DNA of 64,000 nucleotides from the NCBI GenBank assembly GCA_046482735.1, contig JAWOEL010000080.1, positions 2,124 to 66,123 on the forward strand, written 5' to 3'. Both the position numbers and the translations under genes were made by a program. The stretch comes from Bacteroidales bacterium. Lineage in GTDB: Bacteria > Bacteroidota > Bacteroidia > Bacteroidales > UBA1715. Below are positions 1 through 64,000 of this stretch, piece by piece (position 1 is the first letter of the stretch; each line of letters starts with the position of its first letter). Below the pieces are notes generated by a model. That model was not told the origin of the DNA and ran no database searches. It saw only the letters and a program-made list of their open reading frames with translations.

Positions 1-684
1 CAATATATATATACCAAAGATGAGCGATATCCAGGCCCACACATGTTTATGATTTTTTATAGCGGTGATAAATCCATAAACATAACATGCAAGTCCCAAC
101 ATTACAATTGTTTCTTTGAGCATTGCCGATGTCCAAAAAAAACCGGAAGGAATTAACACTATTGAAATAAATAAAAAATAATTTAATTTCGGATTAAAAG
201 AACGTATTGTTTTGTATAGTAGTATATATGAAAATATTGAAATAAAACCGGCACACACATTATGAACCCAGATATTACCGAAAGAAAATAGCATAATCAG
301 GGCATTTATTTTTATAATTGTACGGTTATCGTTACCAAGTCCATAATCAATTTCTCTTTTCCAAAAACTAAGGGCATTGTAGTAAGTATCTAATTCAGGA
401 TGAGAATTGGTATCATAAAACAAGAGTTTAAAGAAATGAGAAACAGAATGCTCAAGTGAGGAGTAAATGATTTTAGCATCGTCAAAATATTTAAAAATAT
501 CAGCTTCTATTCGTACTGGATAATAGTTTGTGTATATCCAATACATTATACCTGAGGAAATAATTTTAAGAATAAATATTCCTGCCAGAATCCAAAAAGG
601 AAGTTGCGTTTTTTTGAAGAATGGATGTCTGTATAGTATACAGGTAAAAAGAATAAAGTATAGTAGTGGTAGAATGAAATTCAT
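1..684 (-). CDS. integral membrane protein, N-terminal part (gene runs off the left edge of the window)
   Basis: Hand translation of the minus strand from the ATG at 684 (MNFILPLLYFILFTCILYRHPFFKKTQLPFWILAGIFILK...) stays open to position 1. It has several hydrophobic segments. It is absent from the ORF track, presumably because it is truncated by the window. I recognise no family. Confidence 0.5.
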   Translation of the reverse strand, partial: MNFILPLLYFILFTCILYRHPFFKKTQLPFWILAGIFILKIISSGIMYWIYTNYYPVRIEADIFKYFDDAKIIYSSLEHSVSHFFKLLFYDTNSHPELDTYYNALSFWKREIDYGLGNDNRTIIKINALIMLFSFGNIWVHNVCAGFISIFSYILLYKTIRSFNPKLNYFLFISIVLIPSGFFWTSAMLKETIVMLGLACYVYGFITAIKNHKHVWAWISLIFGIYIL

Positions 685-702
685 ACATAGAAGAGTATTA
701 AA

Positions 703-1548
703 TTATTTTATATTATTACTTTTATGCGAAATAATATAATGTGGTATTTCTGTAATATTTTCAATAATATAATCTATGTGTTGTGTATCCGGATGTATCA
801 TATTTTGTGTTGTTTCGCCAGATAAAACGAGAATAGTTTTAAAGTTATGCTCAGCCATCTTCATATCGGTATATAATCTATCACCTACCATACATATATG
901 TTCCGGTTTTGTATGTGTGTATTCACACATATACTTTGCTGCAGTTTTTTGCGGTTTTCCAAAAAAACGAGCATTTTTCCCACTTGACTTCTCTATTAAT
1001 GCCGTGATAGCTCCGCAGTCCGGAATAAATTCGTTATTAGACACTGGACAAAGTATATCTTCATTTGTAGCCAAAACAGGTATATTTTTTCGTGCATAAT
1101 GATTGGCAATTTCTAGTTTATGATAATGTAAACTTGTATCAAAACCTATGACAACAGCCTCTACGAGTTTGTTTTTTTGGGAAATAATTGATATACCGGC
1201 TTTGTTTAGTTCTTGGAGCATTTCATCAGTGCCAATACACGAAATGTGTGTAATTTTATGTGAGTTTAAATATGAAATAAGTACATCTGTTGATGAAATT
1301 ATTTGGTTTTTTTTAATATAATTAAGACCTAAACGGTGTAATTTTTTTATGTAAAAATCTTTGGAATGAGATGAATTATTGGTAAAAAAATAAAAAGGTA
1401 TGTTTTGAGATTTTAAAAATAAGAAAACATGGTTCACATTACCTATCAACATATCTTCACAATAAACAGTTCCATCTAAATCAAAGACAAAACAAGATAT
1501 ATGAGAATGACCAAGCTGTATCATACAAAATATAAAAAAAAGCCCCAT
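703..1548 (-). CDS. HAD-superfamily subfamily IIA hydrolase (NagD-like sugar phosphatase)
   Basis: HAD motif I is present as FVFDLDGTVY, there is a FFTNNS motif, and motif IV is GDRLYTDMKMA. Length and layout are typical of HAD-IIA. The true start may be the internal Met at 1524. Confidence 0.75.
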   Translation of the reverse strand: MGLFFIFCMIQLGHSHISCFVFDLDGTVYCEDMLIGNVNHVFLFLKSQNIPFYFFTNNSSHSKDFYIKKLHRLGLNYIKKNQIISSTDVLISYLNSHKITHISCIGTDEMLQELNKAGISIISQKNKLVEAVVIGFDTSLHYHKLEIANHYARKNIPVLATNEDILCPVSNNEFIPDCGAITALIEKSSGKNARFFGKPQKTAAKYMCEYTHTKPEHICMVGDRLYTDMKMAEHNFKTILVLSGETTQNMIHPDTQHIDYIIENITEIPHYIISHKSNNIK

Positions 1549-1575
1549 TTTTTTTTAATGAGGCTTTATAAATTC

Positions 1576-2835
1576 TTATCCGAAATCATCAAAATAAATA
1601 TTTTCCCGTTCAACTCCTAAATCATGGAGCATATTTATAGCAGCGTTAGCCATTGGGCCGGGACCACACATGTAATATTCGATATCTTCAGGAGCATCGT
1701 GTTTGCTTAAATATTCATCATAAATAACCTGATGAATAAATCCGGTGTATCCATCCCAATTATCTTCCGGTAACGGATCACTCAATGCAATATTAAAAGT
1801 AAAATTCGGGAATTCCTCTTCAATTTTTCGGAATTCTTCCTCATAGAATATTTCCCTTTTAGAACGAGCCCCGTACCAATACGACACTTTTCTATCACTT
1901 TTTAATGTGTGGAATAAATGGAATAAATGAGAACGTAATGGAGCCATACCAGCACCACCACCAATATATAACATTTCATTTTGAGTGTCTTGAATAAAGA
2001 ATTCACCAAATGGTCCCGAAATAGTTACTTTATCGCCCGGTTTCCGAGAGAAAATATATGAAGAACATACTCCCGGAGGAACTTTTGCCCAATCATTTTT
2101 TTCTCTGTCCCATGGAGGTGTGGCAATACGTATGTTAAGCATTATAATGTTTCCTTCAGCAGGGTGATTTGCCATAGAATATGCTCTGAAAGTTTCTTCC
2201 GTATTTTTGATATGTAATCCCCAAAGTTTAAACTTATCCCATTCAGATTTAAAACGTTCATCAACTTCAATATCTTTACCGAAATCGCATTCATATTTCG
2301 GTACATCAATTTGAATGTATCCCCCCGGTTTAAAATCAAGAGTTTCACCTTCAGGAAGTTTTACCACAAACTCTTTAATAAACGAAGCAACATTTCTGTT
2401 CGAAACAACTTCGCATTCCATTTTCTTAACACCCAACACATCTTCAGGAACCCATATTTTCATGTCTTCCTTTACTTTTACCTGACAAGCCAGTCTCCAA
2501 TCATTTGCTTGTTCTTTTTTACTAAAGAATGGTTTTTCAGTTGGCAAAATAGAACCGCCACCATCAAGCGTTTTGCATTTACACATGCCACATGATCCAC
2601 CGCCGCCACATGCAGAAGGAAGAAATATTTCCTGTCCTTGAAGAGTATTTAAAAGAGTGCTTCCCGGTTTAACTTTTACCGGTTCCAGGTCATTAACCTG
2701 AAAAGATACTTCCCCTGAAGGAAGTAATTTAGCTTTTGCATATAATAATATTCCAACTAATAATAAAATAATTATTAGAAAGATAATAATACTTGAAATA
2801 ATAACAATCCCCGCTGATGCGTCAAGAAAAATCAT
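1576..2835 (-). CDS. nqrF: Na+-translocating NADH:quinone oxidoreductase subunit F
   Basis: N-terminal TM helix, a 2Fe-2S ferredoxin Cys cluster ([12 protein letters not shown]), and FAD/NAD-binding motifs RAYSMAN and GGGAGMAP. It is the last gene of a six-gene nqr operon. Confidence 0.95.
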
Positions 2836-2847
2836 ATGTTTAACTTT

Positions 2848-3465
2848 TTATAATTTAATACCCATAAAACTCATAAATGCGATACCCATTAATCCGGTAG
2901 CAATAAATGTAATTCCTAATCCTCTTAATGCAGGAGGCACATTAGAATATTGAATTTTTTCTCTGATAGCAGCAATTCCAACAATTGCTAAAAACCAACC
3001 AATGCCAGAACCAATACCAAATACTGAAGCCTCTGCAATATTATTATATTCGCGTTCTTGCATAAATAATGAACCACCTAAAATTGCACAGTTTACAGCA
3101 ATTAAGGGAAGAAAAATACCTAATGATGTATAAAGTGTAGGTGCAAATTTTTCAACTATCATTTCAACAAGTTGAACCATTGACGCAATTACCGCAATAA
3201 ACATGATAAAACTTAAGAAACTTAAATCAACGTCTTTAAAAGAAGCATCTACCCATACTAAAGCACCGCTTTCTAAAATATATTCGTTTATAAGGTAATT
3301 TGCCGGTACTGTTATTCCCAAAACAAATATTACAGCAATACCTAAACCTGTTGATGTTTCTACAGTTTTTGAGACAGCAAGATACGAACACATACCCAAA
3401 AAGTATGCAAATATCATGTTGTCTATAAAAATGGACTTAACAAAAATGTCTAATAAATTTTCCAT
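2848..3465 (-). CDS. nqrE: Na+-translocating NADH:quinone oxidoreductase subunit E
   Basis: A 205-aa polytopic membrane protein of the NqrE/RnfA type, sitting between nqrD and nqrF. Confidence 0.9.
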
Positions 3466-3480
3466 ATCTCTCTGTTATTC

Positions 3481-4143
3481 TTAATTTTCTTCAATTAATT
3501 CTTTATTGCGTGAGCGTTGAACCCAAATAATTATACCAACAACTAATAGTGCCATTGGAGAAAGTAACATTAAGCCATTGTTTTCATATCCCCAGTTATA
3601 TAAAGCATCAGGTATTATTTGAATTTCACCTGCACCGGGTAACGTTATAGTCCCAGCACCTAAAACTTCTCGTATAAATGCGACTATTACCAAAATTACA
3701 CCGTAGCCAAGACCATTACCTATACCATCGAGTAATGAACGCCATGGTTTGTTGCCTAATGCAAAAGCTTCCAGCCGTCCCATAATTATACAGTTAGTAA
3801 TAATTAGTCCGACAAAAACTGAAAGTGCTTTACTTACTTCATACGAAAATGCTTTGAGTATTAAGTCAACAATAATTACTAATGATGCAATTACAACCAG
3901 TTGAACAATGATTCGTATTCTATCGGGAATTGTTTTTCGTAAAAGTGAGACAATAACGTTTGCCAGACCTAATACGGCGACTACTGAAATTGATAAAATT
4001 ATTGCAGGTTCTAATTTTACCGTTACTGCCAGTGCAGAACAAATTCCCAGACATTGAACAGTAATAGGATTATTTCTGCCTAAAGGACCGGTTAATAATT
4101 GTATATTTTTTTTAGAAAACAATGGTTCTTTTTCTGTACTCAT
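3481..4143 (-). CDS. nqrD: Na+-translocating NADH:quinone oxidoreductase subunit D
   Basis: A 220-aa polytopic membrane protein of the NqrD/RnfE type (NPITVQCLGICSALAV), in the expected operon position. Confidence 0.9.
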   Translation of the reverse strand: MSTEKEPLFSKKNIQLLTGPLGRNNPITVQCLGICSALAVTVKLEPAIILSISVVAVLGLANVIVSLLRKTIPDRIRIIVQLVVIASLVIIVDLILKAFSYEVSKALSVFVGLIITNCIIMGRLEAFALGNKPWRSLLDGIGNGLGYGVILVIVAFIREVLGAGTITLPGAGEIQIIPDALYNWGYENNGLMLLSPMALLVVGIIIWVQRSRNKELIEEN

Positions 4144-4148
4144 TGGAT

Positions 4149-4880
4149 TTATTTTTTATGTGATTGCAAAAATGGTAAATATCCTTCCAGAGAATTTTGT
4201 AACATATTTGTAACGCCGTTTGATGTTATGGTACCACCTGATACCGCATCAACACCATGTGGATTGTTTGGTTTAGCTCCACCTTTTATAACTTCTATAG
4301 ATTTGAATTCTCCTTGTTTATTAAAAATTTTCTTATCCGGAAACTGATTCATGAAACTTTCATTGCTAATTTCTGCACCAAGACCGGGTGTTTCTCCTTT
4401 ATGGTCAAATACGACCCCAAACACGGTTGATAAATCTTCTTTTAAAGATATATATCCCCAAATAGGCCCCCAAAGCCCTTTTCCACGAAGCGGTATAACG
4501 TATACTGTTTTTCCTTCAACCGATGCTTTGTAAAGCGGCAAATTGCGATCGCTTTCAGGTTTGCTATATACATCTTTCAAGTTTAAATCAAATGCGTATA
4601 CTGTATCAATTGATTTACCTTCTTTTTTAATTATATATGGAACTGTATTTCCGTCCGGTTTAATGATAAATGATTCTGTAACATATTTATTATATAAATC
4701 CTGTACATCTTTTCCTTCATAAGGTATTTGTAATGTTGCCAGAATATTTTCTCTTTTTTCATTTTCAACGTTTGCTATTTGCCTGTCTTTGAGTGAGTAT
4801 GCAGTAAATGAGAGAACAGCTGCAACTATTACTACAAGAACAATGGCATAAATAAAAACATATGTATTACTTCGTTCCAT
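4149..4880 (-). CDS. nqrC: Na+-translocating NADH:quinone oxidoreductase subunit C
   Basis: Single N-terminal TM helix and an FMN-attachment-type motif (DAVSGGTITS), in the expected operon position. Confidence 0.9.
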   Translation of the reverse strand: MERSNTYVFIYAIVLVVIVAAVLSFTAYSLKDRQIANVENEKRENILATLQIPYEGKDVQDLYNKYVTESFIIKPDGNTVPYIIKKEGKSIDTVYAFDLNLKDVYSKPESDRNLPLYKASVEGKTVYVIPLRGKGLWGPIWGYISLKEDLSTVFGVVFDHKGETPGLGAEISNESFMNQFPDKKIFNKQGEFKSIEVIKGGAKPNNPHGVDAVSGGTITSNGVTNMLQNSLEGYLPFLQSHKK

Positions 4881-4912
4881 ATATATATAATTAATATATT
4901 AAATTTTCAATT

Positions 4913-6106
4913 TTATTCTATTACGATTTTCCCTCTTCGTAAACGTTTTTTTATGTTAGCTTGTATAATGTAATGATCTATAAGTGGAGCAAAAACATTC
5001 AAAAATAGTATTGCTAACATCATGCCTTCTGGATAGGCAGGATTAACTGTTCGTATTAATATTGCAAAAACTCCAATTAAGAAACCATATATCCATTTCC
5101 CTCTGTTTGTTTGAGATCCTGTAACGGGGTCTGTTGCCATAAACACAGCACCAAATGCAAACCCACCTATAAGTAGATGTTCTAGTGCAGGTGTATTCAT
5201 TAACACATTACCTTCCGGAGCAAAAGCATTTAATAGAGCAGCCATTAAATAGCCACCTACAAAAACAGAAATCATTATTCGATAGCTTGCTAAACCTGTG
5301 TATAGTAGTATTGCAGCTCCTATTAATATTGCAATTACCGATGTTTCACCTACAGAACCGGCATAGTTTCCGATGACCATATCGATCATTGATAATTTAT
5401 TGTCTACAAAACCACTATAAGCTTCGGTTACAGAGTTAACTTTTTGTCCTAAAATTGTTTCTCCCGAAAATCCATCAACAAGTAGTTCTTTGTTTTTTTC
5501 GAATCCGTTTATCCATACTGTGTTTCCTGACATATGTGCAGGATATGCGAAAAATAAAAATGCCCGAGTTAATAATGCCGGATTTACAATGTTCATACCG
5601 GTTCCTCCAAATGCTTCTTTCCCGATTAAAACAGAAAAAGCTGTAGCAACAGCAAGCATCCAAAGAGGTATATCAACAGGAACAATTAGCGGTATAAGCA
5701 TTCCGGTAACCAAAAAACCTTCATTTATTTCGTGTCCCCGTATATAAACGAAAACAAATTCGAGACCTAACCCTACTCCGTAGGAAACAATAATGAGAGG
5801 TAATACTTCAATAAAACCATGTATAAATGCGTCTAATATCGGTACAGATTCTCCAATTGACATGTAATATAAATCACCAATATTCCACATGCCAAAAAGT
5901 AATGCGGGCAACAATGATATTACTACAATAATCATTGAGCGCTTCATGTCAATAGCATCACGAATATGACTGCCTTTTTGAGTTACCTTGTCGGGAACAA
6001 AGAAAAAAGTTTCAAAACTTTCGTATACCGGCAACCACTTTTCATATTTTCCACCTTTTTCAAATTGTGGTTTTGTTTTCTCTATTAAATTTTTTATTAT
6101 TTTCAT
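4913..6106 (-). CDS. nqrB: Na+-translocating NADH:quinone oxidoreductase subunit B
   Basis: A 397-aa polytopic protein of the NqrB/RnfD family (FMATDPVTG, GETSV), in the expected operon position. Confidence 0.9.
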   Translation of the reverse strand: MKIIKNLIEKTKPQFEKGGKYEKWLPVYESFETFFFVPDKVTQKGSHIRDAIDMKRSMIIVVISLLPALLFGMWNIGDLYYMSIGESVPILDAFIHGFIEVLPLIIVSYGVGLGLEFVFVYIRGHEINEGFLVTGMLIPLIVPVDIPLWMLAVATAFSVLIGKEAFGGTGMNIVNPALLTRAFLFFAYPAHMSGNTVWINGFEKNKELLVDGFSGETILGQKVNSVTEAYSGFVDNKLSMIDMVIGNYAGSVGETSVIAILIGAAILLYTGLASYRIMISVFVGGYLMAALLNAFAPEGNVLMNTPALEHLLIGGFAFGAVFMATDPVTGSQTNRGKWIYGFLIGVFAILIRTVNPAYPEGMMLAILFLNVFAPLIDHYIIQANIKKRLRRGKIVIE

Positions 6107-6129
6107 TGAAATTATATCGATTATGAAAA

Positions 6130-7482
6130 TTAACTAAATTCTTTTTTTATTGTATCTAATCCTTGTCTGATAATTGATTGGATTTCAATTTTTGATGGGC
6201 AAATAAATTCACACAGTGCAAAATCTTCCTCGGCTACTTCATATATTCCTAATTGCTCCATTTTGTCAATATCATTGACTATAATTGATTTTAATAAATG
6301 AGTCGGGTATATATCCATTGGGAGAACTTTTTCGTATTGTCCGGTAAAAACAAACGGACGTTCACCGCCATGATAATTTGTGTCTATTCTGTATTCTTTG
6401 TCTGGTTGTAACCATGAAAAGAATGATCGATACACGCTAAATTTATTAAATCCCGGGGCTAACCATCCCATAAATTCCGGATATTTCCCTTCGTCAATAA
6501 CAGATATTTGAGAGTCGTAAAAACCAACATAACCATGACTTTCTATTTTTGTGCCTGTTAGCACATTACCGCTTATTATTCTTTGCTCTTTGTCTGTGTT
6601 TATTTGATGTGCGATAAGTTCTTGTGCAGAACTACCTAAAATTGTTTTGTAGTAATATGGTTTTTTTACATTTCCTGTTAATGTAATAATTTTTCGTGCA
6701 TCAAAAATTGATTTTTCAAAAAACCTTCCTATTAAAACAACATCTTGTGGGTTAATTGTCCACACAATATCGCCTTTGTTTATAGGGTCTAAATGATGAA
6801 TTTGAATACCGACATTGCCTGATGGATGTTTTCCTGAAAAATAGTTTATTTGTGTGTTTTTTGCATCATGAAAAGGGTTGTTTGCACGTGTTTCCTGAAA
6901 TATATTGATGTGTGTTTTTCCATCTGTTAATTGATTCAGAACATCAACACCTTTTAAAAACTCAGACTTGTATTCTGAAATTAAAAATGTATAATCCGGA
7001 GAGAGCGGTGCGGTGTCAAATGTTGAAATAAAAATTGCTTTTGGTGTGTCTTTTGGATCTGCAACGCATGCATATGGCCGTTGTATTATACATGGCCACA
7101 ATCCACTTTCCAACATTGATTTTTTTATTGCTTCTCGGTTGTCTTTTGAAATTGAAGGAGTCCTGAATTTTTTGTATTCTATTTCTTTATCAGTTTTCAC
7201 AACAATTTCAAGCAGTTTTCTTCGCTCGCCTCGGTTGATTTGCTCGATAGTACCACTTGCCGGAGAGGTTACTTGTATTTCCGGATTGTATTTGTCATGA
7301 AATATGGCATCTCCGGCTAATACTTTGTCTCCTTCTTTAACCGATAGTTTTGGCTTTATACCAATAAAATCTGTTGGTTTTACCGCAACTTTTTGAGGAA
7401 ATGGTAATTGATGAAAAATTCGTTCGGCCTTACCTTCTAAATTTATTGTAAGCCCTTTTTTTATATGTATTACCTTTGACAT
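6130..7482 (-). CDS. nqrA: Na+-translocating NADH:quinone oxidoreductase subunit A
   Basis: A 450-aa soluble protein and first gene of the nqr operon. Its N-terminus (MSKVIHIKKGLTINLEG) is typical of NqrA. Confidence 0.9.
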   Translation of the reverse strand: MSKVIHIKKGLTINLEGKAERIFHQLPFPQKVAVKPTDFIGIKPKLSVKEGDKVLAGDAIFHDKYNPEIQVTSPASGTIEQINRGERRKLLEIVVKTDKEIEYKKFRTPSISKDNREAIKKSMLESGLWPCIIQRPYACVADPKDTPKAIFISTFDTAPLSPDYTFLISEYKSEFLKGVDVLNQLTDGKTHINIFQETRANNPFHDAKNTQINYFSGKHPSGNVGIQIHHLDPINKGDIVWTINPQDVVLIGRFFEKSIFDARKIITLTGNVKKPYYYKTILGSSAQELIAHQINTDKEQRIISGNVLTGTKIESHGYVGFYDSQISVIDEGKYPEFMGWLAPGFNKFSVYRSFFSWLQPDKEYRIDTNYHGGERPFVFTGQYEKVLPMDIYPTHLLKSIIVNDIDKMEQLGIYEVAEEDFALCEFICPSKIEIQSIIRQGLDTIKKEFS

Positions 7483-7635
7483 TGTGCACTAAAATATTTT
7501 GTTAAAATTATTTGGTACAAAAATAAATAAATTATTTTGTCTACATATTTTTTTTAATAGTATTTTTGAAAAAATACAGAAATTTATGCGAACAAAAAAG
7601 TTTCTGTATATTTGCATAAATAAAATATAAAAATA

Positions 7636-8757
7636 ATGATACATAATTTTTTGGATACTGTTATTCAAACGGCTCATCCAAATACGCAAAAAATTTTCGA
7701 TAAAATCTTTTCGGGTACTCGTATTTCATTTGATGATTGTGTGCTTTTGTATAAATTTGCGAGTCTTTCATCTCTTGGTGTTGCTGCAGAAATTATGCGG
7801 ACAAAAAAGAATGACAGTCGTGTTTTTTTTAATAAAAACATTCATATTGAACCTACTAATATTTGTATTCATAATTGTTCTTTTTGTTCGTATAGTCGAA
7901 AAAAAAATCAAGCCGGAAGTTGGGAACTGTCAATTGATGAGATGGTGCATGATACAAAAAATCGAGTAAACGATTCAATTACTGAATTTCATATTGTCGG
8001 GGGGGTGCACCCGGATCGATCACTGAGTTTTTATGTTGATTTATTACGGCGTTTAAAACGTGAATTTCCCACAATTCATATAAAAGCCTTTACGGCTGTG
8101 GAAATTGATTTTATGGCGAAATCTTCTCAACTATCTTTTGAACAAACTTTATCTGAGTTGAAGAGTGTTGGGTTAGATTCTATGCCGGGTGGTGGTGCTG
8201 AAATTTTTGATGAATCTGTTCGTCATTCTATGTGTCCTTCTAAAACTTCATCTGAAAATTGGCTTGCGATTCATCATACGGCACATGATTTAGGCATTCC
8301 GACAACTGCGACTATGTTGTATGGGCATGTTGAGACGTATGAGCAGAGAGTCGATCATATGATGAGAGTGCGTGATTTGCAGGATAAAACTAATGGTTTT
8401 CAGGCATTTATTCCTTTGAAATATAAAAAAGAAAATAATGATTTGTCAGTTTTACAAGAAGGTTCGTGGATAGAGGATTTGCGTAATTATGCTATTTCTC
8501 GTATTTTTTTGGATAACTTTAGTCATATAAAAGCATATTGGCCTATGATAGGAAAAGATTTATCTCAAATAAGTTTAGCATTTGGGGTGGACGATTTTGA
8601 TGGAACTATAAATGATTCAACAAAAATATATTCAATGGCTGGTGCAGAGGATAAAAATCCGTCAATGAGTCAGGATGATATGGTTGAACTTATTAAACAG
8701 GTTCAAAAAACGCCGGTAGAAAGAGATTCTTTATATAATATAATACATACATTTTAG
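7636..8757 (+). CDS. radical SAM enzyme of the MqnE/MqnC/CofH family (futalosine-type menaquinone biosynthesis candidate)
   Basis: CxxxCxxC cluster in NICIHNCSFCSY. Its ~370-aa size and the GGGAEIF motif are typical of aminofutalosine synthase or cyclic-DHFL synthase relatives. A TATATTTG -7 box lies at 7607-7614. Confidence 0.7.
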   Translation: MIHNFLDTVIQTAHPNTQKIFDKIFSGTRISFDDCVLLYKFASLSSLGVAAEIMRTKKNDSRVFFNKNIHIEPTNICIHNCSFCSYSRKKNQAGSWELSIDEMVHDTKNRVNDSITEFHIVGGVHPDRSLSFYVDLLRRLKREFPTIHIKAFTAVEIDFMAKSSQLSFEQTLSELKSVGLDSMPGGGAEIFDESVRHSMCPSKTSSENWLAIHHTAHDLGIPTTATMLYGHVETYEQRVDHMMRVRDLQDKTNGFQAFIPLKYKKENNDLSVLQEGSWIEDLRNYAISRIFLDNFSHIKAYWPMIGKDLSQISLAFGVDDFDGTINDSTKIYSMAGAEDKNPSMSQDDMVELIKQVQKTPVERDSLYNIIHTF

Positions 8758-8761
8758 TACC

Positions 8762-9433
8762 ATGAATTTTTCGCAATCTGTTCGTGATTTTTTAATATAT
8801 AATATTTTTTCCCGCTTTATGTATATATTTATTATAGTGGGAGCTGTGCCTTTATTTTATTTCGAACAGGGAGATCTTGTTTTGTTGATGAATGAATATT
8901 GGGGCGGTCCTGTTTTAGATGTTGTGTTTTCATGTATTACTTTTTTGGGCAATGGCAGTGTGTTTATTATAACGTTTATGTTGTTTTTGTTGTATTCATA
9001 TAAAAAAAGTGTGTTTATAGGAGTTTCCGGTATTTTTGTGTTGCTGGCAAGTGGTTTTTTAAAGCATATTGTTTTTGGTCCGCTTCCTCGTCCTACTGCA
9101 TTTTTAGATATTGAAAGCTTTTTTTACATTATTCCGGATTTTCGGTATGCACAGTCTTTTTCATTTCCGTCCGGACATACGATGACAGCTTTCGCGTTTT
9201 TTTCAGCGGTTTCTTTTTTAACCAGAAATAAACAATTACAATATGTGTATGTTCTTATTGCTTGCTTAGTTGGTATTTCGAGAATGTATTTGTTGTTGCA
9301 TTTTTATCGTGATGTATACGCCGGAGCTATAGTTGGTGTTGCTCTTACTATTTTGGCAGTTAGTGTTGTGCAAAAAATAAATGTATCGAATACCGATGGT
9401 TTATTTTATAAAAAATTACGAAAAGAGGAGTAA
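8762..9433 (+). CDS. PAP2-family (phosphatidic acid phosphatase type 2 / undecaprenyl-diphosphatase-like) membrane phosphatase
   Basis: Polytopic membrane protein with PAP2 motifs PSGHT and SRMYLLLHFYRDV. Confidence 0.75.
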   Translation: MNFSQSVRDFLIYNIFSRFMYIFIIVGAVPLFYFEQGDLVLLMNEYWGGPVLDVVFSCITFLGNGSVFIITFMLFLLYSYKKSVFIGVSGIFVLLASGFLKHIVFGPLPRPTAFLDIESFFYIIPDFRYAQSFSFPSGHTMTAFAFFSAVSFLTRNKQLQYVYVLIACLVGISRMYLLLHFYRDVYAGAIVGVALTILAVSVVQKINVSNTDGLFYKKLRKEE

Positions 9434-9544
9434 AATTTGGGTGTTGCTATATGCTACGAATTGTATGTCCTAAAAAAACATATGTCGGTTATTTTTTTTG
9501 TAATTGATTGATTTGGTAGTTATTGAAAAAAAACAGTTAAAAAC

Positions 9545-9576
9545 TTTGTTGAATTTAAAATAAACATATATTTTTG
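9545..9576 (+). promoter_or_regulatory. Bacteroidota-type promoter for rpsO (-33 TTTG / -7 TAnnTTTG)
   Basis: TTTG at 9545-9548 and TATTTTTG at 9569-9576, spaced 20 nt apart, about 50 nt upstream of the rpsO ATG. Confidence 0.5.
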
Positions 9577-9624
9577 CAATCTAAAATTTTGATAGATATA
9601 CAAAAGAATTAATAAAAACAGATT

Positions 9625-9894
9625 ATGTACTTAACAACAGAAAGAAAGTCTGAAATTTTCGAAAAATTTGGTAAATCAGCGACTGATACTGGTTCTACCG
9701 AAGGTCAAATTGCTTTGTTTACAGAAAGAATTTCTCATTTGACCAGTCTTTTAAAAGTAAACAAAAAAGATTATGTGACGCAACGTTCACTTCTTAAATT
9801 AGTAGGAAAGAGACGTCAGTTACTTAATTATTTAAAACGACATGATATTGGTAAATATCGAGAACTCATTAAAGAACTGAACATTAGAAAATAA
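9625..9894 (+). CDS. rpsO: 30S ribosomal protein S15
   Basis: An 89-aa protein (MYLTTERKSEIFEKFGKSATDTGSTEGQIALFTERISHLT...) in the classical rpsO-pnp arrangement. Confidence 0.97.
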   Translation: MYLTTERKSEIFEKFGKSATDTGSTEGQIALFTERISHLTSLLKVNKKDYVTQRSLLKLVGKRRQLLNYLKRHDIGKYRELIKELNIRK

Positions 9895-9903
9895 CAAATG
9901 TTT

Positions 9904-9929
9904 AAAAAGGCAATTAATTGCCTTTTTTT
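9904..9929 (+). terminator. rho-independent terminator/attenuator between rpsO and pnp
   Basis: AAAAAGGCAATTAATTGCCTTTTTTT: a palindromic GGCAA/TTGCC stem extended by A/T pairs and followed by a T-run. Confidence 0.7.
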
Positions 9930-9992
9930 ATTTATATCCACTATGAAAATATAGGTAACTATATATTCAGAATCATAATTAATTATAAAAAC

Positions 9993-12122
9993 ATGTTGCA
10001 AGTAGTAAAAAAAACCATTGATTTAGGAGATGGGAGAGAAATAGAAATAGAAACGGGAAAATTAGCGAAACAAGCTGATGGATCTGTTGTTGTTAAAATG
10101 GGTAAAACCATGTTGTTGGCAACAGTGTGTTCTGCAAAAGATGCACGTGCTGATGTAGATTTTATGCCACTATCGGTAGAGTATAAAGAAAAATTTTCTG
10201 CCATGGGGCGTTTCCCCGGAGGTTTTCTAAAACGAGAAGGTCGTCCGAGTGATAATGAAATATTAGTATCACGTCTTGTTGACAGAGCTTTACGTCCTTT
10301 GTTTCCTGCAGATTATCATGCAGAAACATTTGTTACCATTCAATTAATGTCTGCAGAATCGGAAGTCTTACCGGATTGTTTAGCCGGGCTTGCTGCTTCT
10401 GCTGCTCTTTCTGTAAGTGATATTCCTTTTGGCGGACCTATATCTGAAGTTCGCGTTGGTCGTGTAAATGGTAGTTTTGTTATAAATCCTTCTGCATCGC
10501 AATTAGCTGAGGCTGATATTGATATTATGGTAGGAGGAACATTCGAAAATGTGTCGATGATTGAAGGTGAGATGGATGAAGTTTCGGAATCTGAAATGTT
10601 AGAAGCGATTTATTTTGCACATGAAGCTATTAAAGACCAATGTCAGGTTCAAAAAGAATTAGCAAAGGAGTTGGGGAAAGATGTGAAACGAGAATTTTCG
10701 CATGAAATTCAAGATGAGCAATTAGCAAAAGAAATTGAAGATTTTGCGTTTGATAAAATGTACGATATTGCATCGCAAGCTATACCTGAAAAAGAAGTTC
10801 GTGGTGAAGCTTTTCAAAAGATACAAGATGAGTTTGTTGAAGCTTTAGCAGAAAAAGATGATGCAGAGGAGATTAATAGTTCATTAATTTCTCGTTATTT
10901 TCATGATGTTCAGAAAAATGCAGTGCGAAAAGCAATCTTAGATAATCAAGTGCGGATTGATGGAAGAGAACCAAGAGAAATTCGTCCTATTTGGTGTGAG
11001 GTTGATTATTTACCTGCTGCTCATGGTTCAGCTATATTTACTCGTGGTGAAACACAGTCACTTACATCTGTTACCTTAGGAACAAAGTTAGATGAAAAAA
11101 TTATTGATGATGTTATGCTTCGTTCAAAAGAACGGTTTTTACTTCATTATAATTTTCCTCCATTTTCTACCGGTGATGCACGCCCATATCGTGGTGTTGG
11201 CAGACGCGAAGTTGGTCATGGTAATTTAGCTTATCGTGCGCTTAAAGGTGTGCTGGATGTTGGTGAAGACAATCCGTATACCATACGTGTTGTTTCTGAT
11301 ATTTTAGAATCGAATGGATCTTCTTCTATGGCAACGGTTTGTGCTGGTTCTCTTGCTTTAATGGATGCTGGAATCAGAATAAAAAAACCGGTAACGGGTA
11401 TTGCTATGGGGCTTATTTCTGATAAAGAAACCGGAAAATATGCAATTTTATCTGATATTCTTGGTGAAGAAGATCATTTAGGGGATATGGATTTTAAAGT
11501 ATGTGGAACCAAAGACGGCATTACTGCTGTGCAAATGGATATTAAAATTGATGGGCTTTCTCAACAGTTAATGACGGAAGCTCTTGAACAAGCTCGCGAA
11601 GGACGTCTTCATATAATGGATAAAATTTTGGAGACCTTATCGGCTCCACGACCTGATTTTAAAGATCATGCTCCACGTATTGAAAAGTTAGTAATTGATA
11701 AAGAATATATCGGTGCTATTATTGGTTCTGGTGGTAAAAATATTCAGGAATTGCAGGCTAAGACCAATTGTGTAATTACTATAGAGGAAATTGACGGAAA
11801 AGGTGAGGTTGAAATCTTTGGTACGGATAAAGAAGGTATTACTGAAGCAAAAGATTATATTGCCGGATTGATTGAAGAACCTGAGGTTGGTAAGGTGTAT
11901 TCTGCAAAAGTGAAAACTATTGTTCAATTTGGTGCGTTCCTTGAATTTATGCCTCAACGTGATGGTTTATTGCATGTGTCGGAAATTGATTGGAAACGGG
12001 TAGAAAATGTTTCTGATGTGTTAAAAGAAGGTGATGTGGTTGAAGTGAAATTGCTGGGAATTGATAGAGGAAAATATAAACTTTCTCGTAAAGTTTTACT
12101 TCCTAAACCTGAAAATAAATAA
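9993..12122 (+). CDS. pnp: polyribonucleotide nucleotidyltransferase (PNPase)
   Basis: Two RNase PH domains, a KH domain ([11 protein letters not shown]) and a C-terminal S1 domain. I placed the start at the Met of [23 protein letters not shown], because the track start at 9918 would read through the rpsO terminator. Confidence 0.95.
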
Positions 12123-12150
12123 TATATTTTTGATATATACTATGTAAAGT

Positions 12151-12185
12151 AAGAGTTGTCTTTAAGTAGGGCAACTCTTTTTTTA
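12151..12185 (+). terminator. rho-independent terminator after pnp
   Basis: AAGAGTTGTC-tttaagtag-GGCAACTCTT followed by TTTTTT. Confidence 0.7.
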
Positions 12186-12462
12186 TGTCTGTATAAAAAA
12201 TGTGCTTTGCCACTTAATTTTATTAATCGGAAATAAGTTTTGCATTAAAATGTGGTTATTATATAAAAGTATGTTTTGTGTAAGATGGTTGTATGTTTTT
12301 GGTGAATGGTAGATAAATTTGCCGAAAAATCTCACATTAAATTTATAACCACATTTATGTGTTAATCTGAGTTGAAAAAGGATATTGAACTCGAGTTAAT
12401 TATGTATATTTGTTTGTAATAAAGCATTACTATTTTTCGTTAGTGAACTACAAATTTTAATT

Positions 12463-14499
12463 ATGATTCGCACAGAGATTACGAAAACGATAATTTTTTT
12501 CTTGTGTATCATTTTTTTTACGATGTGTACATCAAAGAAAAAAATGGTACAAAAAGCTGAAACTGCATATGAAAAAGGCGAGTATTATACTGCATTGTCT
12601 TTGTATGAACAAATTGTAGATGCAGAAAAATCTCGTATGGCAAAGTATCAATATTATTATTCGATAGCTGAATGTTATAGAAATTTAAATAATAGTCGAA
12701 GAGCAGAAAGTTACTACCGACGTGCCTCGCGCCGTTCGAAAGAGGAGAGCCTGCAATTAAAATACGGACATATGTTATTGCAAAATGGTAAGGTCTCTGA
12801 TGCTTTGGCAGCTTTTCAAGAATACAAAGAAAATCATTCTACAGATCCGGAAGTTGAAAATGCTATTAAGTCATGTAGTTTAGCTGTTGAATGGGTTGAT
12901 AATCCAACACGATATATTGTGGATGATGTACGGGAAATGAGTGAATTCAGAGATAATGATTTTTCACCTGCATATGCATCAGGTGATTTTTCTACTATAT
13001 ATTTCACGTCATCACGTTCACGTGAAGATGATAAAGAGGAGATTAATCCGGTATCCGGAATGAATTATACTGATATATATGAAATACGAAAAGATAGAAG
13101 AGGAAGATGGACCGATCCTGTGATAATTGAAGATACAACAGTTTTGTCTGATTTTGATGATGGTACACCTGCTTTTAATGCAGCTAAAACAGAAATGTAT
13201 TTTACTCGTTGTACTCAGGAAGCTGACAAAAAAGTTGGTTGTCAAATTTATAAAACTGAGTTGCAGGGGGGAGGTTGGAATAATTTGACAAGGTTAGATT
13301 TTGTGTCTGATAGTGTTTCGGTAGGACATCCGTCGATTTCGGCAGATGGTTTAACTCTCTATTTTGCGGCACAAATGAGTGGTGGGGTAGGTGGTATTGA
13401 TATTTGGAAAGTTACTCGCGAATCTGAAACCTCCTCATGGAGTCGTCCGGTTAATTTAGGACACAATATAAATTCTCCCGGTGATGAAATGTTTCCCAGT
13501 ATTCGTGAAGACGGTGTATTGTTTTTTTCGTCAAATTTTCACCCAGGAATGGGTGGTTTAGATATTTTTAGAGCTGTAAAAAATGATGTTGGACAGTGGG
13601 AAATATATAATATGAAATATCCGGTAAACTCTCATAAAGACGATTTTGGTATAATATTTCAGGGAAGTACAGAAAAAGGATTATTTTCTTCTAACAGAAA
13701 AGGTGCAAGGGGTAATGATAATATATATTCTTTTGAATTACCTGAATTGAAAATAAAAGTTGTTGGTCAGTTGCTCGATTCTGATACACAAAAACCGATA
13801 GAGGAAGGTGATGTTACTTTAGTTGGGAGTGATGGTTCTGTTCAAACAATTAAAAGTCGTGTTGATGGTGAATATTCTTTTGATTTGGAGCAGTATGTAG
13901 ATTATATAGTTGTTGGTTCTGTTGAGGGGTATTTAAAAAATAAAGTACAAGTGTCAACTGTGAATGTGAGTGATAATACAACTTTTGAAAAAGATGTTGA
14001 GTTAATGACGATGAGTAAACCTATTGAGATACCTAATATATTTTATGAATCGGGTGAGTGGCGATTAAATGATGAATCAAAAGAAGCATTGCGTATGTTG
14101 TCTAAATTATTATCGGATAATCCCAATATTACTATTGAAATAGGGGCTCATACAGATATGATAGGTGATGAAGAGGCTAATATGGAATTGTCGCGTAAAC
14201 GGGCACAAGCAATAATTGATTATTTAGAAGAACATGATTATGATCCGGATAGGTTTGAGGCACGGGGATACGGAGAAAGTAAACCTATGACTATAACACA
14301 GAAAATTGCACAGAAAGATACTGCTTTTGTAGAAGGACAAGTGTTAACACAGGAGTTTATTAAAACATTGCCGCCTGAGACACAAAAAATAGCAAATCAG
14401 ATTAATAGAAGAACAGAAATCCAGATTTTATCTACTAATTATATTCCAAATTTAGAGTATTTTTTACGTCATAAAAATACTGTTTCTACATCTGATTAG
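12463..14499 (+). CDS. OmpA-family outer-membrane protein with N-terminal TPR, TolB-like beta-propeller repeats and C-terminal OmpA peptidoglycan-binding domain
   Basis: Signal/lipoprotein-like N-terminus, a TPR-like segment and repeated WD40-like/TolB motifs. The C-terminal OmpA_C domain reads IEIGAHTDMIGDEEANMELSRKRAQAIIDYL ... NRRTEI. A TATATTTG -7 box lies at 12405-12412. Confidence 0.8.
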   Translation: MIRTEITKTIIFFLCIIFFTMCTSKKKMVQKAETAYEKGEYYTALSLYEQIVDAEKSRMAKYQYYYSIAECYRNLNNSRRAESYYRRASRRSKEESLQLKYGHMLLQNGKVSDALAAFQEYKENHSTDPEVENAIKSCSLAVEWVDNPTRYIVDDVREMSEFRDNDFSPAYASGDFSTIYFTSSRSREDDKEEINPVSGMNYTDIYEIRKDRRGRWTDPVIIEDTTVLSDFDDGTPAFNAAKTEMYFTRCTQEADKKVGCQIYKTELQGGGWNNLTRLDFVSDSVSVGHPSISADGLTLYFAAQMSGGVGGIDIWKVTRESETSSWSRPVNLGHNINSPGDEMFPSIREDGVLFFSSNFHPGMGGLDIFRAVKNDVGQWEIYNMKYPVNSHKDDFGIIFQGSTEKGLFSSNRKGARGNDNIYSFELPELKIKVVGQLLDSDTQKPIEEGDVTLVGSDGSVQTIKSRVDGEYSFDLEQYVDYIVVGSVEGYLKNKVQVSTVNVSDNTTFEKDVELMTMSKPIEIPNIFYESGEWRLNDESKEALRMLSKLLSDNPNITIEIGAHTDMIGDEEANMELSRKRAQAIIDYLEEHDYDPDRFEARGYGESKPMTITQKIAQKDTAFVEGQVLTQEFIKTLPPETQKIANQINRRTEIQILSTNYIPNLEYFLRHKNTVSTSD

Positions 14500-14504
14500 C
14501 TTGT

Positions 14505-14535
14505 TTTGTTTTTTCAGCCAGAGTCTGTATATTTG
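14505..14535 (+). promoter_or_regulatory. Bacteroidota-type promoter (-33 TTTG / -7 TATATTTG) about 210 nt upstream of fabG
   Basis: TTTG at 14505-14508 and TATATTTG at 14528-14535, spaced 19 nt apart. Confidence 0.45.
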
Positions 14536-14747
14536 TCATACTTTTTTAAAGTGTTGAGCATAGTTCTATAGTGCAGAAATTATTAATGTATTAAAAAAGT
14601 ATTGAATAGAATTATGATTGCAATTGGTAATCTCAGTTTTAATACCTATACATGAGTGTAGTTTTATAGTGTGGTTTACTATTATCAGGAAAGATAGAAT
14701 TATGATAAAGAAAATAAAGACAATTATAAACTAATTAATATAAACAT

Positions 14748-15494
14748 ATGAAATTATTAGAAGGAAAAACAGCACTTATTACTGGTGCAGCACGTGGTAT
14801 AGGTAAAGCTATAGCTTTACGTTATGCTTCAGAAGGAGCAAATATTGCTTTTACTGATTTAGAATATAATGAGGTTGCAGAGCAGACCCAAAAAGAAATT
14901 GCTGAATTAGGTGTACAAGCTCAAGGTTATGCTTCTAATGCTGCAAATTTTGAAGATACTCAGGCTGTCGTAAAAAAAATTCACGAGGATTTTGGTTCAA
15001 TTGATATATTAGTAAATAATGCCGGAATAACTAAAGATGGTGCTCTTAAACGAATGACAGAAGATCAATGGGACGCTGTTATAACAGTAAATTTAAAATC
15101 TGTTTTTAATTTTACGAAATCAGTGCAACCTATTATGTGGAAACAAGCAGGAGGTAGTATTGTAAACGTGAGTTCTGTTGTTGGTGTTTCCGGAAATAAA
15201 AATCAAGCTAATTATTCAGCATCAAAAGCCGGTATGATTGGTTTTACAAAATCTGTTGCTAAAGAATTAGGAGCACGAAATATTCGTTCAAATGCGATAG
15301 CTCCAGGGTTTATTTTAACAGAAATGACTGCACAATTGCCGGAGTCTGTTATTGAGGAATGGAAAAAACAAATTCCACTTAACCGACCAGGGAAGCCCGA
15401 AGATGTTGCAGATGTTTGTGTGTTTTTAGCCTCTGACATGTCCTCATATGTTACCGGTCAGGTTATACCTATTTGTGGTGGGTTAGAAATATAA
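14748..15494 (+). CDS. fabG: 3-oxoacyl-[acyl-carrier-protein] reductase
   Basis: SDR family: TGAARGIGKAIA Rossmann motif, NNAG, and the YSASKAG catalytic motif. At 248 aa it is typical of FabG. Confidence 0.85.
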   Translation: MKLLEGKTALITGAARGIGKAIALRYASEGANIAFTDLEYNEVAEQTQKEIAELGVQAQGYASNAANFEDTQAVVKKIHEDFGSIDILVNNAGITKDGALKRMTEDQWDAVITVNLKSVFNFTKSVQPIMWKQAGGSIVNVSSVVGVSGNKNQANYSASKAGMIGFTKSVAKELGARNIRSNAIAPGFILTEMTAQLPESVIEEWKKQIPLNRPGKPEDVADVCVFLASDMSSYVTGQVIPICGGLEI

Positions 15495-15501
15495 GACCTA
15501 T

Positions 15502-16842
15502 ATGTATATGACCCAGTCTCAATTACTTTTAGACAAATTAGAACAAAAATTTTCTACTGAACCAGAATATATACAAGCAATAACGGAATTTTTTAATTGT
15601 ATAGAAGATGTATATGAATCTAATATACAGTATCAAAAAGCTAATATTCTTGAGCGTATAGCATTGCCCGATAAAATTATAGAATTTCAGGTTCCCTGGC
15701 ATGATGATAATGGCACTGTTCACGTAAATACAGGATATCGGGTTCAGTTTAATAATGTGCTTGGTCCATATAAGGGAGGACTACGGTTTCATCCTTCGGT
15801 TAATCTGAGTATTTTGAAATTTCTTGGTTTCGAACAAGTTTTTAAAAATAGTTTAACCACTCTACCTCTTGGTGGAGGTAAAGGTGGAGCCGATTTTGAT
15901 TCACGTGGAAAATCGGAACCCGAAATTATGCGGTTTTGTCAGTCTTTTATGTTGCGTTTGTGGGCAGATATTGGTCAAAATATAGATATTCCGGCCGGTG
16001 ATATTGGAGTTGGGAAGCGCGAGATAGGATATTTATATGGTATGTATAAACGGTTGACGCGTCAACATGTTGGCGTTATAACAGGGAAAGGAATAGATTG
16101 GGGCGGTAGTAAAATACGTCCGGAAGCTACGGGCTATGGGGTAATATATTTTTTAGAGAATATGTTAGCTTCACGTGCTGATTCCATTGTCGGGAAACGA
16201 ATAATAATTTCGGGTTTTGGTAATGTGGCCTGGGGTGCTGTGAAAAAAGCTAATGAACTTGGAGCCAAAATTATTGCAATATCCGGTCCTGATGGCTTTG
16301 TGCATGATCCTCATGGAATATGTGGTGAGAAAATTGAGTTTTTACTTGCCTTGCGATCCTCTAATAATGATGTGATACGCCCCTTAGCTGAAAAATTTCA
16401 TTTACTATTTGATCCTCATCGAAAACCATGGAATATCCCCTGTGATATTGCTATACCTTGTGCAACACAAAATGAAATTACTGAAATTGATGTTCAACAT
16501 CTTATAAAAAATAGATGTCAGTATATTGTTGAAGGTGCAAATATGCCGTGTTCTGATGAAGCTCAGCATTTAATAAAAAAATCTGATATTATATATGCAC
16601 CGGGTAAGGCTTCTAATGCTGGTGGTGTAGCGGTTTCCGGTTTGGAGATGACACAAAATTCCGAACGGTATACCTGGGCTTCTGAAGGTGTGGACGATAA
16701 ACTACGTCGTATAATGTATGAAATTCATGAAACTTGTTGTAAACACGGAAAAAAACCTGATAATTCTGTTGATTATGTTGAAGGTGCAAATATTGCATCT
16801 TTTATAAAAGTAGCAAATGCTATGTGTGATCTCGGAATATAA
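15502..16842 (+). CDS. gdhA: NAD(P)-specific glutamate dehydrogenase
   Basis: Glu/Leu/Phe/Val dehydrogenase signature LPLGGGKGGADFD, KGGLRFHPSVN, and a GFGNVAWG dinucleotide fold. Confidence 0.93.
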   Translation: MYMTQSQLLLDKLEQKFSTEPEYIQAITEFFNCIEDVYESNIQYQKANILERIALPDKIIEFQVPWHDDNGTVHVNTGYRVQFNNVLGPYKGGLRFHPSVNLSILKFLGFEQVFKNSLTTLPLGGGKGGADFDSRGKSEPEIMRFCQSFMLRLWADIGQNIDIPAGDIGVGKREIGYLYGMYKRLTRQHVGVITGKGIDWGGSKIRPEATGYGVIYFLENMLASRADSIVGKRIIISGFGNVAWGAVKKANELGAKIIAISGPDGFVHDPHGICGEKIEFLLALRSSNNDVIRPLAEKFHLLFDPHRKPWNIPCDIAIPCATQNEITEIDVQHLIKNRCQYIVEGANMPCSDEAQHLIKKSDIIYAPGKASNAGGVAVSGLEMTQNSERYTWASEGVDDKLRRIMYEIHETCCKHGKKPDNSVDYVEGANIASFIKVANAMCDLGI

Positions 16843-16895
16843 AAAAAAATTGTACATTTGTATATAACTGAATAAAACGTATAATTATTAACATT

Positions 16896-17444
16896 ATGAA
16901 AGAGTATACTAAAGAAATTGCTGATAGAATTAAAGAAATACGTGAACAATTGGGCTTATCTATTGACGAGGTGGCTGATGAAACGCATATTAACAAATAT
17001 GAGTATGAAGATTATGAGTCAGGACAAATTGATATTCCTGTGAGTGCGGTTATTAATATTGCAGCTTGTTTTAAAACTGATGTGGCTGTTCTGTTAACTG
17101 GTGAAAAACCTACAGAAATAGGGTATTCGGTTACGCGTAAAGGTGAAGGTGTTAGTGTTGAACGTCATCATAGATATAAGTATCAGGCATTGGCACATAA
17201 TTTTGTAAATAAATTAGGAAAACCTTTTATCATTACTATAGATGCAAGTGATGAGGAGGTGCATTATAACAATCATGGTGGGCAAGAATTTATTTTTGTT
17301 CTGGATGGTCATGTAAAAATGTATTTTAAAGAAGAGGTTGTAGAGTTAAAAGAAGGGGATAATGTATATTTTGATGCGACTATTCCGCATGCTTTAAAAA
17401 CAGAAAATGGTGAGCGTGCTCGTTGTTTAGCTGTTGTCTTTTAA
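16896..17444 (+). CDS. XRE-family transcriptional regulator with C-terminal cupin domain
   Basis: N-terminal HTH_3-like region (IKEIREQLGLSIDEVADETHINKYEYEDYESG) and a C-terminal cupin (GQEFIFVLDGHV...GDNVYFDATIPHAL). A TACATTTG -7 box lies at 16853-16860. Confidence 0.8.
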   Translation: MKEYTKEIADRIKEIREQLGLSIDEVADETHINKYEYEDYESGQIDIPVSAVINIAACFKTDVAVLLTGEKPTEIGYSVTRKGEGVSVERHHRYKYQALAHNFVNKLGKPFIITIDASDEEVHYNNHGGQEFIFVLDGHVKMYFKEEVVELKEGDNVYFDATIPHALKTENGERARCLAVVF

Positions 17445-17477
17445 TTGTTTTTTTGTAAGATAAAGATTCTAATACAT

Positions 17478-17512
17478 AAAAAAAGGCGATTCAATTTGAA
17501 TCGCCTTTTTTT
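17478..17512. terminator. bidirectional rho-independent terminator between the convergent XRE-cupin and GH9 genes
   Basis: AAAAAAA-GGCGATTCAA-T-TTGAATCGCC-TTTTTTT: an A-run and a T-run flank a near-perfect GC-containing hairpin. Confidence 0.8.
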
Positions 17513-17573
17513 GTTTAATGCATGTAGATATGTTTTTTAAACCAAAAAAAACATCTTGAAATAACTAACGTAA

Positions 17574-20500
17574 TTACCAACTAAATGTATTTTCTGAATT
17601 TAGATACAAATAATATCCTTTACCTGGTAACACTTCGTCTAATGTTCCTGTATTATCATTTGCATCATAAAATTCATTAAAATCTTTAAGAATAATCACA
17701 TCATTAATTAAAGGATATAACGTATTCTCTATACTTCCTGATGTACTGTCCGATTGTGGATGGCTGAACATATTCCATCCTGCTTGTAAAGAAATACTTC
17801 CACTTTCAACTTGTGTGCCGGAAATAATTAAATCAGATGCAGTATTCATTTTTACAAGATATGCCTTACCAAGTTCAAATGTTTGTAAACTTTGAAGACT
17901 TAAAGCTTGTCCGGGTTTATAGAACCCATCTGCATTTTTAATTAAATCTACATTATTCATAATGTCTGCAAATAAAGTATCTATAGAGGCATTAATGGGT
18001 TCTAGTTGAATTGAAATTAAATTCCATCCTGTCTGCAATGGTATCGTTTGACTTATTACATCACTTGTTACAATTACATCTATTTGAGCTTGTGGTGATT
18101 CACAGCCGCTAAGAGTTTGTGTGACAAAATATGATGTTGTGTCCTCACTTGTTGTTGAAGGTTCCGGTGCTGTCGGGTTACCGGTTCCGGTAGGAGAAGT
18201 ATACCATAATAATGAACTCCCGGTAATGTTTTCAGCGGTAAGTTGTGTTGCCGTTTCTCCTACAGTATATTTAACAGGAGATGAAACTATCGGTGCATTC
18301 AGATATTCTGTTGATGTTATTGATTCTGTATTAAAATCTGAACTATTTCCCGCAGCATCTTTAGCCCGAACTTTTATTGCATACTCAGTGTTACAATCTA
18401 ACCCCGAAACAGTTGTGCTTGTTGAAGTACCAGATACTGTTTCGTATAACGTGCCGTCGAGATACACTTCATATTCTGTAACTTCAACATTGTCTGTTGA
18501 TGCCCCCCAACTTACGCTAAAAGAATCCAAGGTGATATCACTAAATGATATTGTTCCGGGAGTTGTTGGTGCCTGGGTGTCTCCACAATCTGCATTGGGA
18601 TCGATAATACCAAGTACGGGTGTTCTGCCGCATGTAGAGCCTGCAGATATCTGCCAGTCGTAAAAATAAAGATAATAGTTGCTATTTGAGGTGGTTCCCT
18701 GATATGCACCGGTTAACGTTACAATACCAGACGGACTTGATTCATATGGATAGGATGCACCGCTATTATGAAAACTGAGAGAACCATTAAAATCCACAGA
18801 TGAAAGGCGTATACGAAGGTTTTCGCCCCAAGCTTTTTCTACTGTGAAATTGCCAAAAGAGAATTCAACTAATGAACCAGCCATGCCTGTTTCAATATTA
18901 ATAGGGTCTGATGTGAATGTTTTTGCCGGCGAAAAAGCATTTCCATTACCATCAAGAATTTCTACGGTCACTGTTCCTGAACCGTCACCATAAACACTAC
19001 CTACAAACAGCTTCATTGAATGTACCGTAAAATCTGAGCCGACGGTAAATGCCATGTGTAAATCATCACTAACCCCCCAATCATTGGTTGAGCTGCCTAC
19101 AGTGGTAGATGCACCTGCAGTACCATCAAAAGAACTGGCATCCTGTACGTAAAAAGTTGTAGATTCTGAAATTGTTGTTGAATAAGTTGTTTCTGTTTCT
19201 AATGGTGTGCCACCTGTTTGAGAATCGTACCACTCATAAGTACCCGGAGTTGAAACAGCAAGGTTAACAGTTCCTGCTTCGCAAATTGTGTCGTGTTGAA
19301 CTTCAGGTAATAATGAGGTAATTATTATATCATCAGTTTTGTCTGTACATCCCGCAGCACTTACCGTTACCGAATATGTTCCAGCATTATATGCAGTATA
19401 TGTTTGTGCTGTGGCATCAGGAATAACTGAGCCGTCTATCGACCATGCGTAATTAATACCCGTGCCGGAAACTCCTGCATCAAGTGTTTTTGTTGTTTCT
19501 TCGCAAAGTTCAGCATCGGCTCCTAAATCAACAGTTGGTAGTTCGGCAGAAACGACAATATCGTCAGATGTGGTCCATGCACCTGATGTTTCTGCTATTT
19601 CACAGGTGTAGGTGTCAGCTTCTGTTACCGTAACACTTGTGAGATTTGCACCTTCATTAAATGGTGTCGAAGATGAACCTTTGTACCATTTATAGGTAAT
19701 AGATTCTCCTGATTGCAGACTACTTAAATCAGTAGTTGCAGTGATAGTAGCTTCACCTGTTCCGCATAATGTAAGTTCATCGCCTAATTCCGGTGTTGGA
19801 TGACCAAATTGGTTTATATCTACCGGGTTGTCCATTGATATAATATATCCTAAAGCCGCAACTAATCCCGCATTATAATCAATACCCCCTTCAGAAGTTT
19901 CATAATTACCGATATCTTCTGTGAAGTTAGGGTCGCGGGAACCACCAATCATATATCCGTGTTGAGCATTTCGTGTTGGAATAACCAAAGTGTCCTGTTC
20001 TGCCATAATATTATCAGATAAAAAAACATTTCTATGGTGTGGATGTTGAGCTGAGTTGCAAGAACCACATCCTTCCCGGTTAAACCCAACAACAAAAGAA
20101 AAATTGGCAGTGTTGCTTCCTAAAATATAATCTACTTGGTCGTAAATAAATTTATCAACTATTGTATCGTTATTATATTTTTGCCATAACCCAACAATAA
20201 AAGCAGCATTAGCGTTGTAACGTAATGGCCCCCATGTTCCATCACCACCAGTGTATAAATCATTACTGCCGACGTCAGCTTTATACATTAATGCAAATTC
20301 TTCAAATAATGTTTCTCCGTATGAATCTCCTAATAGTGCTAAGTTGTATGCCGCAACATCATCGTTATTGTTATAACAGTATGTATAATTGTGGTTATCG
20401 ATATTTCTATTATCAGAAGGCCCTCTTGTATCTAAAGCTTCATTTTTATAATCTTCATTACCAGTAGCCCAATACAATTCGGCACATGCACTTATATAAT

Positions 20501-21374
20501 CATCTTCCCAACGTGCGTTTGCAGGGTAAAACGAGCTAGCAGCAACGGTTCCACCCTGGTTAGACTTTGCATATTGATATGCATATTCAGCATGTGTTAA
20601 ACAGGTTGCAGCGTATGCCGGGTCGAATGGTTCATACACACGAGCCATTAAAGCAAGTGTTGCTGCACAGTTAGATGGCATGGATGCATCGGTGGGGTTT
20701 TTAACAAAATCACGTGAACCATCTGCTTGTCCGCCTTCAGATTTTGGTAATGTTGCCATAGCAACAGATGTTACCCAATTTTTATGGTCGGCAGCACCAT
20801 TTCCTACTTGAGAGTAAAATGTTGTGGGGTTTGGGGCACATTGTATAAGAAAATCTGTTTGATATTTAAGCTCATCAAGAATGTCGGGAATACCATTGGG
20901 TTCTCCTTTTCCACCTTCCCAGCTGAAATCATCCGAAGATTGATACCCGGTATAGTCAAAAGAATAAAAATCGTCGAAGCCTTCCGGAAATTCGGCATAT
21001 GCTTTTAATAATGTATATGCCGCATAAAAGTATGTTTGGCCGAATTTTACATGATCACCGCAATCAACCCATCCGCCTTCGAGACTGTGGGCACCATCGG
21101 CGTCGTCTGTAAAACATTTGCCGGGTTGGAGTTTGCTTACATCTGCACCCTTTGAAGATTCCAACAAACTCATATCTTCCGAATTTGGGGTGTGATCCAT
21201 TATTAACCAATTGGGGCCATCGCCCGAACGTTGCCCGCCATACATACGTGTTGTCATCCACAATGCTTTTGTGTAGTCTCCATTTGTTAAATCTTGTGCT
21301 ATAACAAAGGTGTTAACATTGCAACATAATAAGAAAATACCTAAGATTTTTGTAAATGTTTTCATGCGATTCAA
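17574..21374 (-). CDS. secreted multidomain glycoside hydrolase family 9 (endoglucanase-like) with Ig-like repeats, an unassigned beta-sandwich region, FN3 and a duplicated C-terminal module
   Basis: Signal peptide, then GH9 signatures GGWVDCGDHVKFG (coded at 21039-21077), AQHPHHRN and YETSEGGIDYNAG. Downstream are Ig-like modules ending in Cys-containing strands (YTCEIAETSG, YSVTVSAAGC) and an FN3 domain (FSVSWGASTDNVEVTEYEVYLDG...YAIKVRAKDAAGNSS). The C-terminal duplicated motifs are LQTGWNLISIQ and LQAGWNMFSHP. Confidence 0.85.
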   Translation of the reverse strand: MNRMKTFTKILGIFLLCCNVNTFVIAQDLTNGDYTKALWMTTRMYGGQRSGDGPNWLIMDHTPNSEDMSLLESSKGADVSKLQPGKCFTDDADGAHSLEGGWVDCGDHVKFGQTYFYAAYTLLKAYAEFPEGFDDFYSFDYTGYQSSDDFSWEGGKGEPNGIPDILDELKYQTDFLIQCAPNPTTFYSQVGNGAADHKNWVTSVAMATLPKSEGGQADGSRDFVKNPTDASMPSNCAATLALMARVYEPFDPAYAATCLTHAEYAYQYAKSNQGGTVAASSFYPANARWEDDYISACAELYWATGNEDYKNEALDTRGPSDNRNIDNHNYTYCYNNNDDVAAYNLALLGDSYGETLFEEFALMYKADVGSNDLYTGGDGTWGPLRYNANAAFIVGLWQKYNNDTIVDKFIYDQVDYILGSNTANFSFVVGFNREGCGSCNSAQHPHHRNVFLSDNIMAEQDTLVIPTRNAQHGYMIGGSRDPNFTEDIGNYETSEGGIDYNAGLVAALGYIISMDNPVDINQFGHPTPELGDELTLCGTGEATITATTDLSSLQSGESITYKWYKGSSSTPFNEGANLTSVTVTEADTYTCEIAETSGAWTTSDDIVVSAELPTVDLGADAELCEETTKTLDAGVSGTGINYAWSIDGSVIPDATAQTYTAYNAGTYSVTVSAAGCTDKTDDIIITSLLPEVQHDTICEAGTVNLAVSTPGTYEWYDSQTGGTPLETETTYSTTISESTTFYVQDASSFDGTAGASTTVGSSTNDWGVSDDLHMAFTVGSDFTVHSMKLFVGSVYGDGSGTVTVEILDGNGNAFSPAKTFTSDPINIETGMAGSLVEFSFGNFTVEKAWGENLRIRLSSVDFNGSLSFHNSGASYPYESSPSGIVTLTGAYQGTTSNSNYYLYFYDWQISAGSTCGRTPVLGIIDPNADCGDTQAPTTPGTISFSDITLDSFSVSWGASTDNVEVTEYEVYLDGTLYETVSGTSTSTTVSGLDCNTEYAIKVRAKDAAGNSSDFNTESITSTEYLNAPIVSSPVKYTVGETATQLTAENITGSSLLWYTSPTGTGNPTAPEPSTTSEDTTSYFVTQTLSGCESPQAQIDVIVTSDVISQTIPLQTGWNLISIQLEPINASIDTLFADIMNNVDLIKNADGFYKPGQALSLQSLQTFELGKAYLVKMNTASDLIISGTQVESGSISLQAGWNMFSHPQSDSTSGSIENTLYPLINDVIILKDFNEFYDANDNTGTLDEVLPGKGYYLYLNSENTFSW

Positions 21375-21521
21375 TTATTAATTTATCCTTATATTCTGTT
21401 TAATAACAATTATGGATAGGGAATGCCCTATGTATATCATAATTGATAAAAATTAAAATGGAATATATGTTATTAAACGTATATTTAGTATTAAACGCAA
21501 AAATAAATAAATATTTCTGTT

Positions 21522-21881
21522 TTATTGTAAAAATATATACGAAACAACTTGCATAAGGATATATATGGAGAGCATGAAAAATCCTAAATACAATATAAAA
21601 TGAAAGTTTTTTTGAGTTTGTTTTTGTGGGGTAGAGTTTTGAGAAACAAAATGTTCCCAGTTTTGGTATTGAGCAAATTGTGCCAGTGCATTTTTGTCTT
21701 CTAGTGCAATATCATTTTCTGATAATGTGTGCCGATACATGCTATAGAGAGTTTGGGAATCTATTTTATGACCTGTTTTTAAAGCAATTCTGTCAGATAA
21801 GTCATCTGCTATCCCCTGAGTTAATCCTCTGTTTAAGAATTCAGTTTTATTTATTGCTTGTTGCAGGCAGAGTTGTAACAT
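21522..21881 (-). CDS. hypothetical C-terminally membrane-anchored protein
   Basis: A 119-aa ORF with one C-terminal TM helix (FHFILYLGFFMLSIYILMQVV). It lies between lpxB and the GH9 gene on the same strand. I recognise no family. Confidence 0.4.
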   Translation of the reverse strand: MLQLCLQQAINKTEFLNRGLTQGIADDLSDRIALKTGHKIDSQTLYSMYRHTLSENDIALEDKNALAQFAQYQNWEHFVSQNSTPQKQTQKNFHFILYLGFFMLSIYILMQVVSYIFLQ

Positions 21882-21892
21882 ACAAGGAAGTA

Positions 21893-23017
21893 TTATTTAA
21901 CGAATAAGTATTTTTGAATTAAATCTGCAGTTCTTTTCGCAGTTCCATTATGTCCTAATTTATGTTGTAACACCTTATATGAATTGAATATGTCTTTCCG
22001 AAAATCAGTGTCAAATAAAATTTTAGTCAGAGCTTTTTTAAGGTTTGCTGCATGCATATCTTTTTGTAACAGTTCCGGAACAATAGATTTATTCATTATA
22101 ATATTTGGAAGTCCTAAGTATGATAGATTAACCAACATTTTAGCTATATAAAATGTAAAAGGATTTGTTTTGTATACAACAATTTGTGGAATATGAAAAA
22201 GTGCAGTTTCCAAAGTAGCTGTGCCCGAAACAACAATAGCAGCATCTGATTTTGTGAGAAGTTCATATGTTTGGTCAAAAACGACAGATACATTATGTGC
22301 AGAGATGTATTGTCGGTAAAAATCTTTTGAAAAATGAGAAATACCGGCAATTACAAATTCATACTCATGGAAGTCTTCAGATATTTGTTGCATTGTAGTA
22401 AGGTTGTCTCGTATTTCATATTCCCGGCTCCCTGGTAATACTGCGATAATTTTTTTGTCAGGAAGATTATGTGTTTTGATAAACGAAGCTTGTGAGTATT
22501 TTTGAGAAAAATTGTGAATTGCATCAATCAATGGGTGTCCGACAAAATCAACATCATAATTGTGTTTTTTGTATGTGTCTTTTATAAAAGGGAGTTCAAC
22601 AAACATATGATCTATATATTTTTTTATTTTGTGAACTCGTTTTTCTTTCCAAATCCAAATAGTCGGTGAAATATAATAAAATGTAGGTATTCCTAATTGC
22701 TTTACAAAAGGAGCAATTTTTAGGTTAAACCCGGGAAAATCTATAAAAATAACAGCGTCTGGTTTGTGTATTTCTATATCTTTTTTGCAGAAAGTAATGT
22801 TCGATATTATTGTACGTAGATGTTTAATAACTTCAACTATACCCATGTGGTCATAGTCTTTGTAATGTTTAACCGGTTCAGTGTGTGTGGCTGCAGCCAT
22901 TTTGTCTCCCCCCCAAAATCTAAAACTTGCATCAGAATCATTATGAATTATTTGTTCAATTAAATGTGCTCCATGCAAATCCCCGGAAGCCTCACCGGCT
23001 ATTAGATAATAGTTCAT
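21893..23017 (-). CDS. lpxB: lipid-A-disaccharide synthase
   Basis: N-terminus MNYYLIAGEASGDLHGAHLI and the GT19 layout (PGSREYEI, SGTATLE). Confidence 0.9.
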   Translation of the reverse strand: MNYYLIAGEASGDLHGAHLIEQIIHNDSDASFRFWGGDKMAAATHTEPVKHYKDYDHMGIVEVIKHLRTIISNITFCKKDIEIHKPDAVIFIDFPGFNLKIAPFVKQLGIPTFYYISPTIWIWKEKRVHKIKKYIDHMFVELPFIKDTYKKHNYDVDFVGHPLIDAIHNFSQKYSQASFIKTHNLPDKKIIAVLPGSREYEIRDNLTTMQQISEDFHEYEFVIAGISHFSKDFYRQYISAHNVSVVFDQTYELLTKSDAAIVVSGTATLETALFHIPQIVVYKTNPFTFYIAKMLVNLSYLGLPNIIMNKSIVPELLQKDMHAANLKKALTKILFDTDFRKDIFNSYKVLQHKLGHNGTAKRTADLIQKYLFVK

Positions 23018-23020
23018 ATA

Positions 23021-23308
23021 TTAAAAATTAATAATAACTATAGCAAATATATACACAAAAGTTGGAATGATAATGCCTTTGAGGCTATGGTCGAATTTTT
23101 TGTAATACAACAGACTCGAAAGAATAAATGTTGGAATCATAGACCATATGTATACATTTGTTGCAACATTAGCTCGTGCTAATTTCGACATATATTCTTC
23201 TAAAGAAAGAGTGTCGGTAAACCAAATATACATTCCAAAAAAAGAAATTATAGGTAGAGTTATACCTATTATTATTCCTGTCCAAATATTATCGTAGATT
23301 TTTTTCAT
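23021..23308 (-). CDS. small hypothetical membrane protein
   Basis: A 95-aa ORF with three predicted TM segments, tightly packed between surE and lpxB. Confidence 0.45.
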   Translation of the reverse strand: MKKIYDNIWTGIIIGITLPIISFFGMYIWFTDTLSLEEYMSKLARANVATNVYIWSMIPTFILSSLLYYKKFDHSLKGIIIPTFVYIFAIVIINF

Positions 23309-23312
23309 ACTG

Positions 23313-24080
23313 TTAACTGTTTAAAAATGATAATTTATTCATAGATGCAATATCTGTTTTTTCGATTCTTAAAGGAGTAATGCTCGCATATCCTTCTTTT
23401 AAAAGCCATTCATCTGTTTCTTCGGCATCAGGTTCAACGTTTTTAAATTCTCCGGTAAGCCAGTAATAGTCACGACTATGTGGGTCTGTTCGGTGTTCGA
23501 ATCGTTCAACCCATATGCCATCTGCTTGACGGCTTATGCATGTGCCACGAATTTCAGGTGTATCCGGAAAGTTTATGTTTAAAAAAACGTAGTTTGGAAT
23601 GCCGTTTTGTAATACTTTTTCTGAAATAGAATATACTATGTTCGAATAGCAGGAAAAATCTGCGTGTTTGTCGTGCAATAGGCTTGAAAAAGCAATGGAG
23701 GGTATGTTGTTTATTGCACCTTCTCGGGCAGCAGCAACTGTTCCAGAATAGATTGCACAAATTGATGAGTTGGATCCATGATTAATACCGGAAACAATAA
23801 GATCCGGTTTTTCTGTTTGATAAAATTTATCTAAGGCGAATTTTATGCAATCAACCGGGGTGCCCGACAAACTGTATGTTGTAATTCCTGGTTCGTCACG
23901 GTGTTTTTCTATATTAAGAGGATTGGAAAATGTAATTGCATGAGACATGCCGGAGTGCGGCCTTTCTGGTGCAATGCATAATACATCACCTAACTTTTCC
24001 ATTTCTTTGACTAAAATACTTAATCCGTGTGCATAAATGCCATCGTCATTCGTAACAAAAATTTTTTTTCGGTTTTGCAT
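23313..24080 (-). CDS. surE: 5'/3'-nucleotidase SurE
   Basis: N-terminal IFVTNDDGIYAHGL and GINHGSN motifs characteristic of SurE. Confidence 0.92.
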   Translation of the reverse strand: MQNRKKIFVTNDDGIYAHGLSILVKEMEKLGDVLCIAPERPHSGMSHAITFSNPLNIEKHRDEPGITTYSLSGTPVDCIKFALDKFYQTEKPDLIVSGINHGSNSSICAIYSGTVAAAREGAINNIPSIAFSSLLHDKHADFSCYSNIVYSISEKVLQNGIPNYVFLNINFPDTPEIRGTCISRQADGIWVERFEHRTDPHSRDYYWLTGEFKNVEPDAEETDEWLLKEGYASITPLRIEKTDIASMNKLSFLNS

Positions 24081-24166
24081 AATTAATCTTTATATTTTGT
24101 GTGCTAAGGTACCGAAATTCATTCAAAAAAATGTATTTTTGTCTAACAAAATAAAAAACATTTGAA

Positions 24167-26599
24167 ATGAAAGTTTCTCTGAATTGGATAAAAGATTATG
24201 TACGAATAGATGAAGATGTTGATACAATTTCTCAAATTCTTACTGATATTGGCCTGGAAGTAGAGGGTGTTGAAGAGTATGAGTCTGTAAAAGGCGGTTT
24301 GAAAGGTGTGATTGTCGGAAAAGTATTACGGTGTGAAAAACATCCCAATGCTGATAAACTACATCTTGCAACTGTTGATATAGGACAGGATGAGACGCTA
24401 CCTATTGTGTGTGGGGCACCAAATGTTGCTGCTGGTCAAAAAGTATTGGTTGCGACAGAGGGGACTGTGTTGTATGACGGAGATACTGAATTTCCGATTA
24501 AAAAAGCAAAAATTCGAGGTGAGGTTTCACGAGGAATGATATGTGCAGAAGATGAATTGGGACTGGGTACAAGTCATGATGGTATTATGGTATTGCCGGA
24601 ATCTATAGAGACTGGTATGCCTGCTTCTGATGTTTTTCCGGTTGAACATGATGTTGTGTTTGAAATAGGACTTACGCCTAATAGAATTGATGCGGCATCA
24701 CATATTGGGGTGGCTCGTGATTTGGCTGCTTTTTTTAGTCAGCAGGAAGAATGCAGGGTTCATATGCCCGATGTTTCAACGTTTAAAGAAGGGGAGATAC
24801 ATAATTCTTTTGATGTAATTGTGGAACGCGAAGATTTATGTCCTCGTTATTGTGGTGTTGTATTAACTAATATTTCTGTAAAAGAATCTCCTGCATGGTT
24901 GCAAAATAGATTAAAAGCAATAGGGCAAAAACCAATAAATAATATTGTTGATATTACCAATTTTGTGTTGCACGAAATGGCACAACCGCTTCATGCTTTT
25001 GATTTAGAAACTATTAAAGGAAATAAAATTATTGTAGGAACCTGTGCGGAGAATACTAAATTTGTGACTTTGGATGGGGTTGAACGTGAGTTGTCTGCTG
25101 ATGATCTAATGATAAAAAATACAGAAGATCCTATGTGTATTGCGGGAGTATTTGGGGGAGCTCAGTATGGTGTTACAGATAATACACGCAGTTTATTTTT
25201 GGAAAGTGCTTATTTTAATCCTGTTTCAATTCGTAAAACAGCAAAGCACCATGCATTAAATACTGATGCTTCTTTTCGTTATGAACGAGGGATAGATCCG
25301 AATATTGCAATATATGCTTTGCAACGAGCTGTTGTTTTAATGCAGGATTTAGCAGGTGCTACAATAGCATCGCAGGTGTTTGACTCTAACCCTACACCAG
25401 TAGGTGGTAATAGGATAGAGATATCAATTTCACGTATTCAAAATTTAATAGGAAAAGACATTTCAAAGAGTGTAATGCTTTCTATTTTAAAGTCTTTGGA
25501 TATTTCAATAGTGTCAGACGAGGATGATAAAATTATTCTTGAAGTGCCAGCATACAGAGTAGATGTTACTCGTCAGGAGGATGTTGTAGAGGAAATTTTG
25601 CGTATATATGGTTATAATAATATAGAAATACCGTCAGTAGTGAAATCATCTTTATTGTATTCGGATGAGGTGGATGATACTATGTATAAAAACAAGGTGG
25701 CGGATATGCTTGTTGCCCAGGGGTGGTTTGAGACTATGAATAATTCACTCACCAAATCGGCTTATTATAATCATGTACCATCGTGCAATAAGGAAGAATT
25801 GGTTTCATTATATAATCCTTTGAGTGCCGAACTCGATGTTATGCGCTCGACTTTGTTATTTAATATGTTGGAAGTGGTTTCTTATAATATGAATCGTCAA
25901 AATTCAGATATTCGTATTTTTGAATTTGGTCGTGAATATTATAAAAATCCGCACAAAACAGGAGTTGATTCATATTCCGAATCTCAAAAATTATCTCTTT
26001 GTGCTACAGGAAATTATGTGCCTCAGTATTGGGGTGATTCAGAAAAAAAGGCTGATTATTTTTATGTAAAGAAAACAATTGATTTATTTCTGCACAAAGT
26101 TGGTATATCTAATGTTGTATTTGATTCGTATTCAGATGATTATATTACCGGTCAGGTGGTAAAAAAGGATTCTGTGGAAATTGCTCAATTTGGATTTGTT
26201 TCTTCTCGTTTGTTGCAACTTTTTGATATTGATAAAGAGGTTTTTTATGCTGATATAAATTGGGATAATGTGATTTCATGTGTAGGAACGTCAGAAGTCT
26301 TATATCAACCTATACCTCAATTTCCCGAAGTGAAAAGAGATTTATCTTTATTATTGGAAGATACTGTTACATTTGCTCAGATCGAAAACATAGCAAAACA
26401 AACAGAAAAGAAGATATTAAAATCAGTTTCTTTATTTGATATTTATCAAGGCAAAGGAATTCCCGAAGGCAAAAAGTCATATGCTGTTTCTTTTGTATTG
26501 CAGCATCCGGGTAAAACATTGAAAGATACAGATATCGATAAAGTAATGAAAAAATTAATTTCTGCATATACCAAAACATTACAAGCAGAATTACGTTAA
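24167..26599 (+). CDS. pheT: phenylalanine--tRNA ligase beta subunit
   Basis: An 810-aa protein starting MKVSLNWIKDYV, with a tRNA-binding domain (HPNADKLHLATVDIG), B3/4 and B5 domains, and a C-terminal FDX-ACB domain (FPEVKRDLSLLL). A TATTTTTG -7 box lies at 24134-24141. Confidence 0.95.
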   Translation: MKVSLNWIKDYVRIDEDVDTISQILTDIGLEVEGVEEYESVKGGLKGVIVGKVLRCEKHPNADKLHLATVDIGQDETLPIVCGAPNVAAGQKVLVATEGTVLYDGDTEFPIKKAKIRGEVSRGMICAEDELGLGTSHDGIMVLPESIETGMPASDVFPVEHDVVFEIGLTPNRIDAASHIGVARDLAAFFSQQEECRVHMPDVSTFKEGEIHNSFDVIVEREDLCPRYCGVVLTNISVKESPAWLQNRLKAIGQKPINNIVDITNFVLHEMAQPLHAFDLETIKGNKIIVGTCAENTKFVTLDGVERELSADDLMIKNTEDPMCIAGVFGGAQYGVTDNTRSLFLESAYFNPVSIRKTAKHHALNTDASFRYERGIDPNIAIYALQRAVVLMQDLAGATIASQVFDSNPTPVGGNRIEISISRIQNLIGKDISKSVMLSILKSLDISIVSDEDDKIILEVPAYRVDVTRQEDVVEEILRIYGYNNIEIPSVVKSSLLYSDEVDDTMYKNKVADMLVAQGWFETMNNSLTKSAYYNHVPSCNKEELVSLYNPLSAELDVMRSTLLFNMLEVVSYNMNRQNSDIRIFEFGREYYKNPHKTGVDSYSESQKLSLCATGNYVPQYWGDSEKKADYFYVKKTIDLFLHKVGISNVVFDSYSDDYITGQVVKKDSVEIAQFGFVSSRLLQLFDIDKEVFYADINWDNVISCVGTSEVLYQPIPQFPEVKRDLSLLLEDTVTFAQIENIAKQTEKKILKSVSLFDIYQGKGIPEGKKSYAVSFVLQHPGKTLKDTDIDKVMKKLISAYTKTLQAELR

Positions 26600-26692
26600 T
26601 ACGTTACATTAATATATATTAATTTGTTAAAATAGTGGTTTTTATATTAAAAATAATGTATATTTACCATTATTAGATAGAGTAGTCTAAAT

Positions 26693-29600
26693 ATGAGAAA
26701 GATATCTTTAGTATTAGTAGTGTTATTCGTGTTACATATGGCAACATTTGCTCAGCAGCATGTGCAAAAATTGTTGTTTGAAAGTGTAACTATGGATGAC
26801 GGACTTTCTCAGGTTTGTGTGAATACTATAATGCAGGACACTACTGGTTTTATGTGGTTTGGTACTCAGGATGGATTAAATAAATATGATGGGTATAATT
26901 TTAAAGTATATAAACCAAATTTGCATGACAGTACTTCAATTACCAGTAATAATATTACTTCAATTTTTCAGGATTCATATGGTAAAATTTGGGTAGGAAC
27001 CGTAGGTGGTGGTTTGAATTTATATAATCCGCTTGATGAAACGTTTACTCATTTTATGCATGACTCATCTGATGCTCGTTCTATTGGCAGCAATGATGTG
27101 TATACTATATTTGAAGATTCAGATCAAAATTTGTGGATAGGTACATATGGTGGCGGGCTTAATTTATTTGATAGAGAAACTAAAGATTTTACTGTATATA
27201 AACATGATTCATCTAATCCTCATTCAATAGAAGCTGATAATGTTCGTGCTATTACAGAAGATGATCAAGGTTTTATTTGGGTAGGACTAAATTCCACGAA
27301 TATAGATCATGTTGTGAATAAATTTGACAAATCAACTGGTTTGTTTTATCCGGTTACATCAACTAACAATGATGTTATGGCTATGCATAAGGATAAAAGT
27401 GGAAATATTTGGGTTGGTACATATTATGGCGGTGTTGATATAATAGATCCTCAAACAGAAAAAAGTAGAAATATTACATATAATACATATTCTGATAATA
27501 GTTTATCCAGTAATATTGTGATGTCTTTTTATGAGGATACTGCTACTAATCTAATGTATATTGGAACACGTGCCGGCGGACTGAATATATGTGATATGGA
27601 CACGTATCGGGTTGTGGCAACAGAAACTATACGTGATGATGAGTATTCAATTTCCGGTAATGATATACTTTCAATTTTAAAAGATAAATCCGGTGTTATT
27701 TGGTTAGGCACTGAAACTGCCGGTTTAAATAAATATAATACTGAACGGAAAGATTTTAATATTATTTACCCTAATCAGTTGCACGATTTACCTATATCTT
27801 CAAATAATGTGTTTGCAATTTATGAAGACGATAATAATGGGGTGTGGATTGGTACTCGTGGTGGCGGTTTGACGTATTATAATAAAGAAACCGGGGTAAC
27901 ATCTACATTTCAAAGCAAAAATGGAGATCCGGAAAGTTTTAATAAAATTACTTCATTGGTTTGGGATCCTCGTGGGTATTTTTGGATAGGAACTGATGGT
28001 AATGGTTTTTTTAAATTTAACCCGAAAACTCAAGAGAAAGAGCATTTTTCTTATGATGATGAAAAAGAGAATTCATTGTCGAATGATGCTGTTACAGATA
28101 TGTACTTAGATGGAAAAAACCAACTTTGGATTGGAACTTGGGGAGGCGGTTTAAATAAATTTGTGTATGAAACACAGACGTTTACCCATTATCCTATTGA
28201 TGAGCAAAATTTTATGCGAAATGTTGTGTGGTATATTTATGGTGATGCCGGCGGTAATATATGGGTTGGTACTGGCGGACATGGTCTTGCCAAATTAAAT
28301 CATATGACTGACGAGTTTACTTATTATAAAAAAGACAGACAAGCTATTTCATCTTTAAGTAATGATGTGGTGTATTCTATATTAGAACTACAAAATGGTT
28401 CGTTTTGGGTTGGTACCGGTGGTGCCGGAATTAATAAGTTTGATAGGGTAAATAAGTTTAAGTCTTATACTAAAATGAGTCATGGTCTTACCAATGATAT
28501 GGTTTTGGGTATGCTCGAAGATAATGATGGAAACATCTGGATGAGTACGTATTATGGATTATCTAAGTTTAATCCTGAAAATGAAAATTTTACTAATTTT
28601 AATGAGTTAGATGGTTTGCCGGGTAATTCATTTAATGAGCGTGCGTGTTATAAAGGTCATGATGGAACTTTGTATTTTGGTGGTCAAGAAGGCTTAACGT
28701 ATTTTCAACCTGATAGTATAATTCCTGATTCATATACTGCTCCGGTTGTTATTACCGATTTGAAGATTTATAATGAATCTGTGGGAATTGATGAGTCTGT
28801 AATGGGACGTGAAATATTGTCTCAATCTATTGTTTATGAGGAAGAAATTGAGTTGTCGTATAAACATAATTTTTCTCTTGAGTTTTCTACTTTACATTAT
28901 GCTGCTCCGTCAAAAAATAAGTATAAATACAGATTACTTGGTTTTGAAGATAAATGGACGTTAACAGATGCTAATAAACGCTTTGCAACATACACAAATT
29001 TATCGGGTAAAGAGTATGTGTTTGAAGTTCGTGCTTCTAATAATGATGGCGTGTGGAGTGATGAGATAACACGTTTGAGAATTACGGTAATTCCTCCGTT
29101 TTGGAAAACTACTTGGTTTTATTCTATTATCCTTATTGTTATTGCAATAGGAATTGTGCTTTTTATAAAAATACGCGAACGTCAGTTAATAGCTGAAAAA
29201 CGTAAGTTGGAGCGTATGGTTGATGAGCGTACTCAGGAAATTAATCAACAAAAAGAAGAATTACAGTTGCAGTCTGAATTATTGGTTAAGAATAATGATG
29301 AATTATCTCGTACTAATAGATTAATACAAGATAGTATTAGTTATGCTAAACGTATACAAGATGCTATGTTGCCTAGTGTGGAAACTATACAGCGGTATTT
29401 GCCGGATTCTTTTATTTTGTTTAAACCCAAAGATATTGTGAGTGGCGACTTTTATTGGTTTCTCGAACAGAATGGTGTGTATTATATTGCTGTTTCTGAT
29501 TGTACGGGGCATGGTGTTCCTGGTGCTTTTATGTCAATGATAGGTGCTACATTGTTAAATGAAATAACTAATGAAACGCAAAATCAAAAACCTTCGATTA

Positions 29601-30082
29601 TTATTGAGAAATTGAATAAAGGTGTTATAACTGCTCTAAAACAAAATAAAGATGGTAATCCTGAATCTCAGGATGATGGTATGGATATAACTATTTGTGC
29701 TATAAAACCTGAGGAGCAATCTGTTCAGGTGTCGTGTGCAAATCATGTTGTGTATGTTATGTATAATGATAAAATAGATGTGTTAGAGGGGGATATTTGT
29801 TCTGTTGGTGGATTGTTCTCTGCTGAAGATAAGGGATACACAAATCATGAATTTAAATACAAACCGGGTATGTGCATTTATATGTTTTCTGATGGATATC
29901 AGGATCAGTTTGGTGGTCCACATAATAAAAAATTTATGGCTACACGGTTTAAAGATTTATTATTCGAGCATCGGGATTTGTCGATGAAGGAACAAAAAGA
30001 AATTTTTGATAAAACTTTTGAAGATTGGAAAGGTACACAACGACAAATAGATGATGTTGTCGTGACTGGTATTAAATTGTAA
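26693..30082 (+). CDS. membrane sensor: two-component-regulator beta-propeller repeats + Y_Y_Y domain + TM helix + coiled coil + PP2C/SpoIIE serine phosphatase
   Basis: Signal peptide and at least 10 repeats of the WIGTxGGGLNxY/F type, followed by a Y_Y_Y-like region (YKYRLLGFEDKWT). The TM helix is WFYSIILIVIAIGIVLFI. The cytoplasmic SpoIIE/PP2C motifs are SGDFYWF, DCTGHGVPGAFMSMIG, DGMDITICAI, SDGYQDQFGG and DDVVVTGIKL. Confidence 0.85.
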   Translation: MRKISLVLVVLFVLHMATFAQQHVQKLLFESVTMDDGLSQVCVNTIMQDTTGFMWFGTQDGLNKYDGYNFKVYKPNLHDSTSITSNNITSIFQDSYGKIWVGTVGGGLNLYNPLDETFTHFMHDSSDARSIGSNDVYTIFEDSDQNLWIGTYGGGLNLFDRETKDFTVYKHDSSNPHSIEADNVRAITEDDQGFIWVGLNSTNIDHVVNKFDKSTGLFYPVTSTNNDVMAMHKDKSGNIWVGTYYGGVDIIDPQTEKSRNITYNTYSDNSLSSNIVMSFYEDTATNLMYIGTRAGGLNICDMDTYRVVATETIRDDEYSISGNDILSILKDKSGVIWLGTETAGLNKYNTERKDFNIIYPNQLHDLPISSNNVFAIYEDDNNGVWIGTRGGGLTYYNKETGVTSTFQSKNGDPESFNKITSLVWDPRGYFWIGTDGNGFFKFNPKTQEKEHFSYDDEKENSLSNDAVTDMYLDGKNQLWIGTWGGGLNKFVYETQTFTHYPIDEQNFMRNVVWYIYGDAGGNIWVGTGGHGLAKLNHMTDEFTYYKKDRQAISSLSNDVVYSILELQNGSFWVGTGGAGINKFDRVNKFKSYTKMSHGLTNDMVLGMLEDNDGNIWMSTYYGLSKFNPENENFTNFNELDGLPGNSFNERACYKGHDGTLYFGGQEGLTYFQPDSIIPDSYTAPVVITDLKIYNESVGIDESVMGREILSQSIVYEEEIELSYKHNFSLEFSTLHYAAPSKNKYKYRLLGFEDKWTLTDANKRFATYTNLSGKEYVFEVRASNNDGVWSDEITRLRITVIPPFWKTTWFYSIILIVIAIGIVLFIKIRERQLIAEKRKLERMVDERTQEINQQKEELQLQSELLVKNNDELSRTNRLIQDSISYAKRIQDAMLPSVETIQRYLPDSFILFKPKDIVSGDFYWFLEQNGVYYIAVSDCTGHGVPGAFMSMIGATLLNEITNETQNQKPSIIIEKLNKGVITALKQNKDGNPESQDDGMDITICAIKPEEQSVQVSCANHVVYVMYNDKIDVLEGDICSVGGLFSAEDKGYTNHEFKYKPGMCIYMFSDGYQDQFGGPHNKKFMATRFKDLLFEHRDLSMKEQKEIFDKTFEDWKGTQRQIDDVVVTGIKL

Positions 30083-32862
30083 TGTTCCTTTTTATGAGGT
30101 GTCGATTTTGTTTTCTTGGTTGTTTTCTGTTGTTTTCTGTTGTTGTTTTTTCTCAGAAACCTTTAGGAAAATTTGCAAAACTAATGTCTCCGCCTTCTGT
30201 TTTTTCTAAAATTGTTGTTGCACCTCCATCTCAGGATAGTATTTCGGAGTTCTCTGCTCAATCTCGTGCTTATACTTTTGCATATCCTATTTCTGCACAT
30301 ATATCTTTTGTAAAAGAAGCCCGGCGTATAGTGTATGATGATAGTACGTTGTTTTATAACTTGCAGATATCTGCAAAAGATGCTCGTTCTCTAAATCTTA
30401 TTTTCACAGACTTTTTCTTACCCAAAGGTTCGTCGTTACAGGTTTATTCGCGGGATTCAACTTTTTTTTACGGACCATATACCTCTGAGCATAATAATGA
30501 TGCTCAGGTTTTTGCAACGCCTGTTGTGCGTGATTCTGTGATTTGCATATCGGTTTCAGTTCCGCGTGAGTTAAGCGATTCTTTATCATTGACTATTCAG
30601 CAAATTTCATATGGCTTTCGTGATTTTGAGAATTCATTAAAATCATTAAAAAGTAATAATGACTTGTCAGGAGATTGTCAGGTAAATGTGAATTGTTCGC
30701 AGGGGGTTGATTGGCAAAAAGAAAAGCGGGCTGTAAGTAGATTAATTATAGATGGAACTACTGTATGTACCGGAAGTTTAGTTAATAATACAGCTCAGGA
30801 TGGTCGCCCTTTTGTGTTGACTGCAAATCATTGTGTTTCTACTGATTTTTATGCAAGTACGGTGGTTTTTTATTTTGGTTATGAGTATTTGTATTGTTCT
30901 AATTCTACTTATCTTACTGATGAATATATTCAATCTGGTTCATATTTGCGTGCAACAGATATTCAGGATAAGATAGATTTTTCTTTATTGGAAATGTATA
31001 AACCACCTTCGGAAGTGGCTCAACCGTATTATTTGGGATGGGATGTGACTGATGATGTGGATCAACCAGGTTCGGTTACCTTGCATCATCCTCGTGGTGA
31101 TCCTATGAAAATTAGTATTGATACTGATTTTCCTACGAGTTCTTCGTTTTTTACTTATAAAGAGAATACGCATTGGCAGATATCTGATTGGGAATTTGGT
31201 GCAACAGAGGGTGGATCCTCCGGAGCACCTTTGTTGAATACACAACATAAATTATTTGGTACCCTTTCTGGTGGTGAGGCTTCGTGTAGTAATCCGGTAA
31301 ATGATTATTTTTCTAAATTATCTGCTGCGTTTTATAATGTGGGAGATTCTACTCAAAATCTTCATTATTGGTTAGATCCTCTGCATTTTTCTGCTGAGCA
31401 ATGGCCGGGGTATAATCCCTATGATACAAAACCTTCTTTTCTTTCGAATATACTGAATGCTGATTCAATTTATAATTGGCATTTTGATGAGTATGCACCG
31501 GGAACAATGGGGGGTGGTAATAATTGGGGGTGGAATGCTGTTGCAGAGGAGTTTTTGTATAATACAGAGAAATATATAGTGTCTGCTTCGTATATGGTTG
31601 ATGTGGAGCCGTGTCAACAATTACAAAATATTGAATTGTGTGTGTGGACAGGTGGCATTACACCTGATTCTCTTGTGTATACGCAAGCTGTTGAGCCTGA
31701 GGATATTATTGATTCATCATATATTATAATTTCTCCTGATGAACCAATAGAAACAACTGGAAATTTTTGGGTGGGGTACAGGTTTCTTGAATCTGATACC
31801 TGTGTTTCGTTTTTGTTTTCTGATAATGAGCAATCACGCTCGCGTTCTTTAAAGTTGCTGTATGATACGACCTGGATCTATGCTTCGCAAATTGATGCTC
31901 GCATGGCTCTTGCAGTTGAGGTTTCGGTTACTAGTATGCCTGACACGGTAAATTATATGCAAGAGAATTGGTATGAAAAGCCGGATTTTGCAACGCGGAT
32001 TTCTGAGAATGAGAAAGAATTTTATAGTCATCCGTTGTTTGCGTTTGATTCTATTGAGGCAATATATGATACTACTATTTTACAGCAGGTTTCCACACAT
32101 GAAAATATTGCAGATTGGGGTAAACCTGATTTTTTTGATGCAAATTGTGTTGCTAATAAATATACTATTAATGAAAGTAAGTATGTGCGCGGACTTAAAT
32201 TAGGTGTGAATAATAGAGGAAATGCAGATTCTTATATTAATTATTGTGTTTGGAATTCTGATTATGAGATTGTTGCACAAGATTCTGTTTTGCAGCATAA
32301 ATTAAGAAATTTGTATTATAATCAAGTTCATTTTTCTTCTCCGGTATTTGTGCAGGATGATTTTTATGCCGGGGTATGCTATCATGATAATGAACAAGAT
32401 ATTATGTCATTATATCAATATTTTGATTATGATTTTTTTGTTGATGCATATTATTCTTTAGATTCTCTGTGGTTTCCCTATGGTGATTTTGATATTTCGT
32501 ATAATTTTGCAATACAGCCTATTACGTGTTTTTCCGAGTATCATTATAATCAAAATGCCGATTCTATATTACAGTATCCTATTCGTAACACAGCGAAATC
32601 TTCGTTTTCTATTGAGCATGATGCTGTTGTGTATCCATTATATTGTAAAGATTTTTGTTTTGTAAAATGGCATCGCGTTTTTTATGATTCATTTGAGGTT
32701 GCTATAATGGATAATAATGGTGTCCTTAAAAAAAAGCAGACTGTTTTTTTTGCTAACGGAACTTATTCTATAGATGTTCGTAATATTCCTGCGGGAATGT
32801 ATACAATTGTTATTACTACCAAAGATTTTGAATTTTCCAAAAAAATTATTGTGCGTCGGTAG
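30082..32862 (+). CDS. secreted trypsin-fold (S1-type, lysyl-endopeptidase-like) serine protease with large uncharacterised middle region and T9SS C-terminal sorting domain
   Basis: Signal peptide, a catalytic His context CTGSLV...FVLTANHCV and a Ser context ATEGGSSGAPLLN. The last ~80 aa (AVVYPLY...FEVAIMDNNGVL...GTYSIDVRNIPAGMYTIVITTKDFEFSKKIIV) resemble a Por_Secre_tail domain. The start ATG overlaps the stop of the upstream sensor (TAATG at 30080-30084). Confidence 0.75.
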   Translation: MFLFMRCRFCFLGCFLLFSVVVFSQKPLGKFAKLMSPPSVFSKIVVAPPSQDSISEFSAQSRAYTFAYPISAHISFVKEARRIVYDDSTLFYNLQISAKDARSLNLIFTDFFLPKGSSLQVYSRDSTFFYGPYTSEHNNDAQVFATPVVRDSVICISVSVPRELSDSLSLTIQQISYGFRDFENSLKSLKSNNDLSGDCQVNVNCSQGVDWQKEKRAVSRLIIDGTTVCTGSLVNNTAQDGRPFVLTANHCVSTDFYASTVVFYFGYEYLYCSNSTYLTDEYIQSGSYLRATDIQDKIDFSLLEMYKPPSEVAQPYYLGWDVTDDVDQPGSVTLHHPRGDPMKISIDTDFPTSSSFFTYKENTHWQISDWEFGATEGGSSGAPLLNTQHKLFGTLSGGEASCSNPVNDYFSKLSAAFYNVGDSTQNLHYWLDPLHFSAEQWPGYNPYDTKPSFLSNILNADSIYNWHFDEYAPGTMGGGNNWGWNAVAEEFLYNTEKYIVSASYMVDVEPCQQLQNIELCVWTGGITPDSLVYTQAVEPEDIIDSSYIIISPDEPIETTGNFWVGYRFLESDTCVSFLFSDNEQSRSRSLKLLYDTTWIYASQIDARMALAVEVSVTSMPDTVNYMQENWYEKPDFATRISENEKEFYSHPLFAFDSIEAIYDTTILQQVSTHENIADWGKPDFFDANCVANKYTINESKYVRGLKLGVNNRGNADSYINYCVWNSDYEIVAQDSVLQHKLRNLYYNQVHFSSPVFVQDDFYAGVCYHDNEQDIMSLYQYFDYDFFVDAYYSLDSLWFPYGDFDISYNFAIQPITCFSEYHYNQNADSILQYPIRNTAKSSFSIEHDAVVYPLYCKDFCFVKWHRVFYDSFEVAIMDNNGVLKKKQTVFFANGTYSIDVRNIPAGMYTIVITTKDFEFSKKIIVRR

Positions 32863-34432
32863 GTGCATATTTTATTTTGTGCGAAAAAGAATTTGTTTTA
32901 ATGTGAATAATATAATATTCATGAGTTGGTGTAGGTATAGTTAATGGAATTGATGTTTCAATCCCAGGTAATATGATTGTTGATTTTTGCTGTAATATTT
33001 GTCCGTTTATTCGTAAAACAGTTATGAATATTTCATCTGGTTCGGATGATACGACGTTGCAGATTATACCTGTAGATGTATAATCTAATGAAACATGTAA
33101 TTGTGAATATGTTTGAACTTCACTTATTGTTGAGTATGTTGTTTTGTTGTTGTAGTCTGTTTGTTTGAGTCGGTAGTACGATATACCAGATAATGGAGAG
33201 GTGTCAATATAAGAATATGAGTTTGTAATGGTTGAATTTCCTGCACCGGAAATATGACTAAGAGTTGAAAAATGCACTCCATCGCCCGATCGTTCGATAC
33301 TGAAGAAGTCATTGTTTGTTTCATGTGAAGTTTCCCAATTGAGATGAACTTCATTGTTTATTGTTTCTGCGTCAAAATATGTGAGAATAATGGGGAGTGT
33401 GATTTCTTCAATTGATGTGTTTGCTTCGATTGAACCAAATGTCCAAAACTCATTGTTTGATGAGTTTGCATTGTTAAATTCTACAAAATTATTAATTGTG
33501 TCAACAACCCAACTTGTAGTTGGTGTGGTCCAATTGGTTACTCCATCTGTATTTGCAAGTGTGAGAGCTGCAAGCAGTTCTGCATTGGTAAGATGTGAAA
33601 AGTCAGATTTTTCGTAATAAATTCTTCGTTGTGTGTTTGCACCGATTATTATCTCTTGTCTCCAGTAGAAGTGTTGAAATATACCACCAGGGAGTTTGTT
33701 GTAATCAATATTTGTGTTGTTAATAGGAGTATCTTTTATAAATTCAACTTCGTATATATTGTCGCCATTACCATTTTGGAGACCGATACCAAATTTACGG
33801 CAGATATCTTTGTCACCTACCGGAAACGTATATACACCGGAGCTTTTGGGGATGTTTCGTTGAACAGAGCCGTCTATAAAAGATGAGTCTGAGCAGGGTA
33901 TGTCTTGTTGTATGGTTTTGTCATTCAGGTACATTTTACTATCGCTGTCTATTAGTATTATTCCATTTGTAAGTGTCAGTACAATGCCGTCGGCAGGTAC
34001 GTTGGTGTCTAAATATATATCATTAGAGGTTCGGGCACCGCGAGCTCTGTTTATTGATAATTTTTGCAGTGTTTGTATGCCTGCCGGAAATATAAATTCT
34101 GGAGTGTTGCCAGTGTCTTCAATATATAATTCGGAAAATGATGTGGAAAAAACACTATCGGAGTCTGTTCCTGTAATTGTGCCAAAAATAGTGAGAGCAT
34201 TGTCGGCTATATGCAATTTTCCTTCAGACAGTATAATATTGTGTATAGATGCATGTGCGGTAAGATTAATTTCGTGTCCGGAAACTATTTCAACATCATC
34301 ACTTGCTGTTGGTATAGTGCCACTATCCCAAGTGCTTGCATTGTTCCAGTTACCTGAAGATACACTTTGAATTGCTGCCGTACTATACAAAAACACATGT
34401 GTTAGCAGATATATAAAAACCCAAACTTTCAT
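32846..34432 (-). CDS. secreted hypothetical protein with beta-helix-like N-terminus, Ig/FN3-like module and possible T9SS C-terminal domain
   Basis: Signal peptide and an N-terminal motif SGNWNNASTWDSGTIPTASDDVEI. The Ig/FN3-like module reads FDAETINNEVHLNWETSHETNNDFFSIERSGDGVHFSTL...YYRLKQTDYNNKTTYS. The C-terminal beta-sandwich-like tail is only weakly T9SS-like. Confidence 0.55.
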   Translation of the reverse strand: MKVWVFIYLLTHVFLYSTAAIQSVSSGNWNNASTWDSGTIPTASDDVEIVSGHEINLTAHASIHNIILSEGKLHIADNALTIFGTITGTDSDSVFSTSFSELYIEDTGNTPEFIFPAGIQTLQKLSINRARGARTSNDIYLDTNVPADGIVLTLTNGIILIDSDSKMYLNDKTIQQDIPCSDSSFIDGSVQRNIPKSSGVYTFPVGDKDICRKFGIGLQNGNGDNIYEVEFIKDTPINNTNIDYNKLPGGIFQHFYWRQEIIIGANTQRRIYYEKSDFSHLTNAELLAALTLANTDGVTNWTTPTTSWVVDTINNFVEFNNANSSNNEFWTFGSIEANTSIEEITLPIILTYFDAETINNEVHLNWETSHETNNDFFSIERSGDGVHFSTLSHISGAGNSTITNSYSYIDTSPLSGISYYRLKQTDYNNKTTYSTISEVQTYSQLHVSLDYTSTGIICNVVSSEPDEIFITVLRINGQILQQKSTIILPGIETSIPLTIPTPTHEYYIIHIKTNSFSHKIKYAPTDAQ

Positions 34433-34507
34433 ACAGTATATGTACGAGTTTTCGGAGCTTTTAGTTGTGAATTTTACCTGTTTTTCGTTTAAGAGAATAT
34501 CTTGATA

Positions 34508-35236
34508 TTAAAACTGTAATGCTACTAAATCATTGCAATCTAATACTGGCGGTTCGTTACTTGTATGGGGTAGTGAAAACCGTGTGTATGTGATTTTTTT
34601 TCCTTCGTTCCGAAATATTTTTTCGTAATGTGTTTGTATAGAAAGTACGTCATCTAGCAGATGGGAATTATATATATCGGTCGATGATACGTGTATTGGG
34701 TGATTGTTATGGGTTAAAATATATTGGGTATATGCGTAAAGTTCCTGACTGTCGGTTTTAAGATGAATATTCCCGCCAGGTCTAAGAACAGTATAATACA
34801 TATTTAAAAATTGAGATGATGTAAGACGTTTTTTTGTGCGTCTGGTTTCTTTTTGTGGATCTGGGAAAGTTATCCAGATTTCAGAAATTTCATGTTTAGC
34901 AAATAATGATGTTATAAATTCAACCCGCGTACGAACAAAAGCTACATTGGGTATGTTTTGTTCTATAGCTGTTTTAGCTCCTCGCCAAAATCGTGCTCCT
35001 TTTATGTCTATACCAATAAAATTTTTCTCAGGATATTTTTGTGCTAAACTTACGGTGTATTCACCTTTGCCACACCCAAGTTCCAACACAATAGGATGTT
35101 GATTTTTCCAAAAATGAGAATTCCATTTCCCGTGTAAATGATGTGTTGTATTAAAAACTTCTTTAAAATCAGGTTGAATAACGTTTGCAAATGTTTTGTT
35201 TTCTGCAAAACGTTTGAGTTTATTTTTTCCGCTCAC
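34508..35236 (-). CDS. trmB: tRNA (guanine46-N7)-methyltransferase
   Basis: SAM-binding LELGCGKGEY, plus the FPDPQKETRRTKKRL and LRPGGNIHLKTD motifs typical of TrmB. Confidence 0.88.
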   Translation of the reverse strand: MSGKNKLKRFAENKTFANVIQPDFKEVFNTTHHLHGKWNSHFWKNQHPIVLELGCGKGEYTVSLAQKYPEKNFIGIDIKGARFWRGAKTAIEQNIPNVAFVRTRVEFITSLFAKHEISEIWITFPDPQKETRRTKKRLTSSQFLNMYYTVLRPGGNIHLKTDSQELYAYTQYILTHNNHPIHVSSTDIYNSHLLDDVLSIQTHYEKIFRNEGKKITYTRFSLPHTSNEPPVLDCNDLVALQF

Positions 35237-35241
35237 TTGTT

Positions 35242-35718
35242 TTAATTTTGAATAAGAGAAAGAGTTATCGATTTAATTCCAGAAATACTGCATGATTTAT
35301 TTTTACATCTCATAGCTTGTTCAAACGAAAATGTATAGATACCCGGTTGAGGGAATTTTACACCTCTTCGTAACATAAATGTATTCGTATATGTAGAAAA
35401 TGATTCCTCACCAATCCATTCACCTTTGTCTGTAGCAAGCACAAATTCTACTGTGTCTTTGTATACCTTATTGTCCGGAAATGTGATTGATGTAAAAAGA
35501 TATAAATTTGAATATCCGTATGAATCTGTGTTACTAATGTTTAGCGTAATAGAATAGATGTTATGTGTATCTTTTACCGGTATATTAAAATCCAAAACAG
35601 AGTCTTTGCTCCAGTTTTCAGGAACAGAATGTGTTTCAGTATAAGTGCTGTCGGGAGAGCAGAATGTAAATAAACATAAGCTAATTGATAATATAATAGT
35701 TGATATATATAAGTTCAT
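35242..35718 (-). CDS. gldH: gliding-motility/T9SS-associated lipoprotein GldH-like
   Basis: A 158-aa lipoprotein (signal plus Cys in LCLFTFCS). Its size and its position directly downstream of the PSP1-like and holB genes match the arrangement I recall for gldH in Bacteroidota. The family call is from memory, not from a search. Confidence 0.5.
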   Translation of the reverse strand: MNLYISTIILSISLCLFTFCSPDSTYTETHSVPENWSKDSVLDFNIPVKDTHNIYSITLNISNTDSYGYSNLYLFTSITFPDNKVYKDTVEFVLATDKGEWIGEESFSTYTNTFMLRRGVKFPQPGIYTFSFEQAMRCKNKSCSISGIKSITLSLIQN

Positions 35719-35726
35719 GAGATATT

Positions 35727-37025
35727 TTAATTAGTAGTTTTTTTTGATTGTTGTGCTTGAGGATTGTTTGTGTTTTTATTTCTTGGTTTCTTGTTTTTAT
35801 GTGGTTTGTTGTTCGGTTTGTTCGATTTATTATTATTTGGTTTGTTTTGATTATTTGATTTGTTGTTTTTATTATCTGATGCTTGCTTGTTTTGTGGTCT
35901 GTTTCCTTTACCTTTTCTTTTCTTCTTTTTGTTTTTGTTATCAAATCTGGTTAAACTTTCTTCACCTACAACATTTGTATAGTCATGGTTGATTTCAGTA
36001 GACACTTTTTCTAGTTCAAGTTTTTCCGGTTTTATGCCTTTTTTATTTAATTCAATTATTTCCTTAATTCGTTCTATTGATAATTCAGCAAAAGCCGGAA
36101 CATCGTCTTTCTTATAGAAGTAGCACATAGTTTTTTTGTACACATCAGTTTTTGAGTGAGAAGCTACGCCACCCTCAAATTCTAATAAAATAGAAGTATC
36201 AGGGAATTCTTTTCGGGCTTCTTCATAACTTTTCAATTCGTAGTTCAGGCAACATTTAAGTTTTCCACATTGTCCGGCTAGTTTTTGTGGGTTTAGTGAT
36301 AATTCCTGAACTCGGGCTGCTGATGTGGATACGGTATTAAAATTAGTTTTAAATGACGAACAACATAAATCCCTGCCACATGGGCCAATACCACCGATTC
36401 TTCCGGCTTCCTGGCGGGCTCCTATTTGTTTCATCTCAATTTTTATTTTAAACTCATCGGCAAGTACTTTTATTAATTCACGAAAGTCTACCCGCTCATC
36501 TGCTATATAATAAAAAATGGCCTTTGTTTTATCGCCCTGATATTCGACATCGCCAATTTTCATGTTTAATTTTAGGCTTTTGGCAATTTGCCGTGTTTTT
36601 ATCATCGTAGGATGTTCTAGAGCTTTCGCTTCTTCCCATTTTTCTATATCATTTGGTTTTGCTTTACGATATATTGTGTTGAACTTTTCGGGTATTTTGT
36701 GTTTATATATTTTTTTTAACTGTTCTTTTACTAGTTCTCCTGTAAGTGAAACTATACCTATATCATGTCCGGGCGACGATTCTACGGCAACTATATCTCC
36801 TGTTTCTAAAGAAAGATTGTTGTTGTTAACATAAAATTCTTTACGGGTATTTTTGAAGCGAACTTCTACAATGTTATGAGTAGCAGGAATGTCGCTGATG
36901 TCTTGTAACCAGTTGGTACAATATAATTTATTGCTTCCTGAACGTTGAGCAGAATTTTTTATATTTTCTTGAATTTTTTCAGGATTTGTATCAGATGATA
37001 TATTATTGTTTGAATTTGTTTTCAT
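35727..37025 (-). CDS. PSP1 C-terminal domain protein (RicT/YaaT-like) with long Lys/Asn-rich C-terminal tail
   Basis: PSP1 core with Cys motifs (GPCGRDLCCSSF, GQCGKLKCCLNYE). It lies downstream of holB, as in many bacteria. The C-terminal ~75 aa are low-complexity K/N/P/Q sequence. Confidence 0.8.
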   Translation of the reverse strand: MKTNSNNNISSDTNPEKIQENIKNSAQRSGSNKLYCTNWLQDISDIPATHNIVEVRFKNTRKEFYVNNNNLSLETGDIVAVESSPGHDIGIVSLTGELVKEQLKKIYKHKIPEKFNTIYRKAKPNDIEKWEEAKALEHPTMIKTRQIAKSLKLNMKIGDVEYQGDKTKAIFYYIADERVDFRELIKVLADEFKIKIEMKQIGARQEAGRIGGIGPCGRDLCCSSFKTNFNTVSTSAARVQELSLNPQKLAGQCGKLKCCLNYELKSYEEARKEFPDTSILLEFEGGVASHSKTDVYKKTMCYFYKKDDVPAFAELSIERIKEIIELNKKGIKPEKLELEKVSTEINHDYTNVVGEESLTRFDNKNKKKKRKGKGNRPQNKQASDNKNNKSNNQNKPNNNKSNKPNNKPHKNKKPRNKNTNNPQAQQSKKTTN

Positions 37026-37056
37026 AGGTAAATATTTTAATGCAAAAATAATAAGA

Positions 37057-38184
37057 TTATGCTCTTAATAAAATCATGAGTTTGATTATCAAATCAAAAA
37101 ATATGATTTTAGCATTACCGTTTCGTTCTATATGAAAATATACTTCATTTAGTTCTTTAGTAATAGGAGCAATATTTCGTTCGTGAATATATATATGAAA
37201 TTTTTCGGAAAAATCTCTTTCTTGTTTATATAAGTATACTATATCATTTTGTTGTTGGTTTAGAATAAAATTTTCTCGTATAATATTTAATGAATATTGT
37301 ATAAATGATTTTTGTTTTTCTCGACTATATTCAGCTAATGTGTCGGATAATTTTGTTGCTTCCACCAAATTTTTTGCAAAGCTAAGTCGCATAAGTTGAG
37401 TGAAAAAGGTGAAAAATTCTTTGTTTTCGTCTTCTGACTGTGCCAGTCTGTTTGCTTTTAAATAATTGCCGTTTGCATTGTGTACTATTGCCTGCAAATC
37501 TGTTTGTTCTAAATTATAATCGTTTGAGAGTTTTTCCGAAAGGCTTTGTTTATCAATTTTTGGTATATAGCGAATTTGTGTGCGCGACAAAATTGTTTGC
37601 AGCATAGAATCAGTATTTTCGGCTAATAAAAGAAATAATGTTTTTTCAGGGGGTTCTTCGAAAATTTTTAAAAGCTTGTTTGCACACGTAACATTCATTT
37701 TTTCAGCCATCCAGATAATCATAATTTTATACTCACTTTCGTAAGTTTTTAACTGAAGTTTTTTGAGAATTTGACTGCTTTCTTCATTTTGAATACTTCC
37801 TTGCCCTTTGTTGATTTCTATATAATTATACCAATAATTTAAGTTCAAATATGGCTGTTCGCGAACTGCATGTCGCCATTCCTCTATAAAATTATCACTA
37901 ACCGGATGTTTTTTTATTTTTTTATTGGTTGCTACAGGAAATACAAAATGCAAATCGGGATGTGCCAGTTTGTTGAATTTTATGCATGAGGGGCAGTTGC
38001 CGCAGGCATCATTTTCTTGCTTGTTTGTGCAGTTTATATATTGAGCATAGGCCAAAGCAAGTGGTAGATTTCCACTGCCTTCCGGTCCGCAAAATAGTTG
38101 AGCATGGCTTATTCTGTTGTTGTGAACAGATGATAGCAAGTCTTCTTTTATTTGGTTTTGTCCAATTACTTCTTTAAATAACAT
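37057..38184 (-). CDS. holB: DNA polymerase III subunit delta'
   Basis: AAA+ clamp-loader fold with a degenerate P-loop (LFCGPEGSGNLPLALA), a zinc module (CGNCPSCIKF) and an SRTQ sensor motif (ILSRTQIRYIP). Confidence 0.85.
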   Translation of the reverse strand: MLFKEVIGQNQIKEDLLSSVHNNRISHAQLFCGPEGSGNLPLALAYAQYINCTNKQENDACGNCPSCIKFNKLAHPDLHFVFPVATNKKIKKHPVSDNFIEEWRHAVREQPYLNLNYWYNYIEINKGQGSIQNEESSQILKKLQLKTYESEYKIMIIWMAEKMNVTCANKLLKIFEEPPEKTLFLLLAENTDSMLQTILSRTQIRYIPKIDKQSLSEKLSNDYNLEQTDLQAIVHNANGNYLKANRLAQSEDENKEFFTFFTQLMRLSFAKNLVEATKLSDTLAEYSREKQKSFIQYSLNIIRENFILNQQQNDIVYLYKQERDFSEKFHIYIHERNIAPITKELNEVYFHIERNGNAKIIFFDLIIKLMILLRA

Positions 38185-38187
38185 AAT

Positions 38188-38670
38188 TTATAATGTATAT
38201 CTTATTCCTCCTCGCAGACTCGGGTTTTTTCGAATCGATTTTTCTGAATCGTACAATATATCATACAGTATCATACCATAAGCTACCATACCATCTGATA
38301 TTTGTTTTTCAAAACCAGCTCCAATAGGTAGGGTATGAACGGTTGTTTTGTAGTTTTCTTGTGTCCACGTTTTACTTATTTCATATTCGGCATGAATAAA
38401 AATAGTTTGGGTAATCTTGTATTCGCTGTATATGCGTGCACCGAATGTGAAAAAATTTGTATTAGTTTTGTTGTTTTGTGTGTAGAGTACAAAGGGAGAA
38501 AAACCGGTGATTATTTTTTCGGTAAACGAATAGTTAATTTCGGGAGCTATATCTGCTTGCATTATTTCATCTTCAAAAGTTACCCCAACGTTTCCTCCCG
38601 TACTTATTTGTGCCTGCGACAAGCTCGGTATTATAAGTAGAAAGAATGCACAAAAAACAAGTAGTTTCAT
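38188..38670 (-). CDS. small outer-membrane beta-barrel-like protein (hypothetical)
   Basis: Signal peptide MKLLVFCAFFLLIIPSLSQAQ and an alternating hydrophobic pattern in a 160-aa protein. The family is not recognised. Confidence 0.4.
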   Translation of the reverse strand: MKLLVFCAFFLLIIPSLSQAQISTGGNVGVTFEDEIMQADIAPEINYSFTEKIITGFSPFVLYTQNNKTNTNFFTFGARIYSEYKITQTIFIHAEYEISKTWTQENYKTTVHTLPIGAGFEKQISDGMVAYGMILYDILYDSEKSIRKNPSLRGGIRYTL

Positions 38671-38732
38671 AATAAAATAATATATTTGTTTTGATTGATA
38701 AAAATACTAAAAATTATTTTACGCAAAGCAAT

Positions 38733-39728
38733 ATGTTGATAAGTCTTGTTGGTAAATATGATACATATGAGTACAATTCTCAAAACCAAATGAATAGCAC
38801 TCCCAAAAAAAGAAAATTTAGTGCAATTTATCGTGGTAAACGGAAAAGTGATGGTGCATATGTCATTATAAAGCATATAAAACAGTACTCAGCTATCAGA
38901 CATAATGATCATAAAGTGCTTATTGAACAATTTTTGTTGGGTATATCTGCTTTGCATTCATCGGTTGTTCAGACATATGAAATTGTTCAATTGCAAGATG
39001 AGTATTTTATAGTCCGCGAATATTTGCAAGGTGTAGATGCAAAAACACTTATTTGTGATCCTGATTACTCACATCTGCAAAATTCTTTTTTTTCGTGTCA
39101 GGTAGGTGTTAAAATGTGTGAGGTATTGCATGAATTGCATATGCATTCTATTATTCATTGTAACATTAAACCATCAAATATTTTTATAGAGTGTGATGAT
39201 GAGGGTAAAATTGATGTTCATGATTTCTCTCTTAAAATAGTTGATTTTGAAATGGCTCATGTGCATGATGCTCAGTTGTTTTATTATAAAAAACTTCCTT
39301 TTTCTCTTGTGTATTCACCCCCCGAACAAGTATTGCATTATGCCGATGTTATTGATAATACTTCAGATTTGTATTGTTTGGGACTTGTGATGTACGAAAT
39401 AATTACTCGTCGGCCACCTTTTTATAGCGAAAATCACGAAATGCTCGTTAATTTTCAGATTAATAAAGAATTACAAAAAAACTCACGTATTTCTCAGGAT
39501 ATGTTGTCGTTTGTACAAAAAGCTACATCAAAATTCAAATATTCTTTACCACCCAATAGATATTCGTATGAACAAAATGAGAAATTTTTGGAACAGGGGA
39601 AGCAAAGCAGATTTCAATCAGCTCAAGATATGAAAGAGGCAATTGAAGAAATGATGGTACGTTTTCAGGAGAAAAAAAACAAACGAAAAAACACTTCTTG
39701 GTTTTCTCGTTTGTTTAAGAGAACATAA
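38733..39728 (+). CDS. Hanks-type Ser/Thr protein kinase homologue with substituted catalytic residues (predicted pseudokinase)
   Basis: Kinase subdomains are recognisable: VIIK (II), IIHCNIKPSNIF (VIb), VDFEMAH (VII), YSPPEQ (VIII) and SDLYCLGLVMYEIITRRPPF (IX). A TATATTTG -7 box at 38681-38688 favours the ATG at 38733 over the TTG at 38691. Confidence 0.7.
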   Translation: MLISLVGKYDTYEYNSQNQMNSTPKKRKFSAIYRGKRKSDGAYVIIKHIKQYSAIRHNDHKVLIEQFLLGISALHSSVVQTYEIVQLQDEYFIVREYLQGVDAKTLICDPDYSHLQNSFFSCQVGVKMCEVLHELHMHSIIHCNIKPSNIFIECDDEGKIDVHDFSLKIVDFEMAHVHDAQLFYYKKLPFSLVYSPPEQVLHYADVIDNTSDLYCLGLVMYEIITRRPPFYSENHEMLVNFQINKELQKNSRISQDMLSFVQKATSKFKYSLPPNRYSYEQNEKFLEQGKQSRFQSAQDMKEAIEEMMVRFQEKKNKRKNTSWFSRLFKRT

Positions 39729-39734
39729 AACTCT

Positions 39735-40427
39735 TTAGTTTTTAATAGAGCATCCTATCGCAACAGTTTTTGTTTTTGGTATTTCTGTGTCTCTTAAAAG
39801 TGCATGTACTGCATCTGCGACATATGTTTCTGTTACGTTTTCCGGTTCTTCGTAGTTGTTGTCTATTGCCCCTATGTATTGTACAATATTTTTCTCGTTT
39901 TGTTTTTCGAGTACAAATACATGTGGTGTATGTGTTGCACCATATTGAGGATATATTTTTTGTCCTTTATCAAATACATATACAAAAGGAAATTGTTTTT
40001 CTTTTGCTCGTTTTTGCATAGCTTCAAAATTGTCTTCTGGATAATCTTTTGAATCATTTGGATTAATGGCAATTACCGGGTATCCTAATGGAGCAAATTT
40101 AGCGTGTAGTTCAATGATTCTTTCTTCGTATGCAACTGCGTACGGGCAATGATTACATGTAAAAATAACGATAAAACCCTTAGCTTCAGGATAGTCTGAT
40201 AAAGATACCATGGAGCCATCTACGTTTTGTAATGAAAAATCAGTTGCCTCATCGCCAATGTCGTATCCTTTAGTTTTTGAGGTTTTTTCTGAACATGTAT
40301 CTGATTTGGTTACTTCTGATGTTTTTGTATTAGAATCTGTTTGGTTTTTTTGTGAGCAGTTGGAATTGCATGCACTGAGTAGCAATAACGAACTGGCAAT
40401 AAATACGAGTGTTTTCATAGTTTTCAT
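39735..40427 (-). CDS. thioredoxin-fold lipoprotein (AhpC/TSA-redoxin family thiol-disulfide oxidoreductase)
   Basis: Lipoprotein signal (LLLLSACNSNC) and a CxxC active site in FTCNHCPYAVAY, within a redoxin-like fold. Confidence 0.7.
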   Translation of the reverse strand: MKTMKTLVFIASSLLLLSACNSNCSQKNQTDSNTKTSEVTKSDTCSEKTSKTKGYDIGDEATDFSLQNVDGSMVSLSDYPEAKGFIVIFTCNHCPYAVAYEERIIELHAKFAPLGYPVIAINPNDSKDYPEDNFEAMQKRAKEKQFPFVYVFDKGQKIYPQYGATHTPHVFVLEKQNEKNIVQYIGAIDNNYEEPENVTETYVADAVHALLRDTEIPKTKTVAIGCSIKN

Positions 40428-40441
40428 AGTTTTAGAGTGTT

Positions 40442-40957
40442 TTATAAATTGTTTGAAATTATAGAGTGAAACTTGTGTTTAGATATTTTTTCTTGCTGAA
40501 AATTTAATTTTTCTTTGTTTTTATAAAAAACAGTTGCCGGAATGCTGCCGGTCCATGATGAATCTACAGCCGGAATCCATGTATTCATTGTCGTAATATC
40601 GGTCAATAAATAGGTGTCTGCTGAAATTGTGTGTTCATTTAAAAATGGTATCACTTTGGTTTCAAAATCAGAGGGTCTGTCGAGAGATACCAATATGAGT
40701 TTAAATGGCTTATTGTGCATTTCTTCTTTTACTTTTATGAAGCCTGGTAATTCTTCGATGCAGGGCTTGCACCATGTTGCCCAAAAATTTACAGCATATA
40801 GCGTGTCGTTATCTTGTAATATAATTTCTTGTAATGTGTTAAAAGATATTTTTTCTCGACGAACAGATGGTCGTTCTGAGTTTTCTTTTTGTTGGGTTGT
40901 TGTGCAACTTGTAAAAGTTAAGATGTAAGCGAAAAGTATTACAATTGTGTTTTTCAT
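40442..40957 (-). CDS. TlpA-like thioredoxin-family lipoprotein
   Basis: Lipoprotein signal (ILTFTSCTT) and a WCxxC active site in NFWATWCKPCIEELP. Confidence 0.75.
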   Translation of the reverse strand: MKNTIVILFAYILTFTSCTTTQQKENSERPSVRREKISFNTLQEIILQDNDTLYAVNFWATWCKPCIEELPGFIKVKEEMHNKPFKLILVSLDRPSDFETKVIPFLNEHTISADTYLLTDITTMNTWIPAVDSSWTGSIPATVFYKNKEKLNFQQEKISKHKFHSIISNNL

Positions 40958-41206
40958 AATTTTATGTAATAGACTTGTATAAGCCTTAATTTGTTCCGAA
41001 TTTTTTTCGGGATGAACTTGTTTTGTGTTTTTAGAATTATGGTTTATAATATATTGCTTTTTTTAAGTTGTCGTAATATACAATTTTTATCTTACTAAAA
41101 TAATAAATTTTTAGGTGTATATATTCGAATTTGTATGATTGTTGTGTTGTTTTTTTGTTTAGTAATACAGGTAATATGCTGATTTAGAAATGTATTTTTA
41201 TAAGCA

Positions 41207-42484
41207 TTACATAGAATTTGTGTTATTAAGAATTTTATGCCCAAAAGCACACTGCAAGCATTTACGTTTTGTGCAGTAGTTGTTGGATAATTCTAACAGA
41301 GCTTGACTGCGAAATGCATTATTGCATTGAATATCTAACTTGTTCCATGAATTTGTTATAGAATTTTTTTCGCAGGGTAGGTCTTCTAAAAATTCCAATG
41401 CCCTGTTTGTAAACATATCTTGCTTTGTATAGGTGCCATAGGCAAATAAAAATGGAACTACGGTGTTTATGAGTATAGTGTTGATAGTTGTATTGCCCAT
41501 TTTTTTGATTCGAAAAGTAGATTTTTGCGAAAGCCTGTAATGTGTGTGCCAGTAGGAGTGGAGTTGTGTTGTAAAAATGTGTGCACAATTATTTACGTTT
41601 TCGCAATTGATGATTAAACTACAGATATGTTGGTGTGTGTGTAAGAGAGCAGCAAATTGAGCAATTCGAATAGTCGGAAAATTAGCTGGTCGCATGCGTG
41701 CGAATTTCCATAATTCTCGCGAAATAGGTGTGAGCCTGTATTTTTTTTGCAAAAAAGAGTATTCTTGTATTAATTTGTGAGAATAATCATCGCAATTACA
41801 TTTCGGTAGAAGCTGAGCCTGCCCAAATAATAAAGCCTCTAGTTGAAATAAAGAGTGTGCGTGTTTCATGAGAATTGTACGCGGCAATGACTGAGCTAAG
41901 GCCTCAAAAGCTAGAGCATTGGTTTTTACTCCGAAATTTTTGGCAAGAGTCTCGTACATGGTATCTTCCCAGTTATTATTAAGAGTGTAGTATCGAGCTA
42001 TTATGTCGCGGGCTTTTCTTTCAAAACGTTCGATTACCAACCTGTCGAACCAGGCTGACTTATAAATACCGTCAATATAAGAGAGTTTTTCAAAACATAT
42101 AGTGTTGTCGGGCATGTGTTCTATATGTTGCAATGTGTGTTGTATATCTTTTGATATAGGTATAATTACGGTAGGAATGGAGCTCCCGTTTTGGTTTTGT
42201 ATTTCCGAATCATATTCGTACACAATGTGCAGAATTACCGAATTATATGCAGGATTTTTTTCGTGCTTGTGTTGGAACCAATCGCTTGCACGTATGTGAA
42301 TTTCTATATCACCTACCCAGAGTGTGTTATTGATGTAAATGTGTGCTTGTGTAAAATCAGGTCCCGAATCGGTATTGTGTATACCAATTTTTTGTATGCG
42401 TACGGGTTCATTTTCAACTGTTTGCAGTTGTGTGGTGTCGAATAATTGAAATTTCCACACATAGTGTAAAAAAACTTCTTTCAT
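41207..42484 (-). CDS. DUF2851-family protein
   Basis: A 425-aa protein with N-terminus MKEVFLHYVWKFQLF and a C-terminal Cys motif (CTKRKCLQCAFG), as I recall for DUF2851. The call is from memory only. Confidence 0.6.
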   Translation of the reverse strand: MKEVFLHYVWKFQLFDTTQLQTVENEPVRIQKIGIHNTDSGPDFTQAHIYINNTLWVGDIEIHIRASDWFQHKHEKNPAYNSVILHIVYEYDSEIQNQNGSSIPTVIIPISKDIQHTLQHIEHMPDNTICFEKLSYIDGIYKSAWFDRLVIERFERKARDIIARYYTLNNNWEDTMYETLAKNFGVKTNALAFEALAQSLPRTILMKHAHSLFQLEALLFGQAQLLPKCNCDDYSHKLIQEYSFLQKKYRLTPISRELWKFARMRPANFPTIRIAQFAALLHTHQHICSLIINCENVNNCAHIFTTQLHSYWHTHYRLSQKSTFRIKKMGNTTINTILINTVVPFLFAYGTYTKQDMFTNRALEFLEDLPCEKNSITNSWNKLDIQCNNAFRSQALLELSNNYCTKRKCLQCAFGHKILNNTNSM

Positions 42485-42569
42485 GGCTGCGATTTTTGTT
42501 TACACAAAAATACAGCTTTTTTACAAAACTCAAAAATTCACAATTTTTTGTTTAGAAGCGTTTTGTTAT

Positions 42570-44474
42570 TTAATAAGCACGTTTGTTGTTTTTTTCAATA
42601 AAATTAATAAAGGCATTATTTACAGCTCTGTTTCCTCCCGGAGTAGGATAATTTCCGGTAAAGTACCAGTCTCCTTGCGAAGTCGGACACGCAATGTGTA
42701 AGTTTTCGACTGTCTGGTATATAATATCAATACTAATGTCCACATCATCTGGGCGTAACATTTCAGATATTTTTTTACTTATCTGATCATCGGTAAAGGG
42801 AGCATATATATCCTGTACAAAATTTTGAATCTCTTCTTTTGGTAATGTTGATTGATCTTTTGATTTTTTATATACTTCGTTGATTATGTGTTCTTGTTTT
42901 GTGTCGTGCAATAATGCTATGGCAGCATTAAAAGCACATAAATCACCGAGTTTTGCCATATCTATACCATAACAGTCAGGGTATCTGATTTGTGGTGCAG
43001 ACGAAACAATTATTATTTTTTTAGGTTGTAGACGGGCAAGAATTTTAATAATGCTTTTTTTAAGGGTTGTACCACGAACAATAGAATCGTCAATAACAAT
43101 TAAATTGTCAGTATCTTTTACTATACCATATGTAACGTCATATACGTGGGCAACTAAATCGTCACGGCTTTTGTCTTCGGTAATAAAAGTACGGAGTTTC
43201 GCATCTTTAATTGCTATTTTTTCTAAATGAGCACCTTCTTGTATAATTTCATGTAATTTTTCAGGAGTTAACCCTCCATTATTTTGCAATGCAAGAATTT
43301 TTTCTTCTTTAATTGTATTTATATAGTCTTGCATTCCCTCAATCATTCCATAATATGCAATTTCTGCGGTATTAGGAATAAAAGACATTACCGAATTTTT
43401 ATAATCGTAATTAATTGATTTTAGAATCTGAGGAAGTAGCAATCGACCTAATTTTTTACGTTCCTGATAAATATCTGCATCGCCACCTCTGGAAAAATAT
43501 ATTCGTTCGAATGAACATGCAGTAAGTTTTTTGGGTTTTCTCACTTCTTCAACATGTACGCTGCCATCTTTTTTTACAATAACAGCTTGCCCCGGAGGAA
43601 CTTCTTTAATTGATTCAAAGGGGACATTAAATGCTGTTTGAATTACCGGACGCTCAGACGTAGCAACTACAATTTCATCATCTGCATAATAAAAAGCCGG
43701 TCGTATGCCTGAGGGGTCTCTTGTAATAAAAGAATCACCATTACCAATTATTCCGGAAATAACATATCCGCCGTCCCAATGTTTTGAGGCTTCTCTTAAA
43801 ATATGAGAGATAGATAATTCTTCTGAAATAAGTTCAGATATTTCAACATTTGTTTTTCCTTGCTCTTTGTATTTAGTGAAAATGCGTTGGTTTTCACGAT
43901 CCAGAAAATGACCAATTTTTTCTAAAATAGTTATTATATCGGTATATGCTCGCGGATGTTGTCCTAAATCGAGAAGTTTTTGGTACAGTTCATCCATATT
44001 TGCAAGGTTAAAGTTTCCTGCAAGCATGAGAGAGCGTGTTTTCCAATTGCTTTCACGTTTTACCGGATGCGTGTTTGCTATATCATAATCGCCAAATGTA
44101 CCATAGCGTAAATGAGCTAAATACATGTCGGCTGCATATTGCGTATTGTGTTTTGCCCAATGAGCATCTTTTAGTAACTCCGGATTGGTTTTTTGTATTT
44201 CAAGATATGGTTTGTTAATTTCTTTAAAAAGTGAAATAATCGGCGATGCTTCTGTAGAGCGAATGCGCGTAAGAAAGTCCGAGCCCTTATCTGTATCTAA
44301 TTTGCAAAAAGCAATGCCTGCACCGTCTTGCCCACGGTTGTGCTGCTTTTCCATAAGTAAATACAATTTGTTTAAACCATATTTCCATGTACCGTATTTT
44401 GCTTGATAATACTCGAGAGGTTTTAGTAATCTGATGAATGCAATGCCGCATTCATGTTTAATTGAGTCGCTCAT
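42570..44474 (-). CDS. purF: amidophosphoribosyltransferase (long Bacteroidota-type)
   Basis: Ntn class-II amidotransferase N-terminus (MSDSIKHECGIAFI) and a PRTase motif (LIVIDDSIVRGTT). Confidence 0.88.
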   Translation of the reverse strand: MSDSIKHECGIAFIRLLKPLEYYQAKYGTWKYGLNKLYLLMEKQHNRGQDGAGIAFCKLDTDKGSDFLTRIRSTEASPIISLFKEINKPYLEIQKTNPELLKDAHWAKHNTQYAADMYLAHLRYGTFGDYDIANTHPVKRESNWKTRSLMLAGNFNLANMDELYQKLLDLGQHPRAYTDIITILEKIGHFLDRENQRIFTKYKEQGKTNVEISELISEELSISHILREASKHWDGGYVISGIIGNGDSFITRDPSGIRPAFYYADDEIVVATSERPVIQTAFNVPFESIKEVPPGQAVIVKKDGSVHVEEVRKPKKLTACSFERIYFSRGGDADIYQERKKLGRLLLPQILKSINYDYKNSVMSFIPNTAEIAYYGMIEGMQDYINTIKEEKILALQNNGGLTPEKLHEIIQEGAHLEKIAIKDAKLRTFITEDKSRDDLVAHVYDVTYGIVKDTDNLIVIDDSIVRGTTLKKSIIKILARLQPKKIIIVSSAPQIRYPDCYGIDMAKLGDLCAFNAAIALLHDTKQEHIINEVYKKSKDQSTLPKEEIQNFVQDIYAPFTDDQISKKISEMLRPDDVDISIDIIYQTVENLHIACPTSQGDWYFTGNYPTPGGNRAVNNAFINFIEKNNKRAY

Positions 44475-44625
44475 TTTTTTGTATATTTACTTTACTTTGC
44501 AAAAGTATAAATTTATTATCTGCTTTATCTTTTCTCTATATTTTTTTTACGTTTTTTTCTCTATTTTTTTTTTAATAAAGATTATATCTTACATTTATAC
44601 TTTTAAGATATGTCATAATGTAAAC

Positions 44626-46326
44626 ATGAAAAATTTACGTAAATATATACATTCTCTTTTGCTTACTGAGTATATAATCTATATATATGTACTGTATGGA
44701 CTGTTTTTTTTATTAACAGCAAGTATCGGTTTTTTTTTTAATGACAGTAATATTATTGCATTCTCACTTATAGTAAGTATAGTAAGTTTTGTATATACAA
44801 TACCCAAAATATCTCGCTATCCCTTTTATTTTCTTATACTCTTTTCGTGTGTGTATGTGGTATTTTTGCATTTCATAAGTTATCCGCACTTTTTATTTGT
44901 GAGTGTGTTTGTTCTTATGTTTGCCGCATTGTTTCGTTTTTATAAAATACTTGTTTTCTTTGGACTAAGTATTTTTCTTTTTTCCTTGTATGCTAGTTTT
45001 GTTGTACACAACCAAAATGTGAATGCAATTCATGTTATGTATATGTTGGTTTATTTATTTTTGTGCGGTTTTAGTGCACTTGTTCGCTTTTCGGCAGTTA
45101 AACGAAGCAAAGAGCACACCCAAACTTCGCGGGATTTAAATAAACATCAAATTTCTATAGATATATTATCAGATATATCGTATAAAGTCCGGACGTATTT
45201 AAGTTCAGTCTTAGGTTTTTTTACTTTGCTTAAAAATGAACATATTGATTTAGGTAAACAAAATAATGATTTTGTTACACGATTATATAATGAAAACAGA
45301 AGTCTTTTGGCTTTGTTTGATGAGCACATATCTACCACCTATAATATGCATGAATCACAAAATAAACTGTTTGAAGATGTATTTAAAGAAGTGCTTGCCG
45401 AGCATGTGACTAATGGTGAGATTGTATTGGACGATTTTGTGGTTGAGGTTGATGAGTCTGTTGTGCAAAATATTCAAGAAGACTATGATGAAGTGCGTAT
45501 AATTTTTTCGGAAATAATAACATCTATACGTGCAAGTAAGAAAAAACTTGCAATTCCCGGAATTAGTGTCAGGATAGTACAACCACTTGAATCGAAAACA
45601 AGTGTTACTTTTTTGTTTGAAGTGTTTGTTGATGGTATAAAAAAATTAATACACCCAGCCCCGACACAAATTGATTTGTTTTCTGATTCATATTCAAATA
45701 CTGAATTATTATTACAAGAAAACCAGCATAAAAGATTTGCCCATATTTTATTGCATCGCACTATTCAAATACTTGATCAGCAGCATGCAAAAATTGGCCT
45801 GGTACAACCATCCCGAACTAAAGTTGGCTTTGTCTTTAGTTATTCGTTTTGGAAGAAAAAACCTGTAAAAACAACATTTTCTGAATCGTACAAAGAGAAA
45901 CACACAGAGCAATCACAAGAACATGTATCGATTTCAGAATTGCATGTTTTGTTGGTAGAAGATAATTTAATGAATCAAAATATGGTTGCCATGATTTTAC
46001 AAAAACGTGTAAAAGAAGTTTTGGTAGCAAATAATGGCAAAGAAGCATTACAAATTCTCTCTACATCAAAAGTTGATGTTGTATTAATGGATATTCAAAT
46101 GCCAATAATGGATGGATATCAGGCAACGGAGCGCATAAGAGAAATTGAGTTGGCAAACGAAATATATACTCCTATTATAGCTTTAACGGCAAATGCTCTC
46201 GATAATGAACGCACATTGTGTATAGAAAAAGGAATGGATGGGTATTTGAGTAAACCATTTGGAGTTAAGGAGCTTATGGGTGTTATCGAAGAGGTGATGT
46301 ATAAAAAAACGCATGTACCTGAATGA
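44626..46326 (+). CDS. membrane protein with degenerate histidine-kinase-like core and C-terminal response-regulator receiver domain
   Basis: About 5 N-terminal TM helices, then an H-box-like segment, DILSDISYKVRTYLSSVLGF, with Tyr where the phospho-His is expected. I see no convincing N/G1/G2 ATP-binding boxes. The REC domain is intact (LLVEDNLMNQ, VVLMDIQMPIMDG, ALTANAL, YLSKPF). I placed the start at MKNLRKY to avoid overlap with purF. Confidence 0.7.
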   Translation: MKNLRKYIHSLLLTEYIIYIYVLYGLFFLLTASIGFFFNDSNIIAFSLIVSIVSFVYTIPKISRYPFYFLILFSCVYVVFLHFISYPHFLFVSVFVLMFAALFRFYKILVFFGLSIFLFSLYASFVVHNQNVNAIHVMYMLVYLFLCGFSALVRFSAVKRSKEHTQTSRDLNKHQISIDILSDISYKVRTYLSSVLGFFTLLKNEHIDLGKQNNDFVTRLYNENRSLLALFDEHISTTYNMHESQNKLFEDVFKEVLAEHVTNGEIVLDDFVVEVDESVVQNIQEDYDEVRIIFSEIITSIRASKKKLAIPGISVRIVQPLESKTSVTFLFEVFVDGIKKLIHPAPTQIDLFSDSYSNTELLLQENQHKRFAHILLHRTIQILDQQHAKIGLVQPSRTKVGFVFSYSFWKKKPVKTTFSESYKEKHTEQSQEHVSISELHVLLVEDNLMNQNMVAMILQKRVKEVLVANNGKEALQILSTSKVDVVLMDIQMPIMDGYQATERIREIELANEIYTPIIALTANALDNERTLCIEKGMDGYLSKPFGVKELMGVIEEVMYKKTHVPE

Positions 46327-46421
46327 TACTATTGTTTTATAATGCTTGCATTATTATTTTCTAATAATTATTAAATTTTAAAAATAAATTTGTGGTAGTA
46401 AATCCTCAGTTGTTGTTTCAA

Positions 46422-47645
46422 ATGAATGGACTTGTAGTTTTTATATTGTTTATAGCACTCGTTATTGTATATACCTATAAAGCGTATCAAAATTCTCGTA
46501 CAGTATCTACCCACAAAATAAGATTAATTTATGGAATTATAACATTTTTGCTGGTTATAGGATTTCTACTTATGTGGCAGCGGCAAGTAGACAATTATGC
46601 CAGCATTACTATGATTAAGAATATATGCATAGGTTTGTCAGTAGCATTACTTGTTTCGATGCTTATAACTGTATCAGCATTTTTACTCGAAGATATAGTG
46701 CGAATTGTACTATGGATCAAACGAAGTATTCAGCATAAAAAACGTGTAGTACTTCCCGCCCGAACCAACACAATACGAGTAGCCACCCTTGCCATTACCG
46801 TATTAATAGTAAGTGCAGTATTGTATGGTGTCGTATGGGGCTTTTCGCATTACAAAGTACATTATGTGGATTTTGCACATCCCGATATTCCCACAGAATT
46901 TGATGGATTTACTATTGCACAGATTTCTGATACCCATTTAGGAACCTTTGGAAGTATAAAGCAAGTACAAAAAGGGCTGGATGTGCTACAACAACAAAAT
47001 CCCGATATGGTTGTATTTACCGGAGATATGGTAAACAACAAATCAGAAGAAGCCGAGCGATACATATCAATGTTTGCACATATAAAGGCACCCTATGGTA
47101 AATTTGCTGTGTTGGGAAATCATGATTATGCCCACTATGCCGGCAATTTGACAGAACAAGAGCAGCACCACGATGTCGAAAAATTACGAAAGATAATAGG
47201 ACAGATGGGTTTTGAAATATTAGAAAATGAACACCGCACTATTATACAATCTGCCGACACCATACAATTGGTAGGAGTAGAAAATTGGGGCTTAAAGCCA
47301 TTTCCACAATATGGCGATTTAGATAAATCCATGCAAGAAACAGAAAAAAAAATGTTTACAGTATTGTTATCTCATGATCCATCACATTGGCGACACGAAA
47401 TAGTCGAATATGTCCCACCTATAGAATTGACTCTGAGTGGTCATACGCATGGCATGCAATTTGGTTTTGAAATTGGAGATACCAAATGGAGTCCCATACA
47501 ATACCGCTATTCCGATTGGGCAGGATTATTTGAATACAATAACCGCTATTTATACGTGAATCGCGGTTTCGGTGGAATTGGCTTTCCCGCACGCATAGGC
47601 ATACGTCCTGAAATTACCGTTATTAGATTGCAATCCGAAGAGTAA
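46422..47645 (+). CDS. membrane-anchored calcineurin-like metallophosphoesterase (YkuE-like)
   Basis: N-terminal TM helices, then the metallophosphoesterase motifs ISDTHLG, GDMVN, GNHDY and SGHTHG. The track start is a GTG at 46392, which overlaps a TAAATTTG -7 box (46385-46392), so I prefer the ATG at 46422. Confidence 0.8.
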   Translation: MNGLVVFILFIALVIVYTYKAYQNSRTVSTHKIRLIYGIITFLLVIGFLLMWQRQVDNYASITMIKNICIGLSVALLVSMLITVSAFLLEDIVRIVLWIKRSIQHKKRVVLPARTNTIRVATLAITVLIVSAVLYGVVWGFSHYKVHYVDFAHPDIPTEFDGFTIAQISDTHLGTFGSIKQVQKGLDVLQQQNPDMVVFTGDMVNNKSEEAERYISMFAHIKAPYGKFAVLGNHDYAHYAGNLTEQEQHHDVEKLRKIIGQMGFEILENEHRTIIQSADTIQLVGVENWGLKPFPQYGDLDKSMQETEKKMFTVLLSHDPSHWRHEIVEYVPPIELTLSGHTHGMQFGFEIGDTKWSPIQYRYSDWAGLFEYNNRYLYVNRGFGGIGFPARIGIRPEITVIRLQSEE

Positions 47646-47656
47646 ATATATCATCA

Positions 47657-47704
47657 ACCCCCGTCAGTGGTTGCAAACCCTGACGGTGGTGTTTACAAAA
47701 CACC
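47657..47704. repeat. ~45-nt hairpin element, solitary copy (related to the hairpin inside each tandem unit at 48950-48990 and 49167-49207)
   Basis: ACCCCCGTCAGtggttgcaaaccCTGACGGTGGT has arms CCGTCAG at 47661-47667 and CTGACGG at 47680-47686. It is followed by a second small hairpin, GGTGTTTacaAAACACC, and a T-run. It sits between the convergent 3' ends of two genes. Confidence 0.75.
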
Positions 47705-47714
47705 GTATGTTTTT

Positions 47715-48533
47715 TTATTTTTTTCTGAAACGCACACATTCAAAATGTGTATTATTTGTTTGGTCGAAACGGTTTAGGTCGCATAGCATATTTTCTTCGA
47801 AGTCTTCTTCATCGTAATGTTTACAGATTGTACATAAACCAGGTATTGGAATTAAATCAGTATTGATTGGCTTGCCATTGTCATCAAAAAGTCCTCCGTT
47901 CGAAAATATGTGTTCGGTTTCATTTCGAGAAGCAATTTTATCTATTTTGAATTCATCCTCAAAAAAATCATCCCGGTTATGTAACCATTCTTCAATTTCA
48001 CTTTTTGAGAGAAGCATATGTTCAATAGATTTATCTAATAAATCATGGAAGTCGGTATATTTCTTATCTTCGGCTTCTTTTCTGAAGTCTTCACAATTTG
48101 TGCAATACCCCGGAAAAGGACAATGAGCATCATCATAATCGCAAAATTCAATATGGACATAACCAACAGATACAGCAACATGGCTTTCCGCCCATAGTTT
48201 GTAGATAAAGGGATATCGAAGATGAGTCGGGTACATTTCCGGAAAATCTAAACAGAAATGATAATACTGTAGTAAATTTTCTAATTCTGTTGCCAACAGA
48301 GTTTGTTGCTCTTGATTTAATTTTTTCGGAGGAGGAAGTTGAACGTGTTCAATGCCGGTTATTTTTTCTATAGACTCTTCTTCACCATGAACATATTTTT
48401 CAATATTTAAGATGTTCAATTCAACTTCGTTATCCGGTTTTTGGGGTAAATCTTTCCAAACCTCATGAGTCGGTTTTAAATTCCACGTAGCGTTCCGAAT
48501 ATCATCAATTAAATGTTCAATGTAGTGTTGCAT
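47715..48533 (-). CDS. hypothetical acidic Cys-rich protein
   Basis: The ORF is 291 aa from 48590, or 272 aa from the MQHYIEHL Met at 48533. A minus-strand -7 box TATCTTTG (plus coordinates 48578-48585) favours the latter. There are two Cys clusters, CDYDDAHCPFPGYCTNC and CTICKHY...C...C. I recognise no family. Confidence 0.55.
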   Translation of the reverse strand: MQHYIEHLIDDIRNATWNLKPTHEVWKDLPQKPDNEVELNILNIEKYVHGEEESIEKITGIEHVQLPPPKKLNQEQQTLLATELENLLQYYHFCLDFPEMYPTHLRYPFIYKLWAESHVAVSVGYVHIEFCDYDDAHCPFPGYCTNCEDFRKEAEDKKYTDFHDLLDKSIEHMLLSKSEIEEWLHNRDDFFEDEFKIDKIASRNETEHIFSNGGLFDDNGKPINTDLIPIPGLCTICKHYDEEDFEENMLCDLNRFDQTNNTHFECVRFRKK

Positions 48534-48741
48534 AATCGAATGTTTTATTGTATGGTGTTCATTTTGTTGTATATAAGCAAAGATATACAATTTGAAAAAA
48601 TGGCAATGAAAATTTTTATTTTTGTGTTTTTACTGTTTTATGCTGATTAGTAAGAGTGTATTCAAACGGTTGTTGTTATGTATGGTGATAAGATATTTTT
48701 TTTGATTTACAGATAGATAAAAACCCAAGCAACACTTTATC

Positions 48742-48903
48742 GGGACAATTCCATTTTGGTACGATTAAAAGGTTTTAAAAGAGGGGGGATTGAAATCAAC
48801 AATCGGAAATTTCAATTCCATTCTGGTACGATTAAAAGTACTTAATTTAATGTAAATATTGAACAGTTTGTAGATTTCAATTCCATTCTGGTACGATTAA
48901 AAG
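48742..48903 (-). CRISPR. mini-CRISPR array: 3 repeats of 30 nt (two identical, one degenerate) and 2 spacers (37 and 35 nt); no cas genes in the window
   Basis: ATTTCAATTCCATTCTGGTACGATTAAAAG occurs at 48809-48838 and 48874-48903. A degenerate copy, GGGACAATTCCATTTTGGTACGATTAAAAG, lies at 48742-48771. The two spacers are unrelated in sequence. Read on the minus strand the repeat ends in ATTGAAAT, resembling the ATTGAAA(C/G) 3' end of Cas6-processed type I-B/III repeats, and the degenerate copy becomes the last repeat. The minus orientation is inferred from these two points. Confidence 0.6.
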
Positions 48904-49340
48904 TGTGGTAAGGGCAGTGCATTTTATCGTTAATTTTGGTGCACCCTCGTCAAACCCCGTCAGTGGTGCAAACCCTGACGGTGGTTACGTAAAAAAAAGA
49001 AAATGTACGTAATCTATTATAAAAAAACAGACAGTCGACATTAGAACAGACAGCGTTTCGTCGAAGAAAAACATATAGTATTACTATCACCCTCAACAGA
49101 GGCTTCGACCACTGTTGAGGTGTGGCACGGGCAGTGCATTTTATTAGTAATTTTGGTGCACCCTCGTCAAACCCCATCAGTGGTTGTAAACCCTGACGGT
49201 GGTTACGAAAAAAAAAGAAAATGTACGTAATCTATTATAAAAAAACGGATAGTCGACATTAGAACAGACAGCGTTTTATCGAAAAAGAGAAACATATTAC
49301 TATCACCATCAACAGGGTCTTCGACCACTGTTGATGTGTG
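48904..49340. repeat. tandem direct repeat: two units of 217 and 216 nt plus the first 5 nt of a third, each with three conserved hairpins
   Basis: Unit 1 spans 48904-49120 and unit 2 spans 49121-49336, both starting TGTGG, followed by TGTGG again at 49337. By eye the units are roughly nine-tenths identical, with small indels. The hairpins are CCGTCAG/CTGACGG, TTACGTA/TACGTAA, and CCTCAACAG/CTGTTGAGG (CATCAACAG/CTGTTGATG in unit 2). Confidence 0.85.
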
Positions 49341-49348
49341 GGGGGGAG

Positions 49349-49384
49349 AAAAAAAAGACCCGACAGGAGTGAACCTGCCGAGCC
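49349..49384 (-). terminator. rho-independent terminator of ftsZ / the dcw operon
   Basis: The minus strand reads GGCTCGGCAGG-ttcact-CCTGTCGGGTC-TTTTTTTT. This is an 11-bp stem (with G-U pairs) and a U8 tract, about 40 nt after the ftsZ stop. Confidence 0.75.
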
Positions 49385-49420
49385 TTAATTTACGCATATC
49401 CGCACTATAATTCGTTTATG

Positions 49421-50911
49421 TTAATCAGCGTTGTAGTCCAGGTATTTATTATTGTTTGATAAATATATACCGTCTTCATTTTCATCTATTGAAAATCGTG
49501 ATGGTTCATTTTTTTTTTCGTTGTGTGTATTGTGTTCAGAATTTTCTTCAAAAGGATGTGTTGTGTGTTTTTTGTGTTCTTGTTCTTGTTGTTTGCGAAT
49601 ATATGCCGGTTGATTTTCAAATTCTGTTATATCATCCATTTTTCGTACTTTTTCGTATTCAAATGATTGAATAGGATTTTTATCATCGTCTTGTGTATGA
49701 TTGTTTGTTCCATTAAAAGGACTGTCTTCGTTTATAAGGCGTATTTTTTTCTTAGGTTTATTGTTTGTGCTGGCATTTTCAAATGAGCCCCAGTTTATTT
49801 GTGTTTGTACCGCATCACCATCGTGTTCGTCCGATGATAGTGTTCCTACCATTTTTTTGTCGGAATTTTCCGGTGGTGTTTCGTCTTCGCGTAATTCATT
49901 TACTTTTATTGGGGTTGGTTGTTTGAAATCGGGTAGGTGTTTCATTTCAAAACCTGTGGCAATAAGGGTAACGCATATTTCATCGTGTAATGATTCGTTT
50001 TTTACGTATCCCCATATTATGTTTACATCACGTTCTGCTTTTTCAATTATGTGATTTGTTACTATTGTAATTTCATCCATTGTAATTTCATTTTCGCCCG
50101 AGGTGAAGTTCAGGAGAATATCTTTTGCACCGCGTATGTCTGCTTTGTTGAGCAGGGGCGAGTCGAGTGTTTCCTGAATAGCTTCTATTGCTCTGTTTTC
50201 TCCCGAAGATGTGCCGGATGACATGATAGAAACGCCACTGTCTTTCATGACGGTTTTTACGTCTTCAAAATCTACATTTATTATCCCGTTTACTGTAATA
50301 ATTTCTGCAATCCCTTTTGCGGCGATAGTTAATACATCATCAGCTTTTGCAAATGCATCGGTAATTTTGAGATTTCCGTATTTTTCGCGTAGTGTTTCGT
50401 TGTTAATAATAAGCATCGAATCTACGTGTTCTCTCAGAGATTCTACTCCTTTGAGAGCGTAATTGTATCGTGTTTTTCCTTCAAAAGCAAACGGAACTGT
50501 AACTATACCAACGGTTAAAATGCCTAAACTTTTTGAGATTTCTGCAATTACCGGGGCTGCACCTGTTCCGGTGCCACCTCCCATTCCGGCAGTAATGAAT
50601 GTCATTTGGGTATCGTCGGATAATAATTTTTCTATTTCGGCAGTGCTTTCTTTTGCGGCATTTTGTCCAACTTCCGGATTACTTCCGGCTCCTCGTCCGG
50701 CTGTGAGGCCGTTACCAATTTGTACTTTTGTGGGGATTGAACTTTTTTGTAAATCTTGCATGTCGGTATTACAAACCACAAAATCTACATCTTTTATCCC
50801 GAGTTCGTACATATGGTTTACTGCATTGCTACCGCCGCCTCCTACACCAATTACTTTGATTGATGTGGTTCGTTGTTGCGGAATGTCGAAGTTTATAATT
50901 TCATCAGCCAT
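49421..50911 (-). CDS. ftsZ: cell division protein FtsZ (with extended C-terminal tail)
   Basis: Tubulin signature GGGTGTGAAP and GVGGGGSNAV. A conserved C-terminal peptide-like QPAYIRK is followed by 56 further residues. Confidence 0.97.
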   Translation of the reverse strand: MADEIINFDIPQQRTTSIKVIGVGGGGSNAVNHMYELGIKDVDFVVCNTDMQDLQKSSIPTKVQIGNGLTAGRGAGSNPEVGQNAAKESTAEIEKLLSDDTQMTFITAGMGGGTGTGAAPVIAEISKSLGILTVGIVTVPFAFEGKTRYNYALKGVESLREHVDSMLIINNETLREKYGNLKITDAFAKADDVLTIAAKGIAEIITVNGIINVDFEDVKTVMKDSGVSIMSSGTSSGENRAIEAIQETLDSPLLNKADIRGAKDILLNFTSGENEITMDEITIVTNHIIEKAERDVNIIWGYVKNESLHDEICVTLIATGFEMKHLPDFKQPTPIKVNELREDETPPENSDKKMVGTLSSDEHDGDAVQTQINWGSFENASTNNKPKKKIRLINEDSPFNGTNNHTQDDDKNPIQSFEYEKVRKMDDITEFENQPAYIRKQQEQEHKKHTTHPFEENSEHNTHNEKKNEPSRFSIDENEDGIYLSNNNKYLDYNAD

Positions 50912-50930
50912 AATGTGTTGTGTTTATTGG

Positions 50931-52307
50931 TTATAACTTTGTGTCTTCGTATTCGTTTCCAGAAAAGAATTCTTCTATTTTTTTTGCGAAAAATTCTTTT
51001 GCTCCTGGTTTCTTTATTTTTGTTTTCTTTTGTTCGGGTATTTCTTTTTTCTTTTGTGTGGTTTTTTCTGTCTTTGTTTCTTCTTCTTCTTCAGTTTCTT
51101 GTATTGGTTCTGGTATGTGAATTGATTCTGCATGCATAAGCAGTCCTACACCGGTGGAGTATACCGGATTGTTGAATTCTGCTTTGTGTATGTAGTTTAT
51201 ATATTCTATTGGGGTACCTATTTTTGAATCGATACCTATTTTGTATGTTAATAATTGGGGTAAGTTTTTGAGTAATGATCCACCTCCTGTTACTACGATA
51301 CCTGCCCCTAATTTTCCTGCGTAGCCGGATGTTTTTATTACAAACAGTGCTGCATCAAGTATTTCTTCCATACGTGCTTGAATAATGCCGCTAAGGTGTT
51401 TGATAGATATTTCTTTTGGAGGCCTTCCGCTTATGCCGGGTATGCTTACAAATTCATTATCAGCAGTGAAATCTTGAATAGAGTTGCCATATTTTATTTT
51501 TAATTTTTCGGCGTCTTGTGGTAAAATGTTGCATCCTTTGCTTATGTCATGAGTTACTGCTTTTCCGCCAAAGGGAATAACTTCGGTAAATTGAACAATG
51601 TTTTGATGATATATAGCTATATCGGTAGTTCCACCTCCAATATCGACTATTGCAACGCCTAAATCTTTTTCATCTTCGGTTAATGTTGCTTTGCCGGATG
51701 CTAATGGTTCGAGCATGAAATCTTTTATTTCCAATCCGGCACGTTGAATTGCATTTTTTATAAAACGAATTGCATTTGCCTTACCTATGACGATATGAAA
51801 ATTTGCTTCTATGCGTCTTCCTGTCATTCCTATAGGGTCTATAACTTCATGTTCGTTGTCTATTCTAAAAGTTTGTGGAATAGTATGAATAATTTCTTCG
51901 TCGGGTTCTATATTTACATGTCGGTTGTCTGTCCGGAGTACTTCTATTTCGTCTTGTGTAATAGGAGAGTCGGCGTCTTTTCTGTTTATAAACCATCTGT
52001 TCTGTGTTGAATGTATGTGTTTGCCTGCAATACCTACAACTACTTTTGGATTGAAAAAACCTGCTTCTTGTTTCGCTTTGTTTACTGCCTGATTTATTGC
52101 AGAAATTGAGTGTTGCAGATTTATAATTTCGCCTCTGCTAATGCCCATGGATGGCGCATAGCCTTTTCCTAAAACTGTAAGTTCTCCTTTCTCGTTTGTG
52201 TACCCGCTGATTGCTACAATTTTAGTTGTACCGATGTCAATAGCTGAAAAACTGTTGTTTTCCGCTATTTTTGTTGAGTGTTCTTGTGTTTCTGTTGTAT
52301 TATTCAT
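50931..52307 (-). CDS. ftsA: cell division protein FtsA
   Basis: Actin-like ATPase motifs (AIDIGTTKIVA, VDIGGGTTDIA, VVTGGGS) and a C-terminal amphipathic helix (EFFAKKIEEFF). Confidence 0.92.
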   Translation of the reverse strand: MNNTTETQEHSTKIAENNSFSAIDIGTTKIVAISGYTNEKGELTVLGKGYAPSMGISRGEIINLQHSISAINQAVNKAKQEAGFFNPKVVVGIAGKHIHSTQNRWFINRKDADSPITQDEIEVLRTDNRHVNIEPDEEIIHTIPQTFRIDNEHEVIDPIGMTGRRIEANFHIVIGKANAIRFIKNAIQRAGLEIKDFMLEPLASGKATLTEDEKDLGVAIVDIGGGTTDIAIYHQNIVQFTEVIPFGGKAVTHDISKGCNILPQDAEKLKIKYGNSIQDFTADNEFVSIPGISGRPPKEISIKHLSGIIQARMEEILDAALFVIKTSGYAGKLGAGIVVTGGGSLLKNLPQLLTYKIGIDSKIGTPIEYINYIHKAEFNNPVYSTGVGLLMHAESIHIPEPIQETEEEEETKTEKTTQKKKEIPEQKKTKIKKPGAKEFFAKKIEEFFSGNEYEDTKL

Positions 52308-52319
52308 AATAGTGCGAAT

Positions 52320-53105
52320 TTATTTTTTAGTGCATACAATTTGATTTTTATACTTCAAATTTATCGATGAATATGAGTGCCATAATTCTCGTGCTTTTTT
52401 TGAATGATAAAAAGCTGTCAAATTGCGTAATTTATAATCGAGATGTGTGTGCGTTCCTAAATAAATTTTAGGAGGCCCAACTTTGCTTACCAAAATAAAA
52501 TTATTGTTTGAAGTTACGTATACCTGTTCAATTATAGCACTAAAAAGTCCGTTTTGTGTTATTTTTTGTGCTATGGTAAACAAATCTTGCAGTATTGTGT
52601 CATGACTGTCGTCAGGTAGTAATATATTATGTTTTTCTCTATAGCCTGCATCAATGTTTCCTGATGCTAATAGAGTGTGCGATGTGTAGTTTTCTGAAAG
52701 TGGCATAAGTCTTCCTTTTTTGTCTATATAAAAACTATCATGTTTCGACTCTATTCGTATAAGTGGTGTACGTTGGGTGATATCAATAGTTATAATGCCA
52801 TCTATTGTTGTATATACATTGCATGATTCTATTAATGGATGATCTGCTATTTTTTTCTCAATATCGTATAGTGCAATATCATGTATTCGTTGTGTTGAGC
52901 TTGTGTCACTTGTGTCAACAAATGAATTGATAATGGTATATATATCCTGGTCTTGAATGAATTTATGATTTTTATCGTTTCCGTTTATATGAATAGAAAT
53001 TCCGGCACATTCGATATGTGAACGTTCCGTTTCTGAAAAGCTGAGCCCTGTAATAGCAGCGGTTGCTATGAGAAATCCTATTATGTATGGTTTAGCGTGT
53101 TTCAT
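52320..53105 (-). CDS. ftsQ: cell division protein FtsQ
   Basis: Single N-terminal TM helix and a POTRA-like region, positioned between murC and ftsA. Confidence 0.7.
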   Translation of the reverse strand: MKHAKPYIIGFLIATAAITGLSFSETERSHIECAGISIHINGNDKNHKFIQDQDIYTIINSFVDTSDTSSTQRIHDIALYDIEKKIADHPLIESCNVYTTIDGIITIDITQRTPLIRIESKHDSFYIDKKGRLMPLSENYTSHTLLASGNIDAGYREKHNILLPDDSHDTILQDLFTIAQKITQNGLFSAIIEQVYVTSNNNFILVSKVGPPKIYLGTHTHLDYKLRNLTAFYHSKKARELWHSYSSINLKYKNQIVCTKK

Positions 53106-54496
53106 TTTTTGTTCAACATGTGTTTTATAGGTTCTGTTAATGTGTCTATACTGCCGGCTCCCATTGTTACAAGTACATCTATGTCTTTTTGTTCTAGTAT
53201 TTTAAGTACATCTTTTTTTGTGCAGAGTGTTTTGTGAGGTATTGAAATTTCATTAAAAATTAACTCGGAGCTTACTCCTTCTATTGGTTCTTCGCGTGCG
53301 GGATAAATATCGAGCAGTATAACTTCGTCGAGTAATGATAAACTTTCTGCAAATTCTTTAAAAAAATCTTGTGTCCGGCTATACAAATGTGGTTGAAAGA
53401 TGCCGGTTATTTTTTTATTGGTATATAAGTCTTGTAATGATGATATTGTAGCACGTAGTTCTGCGGGGTGATGTGCGTAGTCATCAATATAAATGTACGA
53501 TTCGTTTTTGAATTGAATGTCGAGTCGTCGTCGTACACCGGTGTATATTTGCAATGCATTCTTTATTTCTTCGGGTGTAACGGAGTTGCAAAGGCACATA
53601 GCTGTTGCTGCTATACAGTTTTCTATTGAAATATGTCCCGGAATGTGTATTGTAATATCTGGAATTATACCAAAAGGTGTGTGTATTGAAATCGTGTATA
53701 AATCATTGTTTTTTTCTATTGATTGAGCATAAAAATCTGCATGTGGATTGTTTAAATCATAGGTATAGTGCTTGATTTTTTGTGTGTGTAAAACTGTATC
53801 AACAGCATTGAATTTGAGACCGTATTTATATATACATGTACCATGGGGTTGTATATGCGAAATGAATTCTTCAAAAGCAATAACAATATTTTCATATGTT
53901 TCATAAATGTCTAAATGATCTGAATCTACTGAAGAAATGAGTGCTGTATGTGGGTAGAGATTGTGAAATGATCGGTCGAACTCATCAGCTTCTACTACAA
54001 TATTGTTACTCTTGGCCGAATAGATATAATTACTTTTGAAATTCTTTGAAATTCCTCCCAAAAAAGCACTGCATTTCTGTGCCGAATGATATAAAATATG
54101 TGCGGTACAGGTGGTAATAGATGTTTTTCCATGAGTTCCTGCAATTGCTATTCCGTTTGCATTGTTGCATATAGAGCCTAAAAATTCAGCACGTTTGGTG
54201 AGGGTATAGTTGTTGGTGGTAAAATACATATATCCTCTGTGGTTAGCCGGAATTGCAGGAGTATAAATAATAAGCGATGTGCTTTTGTTGGTAATAATCT
54301 GTTCAGGAATTTCCGCAACTGCATCTGAATAAGAAATCTGCATACCTTCTTTTTCGAGTTGATAGGTAAGCAGAGTAGGGGTGCGGTCGTAGCCATATAC
54401 TGTCCCGCCGGACTGGTGAACGTAGCGGGCTAAGGCACTCATCCCTATGCCACCAATTCCTATAAAATAATAATATGTATATGACAGTTTTTTCAT
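53102..54496 (-). CDS. murC: UDP-N-acetylmuramate--L-alanine ligase
   Basis: FIGIGGIGMSALA and GTHGKTS Mur ligase motifs, in the expected dcw position. Confidence 0.92.
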   Translation of the reverse strand: MKKLSYTYYYFIGIGGIGMSALARYVHQSGGTVYGYDRTPTLLTYQLEKEGMQISYSDAVAEIPEQIITNKSTSLIIYTPAIPANHRGYMYFTTNNYTLTKRAEFLGSICNNANGIAIAGTHGKTSITTCTAHILYHSAQKCSAFLGGISKNFKSNYIYSAKSNNIVVEADEFDRSFHNLYPHTALISSVDSDHLDIYETYENIVIAFEEFISHIQPHGTCIYKYGLKFNAVDTVLHTQKIKHYTYDLNNPHADFYAQSIEKNNDLYTISIHTPFGIIPDITIHIPGHISIENCIAATAMCLCNSVTPEEIKNALQIYTGVRRRLDIQFKNESYIYIDDYAHHPAELRATISSLQDLYTNKKITGIFQPHLYSRTQDFFKEFAESLSLLDEVILLDIYPAREEPIEGVSSELIFNEISIPHKTLCTKKDVLKILEQKDIDVLVTMGAGSIDTLTEPIKHMLNKK

Positions 54497-54497
54497 G

Positions 54498-55586
54498 TTA
54501 TTTTTTAATTAAAGATTCTATTTCATCAACAATATGTTCTGCTGCATGTGGTTTTGCCATAGTTTGAATGTTTGTGTGGAGTTCATTCATTTTTTTCGAA
54601 TTTTGTAATAAATGAAATGTGTTTTTCCATAACACATGAACGGCTTCGGCATCATGTACCATAAGAGCTGCATTTTTTGAAACCAGAGCCTGAGCGTTTT
54701 TTGTTTGATGATCTTCACTTACGTTTGGAGAAGGAACCAATATGCATGGTTTGCCAACAACGCAGAGTTCAGAAATTGTGCCGGCACCTGCTCGCGAAAT
54801 AATAACATCGGCAGCAGAAAAGGCAATGTCCATATCTTTTATAAATTCATATACATGAATAGATGGAATATTTTTTGCCTGTTGTAAAGCTTGTTGGAAA
54901 TATAGTTTTCCGGTTTGCCAGATTATTTGAATATTTTCTTTTTCTAATTCATGAATATTTTTTGTTATACTATGGTTAAGTGTGCGAGCACCTAAACTGC
55001 CACCAATAACGAGGACTGTTTTTTTTGTGGAATCCAGAGAAAAATGTTCTGTTGCTTTTTCTCGCGAACAGTCGATGTTTTGAATTTGCGGACGTATCGG
55101 GTTTCCGGTAAAAACAATAGTTTCGGGTTTGAAAAACCGTTCCATTCCCTCATATGCAACACATACTTTTTGAACAGACTGTGCCAATATTTTATTGGTA
55201 ACACCGGCGTACGAGTTTTGTTCCTGAATAAGAGTAGGTATGTTCATTTTTTGTGCAGCATACAACAAAGGGCCACTTGCGTAGCCACCAACCCCAATAG
55301 CAATGTCGGGTTTAAATTTTTTCAGTATGTTTTTTGCCTTAATTATACTGCGTATAATATTAAACACGGTTTTTATGTTTTGCAATGAAAACTTGCGTTG
55401 AAATCCTTGAATAGGTAACCCAATAATATCGTATCCAAGTGCAGGAATTTTTTCCATTTCCATTCTGTTTTTTGCTCCCACAAATAGAATAGAAACATCA
55501 GGATATCTTTTTTTAAGTTCTTCTGCAATTGAAATTGCCGGAAAAATATGTCCGCCTGTTCCGCCACCGCTAATGATTACATTCAT
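54498..55586 (-). CDS. murG: undecaprenyldiphospho-muramoylpentapeptide beta-N-acetylglucosaminyltransferase
   Basis: N-terminal SGGGTGGHIFPA and the GT28 layout. Confidence 0.93.
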   Translation of the reverse strand: MNVIISGGGTGGHIFPAISIAEELKKRYPDVSILFVGAKNRMEMEKIPALGYDIIGLPIQGFQRKFSLQNIKTVFNIIRSIIKAKNILKKFKPDIAIGVGGYASGPLLYAAQKMNIPTLIQEQNSYAGVTNKILAQSVQKVCVAYEGMERFFKPETIVFTGNPIRPQIQNIDCSREKATEHFSLDSTKKTVLVIGGSLGARTLNHSITKNIHELEKENIQIIWQTGKLYFQQALQQAKNIPSIHVYEFIKDMDIAFSAADVIISRAGAGTISELCVVGKPCILVPSPNVSEDHQTKNAQALVSKNAALMVHDAEAVHVLWKNTFHLLQNSKKMNELHTNIQTMAKPHAAEHIVDEIESLIKK

Positions 55587-56809
55587 TGTTCTTGTTTTTT
55601 TAATGAGTTTTCTGATTCAATTTTTCTGCTCACGCCTAAAATTATGCCAAAAGAAATGCTTGTTGTCAATAACGACGAAGCTCCATGACTAATTATTGGT
55701 AATGGTTGTCCTGTTGCGGGGAGCAGATTTACCGCAACGCCCATATGTATAAATGCTTGAAAAACTAAACTAAATGTTAAACCTATTACTAATAAAGCCG
55801 GAAATGTGTAATTGCATTTTCTAACTATAAATGCTGCCCGGTATAGAATTACTAAGTAGAGTAATATAATAACAATACCACCAAACAGTCCGTAATCTTC
55901 TATAATAATTGCATATATAAAATCGCAATATGCTTGTGATAAACGGTATTTTTGATTGCTGTTTCCCGGTGCTTTACCAATAATACCTCCTTCTGCTATT
56001 GCTATTTTTGCTTGGGTAACCTGATAGTTGTCTATTTTTTTAATGAGTTCTTGCCCTTTATTTTCATCATATCCGGAGGCGTATGGAGCTAGTTCGGGGA
56101 CAAAACTTACAATTCTGTTTTGCCATGTATATCCTCGGTTAAACAATTCAGGATTTTTGAAAATAATAGTTCCCATTACCAATACCATCACAAGCCCCGA
56201 GCCTGTAAGTATAAGTATATGTTTTGCCGGTACTCTGCCAATTATGAGTAGTATAAATACTGTCATAATTATGAAAAAGGAGGTTGAGAAATTAGATATG
56301 AGAATCATGCTGCTTATCAATGCTGTTATTATCAGTATTGGGTAAAGTGCTTTTTTGGGATTATGTAAATTATTTTGATGTATAGAAAGTGTTTTTGTGA
56401 TGTATATTATAAGTGCTATTTTGGCAAATTCGCTCGGTTGAAATTGTATGCCAATGCCGGGAATTTGAATCCATCTGCTTGCATCGTTTGCACTAACAGC
56501 AAATGCACTGGAAAATGTGAGTGCTAAAAATAAAACAGCACATAATACCAAAAGATTTGCTAGTTTATATATCAGAATATAATCTATTTTATGAACCAAA
56601 AAGGCAATAGAAATTCCCACAGAAAGCGTTAAGGCTTGCTTTATTAAATATGACGTGGTATTGTTTTCGTTTCCGTTTATTGCGATAAGGCTTATTGACC
56701 CATACACTGCAATCAACGAAATAATAGACAGTAAAAACAATATGCGCCAAATAACTTTGTCGCCTTTAAACTGCGTTTTGAAAAATTCTATGATAGATGA
56801 TATGTTCAT
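55583..56809 (-). CDS. ftsW: SEDS-family peptidoglycan glycosyltransferase FtsW
   Basis: Polytopic FtsW/RodA/SpoVE family protein (QPSEFAKI, LPATGQPLPIISHGASS), in the expected dcw position. Confidence 0.88.
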   Translation of the reverse strand: MNISSIIEFFKTQFKGDKVIWRILFLLSIISLIAVYGSISLIAINGNENNTTSYLIKQALTLSVGISIAFLVHKIDYILIYKLANLLVLCAVLFLALTFSSAFAVSANDASRWIQIPGIGIQFQPSEFAKIALIIYITKTLSIHQNNLHNPKKALYPILIITALISSMILISNFSTSFFIIMTVFILLIIGRVPAKHILILTGSGLVMVLVMGTIIFKNPELFNRGYTWQNRIVSFVPELAPYASGYDENKGQELIKKIDNYQVTQAKIAIAEGGIIGKAPGNSNQKYRLSQAYCDFIYAIIIEDYGLFGGIVIILLYLVILYRAAFIVRKCNYTFPALLVIGLTFSLVFQAFIHMGVAVNLLPATGQPLPIISHGASSLLTTSISFGIILGVSRKIESENSLKKQEQ

Positions 56810-58155
56810 AAATTTCGTGCTTCTTCTTTAAATTGGTTTCCGCGATCTGTGTAGCTTGTGAATAAATCAAAACTTGCACATGCCGGAGAAAGTAATACAG
56901 TATTCCCTTTGTCTGCAATATTATATGCAGCTTGTACAGCATCTTTCATACTTGTTGTTTCGACTACTGTGGGTATTTTGTCAGAAAATGCTTCAATAAG
57001 TTTACTATTGTCCTTACCCAAACAAATGAGAGCTTTTACTTTTTTTCGGGCTAAATCAAACAATTGACTATAGTCATTCCCTTTGTCTGTTCCGCCAGCT
57101 ATCCACACTACCTCGTTTTCCATGCATTCAAGTGCGTACCAGGTTGAATTTACGTTTGTTGCTTTTGAGTCGTTTATAAATTCTATACCCCGAACCGTAA
57201 AACTGAGTTTTTCGAGCCGGTGTTCAACTCCTTGAAAATCTTCGAGACTTTTACGAATTTCTTCGTTTTTTATGTCTACAATTTTTGCAGTTATTGTTGC
57301 AGCCATTGTATTTCCGTAGTTGTGTTTTCCTTGTAGTAACATATTGTTTGTGTTTAAGGTACATGATTCTTTATTCGGTAATGAAATTATAATATCAGTA
57401 TCTTGTATATATCCGTTGTTTTTTGTGTTTGCATCTGTCGTGTACGTATATTGTTTGGGGAGAACAGTTCTGTTTTGTACTTCCTGAATTATAGTTTCGT
57501 CGTCGTTGCAGTATATGAAACAGTCTTCTTGTTTCATGTTTTGCAAAATGCGAAACTTTGATTCCATGTATTTTTGAAATGAATGTTCATATCTATCTAA
57601 ATGATCAGGAGTTATATTTAGCAGAATGGCAATGTCTGCTTTGAAAGAGTACATGTTGTCTAATTGAAAGCTGCTGATTTCTAATACATAAAAATCATAT
57701 TGTTTTTCTGCTACCTGATATGCGAAACTTGTGCCAACGTTTCCGGCCAAACCAACATTCAAATTTGCTTGTTTGAGCAGGTGATAGGTGAGCAGTGCGG
57801 TGGTTGTTTTGCCGTTGCTACCCGTAATACAAATTAATTGTGCTTGTGTATAGCGAGCGGCAAATTCTAATTCCGAAATAACAGGAATTTCTAATTCAAT
57901 AGCTTGTTGTATAATTGTTTGAGTATCCGGAATACCTGGACTTTTTATAATTTCGTGTGCAGATAATATACTATTAGTGTCGTGTGTGCCTGCTTCGTAT
58001 GGAATAGCATGTTCTTCCAGCATTTTTTTATACTGAGGTTTGATTGTTCCGGAATCGGACACAAAAACAGATATACCTTTGCGTTGAGCAAGGATAGCTG
58101 AACCAACACCACTTTCACCGGCACCTAAAATTACTATAGTATATTTGTTCTGCAT
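56806..58155 (-). CDS. murD: UDP-N-acetylmuramoylalanine--D-glutamate ligase
   Basis: ILGAGESGVG and GSNGKTTT motifs. I placed the start at MQNKYTIVILG (58155), 2 nt after the mraY stop. The track start at 58215 would overlap mraY. Confidence 0.9.
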   Translation of the reverse strand: MQNKYTIVILGAGESGVGSAILAQRKGISVFVSDSGTIKPQYKKMLEEHAIPYEAGTHDTNSILSAHEIIKSPGIPDTQTIIQQAIELEIPVISELEFAARYTQAQLICITGSNGKTTTALLTYHLLKQANLNVGLAGNVGTSFAYQVAEKQYDFYVLEISSFQLDNMYSFKADIAILLNITPDHLDRYEHSFQKYMESKFRILQNMKQEDCFIYCNDDETIIQEVQNRTVLPKQYTYTTDANTKNNGYIQDTDIIISLPNKESCTLNTNNMLLQGKHNYGNTMAATITAKIVDIKNEEIRKSLEDFQGVEHRLEKLSFTVRGIEFINDSKATNVNSTWYALECMENEVVWIAGGTDKGNDYSQLFDLARKKVKALICLGKDNSKLIEAFSDKIPTVVETTSMKDAVQAAYNIADKGNTVLLSPACASFDLFTSYTDRGNQFKEEARNL

Positions 58156-58157
58156 AA

Positions 58158-59405
58158 TTATCTTATTTTTAGTGTTATAAGTGTAGCTGCTGCTAGAATT
58201 AAACCGATAATCCAAAACCGAGCAACAATTTTAGCTTCAGGAACACCCTTTTTTTGATAATGATGATGTAAGGGAGACATTAAAAATATTCGTTTTCCTA
58301 CACCATATTTGTGTTTTGTATATTTAAAATAGCTTACTTGAAGTATAACAGATAAACTTTCCATAAGAAAGATTCCGCATAAAATAGGTATTAATAATTC
58401 TTTACGAATGAGAATTGCAAAAACAGCAATAATGCCCCCAAGCGTTAAACTACCCGTATCTCCCATGAAAATTTGTGCAGGAAATGAGTTGTACCACCAA
58501 AATCCTATTGTAGCACCAATAAGTGCACTGGCAAATACTACCAGTTCGCCCGAGTGTGGTATGTACATAATGTTTAGATAGTCTGAGTAAATAATATGCC
58601 CCGATAAATATGCAAGAATTCCCAGCACAACGCCTACAATAGCTGTAGTTCCCGTAGCCAAACCATCGAGCCCATCTGTTAAGTTTACCCCGTTTGAAAC
58701 AGATGTGGTAATAAGAATTACAAAAAACACAAATACTATCCAACCCCATGTTTGGGCTTGCTCACCTAGAAAGTTTACAAAATATTTATAATCAAATTCA
58801 TTGTTTTTTAAAAATGGAATAGTTGTTTTGGTTGACTTATGTCCATAATTTTTAGCATAATTTGTTTCGGTAACATCTTTTGAATAATATGATGATTGCT
58901 CATCAATAGATTGGGGTTTTGAATTGTTTTCGACAACTACCACATCGTTATGAAAATAGAGCGTGAGACCAACAATTAATCCCAGGAATATTTGTCCTAG
59001 TATTTTATATTTTCCGGGTAATCCCTCTTTATTTTTTTTAAATACTTTAATGTAATCGTCTGTATATCCTAAAAAGCCAAACCAAACAGTCGTAAATAAC
59101 ATTAATAGAATATATACATTAGTAAGTTTTGCAAACAATAGTGTGGGAATAATGATGGCAATTACAATAAGAATTCCCCCCATAGTAGGTGTTCCTTTTT
59201 TCTCCATTTGTCCTTGTAATCCGAGGTCACGGACAATCTCCCCAATTTGTTTTTTTTGTAAATATCTAATGATTGATTTACCAAACAAAATAGAGATAAG
59301 GAGCGACGTTATAAAAGCTGCACCCGAACGAAACGAAATATACTCAAACAATCCCGCACCGGGTATGTTATATGATTCAAGTAATGAAAATAAATAATAA
59401 AACAT
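58158..59405 (-). CDS. mraY: phospho-N-acetylmuramoyl-pentapeptide-transferase
   Basis: Polytopic protein with [17 protein letters not shown] and MGDTGSL motifs. Confidence 0.94.
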
Positions 59406-59409
59406 ATAG

Positions 59410-60867
59410 CTATAGTTTAAAAATTTCTTTAATTATTTCTCTATCATCAAAATGGTTTGTAACTCCTTTTACCTCTTGATATGTTTCGTGTCCTTTTCCT
59501 GCAACAACTATGAGGTCTCCTTTTTTTGCCAATAAAATTGCTGTTTTAATAGCTTCTTTTCTGTCGAGTATACACAGTACCGAAGCACGTGCGTGTTCAT
59601 CAATCCCCTCTAGCATGTTATTAGCAATATCTTGAGGTTCTTCACTTCGTGGATTGTCGGCAGTTATAATTACTCTGTTACTATATGAAGACGCTATTTT
59701 TCCCATAAGAGGACGTTTTGTTTTGTCTCGGTCTCCTCCGGCACCAACTACAGTTATTAGTTCTGTTTCTCCTTTACATTGTTGTTTGAGAGTGCGTAAA
59801 ATGTTTTCTAATGCATCTGGAGTATGAGCATAATCTACAATAGCAGTTTTTCCATCCGTGCTTTTAAAAAATTCCAGTCTGCCATCTGCTGGCGAAAGAG
59901 AACTGATTGCCTGAAGTATTTTTTCATGTGATTCTCCCATGATTTTTGCTGTTGCATATACAGCTGTTATATTGTATGCATTAAATGAACCAATAAATTT
60001 TGTCCATACTTCAGTTCCATCTATTTGTAGTAGCATACCGTCAGTATGCATTTCCATAATTTTACATTTAAAATCAGAATATGACTTGAGAGAGTATGTG
60101 TATATTTCTCCCAGCGTGTTTTGCACCATAGTCATTCCGTTTTTGTCATCATTGTTTGTGAGTGCAAAAGCCGAAGAATTCAGATTGTCGAAAAATACTT
60201 TTTTTGCGTGTATATATGCTGCAAATGTTTTGTGATAGTCTAAATGATCTTGCGTAATATTAGAAAAGAGTGCTCCGGAAAACTGTATACCACTTATCCG
60301 GTTTTGATGTAATGCATGAGAGCTAACTTCCATAAAACAATGAGAGCATCCTGCTTGTTGCATGTGGTGAAGAAGTGCATACAGCTGAATTATATCGGGT
60401 GTTGTGTGTGTGGCGGGTATTTCTTTTGTGCCGATTACATTTCGTACAGTAGAAAGTAGTCCGCATGTATATCCCAATTGAGAAAAAACTTTATGTAGCA
60501 GGCTTACGCTTGTTGTTTTTCCATTTGTACCTGTAATGCCTATTACTTGTAATTTAGAAAAATTAATATCGTACCAATTTGTGAGAATTTTTCCACATGC
60601 CTCAATAGAGTTTTTTACTTGAATATAACATACATGAGGATGTGTGGTTGAGGGTAATTTTTCGCATACTACAGCACTTGCACCTTGTTTTATGGCCTGT
60701 TCTATAAAAGAGTGCCCATCAACAGATACTCCTTTGTATGCTATAAAAAGCATATTGTCTTGTATGTTACGAGAATTTGTATGAATATCGTCTATATCAA
60801 TATGTGTTTCGCCCACAATTGAAATTGTAGAGATATTATGTATTATCTGTACTAGTTGTTTTTTCAT
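59410..60867 (-). CDS. murE: UDP-N-acetylmuramoyl-L-alanyl-D-glutamate--2,6-diaminopimelate ligase
   Basis: GTNGKTT P-loop and the DNPR motif (TADNPRSE) associated with DAP-adding MurE. Confidence 0.92.
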
Positions 60868-62975
60868 TATTTTAATTCAATTACAATTGTTTCACCTTTT
60901 TTGACTGTTTTACCTTTTTTAATAGATTGTTTCCGAACGTGTCCGTAACCTTTTATTTTTGTTTTAAGTCCAATGTTTTCTGCTAAATAAACAGCATCTT
61001 TTCCACTCATGCCATAAAAATTAGGCACCGTTTCTCCGTCAATAATAATTGGTTGAGCACGTATGCTATCTTCTTGTATAGTTGGGTATGTCCAATTACT
61101 CAAAGGAGGTTTTGAAGCTGGCAAATTCAGATATGAAAAAGCCTTTACCAAATCTGGCGTATAGCCCTTAGAAATATGCGGGAGATTCATAATATTGCTG
61201 GTATCTGTTGCAAGTTGATTCCGTAGTTCATGGTCGGAAAAATAGATTCTGTCGGAAATTTTCCGAAAAACCTCTGCAGCCGTGATACCGGAAATTCGGT
61301 ACGGATCGTGAGGTAAGGCAGATTGCATAACAATTATGCAGGAATATTTTGGGTTGTTAGCCGGGAAATATCCGCAAAAGGATCCACGTAATATTTCGAC
61401 ATTATATTTGTTTTTTATAATGGTTTGTGCGGTTCCCGTTTTGCCGGCAATAGAATAATATGAGTTTTTAATTGATTTTGCAGTTCCTGTTTCCACAACT
61501 GCTTCTAGCAGAGTGTGAGCTTTTTCTAAAGTTTGTGAGCTTACAATAGCATTGTTTGTAATGTTTGATTTTTTTCTTTCTATAATACGAGTTCCGTTTT
61601 GTATATATTTCAATAAATGGGGTTCAACTCTTTCACCATTGTTTGCTATAGCATTGTAATAGGTTAAAATTTGCATCGGAGTTAACTCAATTTCATACCC
61701 GTAAGCCATAGATATAGGGGTGGTTTTGTACCATTTTAGGTAGTCGTTTTCGGTAGTCATACTCGGGTCTTTAACCAAAGGTTTTCGTTCTTTGTTGAGG
61801 TCAATCCCCGATAACTTATTAAGCCCCATTGCCTGAAGGCGAGTAATGTAATTCCATTCTTTTTTGGGATGTAAATAATGCGCATGAATAATTTTAGACA
61901 TGCCAACATTTGATGATTTTGCAAAAACATCTTTTACTGACAGTTTGCCAAATCCGCCAGATGTGTGATAATTCCAGTCAACAACGTTATGACCATAAAA
62001 CCTTGTTTTACCGTTTTCTGTTTCAATGCTGTCATCCAAAGAGATGAGTCCATCCTCCAATGCTGCAAGTAAATTAGGTAATTTAATTGTAGAGCCGGGG
62101 TCGGTGCGGTAATCAACAGCATAATTTACCTGTTCTGAGTATATAGTATCCGAATTTTGCATATCGCGAGACAAGTTGCTGATAGCGAGCACTTCTCCGG
62201 TTTCTACTTCCATTACAATAGCACATCCCCATTTCGCTTTATATTTCTGAAGAGCAAGGTTAAGTTCTTCGGTTGTTATAGATTGTATTTCACTATGAAT
62301 AGTGGTAACTATATCATATCCTTTTATATTTTGACCGGATATCTCAACAGTTGTATTTTTTCCGTATAATTCGTTGTCGTAATGAAGTTCCAGACCTGTG
62401 GAGCCATGCATCGAACCTTTTCTAAGAAGTCCAATAGTTCTGCGTGCCAGATTTCCATACGGATATACTCTGCTATTATAAGTGTCTACAATAATTCCGC
62501 CTTTGTATGGACCATATTTTAAAATAGGTAATTTTTTTACTTTTTGGAGCGTATTATAATTTATAGGACGTCTGTGTAATCGTAAAAACGTTTTTTTGCG
62601 AGCAGTAGAATGTAGCTCTTTTAAATATTGAGCTTTTGATTTTCCTTCGTGAGCAAATATTCTGGATAAGCCTGAGGCAAGCTCATTCACATGATTTTTA
62701 AATAATGTGTCACTTTTTGCAAATGCAGGAATTCTGTAATCGAAATATACAACGTATTCGGGAACCGAACAAGCTAATAGTTTTTTGTCTTGAGAAAAAA
62801 TATCGCCTCGCATTGGTTTTTGCATATCACTTTTTTTCAGTTTTTTTGTGTATTTTTCTATATTTTCATCAAAGAACTGTATGTGTATAATCTTCCCAAT
62901 TACTCCTATTCCAAATAGAAATATTAAAATGTATACGACACTCACACGTAATATTATGTCTTGTTTAATGTCCAT
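60867..62975 (-). CDS. ftsI: division-specific class B penicillin-binding protein (FtsI/PBP3-like) with C-terminal PASTA domain
   Basis: N-terminal TM helix, transpeptidase motifs STIK, SSN and KTGTA, and a C-terminal PASTA-like segment (PNFYGMSGKDAVYLAENIGLK). Confidence 0.88.
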   Translation of the reverse strand: MDIKQDIILRVSVVYILIFLFGIGVIGKIIHIQFFDENIEKYTKKLKKSDMQKPMRGDIFSQDKKLLACSVPEYVVYFDYRIPAFAKSDTLFKNHVNELASGLSRIFAHEGKSKAQYLKELHSTARKKTFLRLHRRPINYNTLQKVKKLPILKYGPYKGGIIVDTYNSRVYPYGNLARRTIGLLRKGSMHGSTGLELHYDNELYGKNTTVEISGQNIKGYDIVTTIHSEIQSITTEELNLALQKYKAKWGCAIVMEVETGEVLAISNLSRDMQNSDTIYSEQVNYAVDYRTDPGSTIKLPNLLAALEDGLISLDDSIETENGKTRFYGHNVVDWNYHTSGGFGKLSVKDVFAKSSNVGMSKIIHAHYLHPKKEWNYITRLQAMGLNKLSGIDLNKERKPLVKDPSMTTENDYLKWYKTTPISMAYGYEIELTPMQILTYYNAIANNGERVEPHLLKYIQNGTRIIERKKSNITNNAIVSSQTLEKAHTLLEAVVETGTAKSIKNSYYSIAGKTGTAQTIIKNKYNVEILRGSFCGYFPANNPKYSCIIVMQSALPHDPYRISGITAAEVFRKISDRIYFSDHELRNQLATDTSNIMNLPHISKGYTPDLVKAFSYLNLPASKPPLSNWTYPTIQEDSIRAQPIIIDGETVPNFYGMSGKDAVYLAENIGLKTKIKGYGHVRKQSIKKGKTVKKGETIVIELK

Positions 62976-63348
62976 GTGTTGAAATAGTGTATGGAGGTTT
63001 TGACAATTCTTTTAATTTAAGTCTTTGATTTTGTATTTCTTTTTGTACTGATGTAAATTTCTTTTTTTCAATTAATTCTGCCTGACTTGACACATAATTT
63101 GCTCTGAGTTCTTTAATTTCGTGGCGGAGTTTTCGGTTTTCGTTTGTAACTGTGTGAGCCTGATACCCATTGCCGATGTATACAATAATGAGTAAAATAA
63201 CGAATAGAATGAAAAATATGTGTTTTTCAAAATCTATATTCGAAATCATATCACCGGCAATAACATTTATAAATTTCCTCCCATATGATTGTTTAGAGGA
63301 GTTTTTGTTTTTTTTGCTTTTTTGTTCAGTGTCTGGTATTGTTTTCAT
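62965..63348 (-). CDS. ftsL: FtsL-like small bitopic division protein
   Basis: A 127-aa protein with a single TM helix followed by a coiled-coil-like region, positioned between rsmH and ftsI. Confidence 0.5.
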   Translation of the reverse strand: MKTIPDTEQKSKKNKNSSKQSYGRKFINVIAGDMISNIDFEKHIFFILFVILLIIVYIGNGYQAHTVTNENRKLRHEIKELRANYVSSQAELIEKKKFTSVQKEIQNQRLKLKELSKPPYTISTHGH

Positions 63349-63351
63349 ACA

Positions 63352-64000
63352 CTATTTTTTTTCTGCAATTCGCAATTTTGCACTTCGTGCTCTGTTGTTT
63401 GTTGCAAGCTCTTCTTCAGAAGGAGTTATAATTTTTTTGGAAATAACCGTAAATGGTGTTTGAATATTTCCGTAAAAATCTTTTTCAACAAAGCCATTTG
63501 TATTTCCGGATTTAAAGAAATTTTTAACAATTCGATCTTCCAGAGAATGATATGTTATTATAACAAATCTTCCTCCGGGCTTTAACACATCTGTGCCGGT
63601 GCGTAAAAAACGTTTTAGGTATTCAATTTCATTGTTTACCTCTATTCGTAATGCTTGAAAAATTTGTGATAGATACTTATTGTGTTGATGAGGTTTACAA
63701 AAAAGCAATCCAATTTCCCGTAAGTCGTGTGTGGTTTGTATTTCGTTGTTCTCACGCACAGCACATATTTTTTGAGCAAGTTTATATGCATTTTTAATTT
63801 CCCCATACTCTTTCAATACGGTGCATAACTCTTGTTGTGAATAAGTATTAACAATAGTACGAGCAGTAAGAGAAGAGCGGGTATTCATTCGCATATCCAA
63901 ATCACCATCGAACCGAAAAGCAAACCCTCTTGTTGGTTCATTCAAATGATGAGATGAGACCCCCAAATCAGCTAATATACCGTCAACAAAATCGATGTTG
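63352..64000 (-). CDS. rsmH: 16S rRNA (cytosine1402-N4)-methyltransferase RsmH/MraW, C-terminal part (5' end outside window)
   Basis: The GGRFVIITYHSLEDRIVKNFF and NPRARSAKLRIAEK-like motifs are present. The reading frame continues open to the right edge of the window, so the Met at 63966 is internal. Confidence 0.9.
   Translation of the reverse strand, partial: NIDFVDGILADLGVSSHHLNEPTRGFAFRFDGDLDMRMNTRSSLTARTIVNTYSQQELCTVLKEYGEIKNAYKLAQKICAVRENNEIQTTHDLREIGLLFCKPHQHNKYLSQIFQALRIEVNNEIEYLKRFLRTGTDVLKPGGRFVIITYHSLEDRIVKNFFKSGNTNGFVEKDFYGNIQTPFTVISKKIITPSEEELATNNRARSAKLRIAEKK

Follow-up and report, generated by a model that had tools for sequence, protein, structure and literature searches.

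Features downstream of ftsZ

The window analysed here, a stretch of 64,000 nt of Bacteroidales DNA, contains a compact islet bordered by the genes for FtsZ and a Metallophos protein. The feature list of the original prediction was re-examined and every element was found in the window; the open reading frame (ORF), three repeats, two 217-nt units and terminators are all present where it had placed them. On the minus strand, the intrinsic terminator of ftsZ (49355-49386, minus strand; a 13-bp stem and then a T-run) is followed by the tandem units, a CRISPR mini-array, an AT-rich trailer and a gene for a Cys-rich protein. A solitary copy of palindrome H4 (47651-47697, minus strand, with its hairpin at 47651-47690; nhmmer E = 5.7e-10) lies 25 nt past the stop of this ORF, and the convergent metallophosphoesterase gene has its own terminator-like hairpin with a T-run (47686-47706, plus strand). 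The matching hairpins that had been listed were confirmed: H4 occurs three times in the 64-kb window, all inside the islet (the solitary copy and one per unit). The shared minus-strand orientation was likewise borne out: the repeats read in the cas-gene direction, as they do in all cas-linked arrays (CT...ATTGAAAy), and the degenerate repeat is distal. A foreign composition was rejected, since the islet, at 0.30-0.40 GC, does not stand out from the DNA around it.

The gene occupies 47715-48533 on the minus strand and encodes an acidic protein of 272 aa. A length of 272-291 aa had been proposed; the shorter form held and the 291-aa TTG reading did not. The ATG at 48533 was chosen because all homologues open with M-x-x-Y-I there and the longer reading would enclose TATCTTTG at 48578-48585, a putative Bacteroidetes-type -7 box (TAnnTTTG). 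This box lies in the AT-rich trailer and ORF promoter region (48534-48741, minus strand), as read from the sequence, and nothing similar to the region was found in the other loci compared.

A type I-B repeat array with two spacers

The array comprises three 30-nt repeats on the minus strand, spaced 65 and 67 nt apart. Repeat 1 (48874-48903; CTTTTAATCGTACCAGAATGGAATTGAAAT on the minus strand) and repeat 2 (48809-48838) are identical, and exact matches to the repeat numbered two in the window versus none in 100 shuffles. The Rfam model CRISPR-DR2 matched both intact repeats end to end (E = 0.018, under the gathering score). The terminal repeat (48742-48771) is 81% identical, with one internal change and its last four bases altered (GAAAT to GTCCC); this degenerate copy is the one nearest the ORF, at the distal end of the array, and resembles a terminal repeat. 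Between the repeats lie spacer A (35 nt, 48839-48873, minus strand) and spacer B (37 nt, 48772-48808, minus strand). An apparent inverted, internally deleted copy of the repeat was seen within spacer B.

The repeats, which had been proposed to serve a minimal RNA-guided or RNA-scaffolded module, are ordinary type I-B repeats. Their family (CT..AATCGnACCAnnnTGGAATTGAAAy) forms arrays of 6-117 repeats beside cas4-cas1-cas2 in related Bacteroidales, and the family core AATCGnACCAnnnTGGAATTGAAA is common to the window repeats and 17 cas-linked arrays. Few positions distinguish the window repeat from the cas2-adjacent arrays of 17 related loci, and the period is 64-68 nt throughout. A search with the 26-nt core of the intact repeats retrieved 16 metagenome loci, in which it occurs up to 86 times; two of these loci carry cas4-cas1-cas2 (L082) or cas1-cas2.

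No cas genes were found in the 64-kb window by tblastn with 21 Cas proteins. A canonical leader was sought with an nhmmer profile of 15 leaders, which gave no match in the window, including 48904-49420, and blastn was also negative. With no canonical leader or promoter and a strong terminator ahead of it, the array stub is probably silent unless it is served by a type I-B system located elsewhere in the genome.

Neither spacer had an exact match among the viral sequences of IMG/VR, and neither was shared with any of the other arrays compared. Within the 64-kb window, with the ORF promoter region included, neither spacer had a match that exceeded those of shuffled spacers. This result bears on a regulatory role for the array. 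In CreTA/CreR regulators, a very short repeat-spacer-repeat lies beside a CRISPR-linked gene and its spacer guides Cascade to repress. The mini-array resembles such an element in being very short and in its position next to the promoter of a CRISPR-linked gene, which shares its strand and lies 208 nt downstream of it. However, complementarity between the spacers and the promoter was not found, only one of the three repeats is degenerate and the other two are perfect, the spacer lengths are normal and there are no Cascade genes nearby. We consider it highly improbable that the mini-array is a CreA/CreR-type RNA whose spacer guides Cascade to repress the adjacent gene.

Palindrome clusters and the ftsZ-downstream site in relatives

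The two 217-nt tandem units are about 90% identical and lie on the minus strand, unit 1 at 48904-49120 and unit 2, nearer ftsZ, at 49121-49337 (nhmmer E = 1e-57). Unit 2, which consists of palindromes H1 and H4 and AT-rich filler, is preceded by about 10 nt from the end of a further unit (49338-49348, minus strand). Palindrome H1 is found at 49091-49120 in unit 1 (minus strand; CCTCAACAGTGG TCGAAG CCTCTGTTGAGG) and near 49307-49336 in unit 2. Palindrome H4 (CCACCGTCAGGGTTTGCACCACTGACGGGG; 48947-48986 in unit 1, minus strand) is REP-like: its sequence, CCA-C-CGTC-AGGG...CTGACGG, carries the CGTC tetranucleotide at the stem foot, as the REP definition requires. The copy in unit 2 (49164-49203, minus strand) has one G-C to G-T change, with which pairing is possible on the minus strand only, and the solitary copy has the same orientation as those in the units. 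Tandem Repeats Finder, at the settings used, did not report the 217-nt units.

The units had been read as a structured non-coding RNA. Unit 1 does fold better than its shuffles (z = -3.7), but only H1 and H4 are conserved in the units of the closest relative and the remaining predicted stems are not. Compensatory changes were seen at none of 40 predicted pairs across six units, and the units matched no Rfam family at gathering or E-value thresholds; a known non-coding RNA was rejected on these two results. A duplicated canonical leader was rejected for lack of homology, both nhmmer and blastn being negative. The 217-nt units are lineage-specific clusters of REP-like DNA palindromes, probably of the REP/BIME kind, and not a guide scaffold.

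The closest relative found, contig Ga0534205_000386, encodes an FtsZ 80% identical to that of the window and has the window's terminator after ftsZ as well. Here the tandem units are present as four full and two partial copies (~4.5 copies) of 68-74% identity (nhmmer E = 1e-56 to 1e-62), and they are followed by cas6, cas8, cas7/Csh2, cas5b, cas3, cas4, a RAYT-like gene and cas1, so that what had been proposed as a structured RNA stands before a type I-B cas operon. No ORF homologue or mini-array was found beside the units in the readable part of this locus, from ftsZ to cas1. Relatives whose FtsZ is 71% identical carry unrelated genes at the post-ftsZ site.

A live mini-array, an expressed orphan that a type I-B system encoded elsewhere in the genome exploits in trans, with the 217-nt unit as a non-canonical leader, is in our view unlikely. 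Repeats 1 and 2 are identical, as would suit such an array, and arrays that look active in other loci share their 26-nt core. The end of unit 1 also coincides exactly with the first base of the first CRISPR repeat, like a true leader-repeat junction; the 217 nt of the unit fall within the 217-226 nt of canonical leaders, and seven GTCGA/TCGAC motifs were found versus 0.33 expected, motifs that canonical leaders have too. Yet the units show no homology to the canonical leader profile, near-identical repeats (26-nt core) use a canonical leader in loci L077, L080 and L082, and in the closest relative the units precede cas6 and not an array. A scan for sigma-70-type promoters, which does not cover those of Bacteroidetes type, gave no promoter-like site within the units, which follow the strong ftsZ terminator, and the spacers number only two.

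Elsewhere in the fetched loci the units were absent, bar two weak palindrome-level matches (L024 and L017). Palindromes of the form C[CT]GTCAG...CTGAC[AG]G are abundant in related type I-B loci, often in or beside the RAYT-like gene (L008, L012, L019, L024, L025, L032, L034, L059 and L087). This gene matched NF047646 with E = 5e-11 at a score of 42.7, which is below the cut-off of 80, and none was found in the 64-kb window. The recurrence of REP-like palindromes and a RAYT-like gene within these loci bears on how such loci rearrange.

The Cys-rich protein and its family

The ORF product has a pI of 4.78 and the two Cys clusters that had been described, C-x6-C-x5-C-x2-C (C131/C138/C144/C147) and, at the C-terminus, C-x2-C-x13-C-x14-C. 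A conserved N-domain (residues 1-155) holds the first, four-Cys cluster, and an acidic linker connects it to the CxxC..C..C domain at the C-terminus. Structure prediction was confident for the N-domain (pLDDT 90), and the full-length model was poor outside residues 50-125. A search for nuclease or zinc-ribbon folds had been recommended; neither the structure comparison nor the profile searches assigned a known fold. The N-domain model had no match in PDB or BFVD (Foldseek), and the ORF matched none of the Pfam, NCBIfam/TIGRFAM or PADLOC models even at E <= 1. When 71 members of the family were searched, no more than four unrelated Pfam matches appeared, each in a single member (E 0.003-0.008), and these were treated as noise. 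Against PDB sequences, profile searches yielded nothing beyond a marginal match to PSTK (E = 0.023), and no nuclease or RNA-binding signature was found in the protein.

Three specific identities were rejected. The protein has no HD motif as a Cas3'' HD nuclease would, and neighbouring Cas3 proteins already show weak HD matches. Kinship with p460, a frequent partner, was given a probability of 1.9% by hhalign. A phage anti-CRISPR was rejected because the protein has neither relatives in IMG/VR nor a PHROG match, and no member of the family was found on viral contigs.

The family is large and without annotation; clustering at 50% identity divides it into at least 769 clusters. Checking whether its members co-occur with repeat arrays, as had been recommended, gave a positive answer. 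In 15 of 54 species-representative loci the homologue precedes cas4 on the same strand at a distance of 1-577 nt (within 135 nt in 14 of them), where it is one gene inside a complete Cascade/Cas3/Cas4-1-2 operon. A further ten of the 54 have cas genes or repeats of this family no more than 10 kb away, and about 18 are without a CRISPR feature within 10 kb. Taken together, half of the species sampled have the gene within or next to a type I-B locus, most often right before cas4. As in the window, the ORF module has an array or lone repeat upstream in L064, L024 and L026, and a lone repeat was seen just downstream of it in L013 and L017. One locus of the family (L023) belongs to a cultured host, Mangrovibacterium marinum DSM 28823. 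A distant family member, P0036, was found on short contigs only.

The original prediction had offered the null hypothesis that an eroded CRISPR locus adjoins a gene unrelated to it. The eroded locus stood, but the gene is not unrelated to the array, because 15 of 54 homologues lie before cas4 and ten more near cas genes or repeats, which ties the family strongly to type I-B repeat arrays. It belongs to a CRISPR-linked protein family that is probably undescribed.

The same linkage could be read in favour of the original proposal, by which array, structured tandem RNA and Cys-rich protein would make up one novel, minimal RNA-guided or RNA-scaffolded system. The parts do adjoin in a single orientation, the protein family co-occurs with these repeats and the protein matches no known fold. 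However, in the 15 cas4-linked loci the protein sits within the complete operon and does not replace it, the ~18 homologue loci described above have no CRISPR feature nearby, the units show no covariation and the protein has no nuclease or RNA-binding signature. The minimal module largely failed the checks that had been set for it. The relative has the units without ORF or mini-array in its readable part, and in the other fetched loci the units have only the two weak matches. We regard such a system as very improbable; the islet is an ordinary eroded CRISPR locus and not a self-contained RNA-guided module.

We infer that the Cys-rich protein may bind metal (Fe-S or zinc) and serve as an accessory factor on the adaptation side of type I-B systems. 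Many short family members have an acidic tail ending in ...[DE]-L-P-F, like the C-terminus of SSB. These tail sequences suggest that spacer acquisition may be linked to the host DNA-repair proteins that bind the SSB tail. We tentatively suggest that the protein could be a new adaptation accessory of Bacteroidales type I-B systems, a metal-cluster protein of new fold whose partners would be Cas4-Cas1-Cas2 and perhaps the RAYT-like enzyme with its palindromes, and which may have been kept beside the residual array for a continuing job. If the family does act in spacer acquisition or its control, it would be a new component for one of the commonest CRISPR subtypes.

Proposed history of the islet

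It is likely that the post-ftsZ islet is the remnant of a type I-B CRISPR-Cas locus at a variable site. We read it as an eroded locus because of the identity of the repeats, the loss of leader and cas genes, the type I-B operon of the closest relative, the linkage of the ORF to such systems and the palindromes found in such loci. The ancestral order would probably have been ftsZ, terminator, a tandem cluster of REP-like palindromes, cas operon, leader, array and Cys-rich gene. The order of array and then ORF is one that we infer from L024, L026 and L064, which belong to lineages other than that of the closest relative. Subsequent losses would have removed the cas operon, canonical leader and the bulk of the array. 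Two units of the palindrome cluster would have been kept, as would an intact Cys-rich gene with its own putative promoter, one solitary palindrome and, from the trailer end of the array, both spacers with their two intact repeats and the degenerate terminal one. The Cys-rich family normally lies in the type I-B operon directly before cas4-cas1-cas2, or on the trailer side of the array, and the palindrome units would accompany the RAYT-like gene of these loci. Taken alone, the islet represents routine CRISPR-Cas decay at a variable chromosomal site, and new biology is not required.

One observation counts against the decay reading: unit 1 joins repeat 1 cleanly as seen from either side, which simple random deletion would not predict.

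Comparison with known systems

Palindromes tagged with CGTC are a class of REPs, which are short G+C-rich palindromes that carry a conserved GTAG or CGTC tetranucleotide at the stem foot and have loops of 4-5 nt (PMC3733652). The islet palindromes are alike in length (~30-40 nt), in CGTC at the stem foot and in a CCA-like tail. They also form tandem clusters in intergenic positions beside terminators, and related loci have a RAYT-like gene. They differ from REP/BIME elements in copy number, with three copies in 64 kb, all in the islet, where a high copy number is expected, and in having no RAYT-like gene in the window. The loop of H4 is 7 nt on a bulged stem, unlike the 4-5-nt loops of PMC3733652, and each unit is a 217-nt composite, not a simple dimer.

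CRISPR-linked accessory genes have been identified through analyses of gene neighbourhoods (Shmakov et al. 2018 preprint, 10.1101/270033; Altae-Tran et al. 2023, PMC10910872). Like them, the ORF family is non-core, present in some loci and enriched near cas genes and arrays. It differs from them in having no Pfam, NCBIfam or PADLOC model, and term searches of 10.1101/270033 and PMC10910872 turned up no type I-B or Bacteroidetes Cys-rich family. Among the CRISPR-associated genes in a figure legend of PMC10910872 is a Y1 transposase, which fits the RAYT-like gene of related type I-B loci.

Array loci without cas genes are exemplified by Enterococcus faecalis CRISPR2 (PMC4580645, PMC5491264). Like CRISPR2, the islet has bona fide repeats without adjacent cas genes, and use in trans is possible in principle; unlike it, the islet is a leaderless stub of two spacers with a CRISPR-linked accessory gene and palindrome clusters.

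The islet differs from type I-B loci (Cas8b, Cas7/Csh2, Cas5b, Cas6, Cas3, Cas4-Cas1-Cas2) in having only three repeats and neither cas genes nor a canonical leader in the window. It is nevertheless like them in repeat family, in its 30-nt repeats and ~36-nt spacers, in the direction of transcription and in a terminal repeat that is degenerate at its 3' end, and a full type I-B operon occupies its site in the closest relative.

Layout of the islet downstream of ftsZ

Re-examination of the sequence found every islet element where the original prediction had placed it. The gene upstream of the islet on the minus strand was confirmed as ftsZ, and its strong intrinsic terminator (49386-49355, minus strand) is followed on the same strand by a unit-end fragment of ~10 nt and then by two tandem units of ~217 nt each (49337-49121 and 49120-48904), ~90% identical to each other. 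The first of three 30-nt direct repeats (48903-48874, 48838-48809 and 48771-48742, minus strand; spacing 65 and 67 nt) directly abuts the tandem unit. Between the repeats and the Cys-rich ORF (48533-47715, minus strand) lies an AT-rich stretch of 208 nt with a TAnnTTTG box at 48585-48578 on the minus strand, and a solitary copy of one unit palindrome follows the ORF (47697-47651, minus strand). Beyond the islet, a convergent gene encodes a calcineurin-like phosphoesterase and has its own terminator. The ORF had been put at 272-291 aa; the ATG start giving 272 aa was retained and the longer reading set aside, because all homologues begin there and the 291-aa reading would enclose the proposed promoter box.

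The repeats are a type I-B CRISPR stub

Read on the minus strand, the window repeat is CTTTTAATCGTACCAGAATGGAATTGAAAT, and close variants adjoin cas4-cas1-cas2 in related Bacteroidales (CTTTTAATCGAACCATAGTGGAATTGAAAT in locus L032, CTCATAATCGTACCAAGCTGGAATTGAAAC in L012). Cas-linked arrays have a period of 64-68 nt, as in the window, and their repeats always point the same way as the cas genes. A metagenome scan with the 26-nt repeat core recovered 16 loci carrying as many as 86 copies, among them cas4-cas1-cas2-leader-array (L082) and cas1-cas2-array (L078). Rfam CRISPR-DR2 matched both intact window repeats end to end (E = 0.018, below the gathering score). The third repeat, at the distal end in array orientation, carries changes in one internal base and its last four bases, which is the usual decay of terminal repeats. 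We conclude that the window carries the stub of a true type I-B CRISPR array.

Cas-linked arrays share a conserved leader of 217-226 nt; a profile search of the window with these leaders gave no match, and tblastn with 21 Cas proteins detected no cas gene in the 64-kb window. Neither window spacer had an exact protospacer match in IMG/VR, a target inside the window better than chance, or a twin in other arrays. Spacer B (48772-48808) contains ATTTCAATCC...TTTTAAAAC, which looks like the CRISPR repeat in inverted form with an internal deletion; this 17-nt stretch is 88% complementary to the repeat edge and may be a recombination scar.

Elsewhere (L077 4860-5040; L080 1660-1815), a prolyl-tRNA synthetase-like gene is followed immediately by a repeat identical to that of the window except for its first two bases, with a canonical leader. 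The accompanying genes on the contig are presumably not from Bacteroidales, in which case this I-B repeat and leader family would seem to travel between distant taxa.

The site downstream of ftsZ in relatives

The closest FtsZ (80% identity) is encoded on contig Ga0534205_000386, where ftsZ is followed by the window's terminator and then by four full and two partial copies of the window's tandem unit (blastn 68-74% identity; nhmmer E = 1e-56 to 1e-62). Beyond these units is a complete operon comprising cas6, a 577-aa cas8-sized gene, cas7 (TIGR02590 Cas7/Csh2, above cut-off), cas5b, cas3, cas4, a RAYT-like (IS200/Y1-type) gene and cas1. The main hypothesis of the original prediction, a minimal RNA-guided or RNA-scaffolded module, is not supported; in the closest relative the units precede an ordinary I-B operon. 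Their presence beside a full operon also means that the tandem units are older than the cas loss and independent of the mini-array and the ORF.

In two genomes whose FtsZ is 71% identical, ftsZ is followed by unrelated genes. Relatives more distant than that of Ga0534205_000386 carry KilA-N, ParE toxin and M78 peptidase genes (L086 8474-12100) or a MauE/DoxX protein gene (L085 8529-9473) at this position, as would be expected if the end of the dcw cluster were a hot spot for integration or variability. Given this differing content, the position is a variable site that held an I-B locus in the window's lineage.

Tandem units and palindromes

Only two palindromes are kept between the window and its closest relative, H1 (CCTCAACAGTGG-TCGAAG-CC.CTGTTGAGG) and H4 (CCACCGTCAGGGTTTACAACCACTGACGGGG). 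Unit 1 has a predicted fold with z = -3.7, and its stems other than H1 and H4 are not conserved in that relative; none of 40 consensus pairs in the tandem units showed compensatory changes, and no Rfam family matched the units. The fetched I-B loci abound in palindromes of the form C[CT]GTCAG...CTGAC[AG]G (chance expectation, roughly estimated, well under one per megabase), which lie ahead of the RAYT-like gene, behind it or even in frame inside it.

The RAYT-like gene (NF047646, E = 5e-11, below cut-off) is itself frequent in these I-B loci and contains in-frame REP-like palindromes (e.g. ...SNADRSIDAVRF...), as in L087 (19951-20616, palindromes at 20174 and 20230) and likewise in L019, L032, L034 and L059. 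The palindrome sequence inside it recurs in tandem units upstream of cas6.

We read the tandem units as REP/BIME-like palindrome clusters. A CGTC tag and CCA-like tail are described for one REP superfamily (PMC3733652), and H4 of the window shares both; high copy number, however, is a defining trait of REP elements, whereas the window holds only three copies in its 64 kb, all inside the islet.

We keep alive, as a less likely rival, the explanation that the unit would act as a substitute leader for a still-usable array. Unit 1 ends at an exact unit boundary and the first repeat begins at its first base, which random deletion would seldom yield; the 217-nt length of the unit and a strong excess of GTCGA/TCGAC motifs in the units (48904-49337; 7 in 434 nt vs 0.33 expected), of which canonical leaders of this repeat family carry 2-4 copies, point the same way. 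Nearly identical repeats with the same 26-nt core nevertheless have the canonical leader elsewhere, and in the closest relative the units precede cas6.

A CRISPR-linked protein family

The ORF had no match in Pfam, NCBIfam, PADLOC or PHROG, and sequence search found no PDB relative. Homologues numbered 28 in a single-sequence search and 270 in a profile search, every supplied name being 'hypothetical' or 'uncharacterized protein', and a full HMMER scan gave 769 clusters at 50% identity. What is conserved is an N-domain of ~155 residues that closes with C-x6-C-x5-C-x2-C, and three of these four Cys are invariant or nearly so among 71 diverse members; the domain can stand by itself, be present in duplicate or be joined to other domains that lack annotation. 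In the window protein it is followed by an acidic linker and a C-terminal CxxC..C..C domain also present on other proteins. The N-domain model from the 71-sequence alignment (pLDDT 90.3, pTM 0.82) found no Foldseek match in PDB or BFVD (best E 2.5 and 0.5; TM-scores <=0.35). The four Cys of the N-domain fall within 17 residues, a spacing that resembles that of Fe-S cluster loops. About a quarter of short family members end in ...[DE]LPF after an acidic tail, a tip resembling the C-terminal one of bacterial SSB, and 23 of 150 representatives end in ...PF, usually after an acidic tail (DELPF, GELPF, DTLPF; P0037, P0039, P0042, P0051, P0097, P0101, P0106 and others); the window protein lacks this tip.

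The suggested co-occurrence of homologues with repeat arrays was seen among 54 species-representative loci from the subfamily close to the window protein. The homologue lay on the same strand 1-577 nt before cas4 in 15 loci, and other cas genes or family repeats were within 10 kb in a further 10; seven had only recurrent partners (a 460-aa and 350-aa unannotated pair, or the RAYT-like gene), 18 no CRISPR feature and four too little flank. Cas genes were detected by tblastn with I-B references, so that the linkage is a lower bound for this subfamily. Homologues sit between effector genes and cas4-cas1-cas2 in L008, L010 and L012; L064, L024 and L026 resemble the window in having an array or lone repeat upstream of the ORF module, and L013 and L017 have a lone repeat just downstream of it. 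No ORF relatives were found on viral contigs. Our best guess is that the protein would bind metal and serve the adaptation module as an accessory factor.

The partner pair, p460 (~460-497 aa, with an acidic D/E-F repeat linker) and a 350-aa coiled-coil protein, repeatedly accompanies the family in I-B loci or alone (L010 5518-7956; L001 5165-7713; L004 6540-7934 and 8860-9912; L014, L029, L053). Neither matched Pfam or NCBIfam; the 350-aa protein matches phrog_29668 (function unknown; E = 5e-30). In L013, a 17-copy array (15-1134) upstream of the homologue has a different 36-nt repeat, GTTGTGGTTTGATGTAAAATGATAAAGACTTTCAAC, whose GTTG...CAAC ends we take to be type VI-B-like, and a lone degenerate I-B repeat lies downstream (2255-2290).

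Probable erosion of an I-B locus

An I-B locus downstream of ftsZ most probably lost its cas operon, leader and most of its array, leaving the trailer-end repeats, the gene beyond the array and the palindrome clusters. The direct ancestor probably had the order array then ORF, and the array stub is presumably silent. Two Prolixibacteraceae loci (L024 8320-8349; L026 9387-9416) have a single I-B repeat, a common trailer, the p460 gene (decayed in L026) and then the ORF homologue, with cas6 and RAYT-like remnants upstream in both; they look like independent cases of the same erosion.

What deserves attention here is the CRISPR-linked protein family, which lacks annotation, along with the palindromes and RAYT-like genes carried by these I-B loci. 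The null of the original prediction, an eroded CRISPR locus beside an unrelated gene, is nearer the truth than its main hypothesis: the erosion stands, but the gene and the array family are linked. We class the islet as a known type of system in an eroded state.

Follow-up and report, generated by a model that had tools for sequence, protein, structure and literature searches.

Within a stretch of 64,000 nt of Bacteroidales DNA, hereafter called the window, three 30-nt repeats and two spacers lie at the end of the cell-division (dcw) gene cluster, without any cas gene in the same 64 kb. The locus raises the questions of whether these repeats are a CRISPR array at all, how an array came to stand there alone, and whether it has a present function. 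The analysis described below indicates that the three repeats are a genuine, though tiny, CRISPR array, and that it is most likely a vestigial orphan array of an already known kind.

The array, its repeat family and its spacers

The sequence was re-read and a shuffle test was performed. Both the repeat coordinates and the spacer lengths of 37 and 35 nt given in the original prediction were found to be exact, and its placement of a mini-array at the end of the cell-division cluster was confirmed by the ftsZ/dcw context. The array lies between ORF272 (47715-48533, minus) and ftsZ (49421-50911, minus) and has the following parts.

48742-48771, minus strand: repeat R1, GGGACAATTCCATTTTGGTACGATTAAAAG, with five mismatches at positions 1-4 and 15; the degenerate terminal repeat at the trailer end
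48772-48808, minus strand: spacer S1, 37 nt, partly inverted array sequence
48809-48838, minus strand: repeat R2, ATTTCAATTCCATTCTGGTACGATTAAAAG on the plus strand, intact and identical to R3
48839-48873, minus strand: spacer S2, 35 nt, the sole ordinary-looking spacer, with no protospacer match
48874-48903, minus strand: repeat R3, ATTTCAATTCCATTCTGGTACGATTAAAAG on the plus strand, intact and leader-proximal in the crRNA orientation

A CRISPR array is defined by at least three near-identical repeats of 23-50 nt with unique spacers of similar length, and this is what the locus presents, at the minimum size. At three or fewer mismatches, the 30-mer occurred in the window as the two intact copies only, and it did not occur at all in 100 dinucleotide-preserving shuffles. 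A local-alignment scan revealed no more degenerate copies in either flank. Four of the five mismatches of R1 fall within the last 4 nt in the crRNA orientation, where this repeat carries …GGAATTGTCCC. R2 and R3 matched the Rfam family CRISPR-DR2 (RF01315) with 27.5 bits (E = 0.018), which is under the gathering score of 37, and no Rfam family was matched at its gathering threshold by the array or by the tandem units beside it. The predicted fold of the array transcript was of unremarkable stability (z = -1.16).

To place the repeat in a family, its occurrence elsewhere was examined. A degenerate-pattern search with the repeat returned arrays in five IMG/VR contigs, and a near-exact pattern matched four Bacteroidales/Bacteroidota MAGs in a species-representative genome set. 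The exact 30-mer was found in the array of JBDRPR010000573.1 (L010), and a variant identical at 29 of 30 positions (ATTA for ATTC) formed arrays of 58 to >130 repeats in three other Bacteroidales MAGs. Among these, JASDTD010000015.1 (L008/L009) has at least 58 repeats and CAZJZG010000027.1 (L006/L012) more than 130, with spacers of 34-39 nt in both. The arrays at L006 and L008 adjoin Cas7/Cst2, Cas5b, Cas3, Cas4 and Cas1b genes of type I-B, as called by NCBIfam matches above cut-off, so that the family is present in cas-adjacent arrays. From this company the repeat is judged to be a genuine CRISPR repeat from a type I-B family. The original prediction had left the choice between types I-B and III; the cas-adjacent arrays bear out the first, and nothing was found that pointed to the second. 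It had also named a finding that would speak against it, namely the 30-mer as a dispersed non-CRISPR repeat. That candidate was rejected, since every occurrence of the 30-mer beyond the window belongs to a regularly spaced array. An origin as a neo-CRISPR by off-target spacer integration was likewise rejected, by inference from the repeats, which are canonical and are not duplicated local sequence.

Two further members of the family were observed. At 6621-6848 of L011 (JAAYJT010000053.1), a four-repeat array of the 29/30 variant, 190 nt from the contig end, borders GC-rich, coding-like sequence where an AT-rich leader would be expected; this may be one more short array without a leader, or else a chimeric join. 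On the putative viral contig IMGVR_UViG_3300020576_001466 (L003), a three-repeat mini-array lies mid-contig at 3492-3649, and its two spacers are identical to each other.

The cas genes at L006 and L008 run with the repeat read as CTTTTAATCG…GGAATTGAAAT (the CTTTT...GAAAT direction). In L009 and L010 a degenerate terminal repeat is found at the cas-distal end, the same end as R1 of the window. Based on the direction of the cas genes and the position of the degenerate repeat, the crRNA strand is assigned to the minus strand of the window, with R3 as the leader-proximal repeat and R1 as the trailer repeat. The original prediction had chosen this strand (CTTTTAATCG...ATTGAAAT on the minus strand), with the degenerate repeat in the terminal place, and the related loci agree with it on both points. 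The 3' end of the repeat, ATTGAAAT, corresponding to the 8-nt handle region, is intact in R2 and R3. A Cas6b-processed crRNA would be a minus-strand species of about 65-72 nt starting AUUGAAAU.

The two spacers are of different character. The sequence GGATTGAAAT at 48787-48796 in S1 lies within a longer inverted copy, in which 48786-48802 matches the S2/R3 junction (48868-48884) at 15 of 17 positions, and this match was reached by none of 2000 shuffles of S1. The caveat in the original prediction, that GGATTGAAAT is close to an inverted repeat start, was therefore borne out. The 3' end of S1 on the crRNA strand (plus-strand 48772-48781) also resembles the repeat start CTTTTAA. S1 is probably rearranged repeat or array material and not a captured protospacer; being partly scrambled repeat material, it leaves the array with effectively one ordinary spacer, S2.

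Neither spacer matched cultured phages or plasmids (best E = 0.07), and 0 matches were obtained in IMG/VR even with every sixth position left free. Within the 64-kb window no match or complementarity exceeded 12 nt, and no self-target was found. No significant match was seen in the I-B cas operons of L006, L008 and the relative described below, or in the other arrays retrieved. The spacer searches proposed with the original prediction thus returned no target among phages, plasmids, IMG/VR sequences or the window, and the matches to mobile elements expected of an active immune memory were not seen in the first three of these.

Surroundings of the array in the window

The neighbouring features, from the phosphoesterase gene on the trailer side to ftsZ on the leader side, are as follows.

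46392-47645, plus strand: membrane metallophosphoesterase gene, the trailer-side synteny anchor
47651-47690, plus strand: solitary H2 palindrome (CCCCGTCAGTGGTTGCAAACCCTGACGG), just past the phosphoesterase stop codon
47715-48533, minus strand: ORF272, an uncharacterised Cys-rich protein of 272 aa, directly downstream of the array trailer
48903-49119 and 49120-49336, minus strand: two tandem 217-nt palindrome-rich units, mutually about 90% identical
49349-49410, minus strand: conserved motif 3' of ftsZ with an intrinsic terminator, 98% identical to that of the relative
49355-49386, minus strand: terminator stem-loop, with a 13-bp stem and T8
49421-50911, minus strand: ftsZ, the last gene of the dcw cluster and the leader-side synteny anchor

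The claim that there are no cas genes in 64 kb was upheld by tblastn, by Pfam and, for the families listed, by PADLOC. In tblastn, none of 14 Cas-operon proteins (six from L006 and eight from the relative) matched the window at E < 0.1. PADLOC, run on 46 window proteins, gave no cas family among the 25 listed of 41 matched families, those listed being kinase-type and similar models. Pfam, run on 40 window proteins, gave housekeeping identities or no match; the identities were Na+-NQR, PNPase, PheT, LpxB, SurE, GldH, AhpC, DUF2851, response regulator, metallophosphoesterase and the dcw genes. The adjacent cas6-cas8b-cas7-cas5-cas3 and cas4-cas1-cas2 genes of a complete I-B locus were therefore not present in the 64 kb.

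Strong matches to the PADLOC model PD-T4-6 were obtained among the window proteins (best E = 2.7e-32). They probably belong to the protein with a Ser/Thr kinase domain encoded at 38733-39728 (plus strand; Pfam Pkinase, E = 9e-30), and probably reflect the kinase fold and not a role in defence.

Leader and promoter were sought next to R3. The leaders of L006 and L008 are AT-rich, begin CCGnnAGA and are unrelated to the 217-nt units, and no similarity to them was found beside R3. The sequence directly adjoining R3 is a palindrome-rich, REP-like unit, and not an AT-rich leader with a promoter. On the crRNA strand the array is preceded by the strong ftsZ terminator and then by the two hairpin-rich units, and the Bacteroidetes-type -7 box TAnnTTTG was absent on the minus strand upstream of R3.

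On the plus strand, a promoter match TTTG-N22-TATTTTTG at 48591-48624, a consensus match only, points into the array antisense. It diverges from the TATCTTTG box (48585-48578, minus) that precedes ORF272, and it is overlapped by a hydrophobic ORF of 16 codons (48600-48650, MAMKIFIFVFLLFYAD).

ORF272 itself had no match in Pfam, PADLOC, PHROGs or the PDB, and its AlphaFold model (pLDDT 48) was too poor for a fold search. It belongs to a Bacteroidota family with an invariant core of C131, C138, C144 and C147, to which full-length members add a further CxxC. In L013 and L015 the homologue is one of three genes in a conserved cassette, the other two encoding unknown proteins of 464-497 aa and 350 aa; in the window ORF272 stands alone, without these partners.

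The closest relative and the palindromic tandem units

The window's proteins were found in one NCBI Bacteroidales MAG, and no strain-level relatives were present in the collections searched. The closest homologues of FtsZ (80% identical) and of the phosphoesterase (64%) both came from the same JGI metagenome set. As the gene order is also shared on both sides, we take the two loci, L024 on the phosphoesterase side and L033 on the ftsZ side, to come from one relative. L033, on IMG contig Ga0534205_000386, covers ftsZ into cas1 (first 245 aa) and ends 1376 nt before the contig end.

On the phosphoesterase side, the order in L024 is that of the window: AhpC, DUF2851, amidotransferase, response regulator and phosphoesterase. 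Directly past the phosphoesterase stop codon come two tandem copies of the window's palindrome-rich unit, then the start of an IS1595-like transposase, then the contig end; ORF272 is missing between the phosphoesterase gene and the units. On the ftsZ side, the terminator region of L033 is identical at 61 of 62 positions to 49349-49410 of the window. It is followed by about five tandem units, 68-74% identical to 48952-49343 of the window, and after about 250 nt more by the start of cas6. The operon continues with a cas8b-sized gene (577 aa), cas7, cas5, cas3, cas4, a 221-aa IS200/RAYT-like gene and cas1, every gene being on the ftsZ strand. Cas6, I-B Cas7/Csh2, Cas3, Cas4 and Cas1b were matched by NCBIfam above cut-off, whereas the Cas5b match, at 65 bits, stayed under the required 97.

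The window is collinear with the relative except that repeat R3 comes after the units. In the junction alignment the homology to the units stops at …CCACAC, and R3 (CTTTTAAT…) starts on that last C; the unit sequence accordingly overlaps the last base of R3 by 1 nt (48903). Over its first 245 aa, the Cas1 of the relative shares 70-72% identity with its counterparts in L006 and L008; these two are only 68% identical to each other, yet are found with one and the same repeat. Judged by these identities, it is plausible that the relative uses the repeat family of the window.

The dcw cluster runs through rsmH, ftsL, ftsI … murC, an ftsQ-like gene and ftsA, with ftsZ last. Relatives at 71% FtsZ identity have other genes after ftsZ, MauE/DoxX in one case, which makes the site a variable hotspot; in this family, insertions seem to gather where the dcw cluster ends. 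In another case (L030-L032, 6474-9753), a small islet after ftsZ carries KilA-N, ParE-toxin and M78-peptidase genes. A more distant FtsZ relative, L037, has a contig that reaches 172 nt past ftsZ, too short to show which genes follow.

Directly after the ftsZ stop codon, the motif AGTGCGGATAT(AT)GCGTWAATTAAG was observed in the window (49387-49410, minus) and in L033 (11462-11485). It is also present in L029, L030 and L037 and is kept at 66-80% FtsZ identity, while in the terminator beyond it the stem varies by compensatory substitutions. Motif and terminator together may form a 3'-UTR element or a small RNA.

Each 217-nt unit of the window contains several imperfect palindromes. The H2 palindrome, CCCCRTCAGTGG-N3-4-AAACCCTGACGGTGG, is present at three window sites and was also found in seven unrelated metagenome contigs, mostly as just the 35-nt hairpin. 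Tandem mosaics of such units, built from at least three hairpin modules (H2, H3 and H4), occur in the window (48903-49336), in L033 (11500-12560) and in L024 (7269-7620), with a period of about 217 nt in the window and of 200-245 nt in the relative. In the relative the H4 module includes a T-run; the window's version of H4 is degenerate. The units fold alike on both strands (z = -3.5 and -3.1), as expected for DNA palindromes. Dispersed intergenic imperfect palindromes, often in tandem mosaics, are what characterises REP/BIME elements, and the 217-nt units are of this form. From their arrangement they are best described as a REP/BIME-like cluster older than the present position of the array, and not as a leader.

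That the units might be the CRISPR leader was considered and rejected: they do not resemble the L006 and L008 leaders, and in the relative they occur both after ftsZ and after the phosphoesterase gene, independent of any repeat. The original prediction was right that they occupy the leader position; they are, however, not an unusual leader but a REP-like cluster, the true leader having been lost.

The 221-aa gene between cas4 and cas1 of the relative (L033 19951-20616) matched the NCBIfam model REP_Tyr_transpos with 42.7 bits, against a cut-off of 80, and may have a connection with the REP-like units on either side of the relative's locus. No RAYT gene was detected by tblastn in the 64-kb window.

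Origin of the array and comparison with known systems

The mini-array is probably the trailer-end vestige of a lost type I-B locus between ftsZ and the phosphoesterase gene. Ancestrally, the order on the minus strand would have been ftsZ, terminator, REP-like units, cas6-cas8b-cas7-cas5-cas3-cas4-cas1-cas2, leader, array and trailer. The whole cas operon, the leader and all spacers but the two oldest would have gone in a deletion that began at the last REP-like unit, ended at a repeat boundary and spanned some 9-10 kb or more, with R3-S2-R2-S1-R1 (the last degenerate) as the remainder. Because R3 follows the units without a gap, the locus now lacks a cas operon, a leader and most of its array, and the trailer end alone is left; deletion is the simplest reading of the window against the relative. 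Consistent with this, what survives is the trailer side of an array, closed by a degenerate terminal repeat like those of L009 and L010. Among the options offered in the original prediction, the decaying remnant is thus favoured, the closest relative having a complete I-B operon at the same position.

Several points temper this reading. The site is a hotspot, so that independent arrival of the two CRISPR loci is possible; we infer their common ancestry from position and orientation only. The breakpoint also coincides with a repeat boundary to within 1 nt, a coincidence of roughly 3% for a random deletion. Lacking a leader, the remnant would be unable to acquire spacers, and its transcription would be at most weak, by read-through, because no recognisable promoter lies upstream on the crRNA strand. 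It could guide interference only with a compatible I-B system elsewhere in the genome. Most likely, the array has no present function.

The complete identity (100%) of R2 and R3 with each other and with a repeat of L010 would point either to a recent deletion or to continued selection, that is, use in trans. In the latter case both spacers would be transcribed, a Cas6b would process the transcript, and the products would enter a type I-B (or III) effector from another part of the genome, as a small fixed memory kept by selection, which is compatible with an origin by deletion. Orphan arrays that work in trans have been documented (PMC8616872), the repeat is identical at 29 of 30 positions to those beside I-B cas operons, and the ATTGAAAT handle region is intact in both R2 and R3. 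Such a functional orphan array is nevertheless unlikely here. The array lacks a leader, and its crRNA strand shows no recognisable promoter and has the strong ftsZ terminator and two hairpin-rich units upstream. S1 consists of scrambled repeat sequence, for S2 nothing matching was found in phages, plasmids, IMG/VR, the window or the loci retrieved, and no cas gene lies within 64 kb.

The exact position of the break bears on a further reading, in which the CRISPR-Cas locus is an excisable cassette between direct REP-like clusters, the window shows the scar of its site-specific loss, and the array is perhaps read by a second I-B system. A break exactly at a repeat boundary would suggest a cut by Cas1-Cas2 or by a tyrosine transposase and not a random deletion; the cut would lie at a leader/repeat or spacer/repeat junction. 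A RAYT-like gene is found inside the relative's cas operon. We consider this reading improbable.

It is also improbable that a virus or other element brought in the array and ORF272 as a joint cargo. The same repeat family does occur in short arrays on IMG/VR contigs such as L003, and the distribution of ORF272 is patchy, the gene being absent between the relative's phosphoesterase gene and its units. However, no integrase, transposase, phage or plasmid gene was found nearby that would place the array in a mobile element, the insert measures just about 1.2 kb, ORF272 matched nothing in PHROGs and its homologues elsewhere do not lie beside arrays. The I-B locus of the relative at the same site is the simpler explanation. 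According to PMC8616872, most spacers of viral mini-arrays have targets, whereas none was found here.

A regulatory part, by CreA/CreR-like repression of a host gene, or that of a 'vaccinating' anti-cas mini-CRISPR that blocks re-acquisition of a I-B system, is very improbable. The small size and the degenerate repeat would fit, and the self-complementary S1 can pair with the 3' handle of the repeat. CreTA/CreR modules, though, lie in or next to a cas operon and have a spacer partly complementary to a nearby promoter or toxin gene. The present array is neither in nor beside a cas operon, its spacers have no match longer than 12 nt in the window and none that is significant in the cas operons of the relative, L006 and L008, and the fold of its RNA is not unusually stable (z = -1.16).

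Lastly, it is hardly credible that a metagenomic contig has skipped or collapsed a larger CRISPR-Cas locus that is really present. In favour of this, the source is a MAG contig, relatives' contigs break repeatedly in this region, and the relative's REP-like units after ftsZ and after the phosphoesterase gene lie on two separate contigs, but the two sides of the unit/R3 junction share 1 nt only, over which a k-mer graph could not jump, and with unique spacers three repeats would not collapse at the usual k.

Read as the remnant of a deleted I-B locus, the array is a clean, mappable case of how an orphan array originates, with the cas operon and leader lost and the oldest spacers kept. It matters little alone, being an ordinary kind of genome decay, and it also illustrates the end of the dcw cluster as a variable hotspot in this Bacteroidales lineage. 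For annotation, the adjacent tandem units should be recorded as REP-like elements and not as a novel leader, and only if cas genes turn up elsewhere in the genome should the array count as evidence of active CRISPR immunity.

Several known systems can be compared with the locus. Like known REP/BIME elements, the units of the window are dispersed intergenic imperfect palindromes that are arranged in tandem mosaics and whose predicted folding is equally good in either strand. The adjacent cas operon of the relative includes a RAYT-like gene, yet the score of that gene is under the NCBIfam cut-off (42.7 versus 80 bits), and only a handful of copies were seen.

In Escherichia coli, orphan CRISPR4 (I-F) arrays carry anti-cas spacers (Almendros et al. 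2016, cited in PMC8616872). The array of the window is likewise an orphan where a related genome carries a cas operon, but its spacers do not match the I-B cas genes compared. Viral and proviral mini-arrays (Faure 2019 and Medvedeva 2019, reviewed in PMC8616872) have one or two spacers and host-like repeats, through which the Cas machinery of the host is turned on competing elements. The window shares with them the one or two spacers, the host-type repeats and the combination of complete with truncated or degenerate repeats, but its array lies outside any recognisable mobile element and has no identifiable target.

Compared with the Bacteroidales I-B arrays (L006/L012 and L008/L009), the window is alike in the 30-nt repeat with 29/30 identity, the ATTGAAAT 3' end, the spacer length (37 and 35 nt against 34-39 nt) and the terminal degeneracy at the same end. 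Those arrays have 58 to >130 repeats, an AT-rich CCGnnAGA leader and adjacent cas3-cas4-cas1-cas2 genes, whereas the window has three repeats, no leader and no cas genes.

The closest likeness is to remnant orphan arrays. Orphan arrays and CRISPR-Cas loci of degenerate configuration have been described repeatedly, and the usual interpretation is decay, according to the review PMC8616872 (citing Shmakov 2020); the same review notes that some orphan arrays work in trans. The window agrees with such remnants in its cas-associated repeat family, the absence of nearby cas genes, the few spacers and the degenerate terminal repeat. What it adds is that the deletion can be mapped to within 1 nt against the relative and that the array abuts a REP-like cluster and not a leader. 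The related genome retains the full locus, and in essentials the array does not differ from the remnants already described.

Follow-up and report, generated by a model that had tools for sequence, protein, structure and literature searches.

REP and RAYT systems have been well studied in Proteobacteria, and REPs are usually lineage-specific. The RAYT-mobilised REP, BIME and REPIN elements of Enterobacteria and Pseudomonas are short imperfect palindromes in extragenic DNA. They alternate in orientation, are joined by semi-conserved linkers and form tandem clusters that vary in copy number from one relative to another. Members of the family flank the RAYT gene, and some copies lie in 3' UTRs. 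A REP is about 20-40 nt long, can fold into a stable hairpin, is present in many copies dispersed over a genome and carries a 5' foot of the form GT[AG]G; typical BIME units are shorter than 100 nt. To our knowledge, REP and RAYT elements are known in Bacteroidota only as 'atypical secondary structures' beside a RAYT subclass. This subclass, 2.6, is mostly from Bacteroidetes, has the tyrosine motif YIH[QN]NP and is flanked by such structures without GTAG (PMC6006769). CGTC-tagged REPs have been reported in Bacteroidetes as well, without a dedicated transposase; they consist of an unpaired terminal CGTC tag, an 8-9-bp stem, a 4-5-nt loop and a CCA tail (PMC3733652).

We analysed a stretch of Bacteroidales DNA of 64,000 nucleotides (hereafter the window), in which two tandem units of about 217 nt lie between a CRISPR-like array and ftsZ. 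These units are likely a BIME-like tandem cluster of composite REP-type palindromes that belong to a Bacteroidota family. The window and its relatives resemble the elements of Enterobacteria and Pseudomonas in their short extragenic palindromes, alternating orientation, semi-conserved linkers and tandem clusters of variable copy number, as well as in the hairpins that flank a RAYT gene and the copies found in 3' UTRs. However, the family has neither a 5' GTAG nor a GTGG foot, carries one bulged T in each stem arm, repeats in long units (about 217 to 226 nt) and is low in copy number in the available sequence. In contrast to species-specific REPs, its hairpin sequence is common to several orders of Bacteroidota, and this conservation of hairpin A (see below) is unusually high for REPs. 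We hold the BIME-like reading as likely rather than firm because only five family hairpins are found in the whole window, all of them intergenic and at two neighbouring intergenic sites, because no RAYT gene lies within the 64 kb and because the association of hairpin A with a RAYT gene was seen at one locus.

Tandem units downstream of ftsZ and their relatives

On the plus strand, the locus runs from a metallophosphoesterase gene (46392-47645, plus strand; Pfam Metallophos) through a hairpin, a terminator-like hairpin, a 272-aa gene (47715-48533, minus strand), the CRISPR-like array, the two units and the start of a third unit to the ftsZ terminator and ftsZ (49421-50911, minus strand). On its right-hand side the repeat cluster is bounded by this intrinsic terminator (49386-49355, minus strand), which is conserved in L025 and in L027-L031. 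The 272-aa orphan gene matched no Pfam, NCBIfam or PADLOC family. Its product was considered as a part of the feature and rejected, since its homologues occur in unrelated contexts without arrays or units.

A preliminary description had reported two head-to-tail units of about 217 nt, the first abutting the last CRISPR repeat and the second followed by a third unit begun with TGTGG at 49337, before the ftsZ terminator. All of these points were confirmed. Unit 1 (48904-49120) starts directly after a 30-nt CRISPR-like repeat that ends at 48903, and unit 2 (49121-49336) is 93% identical to it, with small indels between the two. The 217-nt period was not reported by Tandem Repeats Finder and was recovered by a repeat search and pairwise alignment. 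The truncated third unit probably extends from 49337 to about 49348 (TGTGGGGGGGAG), as suggested by its alignment with TGTGGTGGGGCAG, which lies 3' of hairpin B in the related locus L010; the ftsZ terminator follows. The unit phase chosen in the preliminary description is arbitrary. The core that recurs in relatives consists of hairpin B, a linker and hairpin A and spans the boundary drawn there, and this order is conserved in L010, L012, L015, L020 and L025. As had been proposed, a protein product is unlikely: the short ORFs of 75 and 64 aa that cross the units on the minus strand lie in different frames and have no Pfam family, and coding by them was rejected on these grounds.

The closest relative, represented by L025 and L026, has an FtsZ 80% identical to that of the window and is 74% identical in DNA from window position 55953 to 49349. 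Beyond the same ftsZ terminator it has a tandem series of about five units, with lengths of 220 and 226 nt, arranged in a higher-order duplication of 446 nt. The L025 units match those of the window over their full length at 68-74% identity, with hairpins A and B at about 93-94%, and the units occupy orthologous positions in the two sequences. Another MAG, L012, is syntenic with the window over 42430-47625 and has two tandem units directly 3' of the orthologous phosphoesterase gene, with no array. On the metagenome contig L021, a 92%-identical unit fragment lies beside a RecF/SMC_N (recF-like) gene that is absent from the window. Unit number is two in the window and in L012 and about five in L025, and the linkers vary too. 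The same hairpins are the basis of other tandem arrays, whose approximate periods are 124 nt in L003 (Ferruginibacter), 390 nt in L010 and 740 nt in L020. In relatives whose FtsZ is 71% identical, the ftsZ terminator is retained and no units are present downstream of ftsZ.

The source of the window is a metagenome-assembled genome, and related arrays do break assemblies, as illustrated by L026, whose assembly ends inside the unit array. The duplication could in principle be an artefact of this kind on the MAG contig. However, homologous tandem arrays are present in the independent assemblies L025, L012, L010 and L003. Units 1 and 2 also differ at about 7% of positions, indels included, and are therefore distinct sequences rather than a collapsed or expanded copy. 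We regard an assembly artefact as barely credible.

A palindrome family in Bacteroidota and its association with RAYT genes

Hairpin A occurs three times on the plus strand of the window. The copy in unit 1 (48955-48984) reads CCCCGTCAGTGG-TGCAA-ACCCTGACGGTGG, has a bulged T and folds as DNA with -12.5 kcal/mol (z -4.8). In the unit 2 copy (49172-49202; z -2.75), a G-to-A change (CCCCATCAG) gives an A.C mismatch. These two copies contain the 7-bp hairpin noted previously, CCGTCAG/CTGACGG in unit 1 and CCATCAG/CTGACGG in unit 2, and both forms are present as described. The solitary third copy (47659-47689; z -4.1) begins 14 nt 3' of the metallophosphoesterase stop codon, just 5' of the terminator-like hairpin of that gene. 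Hairpin B is found on the minus strand at 49091-49120 in unit 1 (CCTCAACAGTGG..CTCTGTTGAGGG; z -4.95) and at 49307-49336 in unit 2 (z -4.97). It corresponds to the 9-bp hairpin of the preliminary description, whose arms CCTCAACAG/CTGTTGAGG in unit 1 and CATCAACAG/CTGTTGATG in unit 2 were found at these same positions.

On the minus strand, hairpin B (CCTCAACAGTGG-loop-CCCTGTTGATGG) is laid out like the plus-strand hairpin A (CCCCGTCAGTGG-loop-CCCTGACGGTGG). In both, two G-C pairs are followed by a 7-bp variable core and a bulged T, then by a 4-bp inner stem and a 3-nt loop, and the 3' arm has a matching bulged T. Going by this shared layout, hairpin B is the inverted partner of hairpin A. The architecture of the family can be written as CC-N7-T(bulge)-GGNN-loop3-NNCC-N7'-T(bulge)-GG. 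The flanks are AAACC/CC...TGGT and contain no GTAG foot. MITEs have terminal inverted repeats and target-site duplications and are related to an autonomous IS element; hairpins A and B could also be read as imperfect inverted repeats of this sort. An integron attC reading of hairpin B was dropped because the R'/R'' consensus and the size were unsuited, and so was a tRNA-like reading of the hairpin A loop, as the loops vary freely.

Hairpins A and B, 30-31 nt long and with DNA folds of -7.8 to -12.6 kcal/mol, are short imperfect palindromes of the REP kind, and only they were better than shuffled sequence when folded alone (z -2.8 to -5.0). The motif GGGCAGTGCA...TGCACCC, correctly reported as common to both units, forms a weak, lineage-specific linker hairpin on the plus strand (48912-48946, and 49129-49163 in unit 2; z -0.64), and its 3' arm is missing from L012, L025 and L010. 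The pair TTACGTA/TACGTAA, which had been described for each unit, is intact in unit 1, and unit 2 has TTACGAA instead. Neither the GGGCAGTGCA hairpin (z -0.6) nor the TTACGTA hairpin (z -1.8 and -0.5) was better than shuffles. The consensus fold and the alignment revealed a decayed third REP-like hairpin at 49027-49057, which is intact in L025 as CCTGTCAGCGTCGCAGACCTGACAGCG and has lost its self-complementarity in the window.

We scanned one genome per species for hairpin A using the pattern CAGTGG-N1-6-AAACCCTGACGGTGG, and 19 loci were returned. The complete hairpin was present in 15 of them, all from Bacteroidota and spread over several orders, with Prolixibacter, several Bacteroidales MAGs, Ferruginibacter and Chitinophagales among the hosts. 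The other four matches (L006, L007, L009 and L011, from cyanobacteria and Alphaproteobacteria) lacked the 5' arm and were treated as unrelated. The neighbours of hairpin A were often other CTGACAGG- or CTGTCGG-type hairpins, and 36 of the 40 family hairpins in the sequences examined lay outside open frames of at least 120 aa, as expected for extragenic REPs. Among 14 distinct family members, 99.5% of cells were paired and 7 of the 13 pairs had changed on both sides. The variable core in this comparison is partly fixed by the search pattern; the inner pairs 13-19 and 14-18 are outside its constraint and covary too. The earlier view of the hairpins as conserved elements is upheld; they have homologues in other genomes, and their stems covary across the wider family. 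A metagenome scan with the hairpin B pattern found two loci only, the exact pattern being probably too strict. Viral contigs scanned with hairpin A and with the repeat of the CRISPR array gave no match, which leaves a phage origin unsupported.

In L013 (Prolixibacter denitrificans), hairpin A lies about 50 nt (51 by ruler) 3' of the stop codon of a RAYT-like gene. The gene encodes a 216-aa protein with an HUH motif (NHFH) and a tyrosine motif (YIHNNP), and it is located between family hairpins, of which one is 5', one is inserted in frame and two are 3'. The protein matched the NCBIfam family NF047646, REP-associated tyrosine transposase, with an E value of 3e-16 and 59.6 bits against a curated cut-off of 80, and the match was split by the in-frame insertion. 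A Pfam search of this protein gave no match. The inserted hairpin is possibly behind both the NCBIfam score below the cut-off and the missing Pfam match. The protein also aligned weakly with E. coli TnpA-REP (PDB 4ER8), with both catalytic motifs covered. It has 3394 homologues at an E value of 1e-10 or better, many of them named "REP element-mobilizing transposase RayT" by JGI. Four distinct homologous RAYT genes that we examined were flanked by AACCTGACAGGTTT..AAACCTGTCAGGTTT-type hairpins or by a covarying variant; these hairpins are related to hairpin A, not identical. Hairpin A itself flanks a RAYT gene, as in a REPtron, at one locus, which belongs to another genus and family (Prolixibacter).

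The structures described beside RAYT subclass 2.6 come from the same phylum, lack GTAG as well and go with the tyrosine motif YIH[QN]NP, which the L013 protein shares (PMC6006769). The examples given there from Bacteroides xylanisolvens (CCAGCGGATT-TAT-AATCCGCTG, CAGTGGATT..) are similar to the inner portion of hairpin A (CAGTGGTT-GCA-AACCCTG). The table of that paper does not contain the exact hairpins A and B; CTGACGG is absent from it, and its matches to CCGTCAG are unrelated. Composite tandem units of about 220 nt, as found here, are not described in that paper. Hairpin A also contains CGTC, like the CGTC-tagged REPs, but its CGTC is paired inside a bulged 11-13-bp stem that is closed by a 3-nt loop.

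A different reading is that the units are intergenic hairpin repeats of the host, without a transposase. They would then be locally duplicated DNA, with hairpins kept for their action in RNA as 3'-end stabilisers, attenuators or insulators or as sites for a host protein, and vertical descent and selection would account for the similarity between genomes. This would fit the solitary hairpin A inside the phosphoesterase 3' UTR before the terminator, the orthologous placement of the units in the window and L025, the low copy number in the window and the conservation of the hairpin sequence across orders. It fits poorly with the near-identical unit fragment beside an unrelated gene in L021 and with the RAYT genes flanked by hairpins. 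Several hairpin copies also lie at contig ends, as is the case for multi-copy repeats, and the orientation of family hairpins relative to neighbouring genes is not constant. We consider such a host origin unlikely. Within the BIME-like reading, an effect on the host is possible by analogy with REPs, either as a 3'-end RNA hairpin that would stabilise mRNA or as an insulator between operons.

Structured RNA and the supposed compensatory change

The preliminary description proposed that each unit is a structured RNA. In this form, a small RNA gene on the minus strand would have undergone tandem duplication, and the RNA might act together with the CRISPR array. Whole units do fold better than shuffles (z -2.8 to -3.7), and homologues with covarying stems exist. 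However, Rfam gave no match at the gathering score anywhere in the window. For 48500-49500 with E values up to 10, the only real matches were sub-threshold hits of the CRISPR repeats to CRISPR-DR2, and the matches over the units were at chance level. The consensus fold from RNAalifold, computed with four full units from three genomes, contained local hairpins only, namely hairpin B, the weak linker stem, hairpin A and the third hairpin that is broken in the window, and its covariation term was unfavourable (+2.12). About 100 nt between the hairpins are AT-rich, unpaired in the consensus fold and poorly conserved. Two of the four hairpins were no better than shuffles, and one of them is broken in unit 2.

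A scan for promoters and terminators inside the units found nothing on either strand; it is of the sigma-70 type, and Bacteroidota promoters fall outside its coverage. A candidate Bacteroidota -7 box (TAnnTTTG) was seen in the loop of the GGGCAGTGCA hairpin (TAATTTTG, 48931-48938) and rejected, as it is not conserved in L012 and L010 and has no TTTG -33 partner. The lack of units downstream of ftsZ in the relatives with 71% FtsZ identity, together with the freely varying copy number and linkers, also speaks against an RNA gene. A discrete structured RNA in each unit is, in our view, quite unlikely.

The structured RNA proposal had drawn on a pair in hairpin B that is C-G in unit 1 and A-T in unit 2, which was taken as a coordinated double substitution. 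We aligned the B-linker-A core in 12 rows, 11 of which carry hairpin B. The pair in question is an A.G mismatch in 9 of these 11 copies, with C-G only in unit 1 and A-U only in unit 2. The mismatched base is, on the other strand, the bulged T of the family architecture. Units 1 and 2 are therefore each one substitution away from the ancestral state, on opposite arms, and no coordinated change took place. One explanation for the two single changes is that mismatch correction within the hairpin went either way; they may also be due to chance. Genuine covariation was observed at an inner pair of hairpin B, which is U-A in seven copies, A-U in two and G-U in one. A minus-strand transcript had further been suggested on the basis of the change in the unit 2 copy of hairpin A, which would give a G-U wobble on that strand. 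This argument does not hold either: the difference is a single G-to-A change at a CpG, and wobbles occur on both strands in the family.

The probable CRISPR remnant and the proposed origin of the cluster

Positions 48742-48903 hold an orphan CRISPR remnant with two spacers (minus strand). Only two of its repeats are perfect (48874-48903 and 48809-48838), and the one other repeat is degenerate, with five mismatches (48742-48771). The repeats matched Rfam CRISPR-DR2 with 27.5 bits, below the gathering score of 37 bits. The repeat ends in ATTGAAAT, which places the crRNA sense on the minus strand. No cas gene was found in the 64-kb window, and neither the viral contigs nor the retrieved loci contained another array with this repeat. 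Read along the ftsZ strand, the order in the window is ftsZ, the units, the two perfect repeats and the degenerate terminal repeat. In L025, the units are followed by cas6b, cas8b, cas7b and cas5 (contig Ga0534205_000386), a type I-B operon at the position that matches the CRISPR remnant of the window. The crRNA sense in the window and the cas operon in L025 have the same direction.

The units could also be seen as a duplicated leader of the array. Like CRISPR leaders, they are partly AT-rich and, in the crRNA-sense orientation, immediately precede the first repeat, with the degenerate repeat at the distal end and the repeat ending in ATTGAAAT. Unlike leaders, the units have homologues in loci with no array (L012 and L021). 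The copies in L025 are located between ftsZ and cas6b, across the cas operon from where a leader and array would be expected. In the window, the junction between unit 1 and the CRISPR repeat coincides exactly with the expected place of a hairpin B, which points to a breakpoint rather than a native leader-repeat junction; the absence of cas genes from the window also argues against a leader. We judge a leader origin highly improbable. The functional link between the units and CRISPR suggested by the preliminary description likewise found no support in the arrangements of L012, L021 and L025. The array of two spacers is probably what a deletion has left of a type I-B locus, and loss of the cas locus is the best explanation for the striking contact between the units and the array.

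The BIME-like reading can accommodate these observations as follows. Each unit consists of palindromes A and B in opposite orientation, joined by less conserved AT-rich linkers that include the decayed third hairpin. The hairpins would form on single-stranded DNA, where a RAYT may recognise them and move or homogenise them. Slippage at the repeated hairpins, or unequal recombination between them, would alter the number of units. The cluster would occupy a variable intergenic spot downstream of ftsZ, would have been inherited from a common ancestor with L025 and would since have been reshaped by duplication and deletion. The cas genes and the leader may have been lost in one deletion along with most of the array, so that the two spacers and the degenerate terminal repeat were joined to the cluster. 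It is conceivable, though very unlikely, that the cluster has served as a recombination site for the gain and later loss of a type I-B island, or that it acts as a promoter or leader for the orphan array, which would then be served by cas genes elsewhere. If true, the expression or turnover of a CRISPR array would have come to involve a recruited selfish hairpin repeat.

The locus opens no new biological question, and its value lies mainly in a clear consensus architecture for a little-described repeat family of Bacteroidota. It also holds a caution for genome scans: an apparent compensatory substitution between repeat copies can arise from single changes that each copy made independently, starting from a mismatched ancestral pair. 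Together with its relatives, the locus gives a concrete family consensus, CC-N7-T-GGNN-loop-NNCC-N7'-T-GG, with symmetric bulged T residues and covarying variants. The family is shown to build BIME-like tandem arrays of about 220-nt units that expand and contract between close relatives.

The CRISPR-like array and its surroundings

In the array at 48742-48903, two spacers separate two perfect repeats of 30 nt and a third, degenerate one, and no cas gene was found in the 64-kb window around it. In the closest relative (L025), a type I-B operon, cas6b-cas8b-cas7b-cas5 (7807-11443), lies downstream of ftsZ at the position matching that of the array. The orphan state of the array and the location of this operon therefore indicate that the array is probably a deletion remnant. 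Within spacer 1, a 17-nt stretch (48786-48802) is an inverted copy, with 88% complementarity, of the boundary where spacer 2 meets the final repeat (48868-48884); such a copy is unusual for a spacer.

A gene at 47715-48533 (minus strand) encodes a 272-aa cysteine-rich protein with no family match in Pfam, NCBIfam or PADLOC. Its 28 homologue clusters (40-58% identity) were found on Bacteroidota-like contigs in varied gene neighbourhoods. This gene and the array are flanked on one side by the solitary hairpin A and on the other by the tandem units. The solitary hairpin is preceded by TATCATCAAC (47646-47690 with the hairpin), which is similar to the sequence TATCACCATCAAC that forms hairpin B's 5' arm; the solitary copy could have been derived from a B-linker-A doublet through internal deletion.

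Transposase-like genes at related loci

In L012, a metagenome-assembled genome, the two units are directly followed at the contig end by the start of an ORF, MNLIEFITQYPDEESCKQK (5634-5689), which may encode the N-terminus of an IS1595-family transposase.

The Prolixibacter denitrificans locus (L013) carries a RAYT-like gene (6259-5609, minus strand) with an in-frame REP hairpin insertion, encoding the peptide NLTGFQNLSGL. Such insertions have been reported in RAYT subclass 2.4 (PMC6006769), but the tyrosine motif of this protein is that of subclass 2.6.

The 3' UTR of ftsZ

The ftsZ 3' UTR (49355-49410, minus strand) contains the motif TAGTGCGGATAT(AT)GCGT(A/T)AATTAAG followed by a terminator. 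Both were kept just after ftsZ in the relatives L025 and L027-L031, whose flanking DNA has diverged. The terminator stem varied in sequence among genomes with pairing apparently retained, as judged by eye. The motif and terminator together may constitute a conserved 3'-UTR element.
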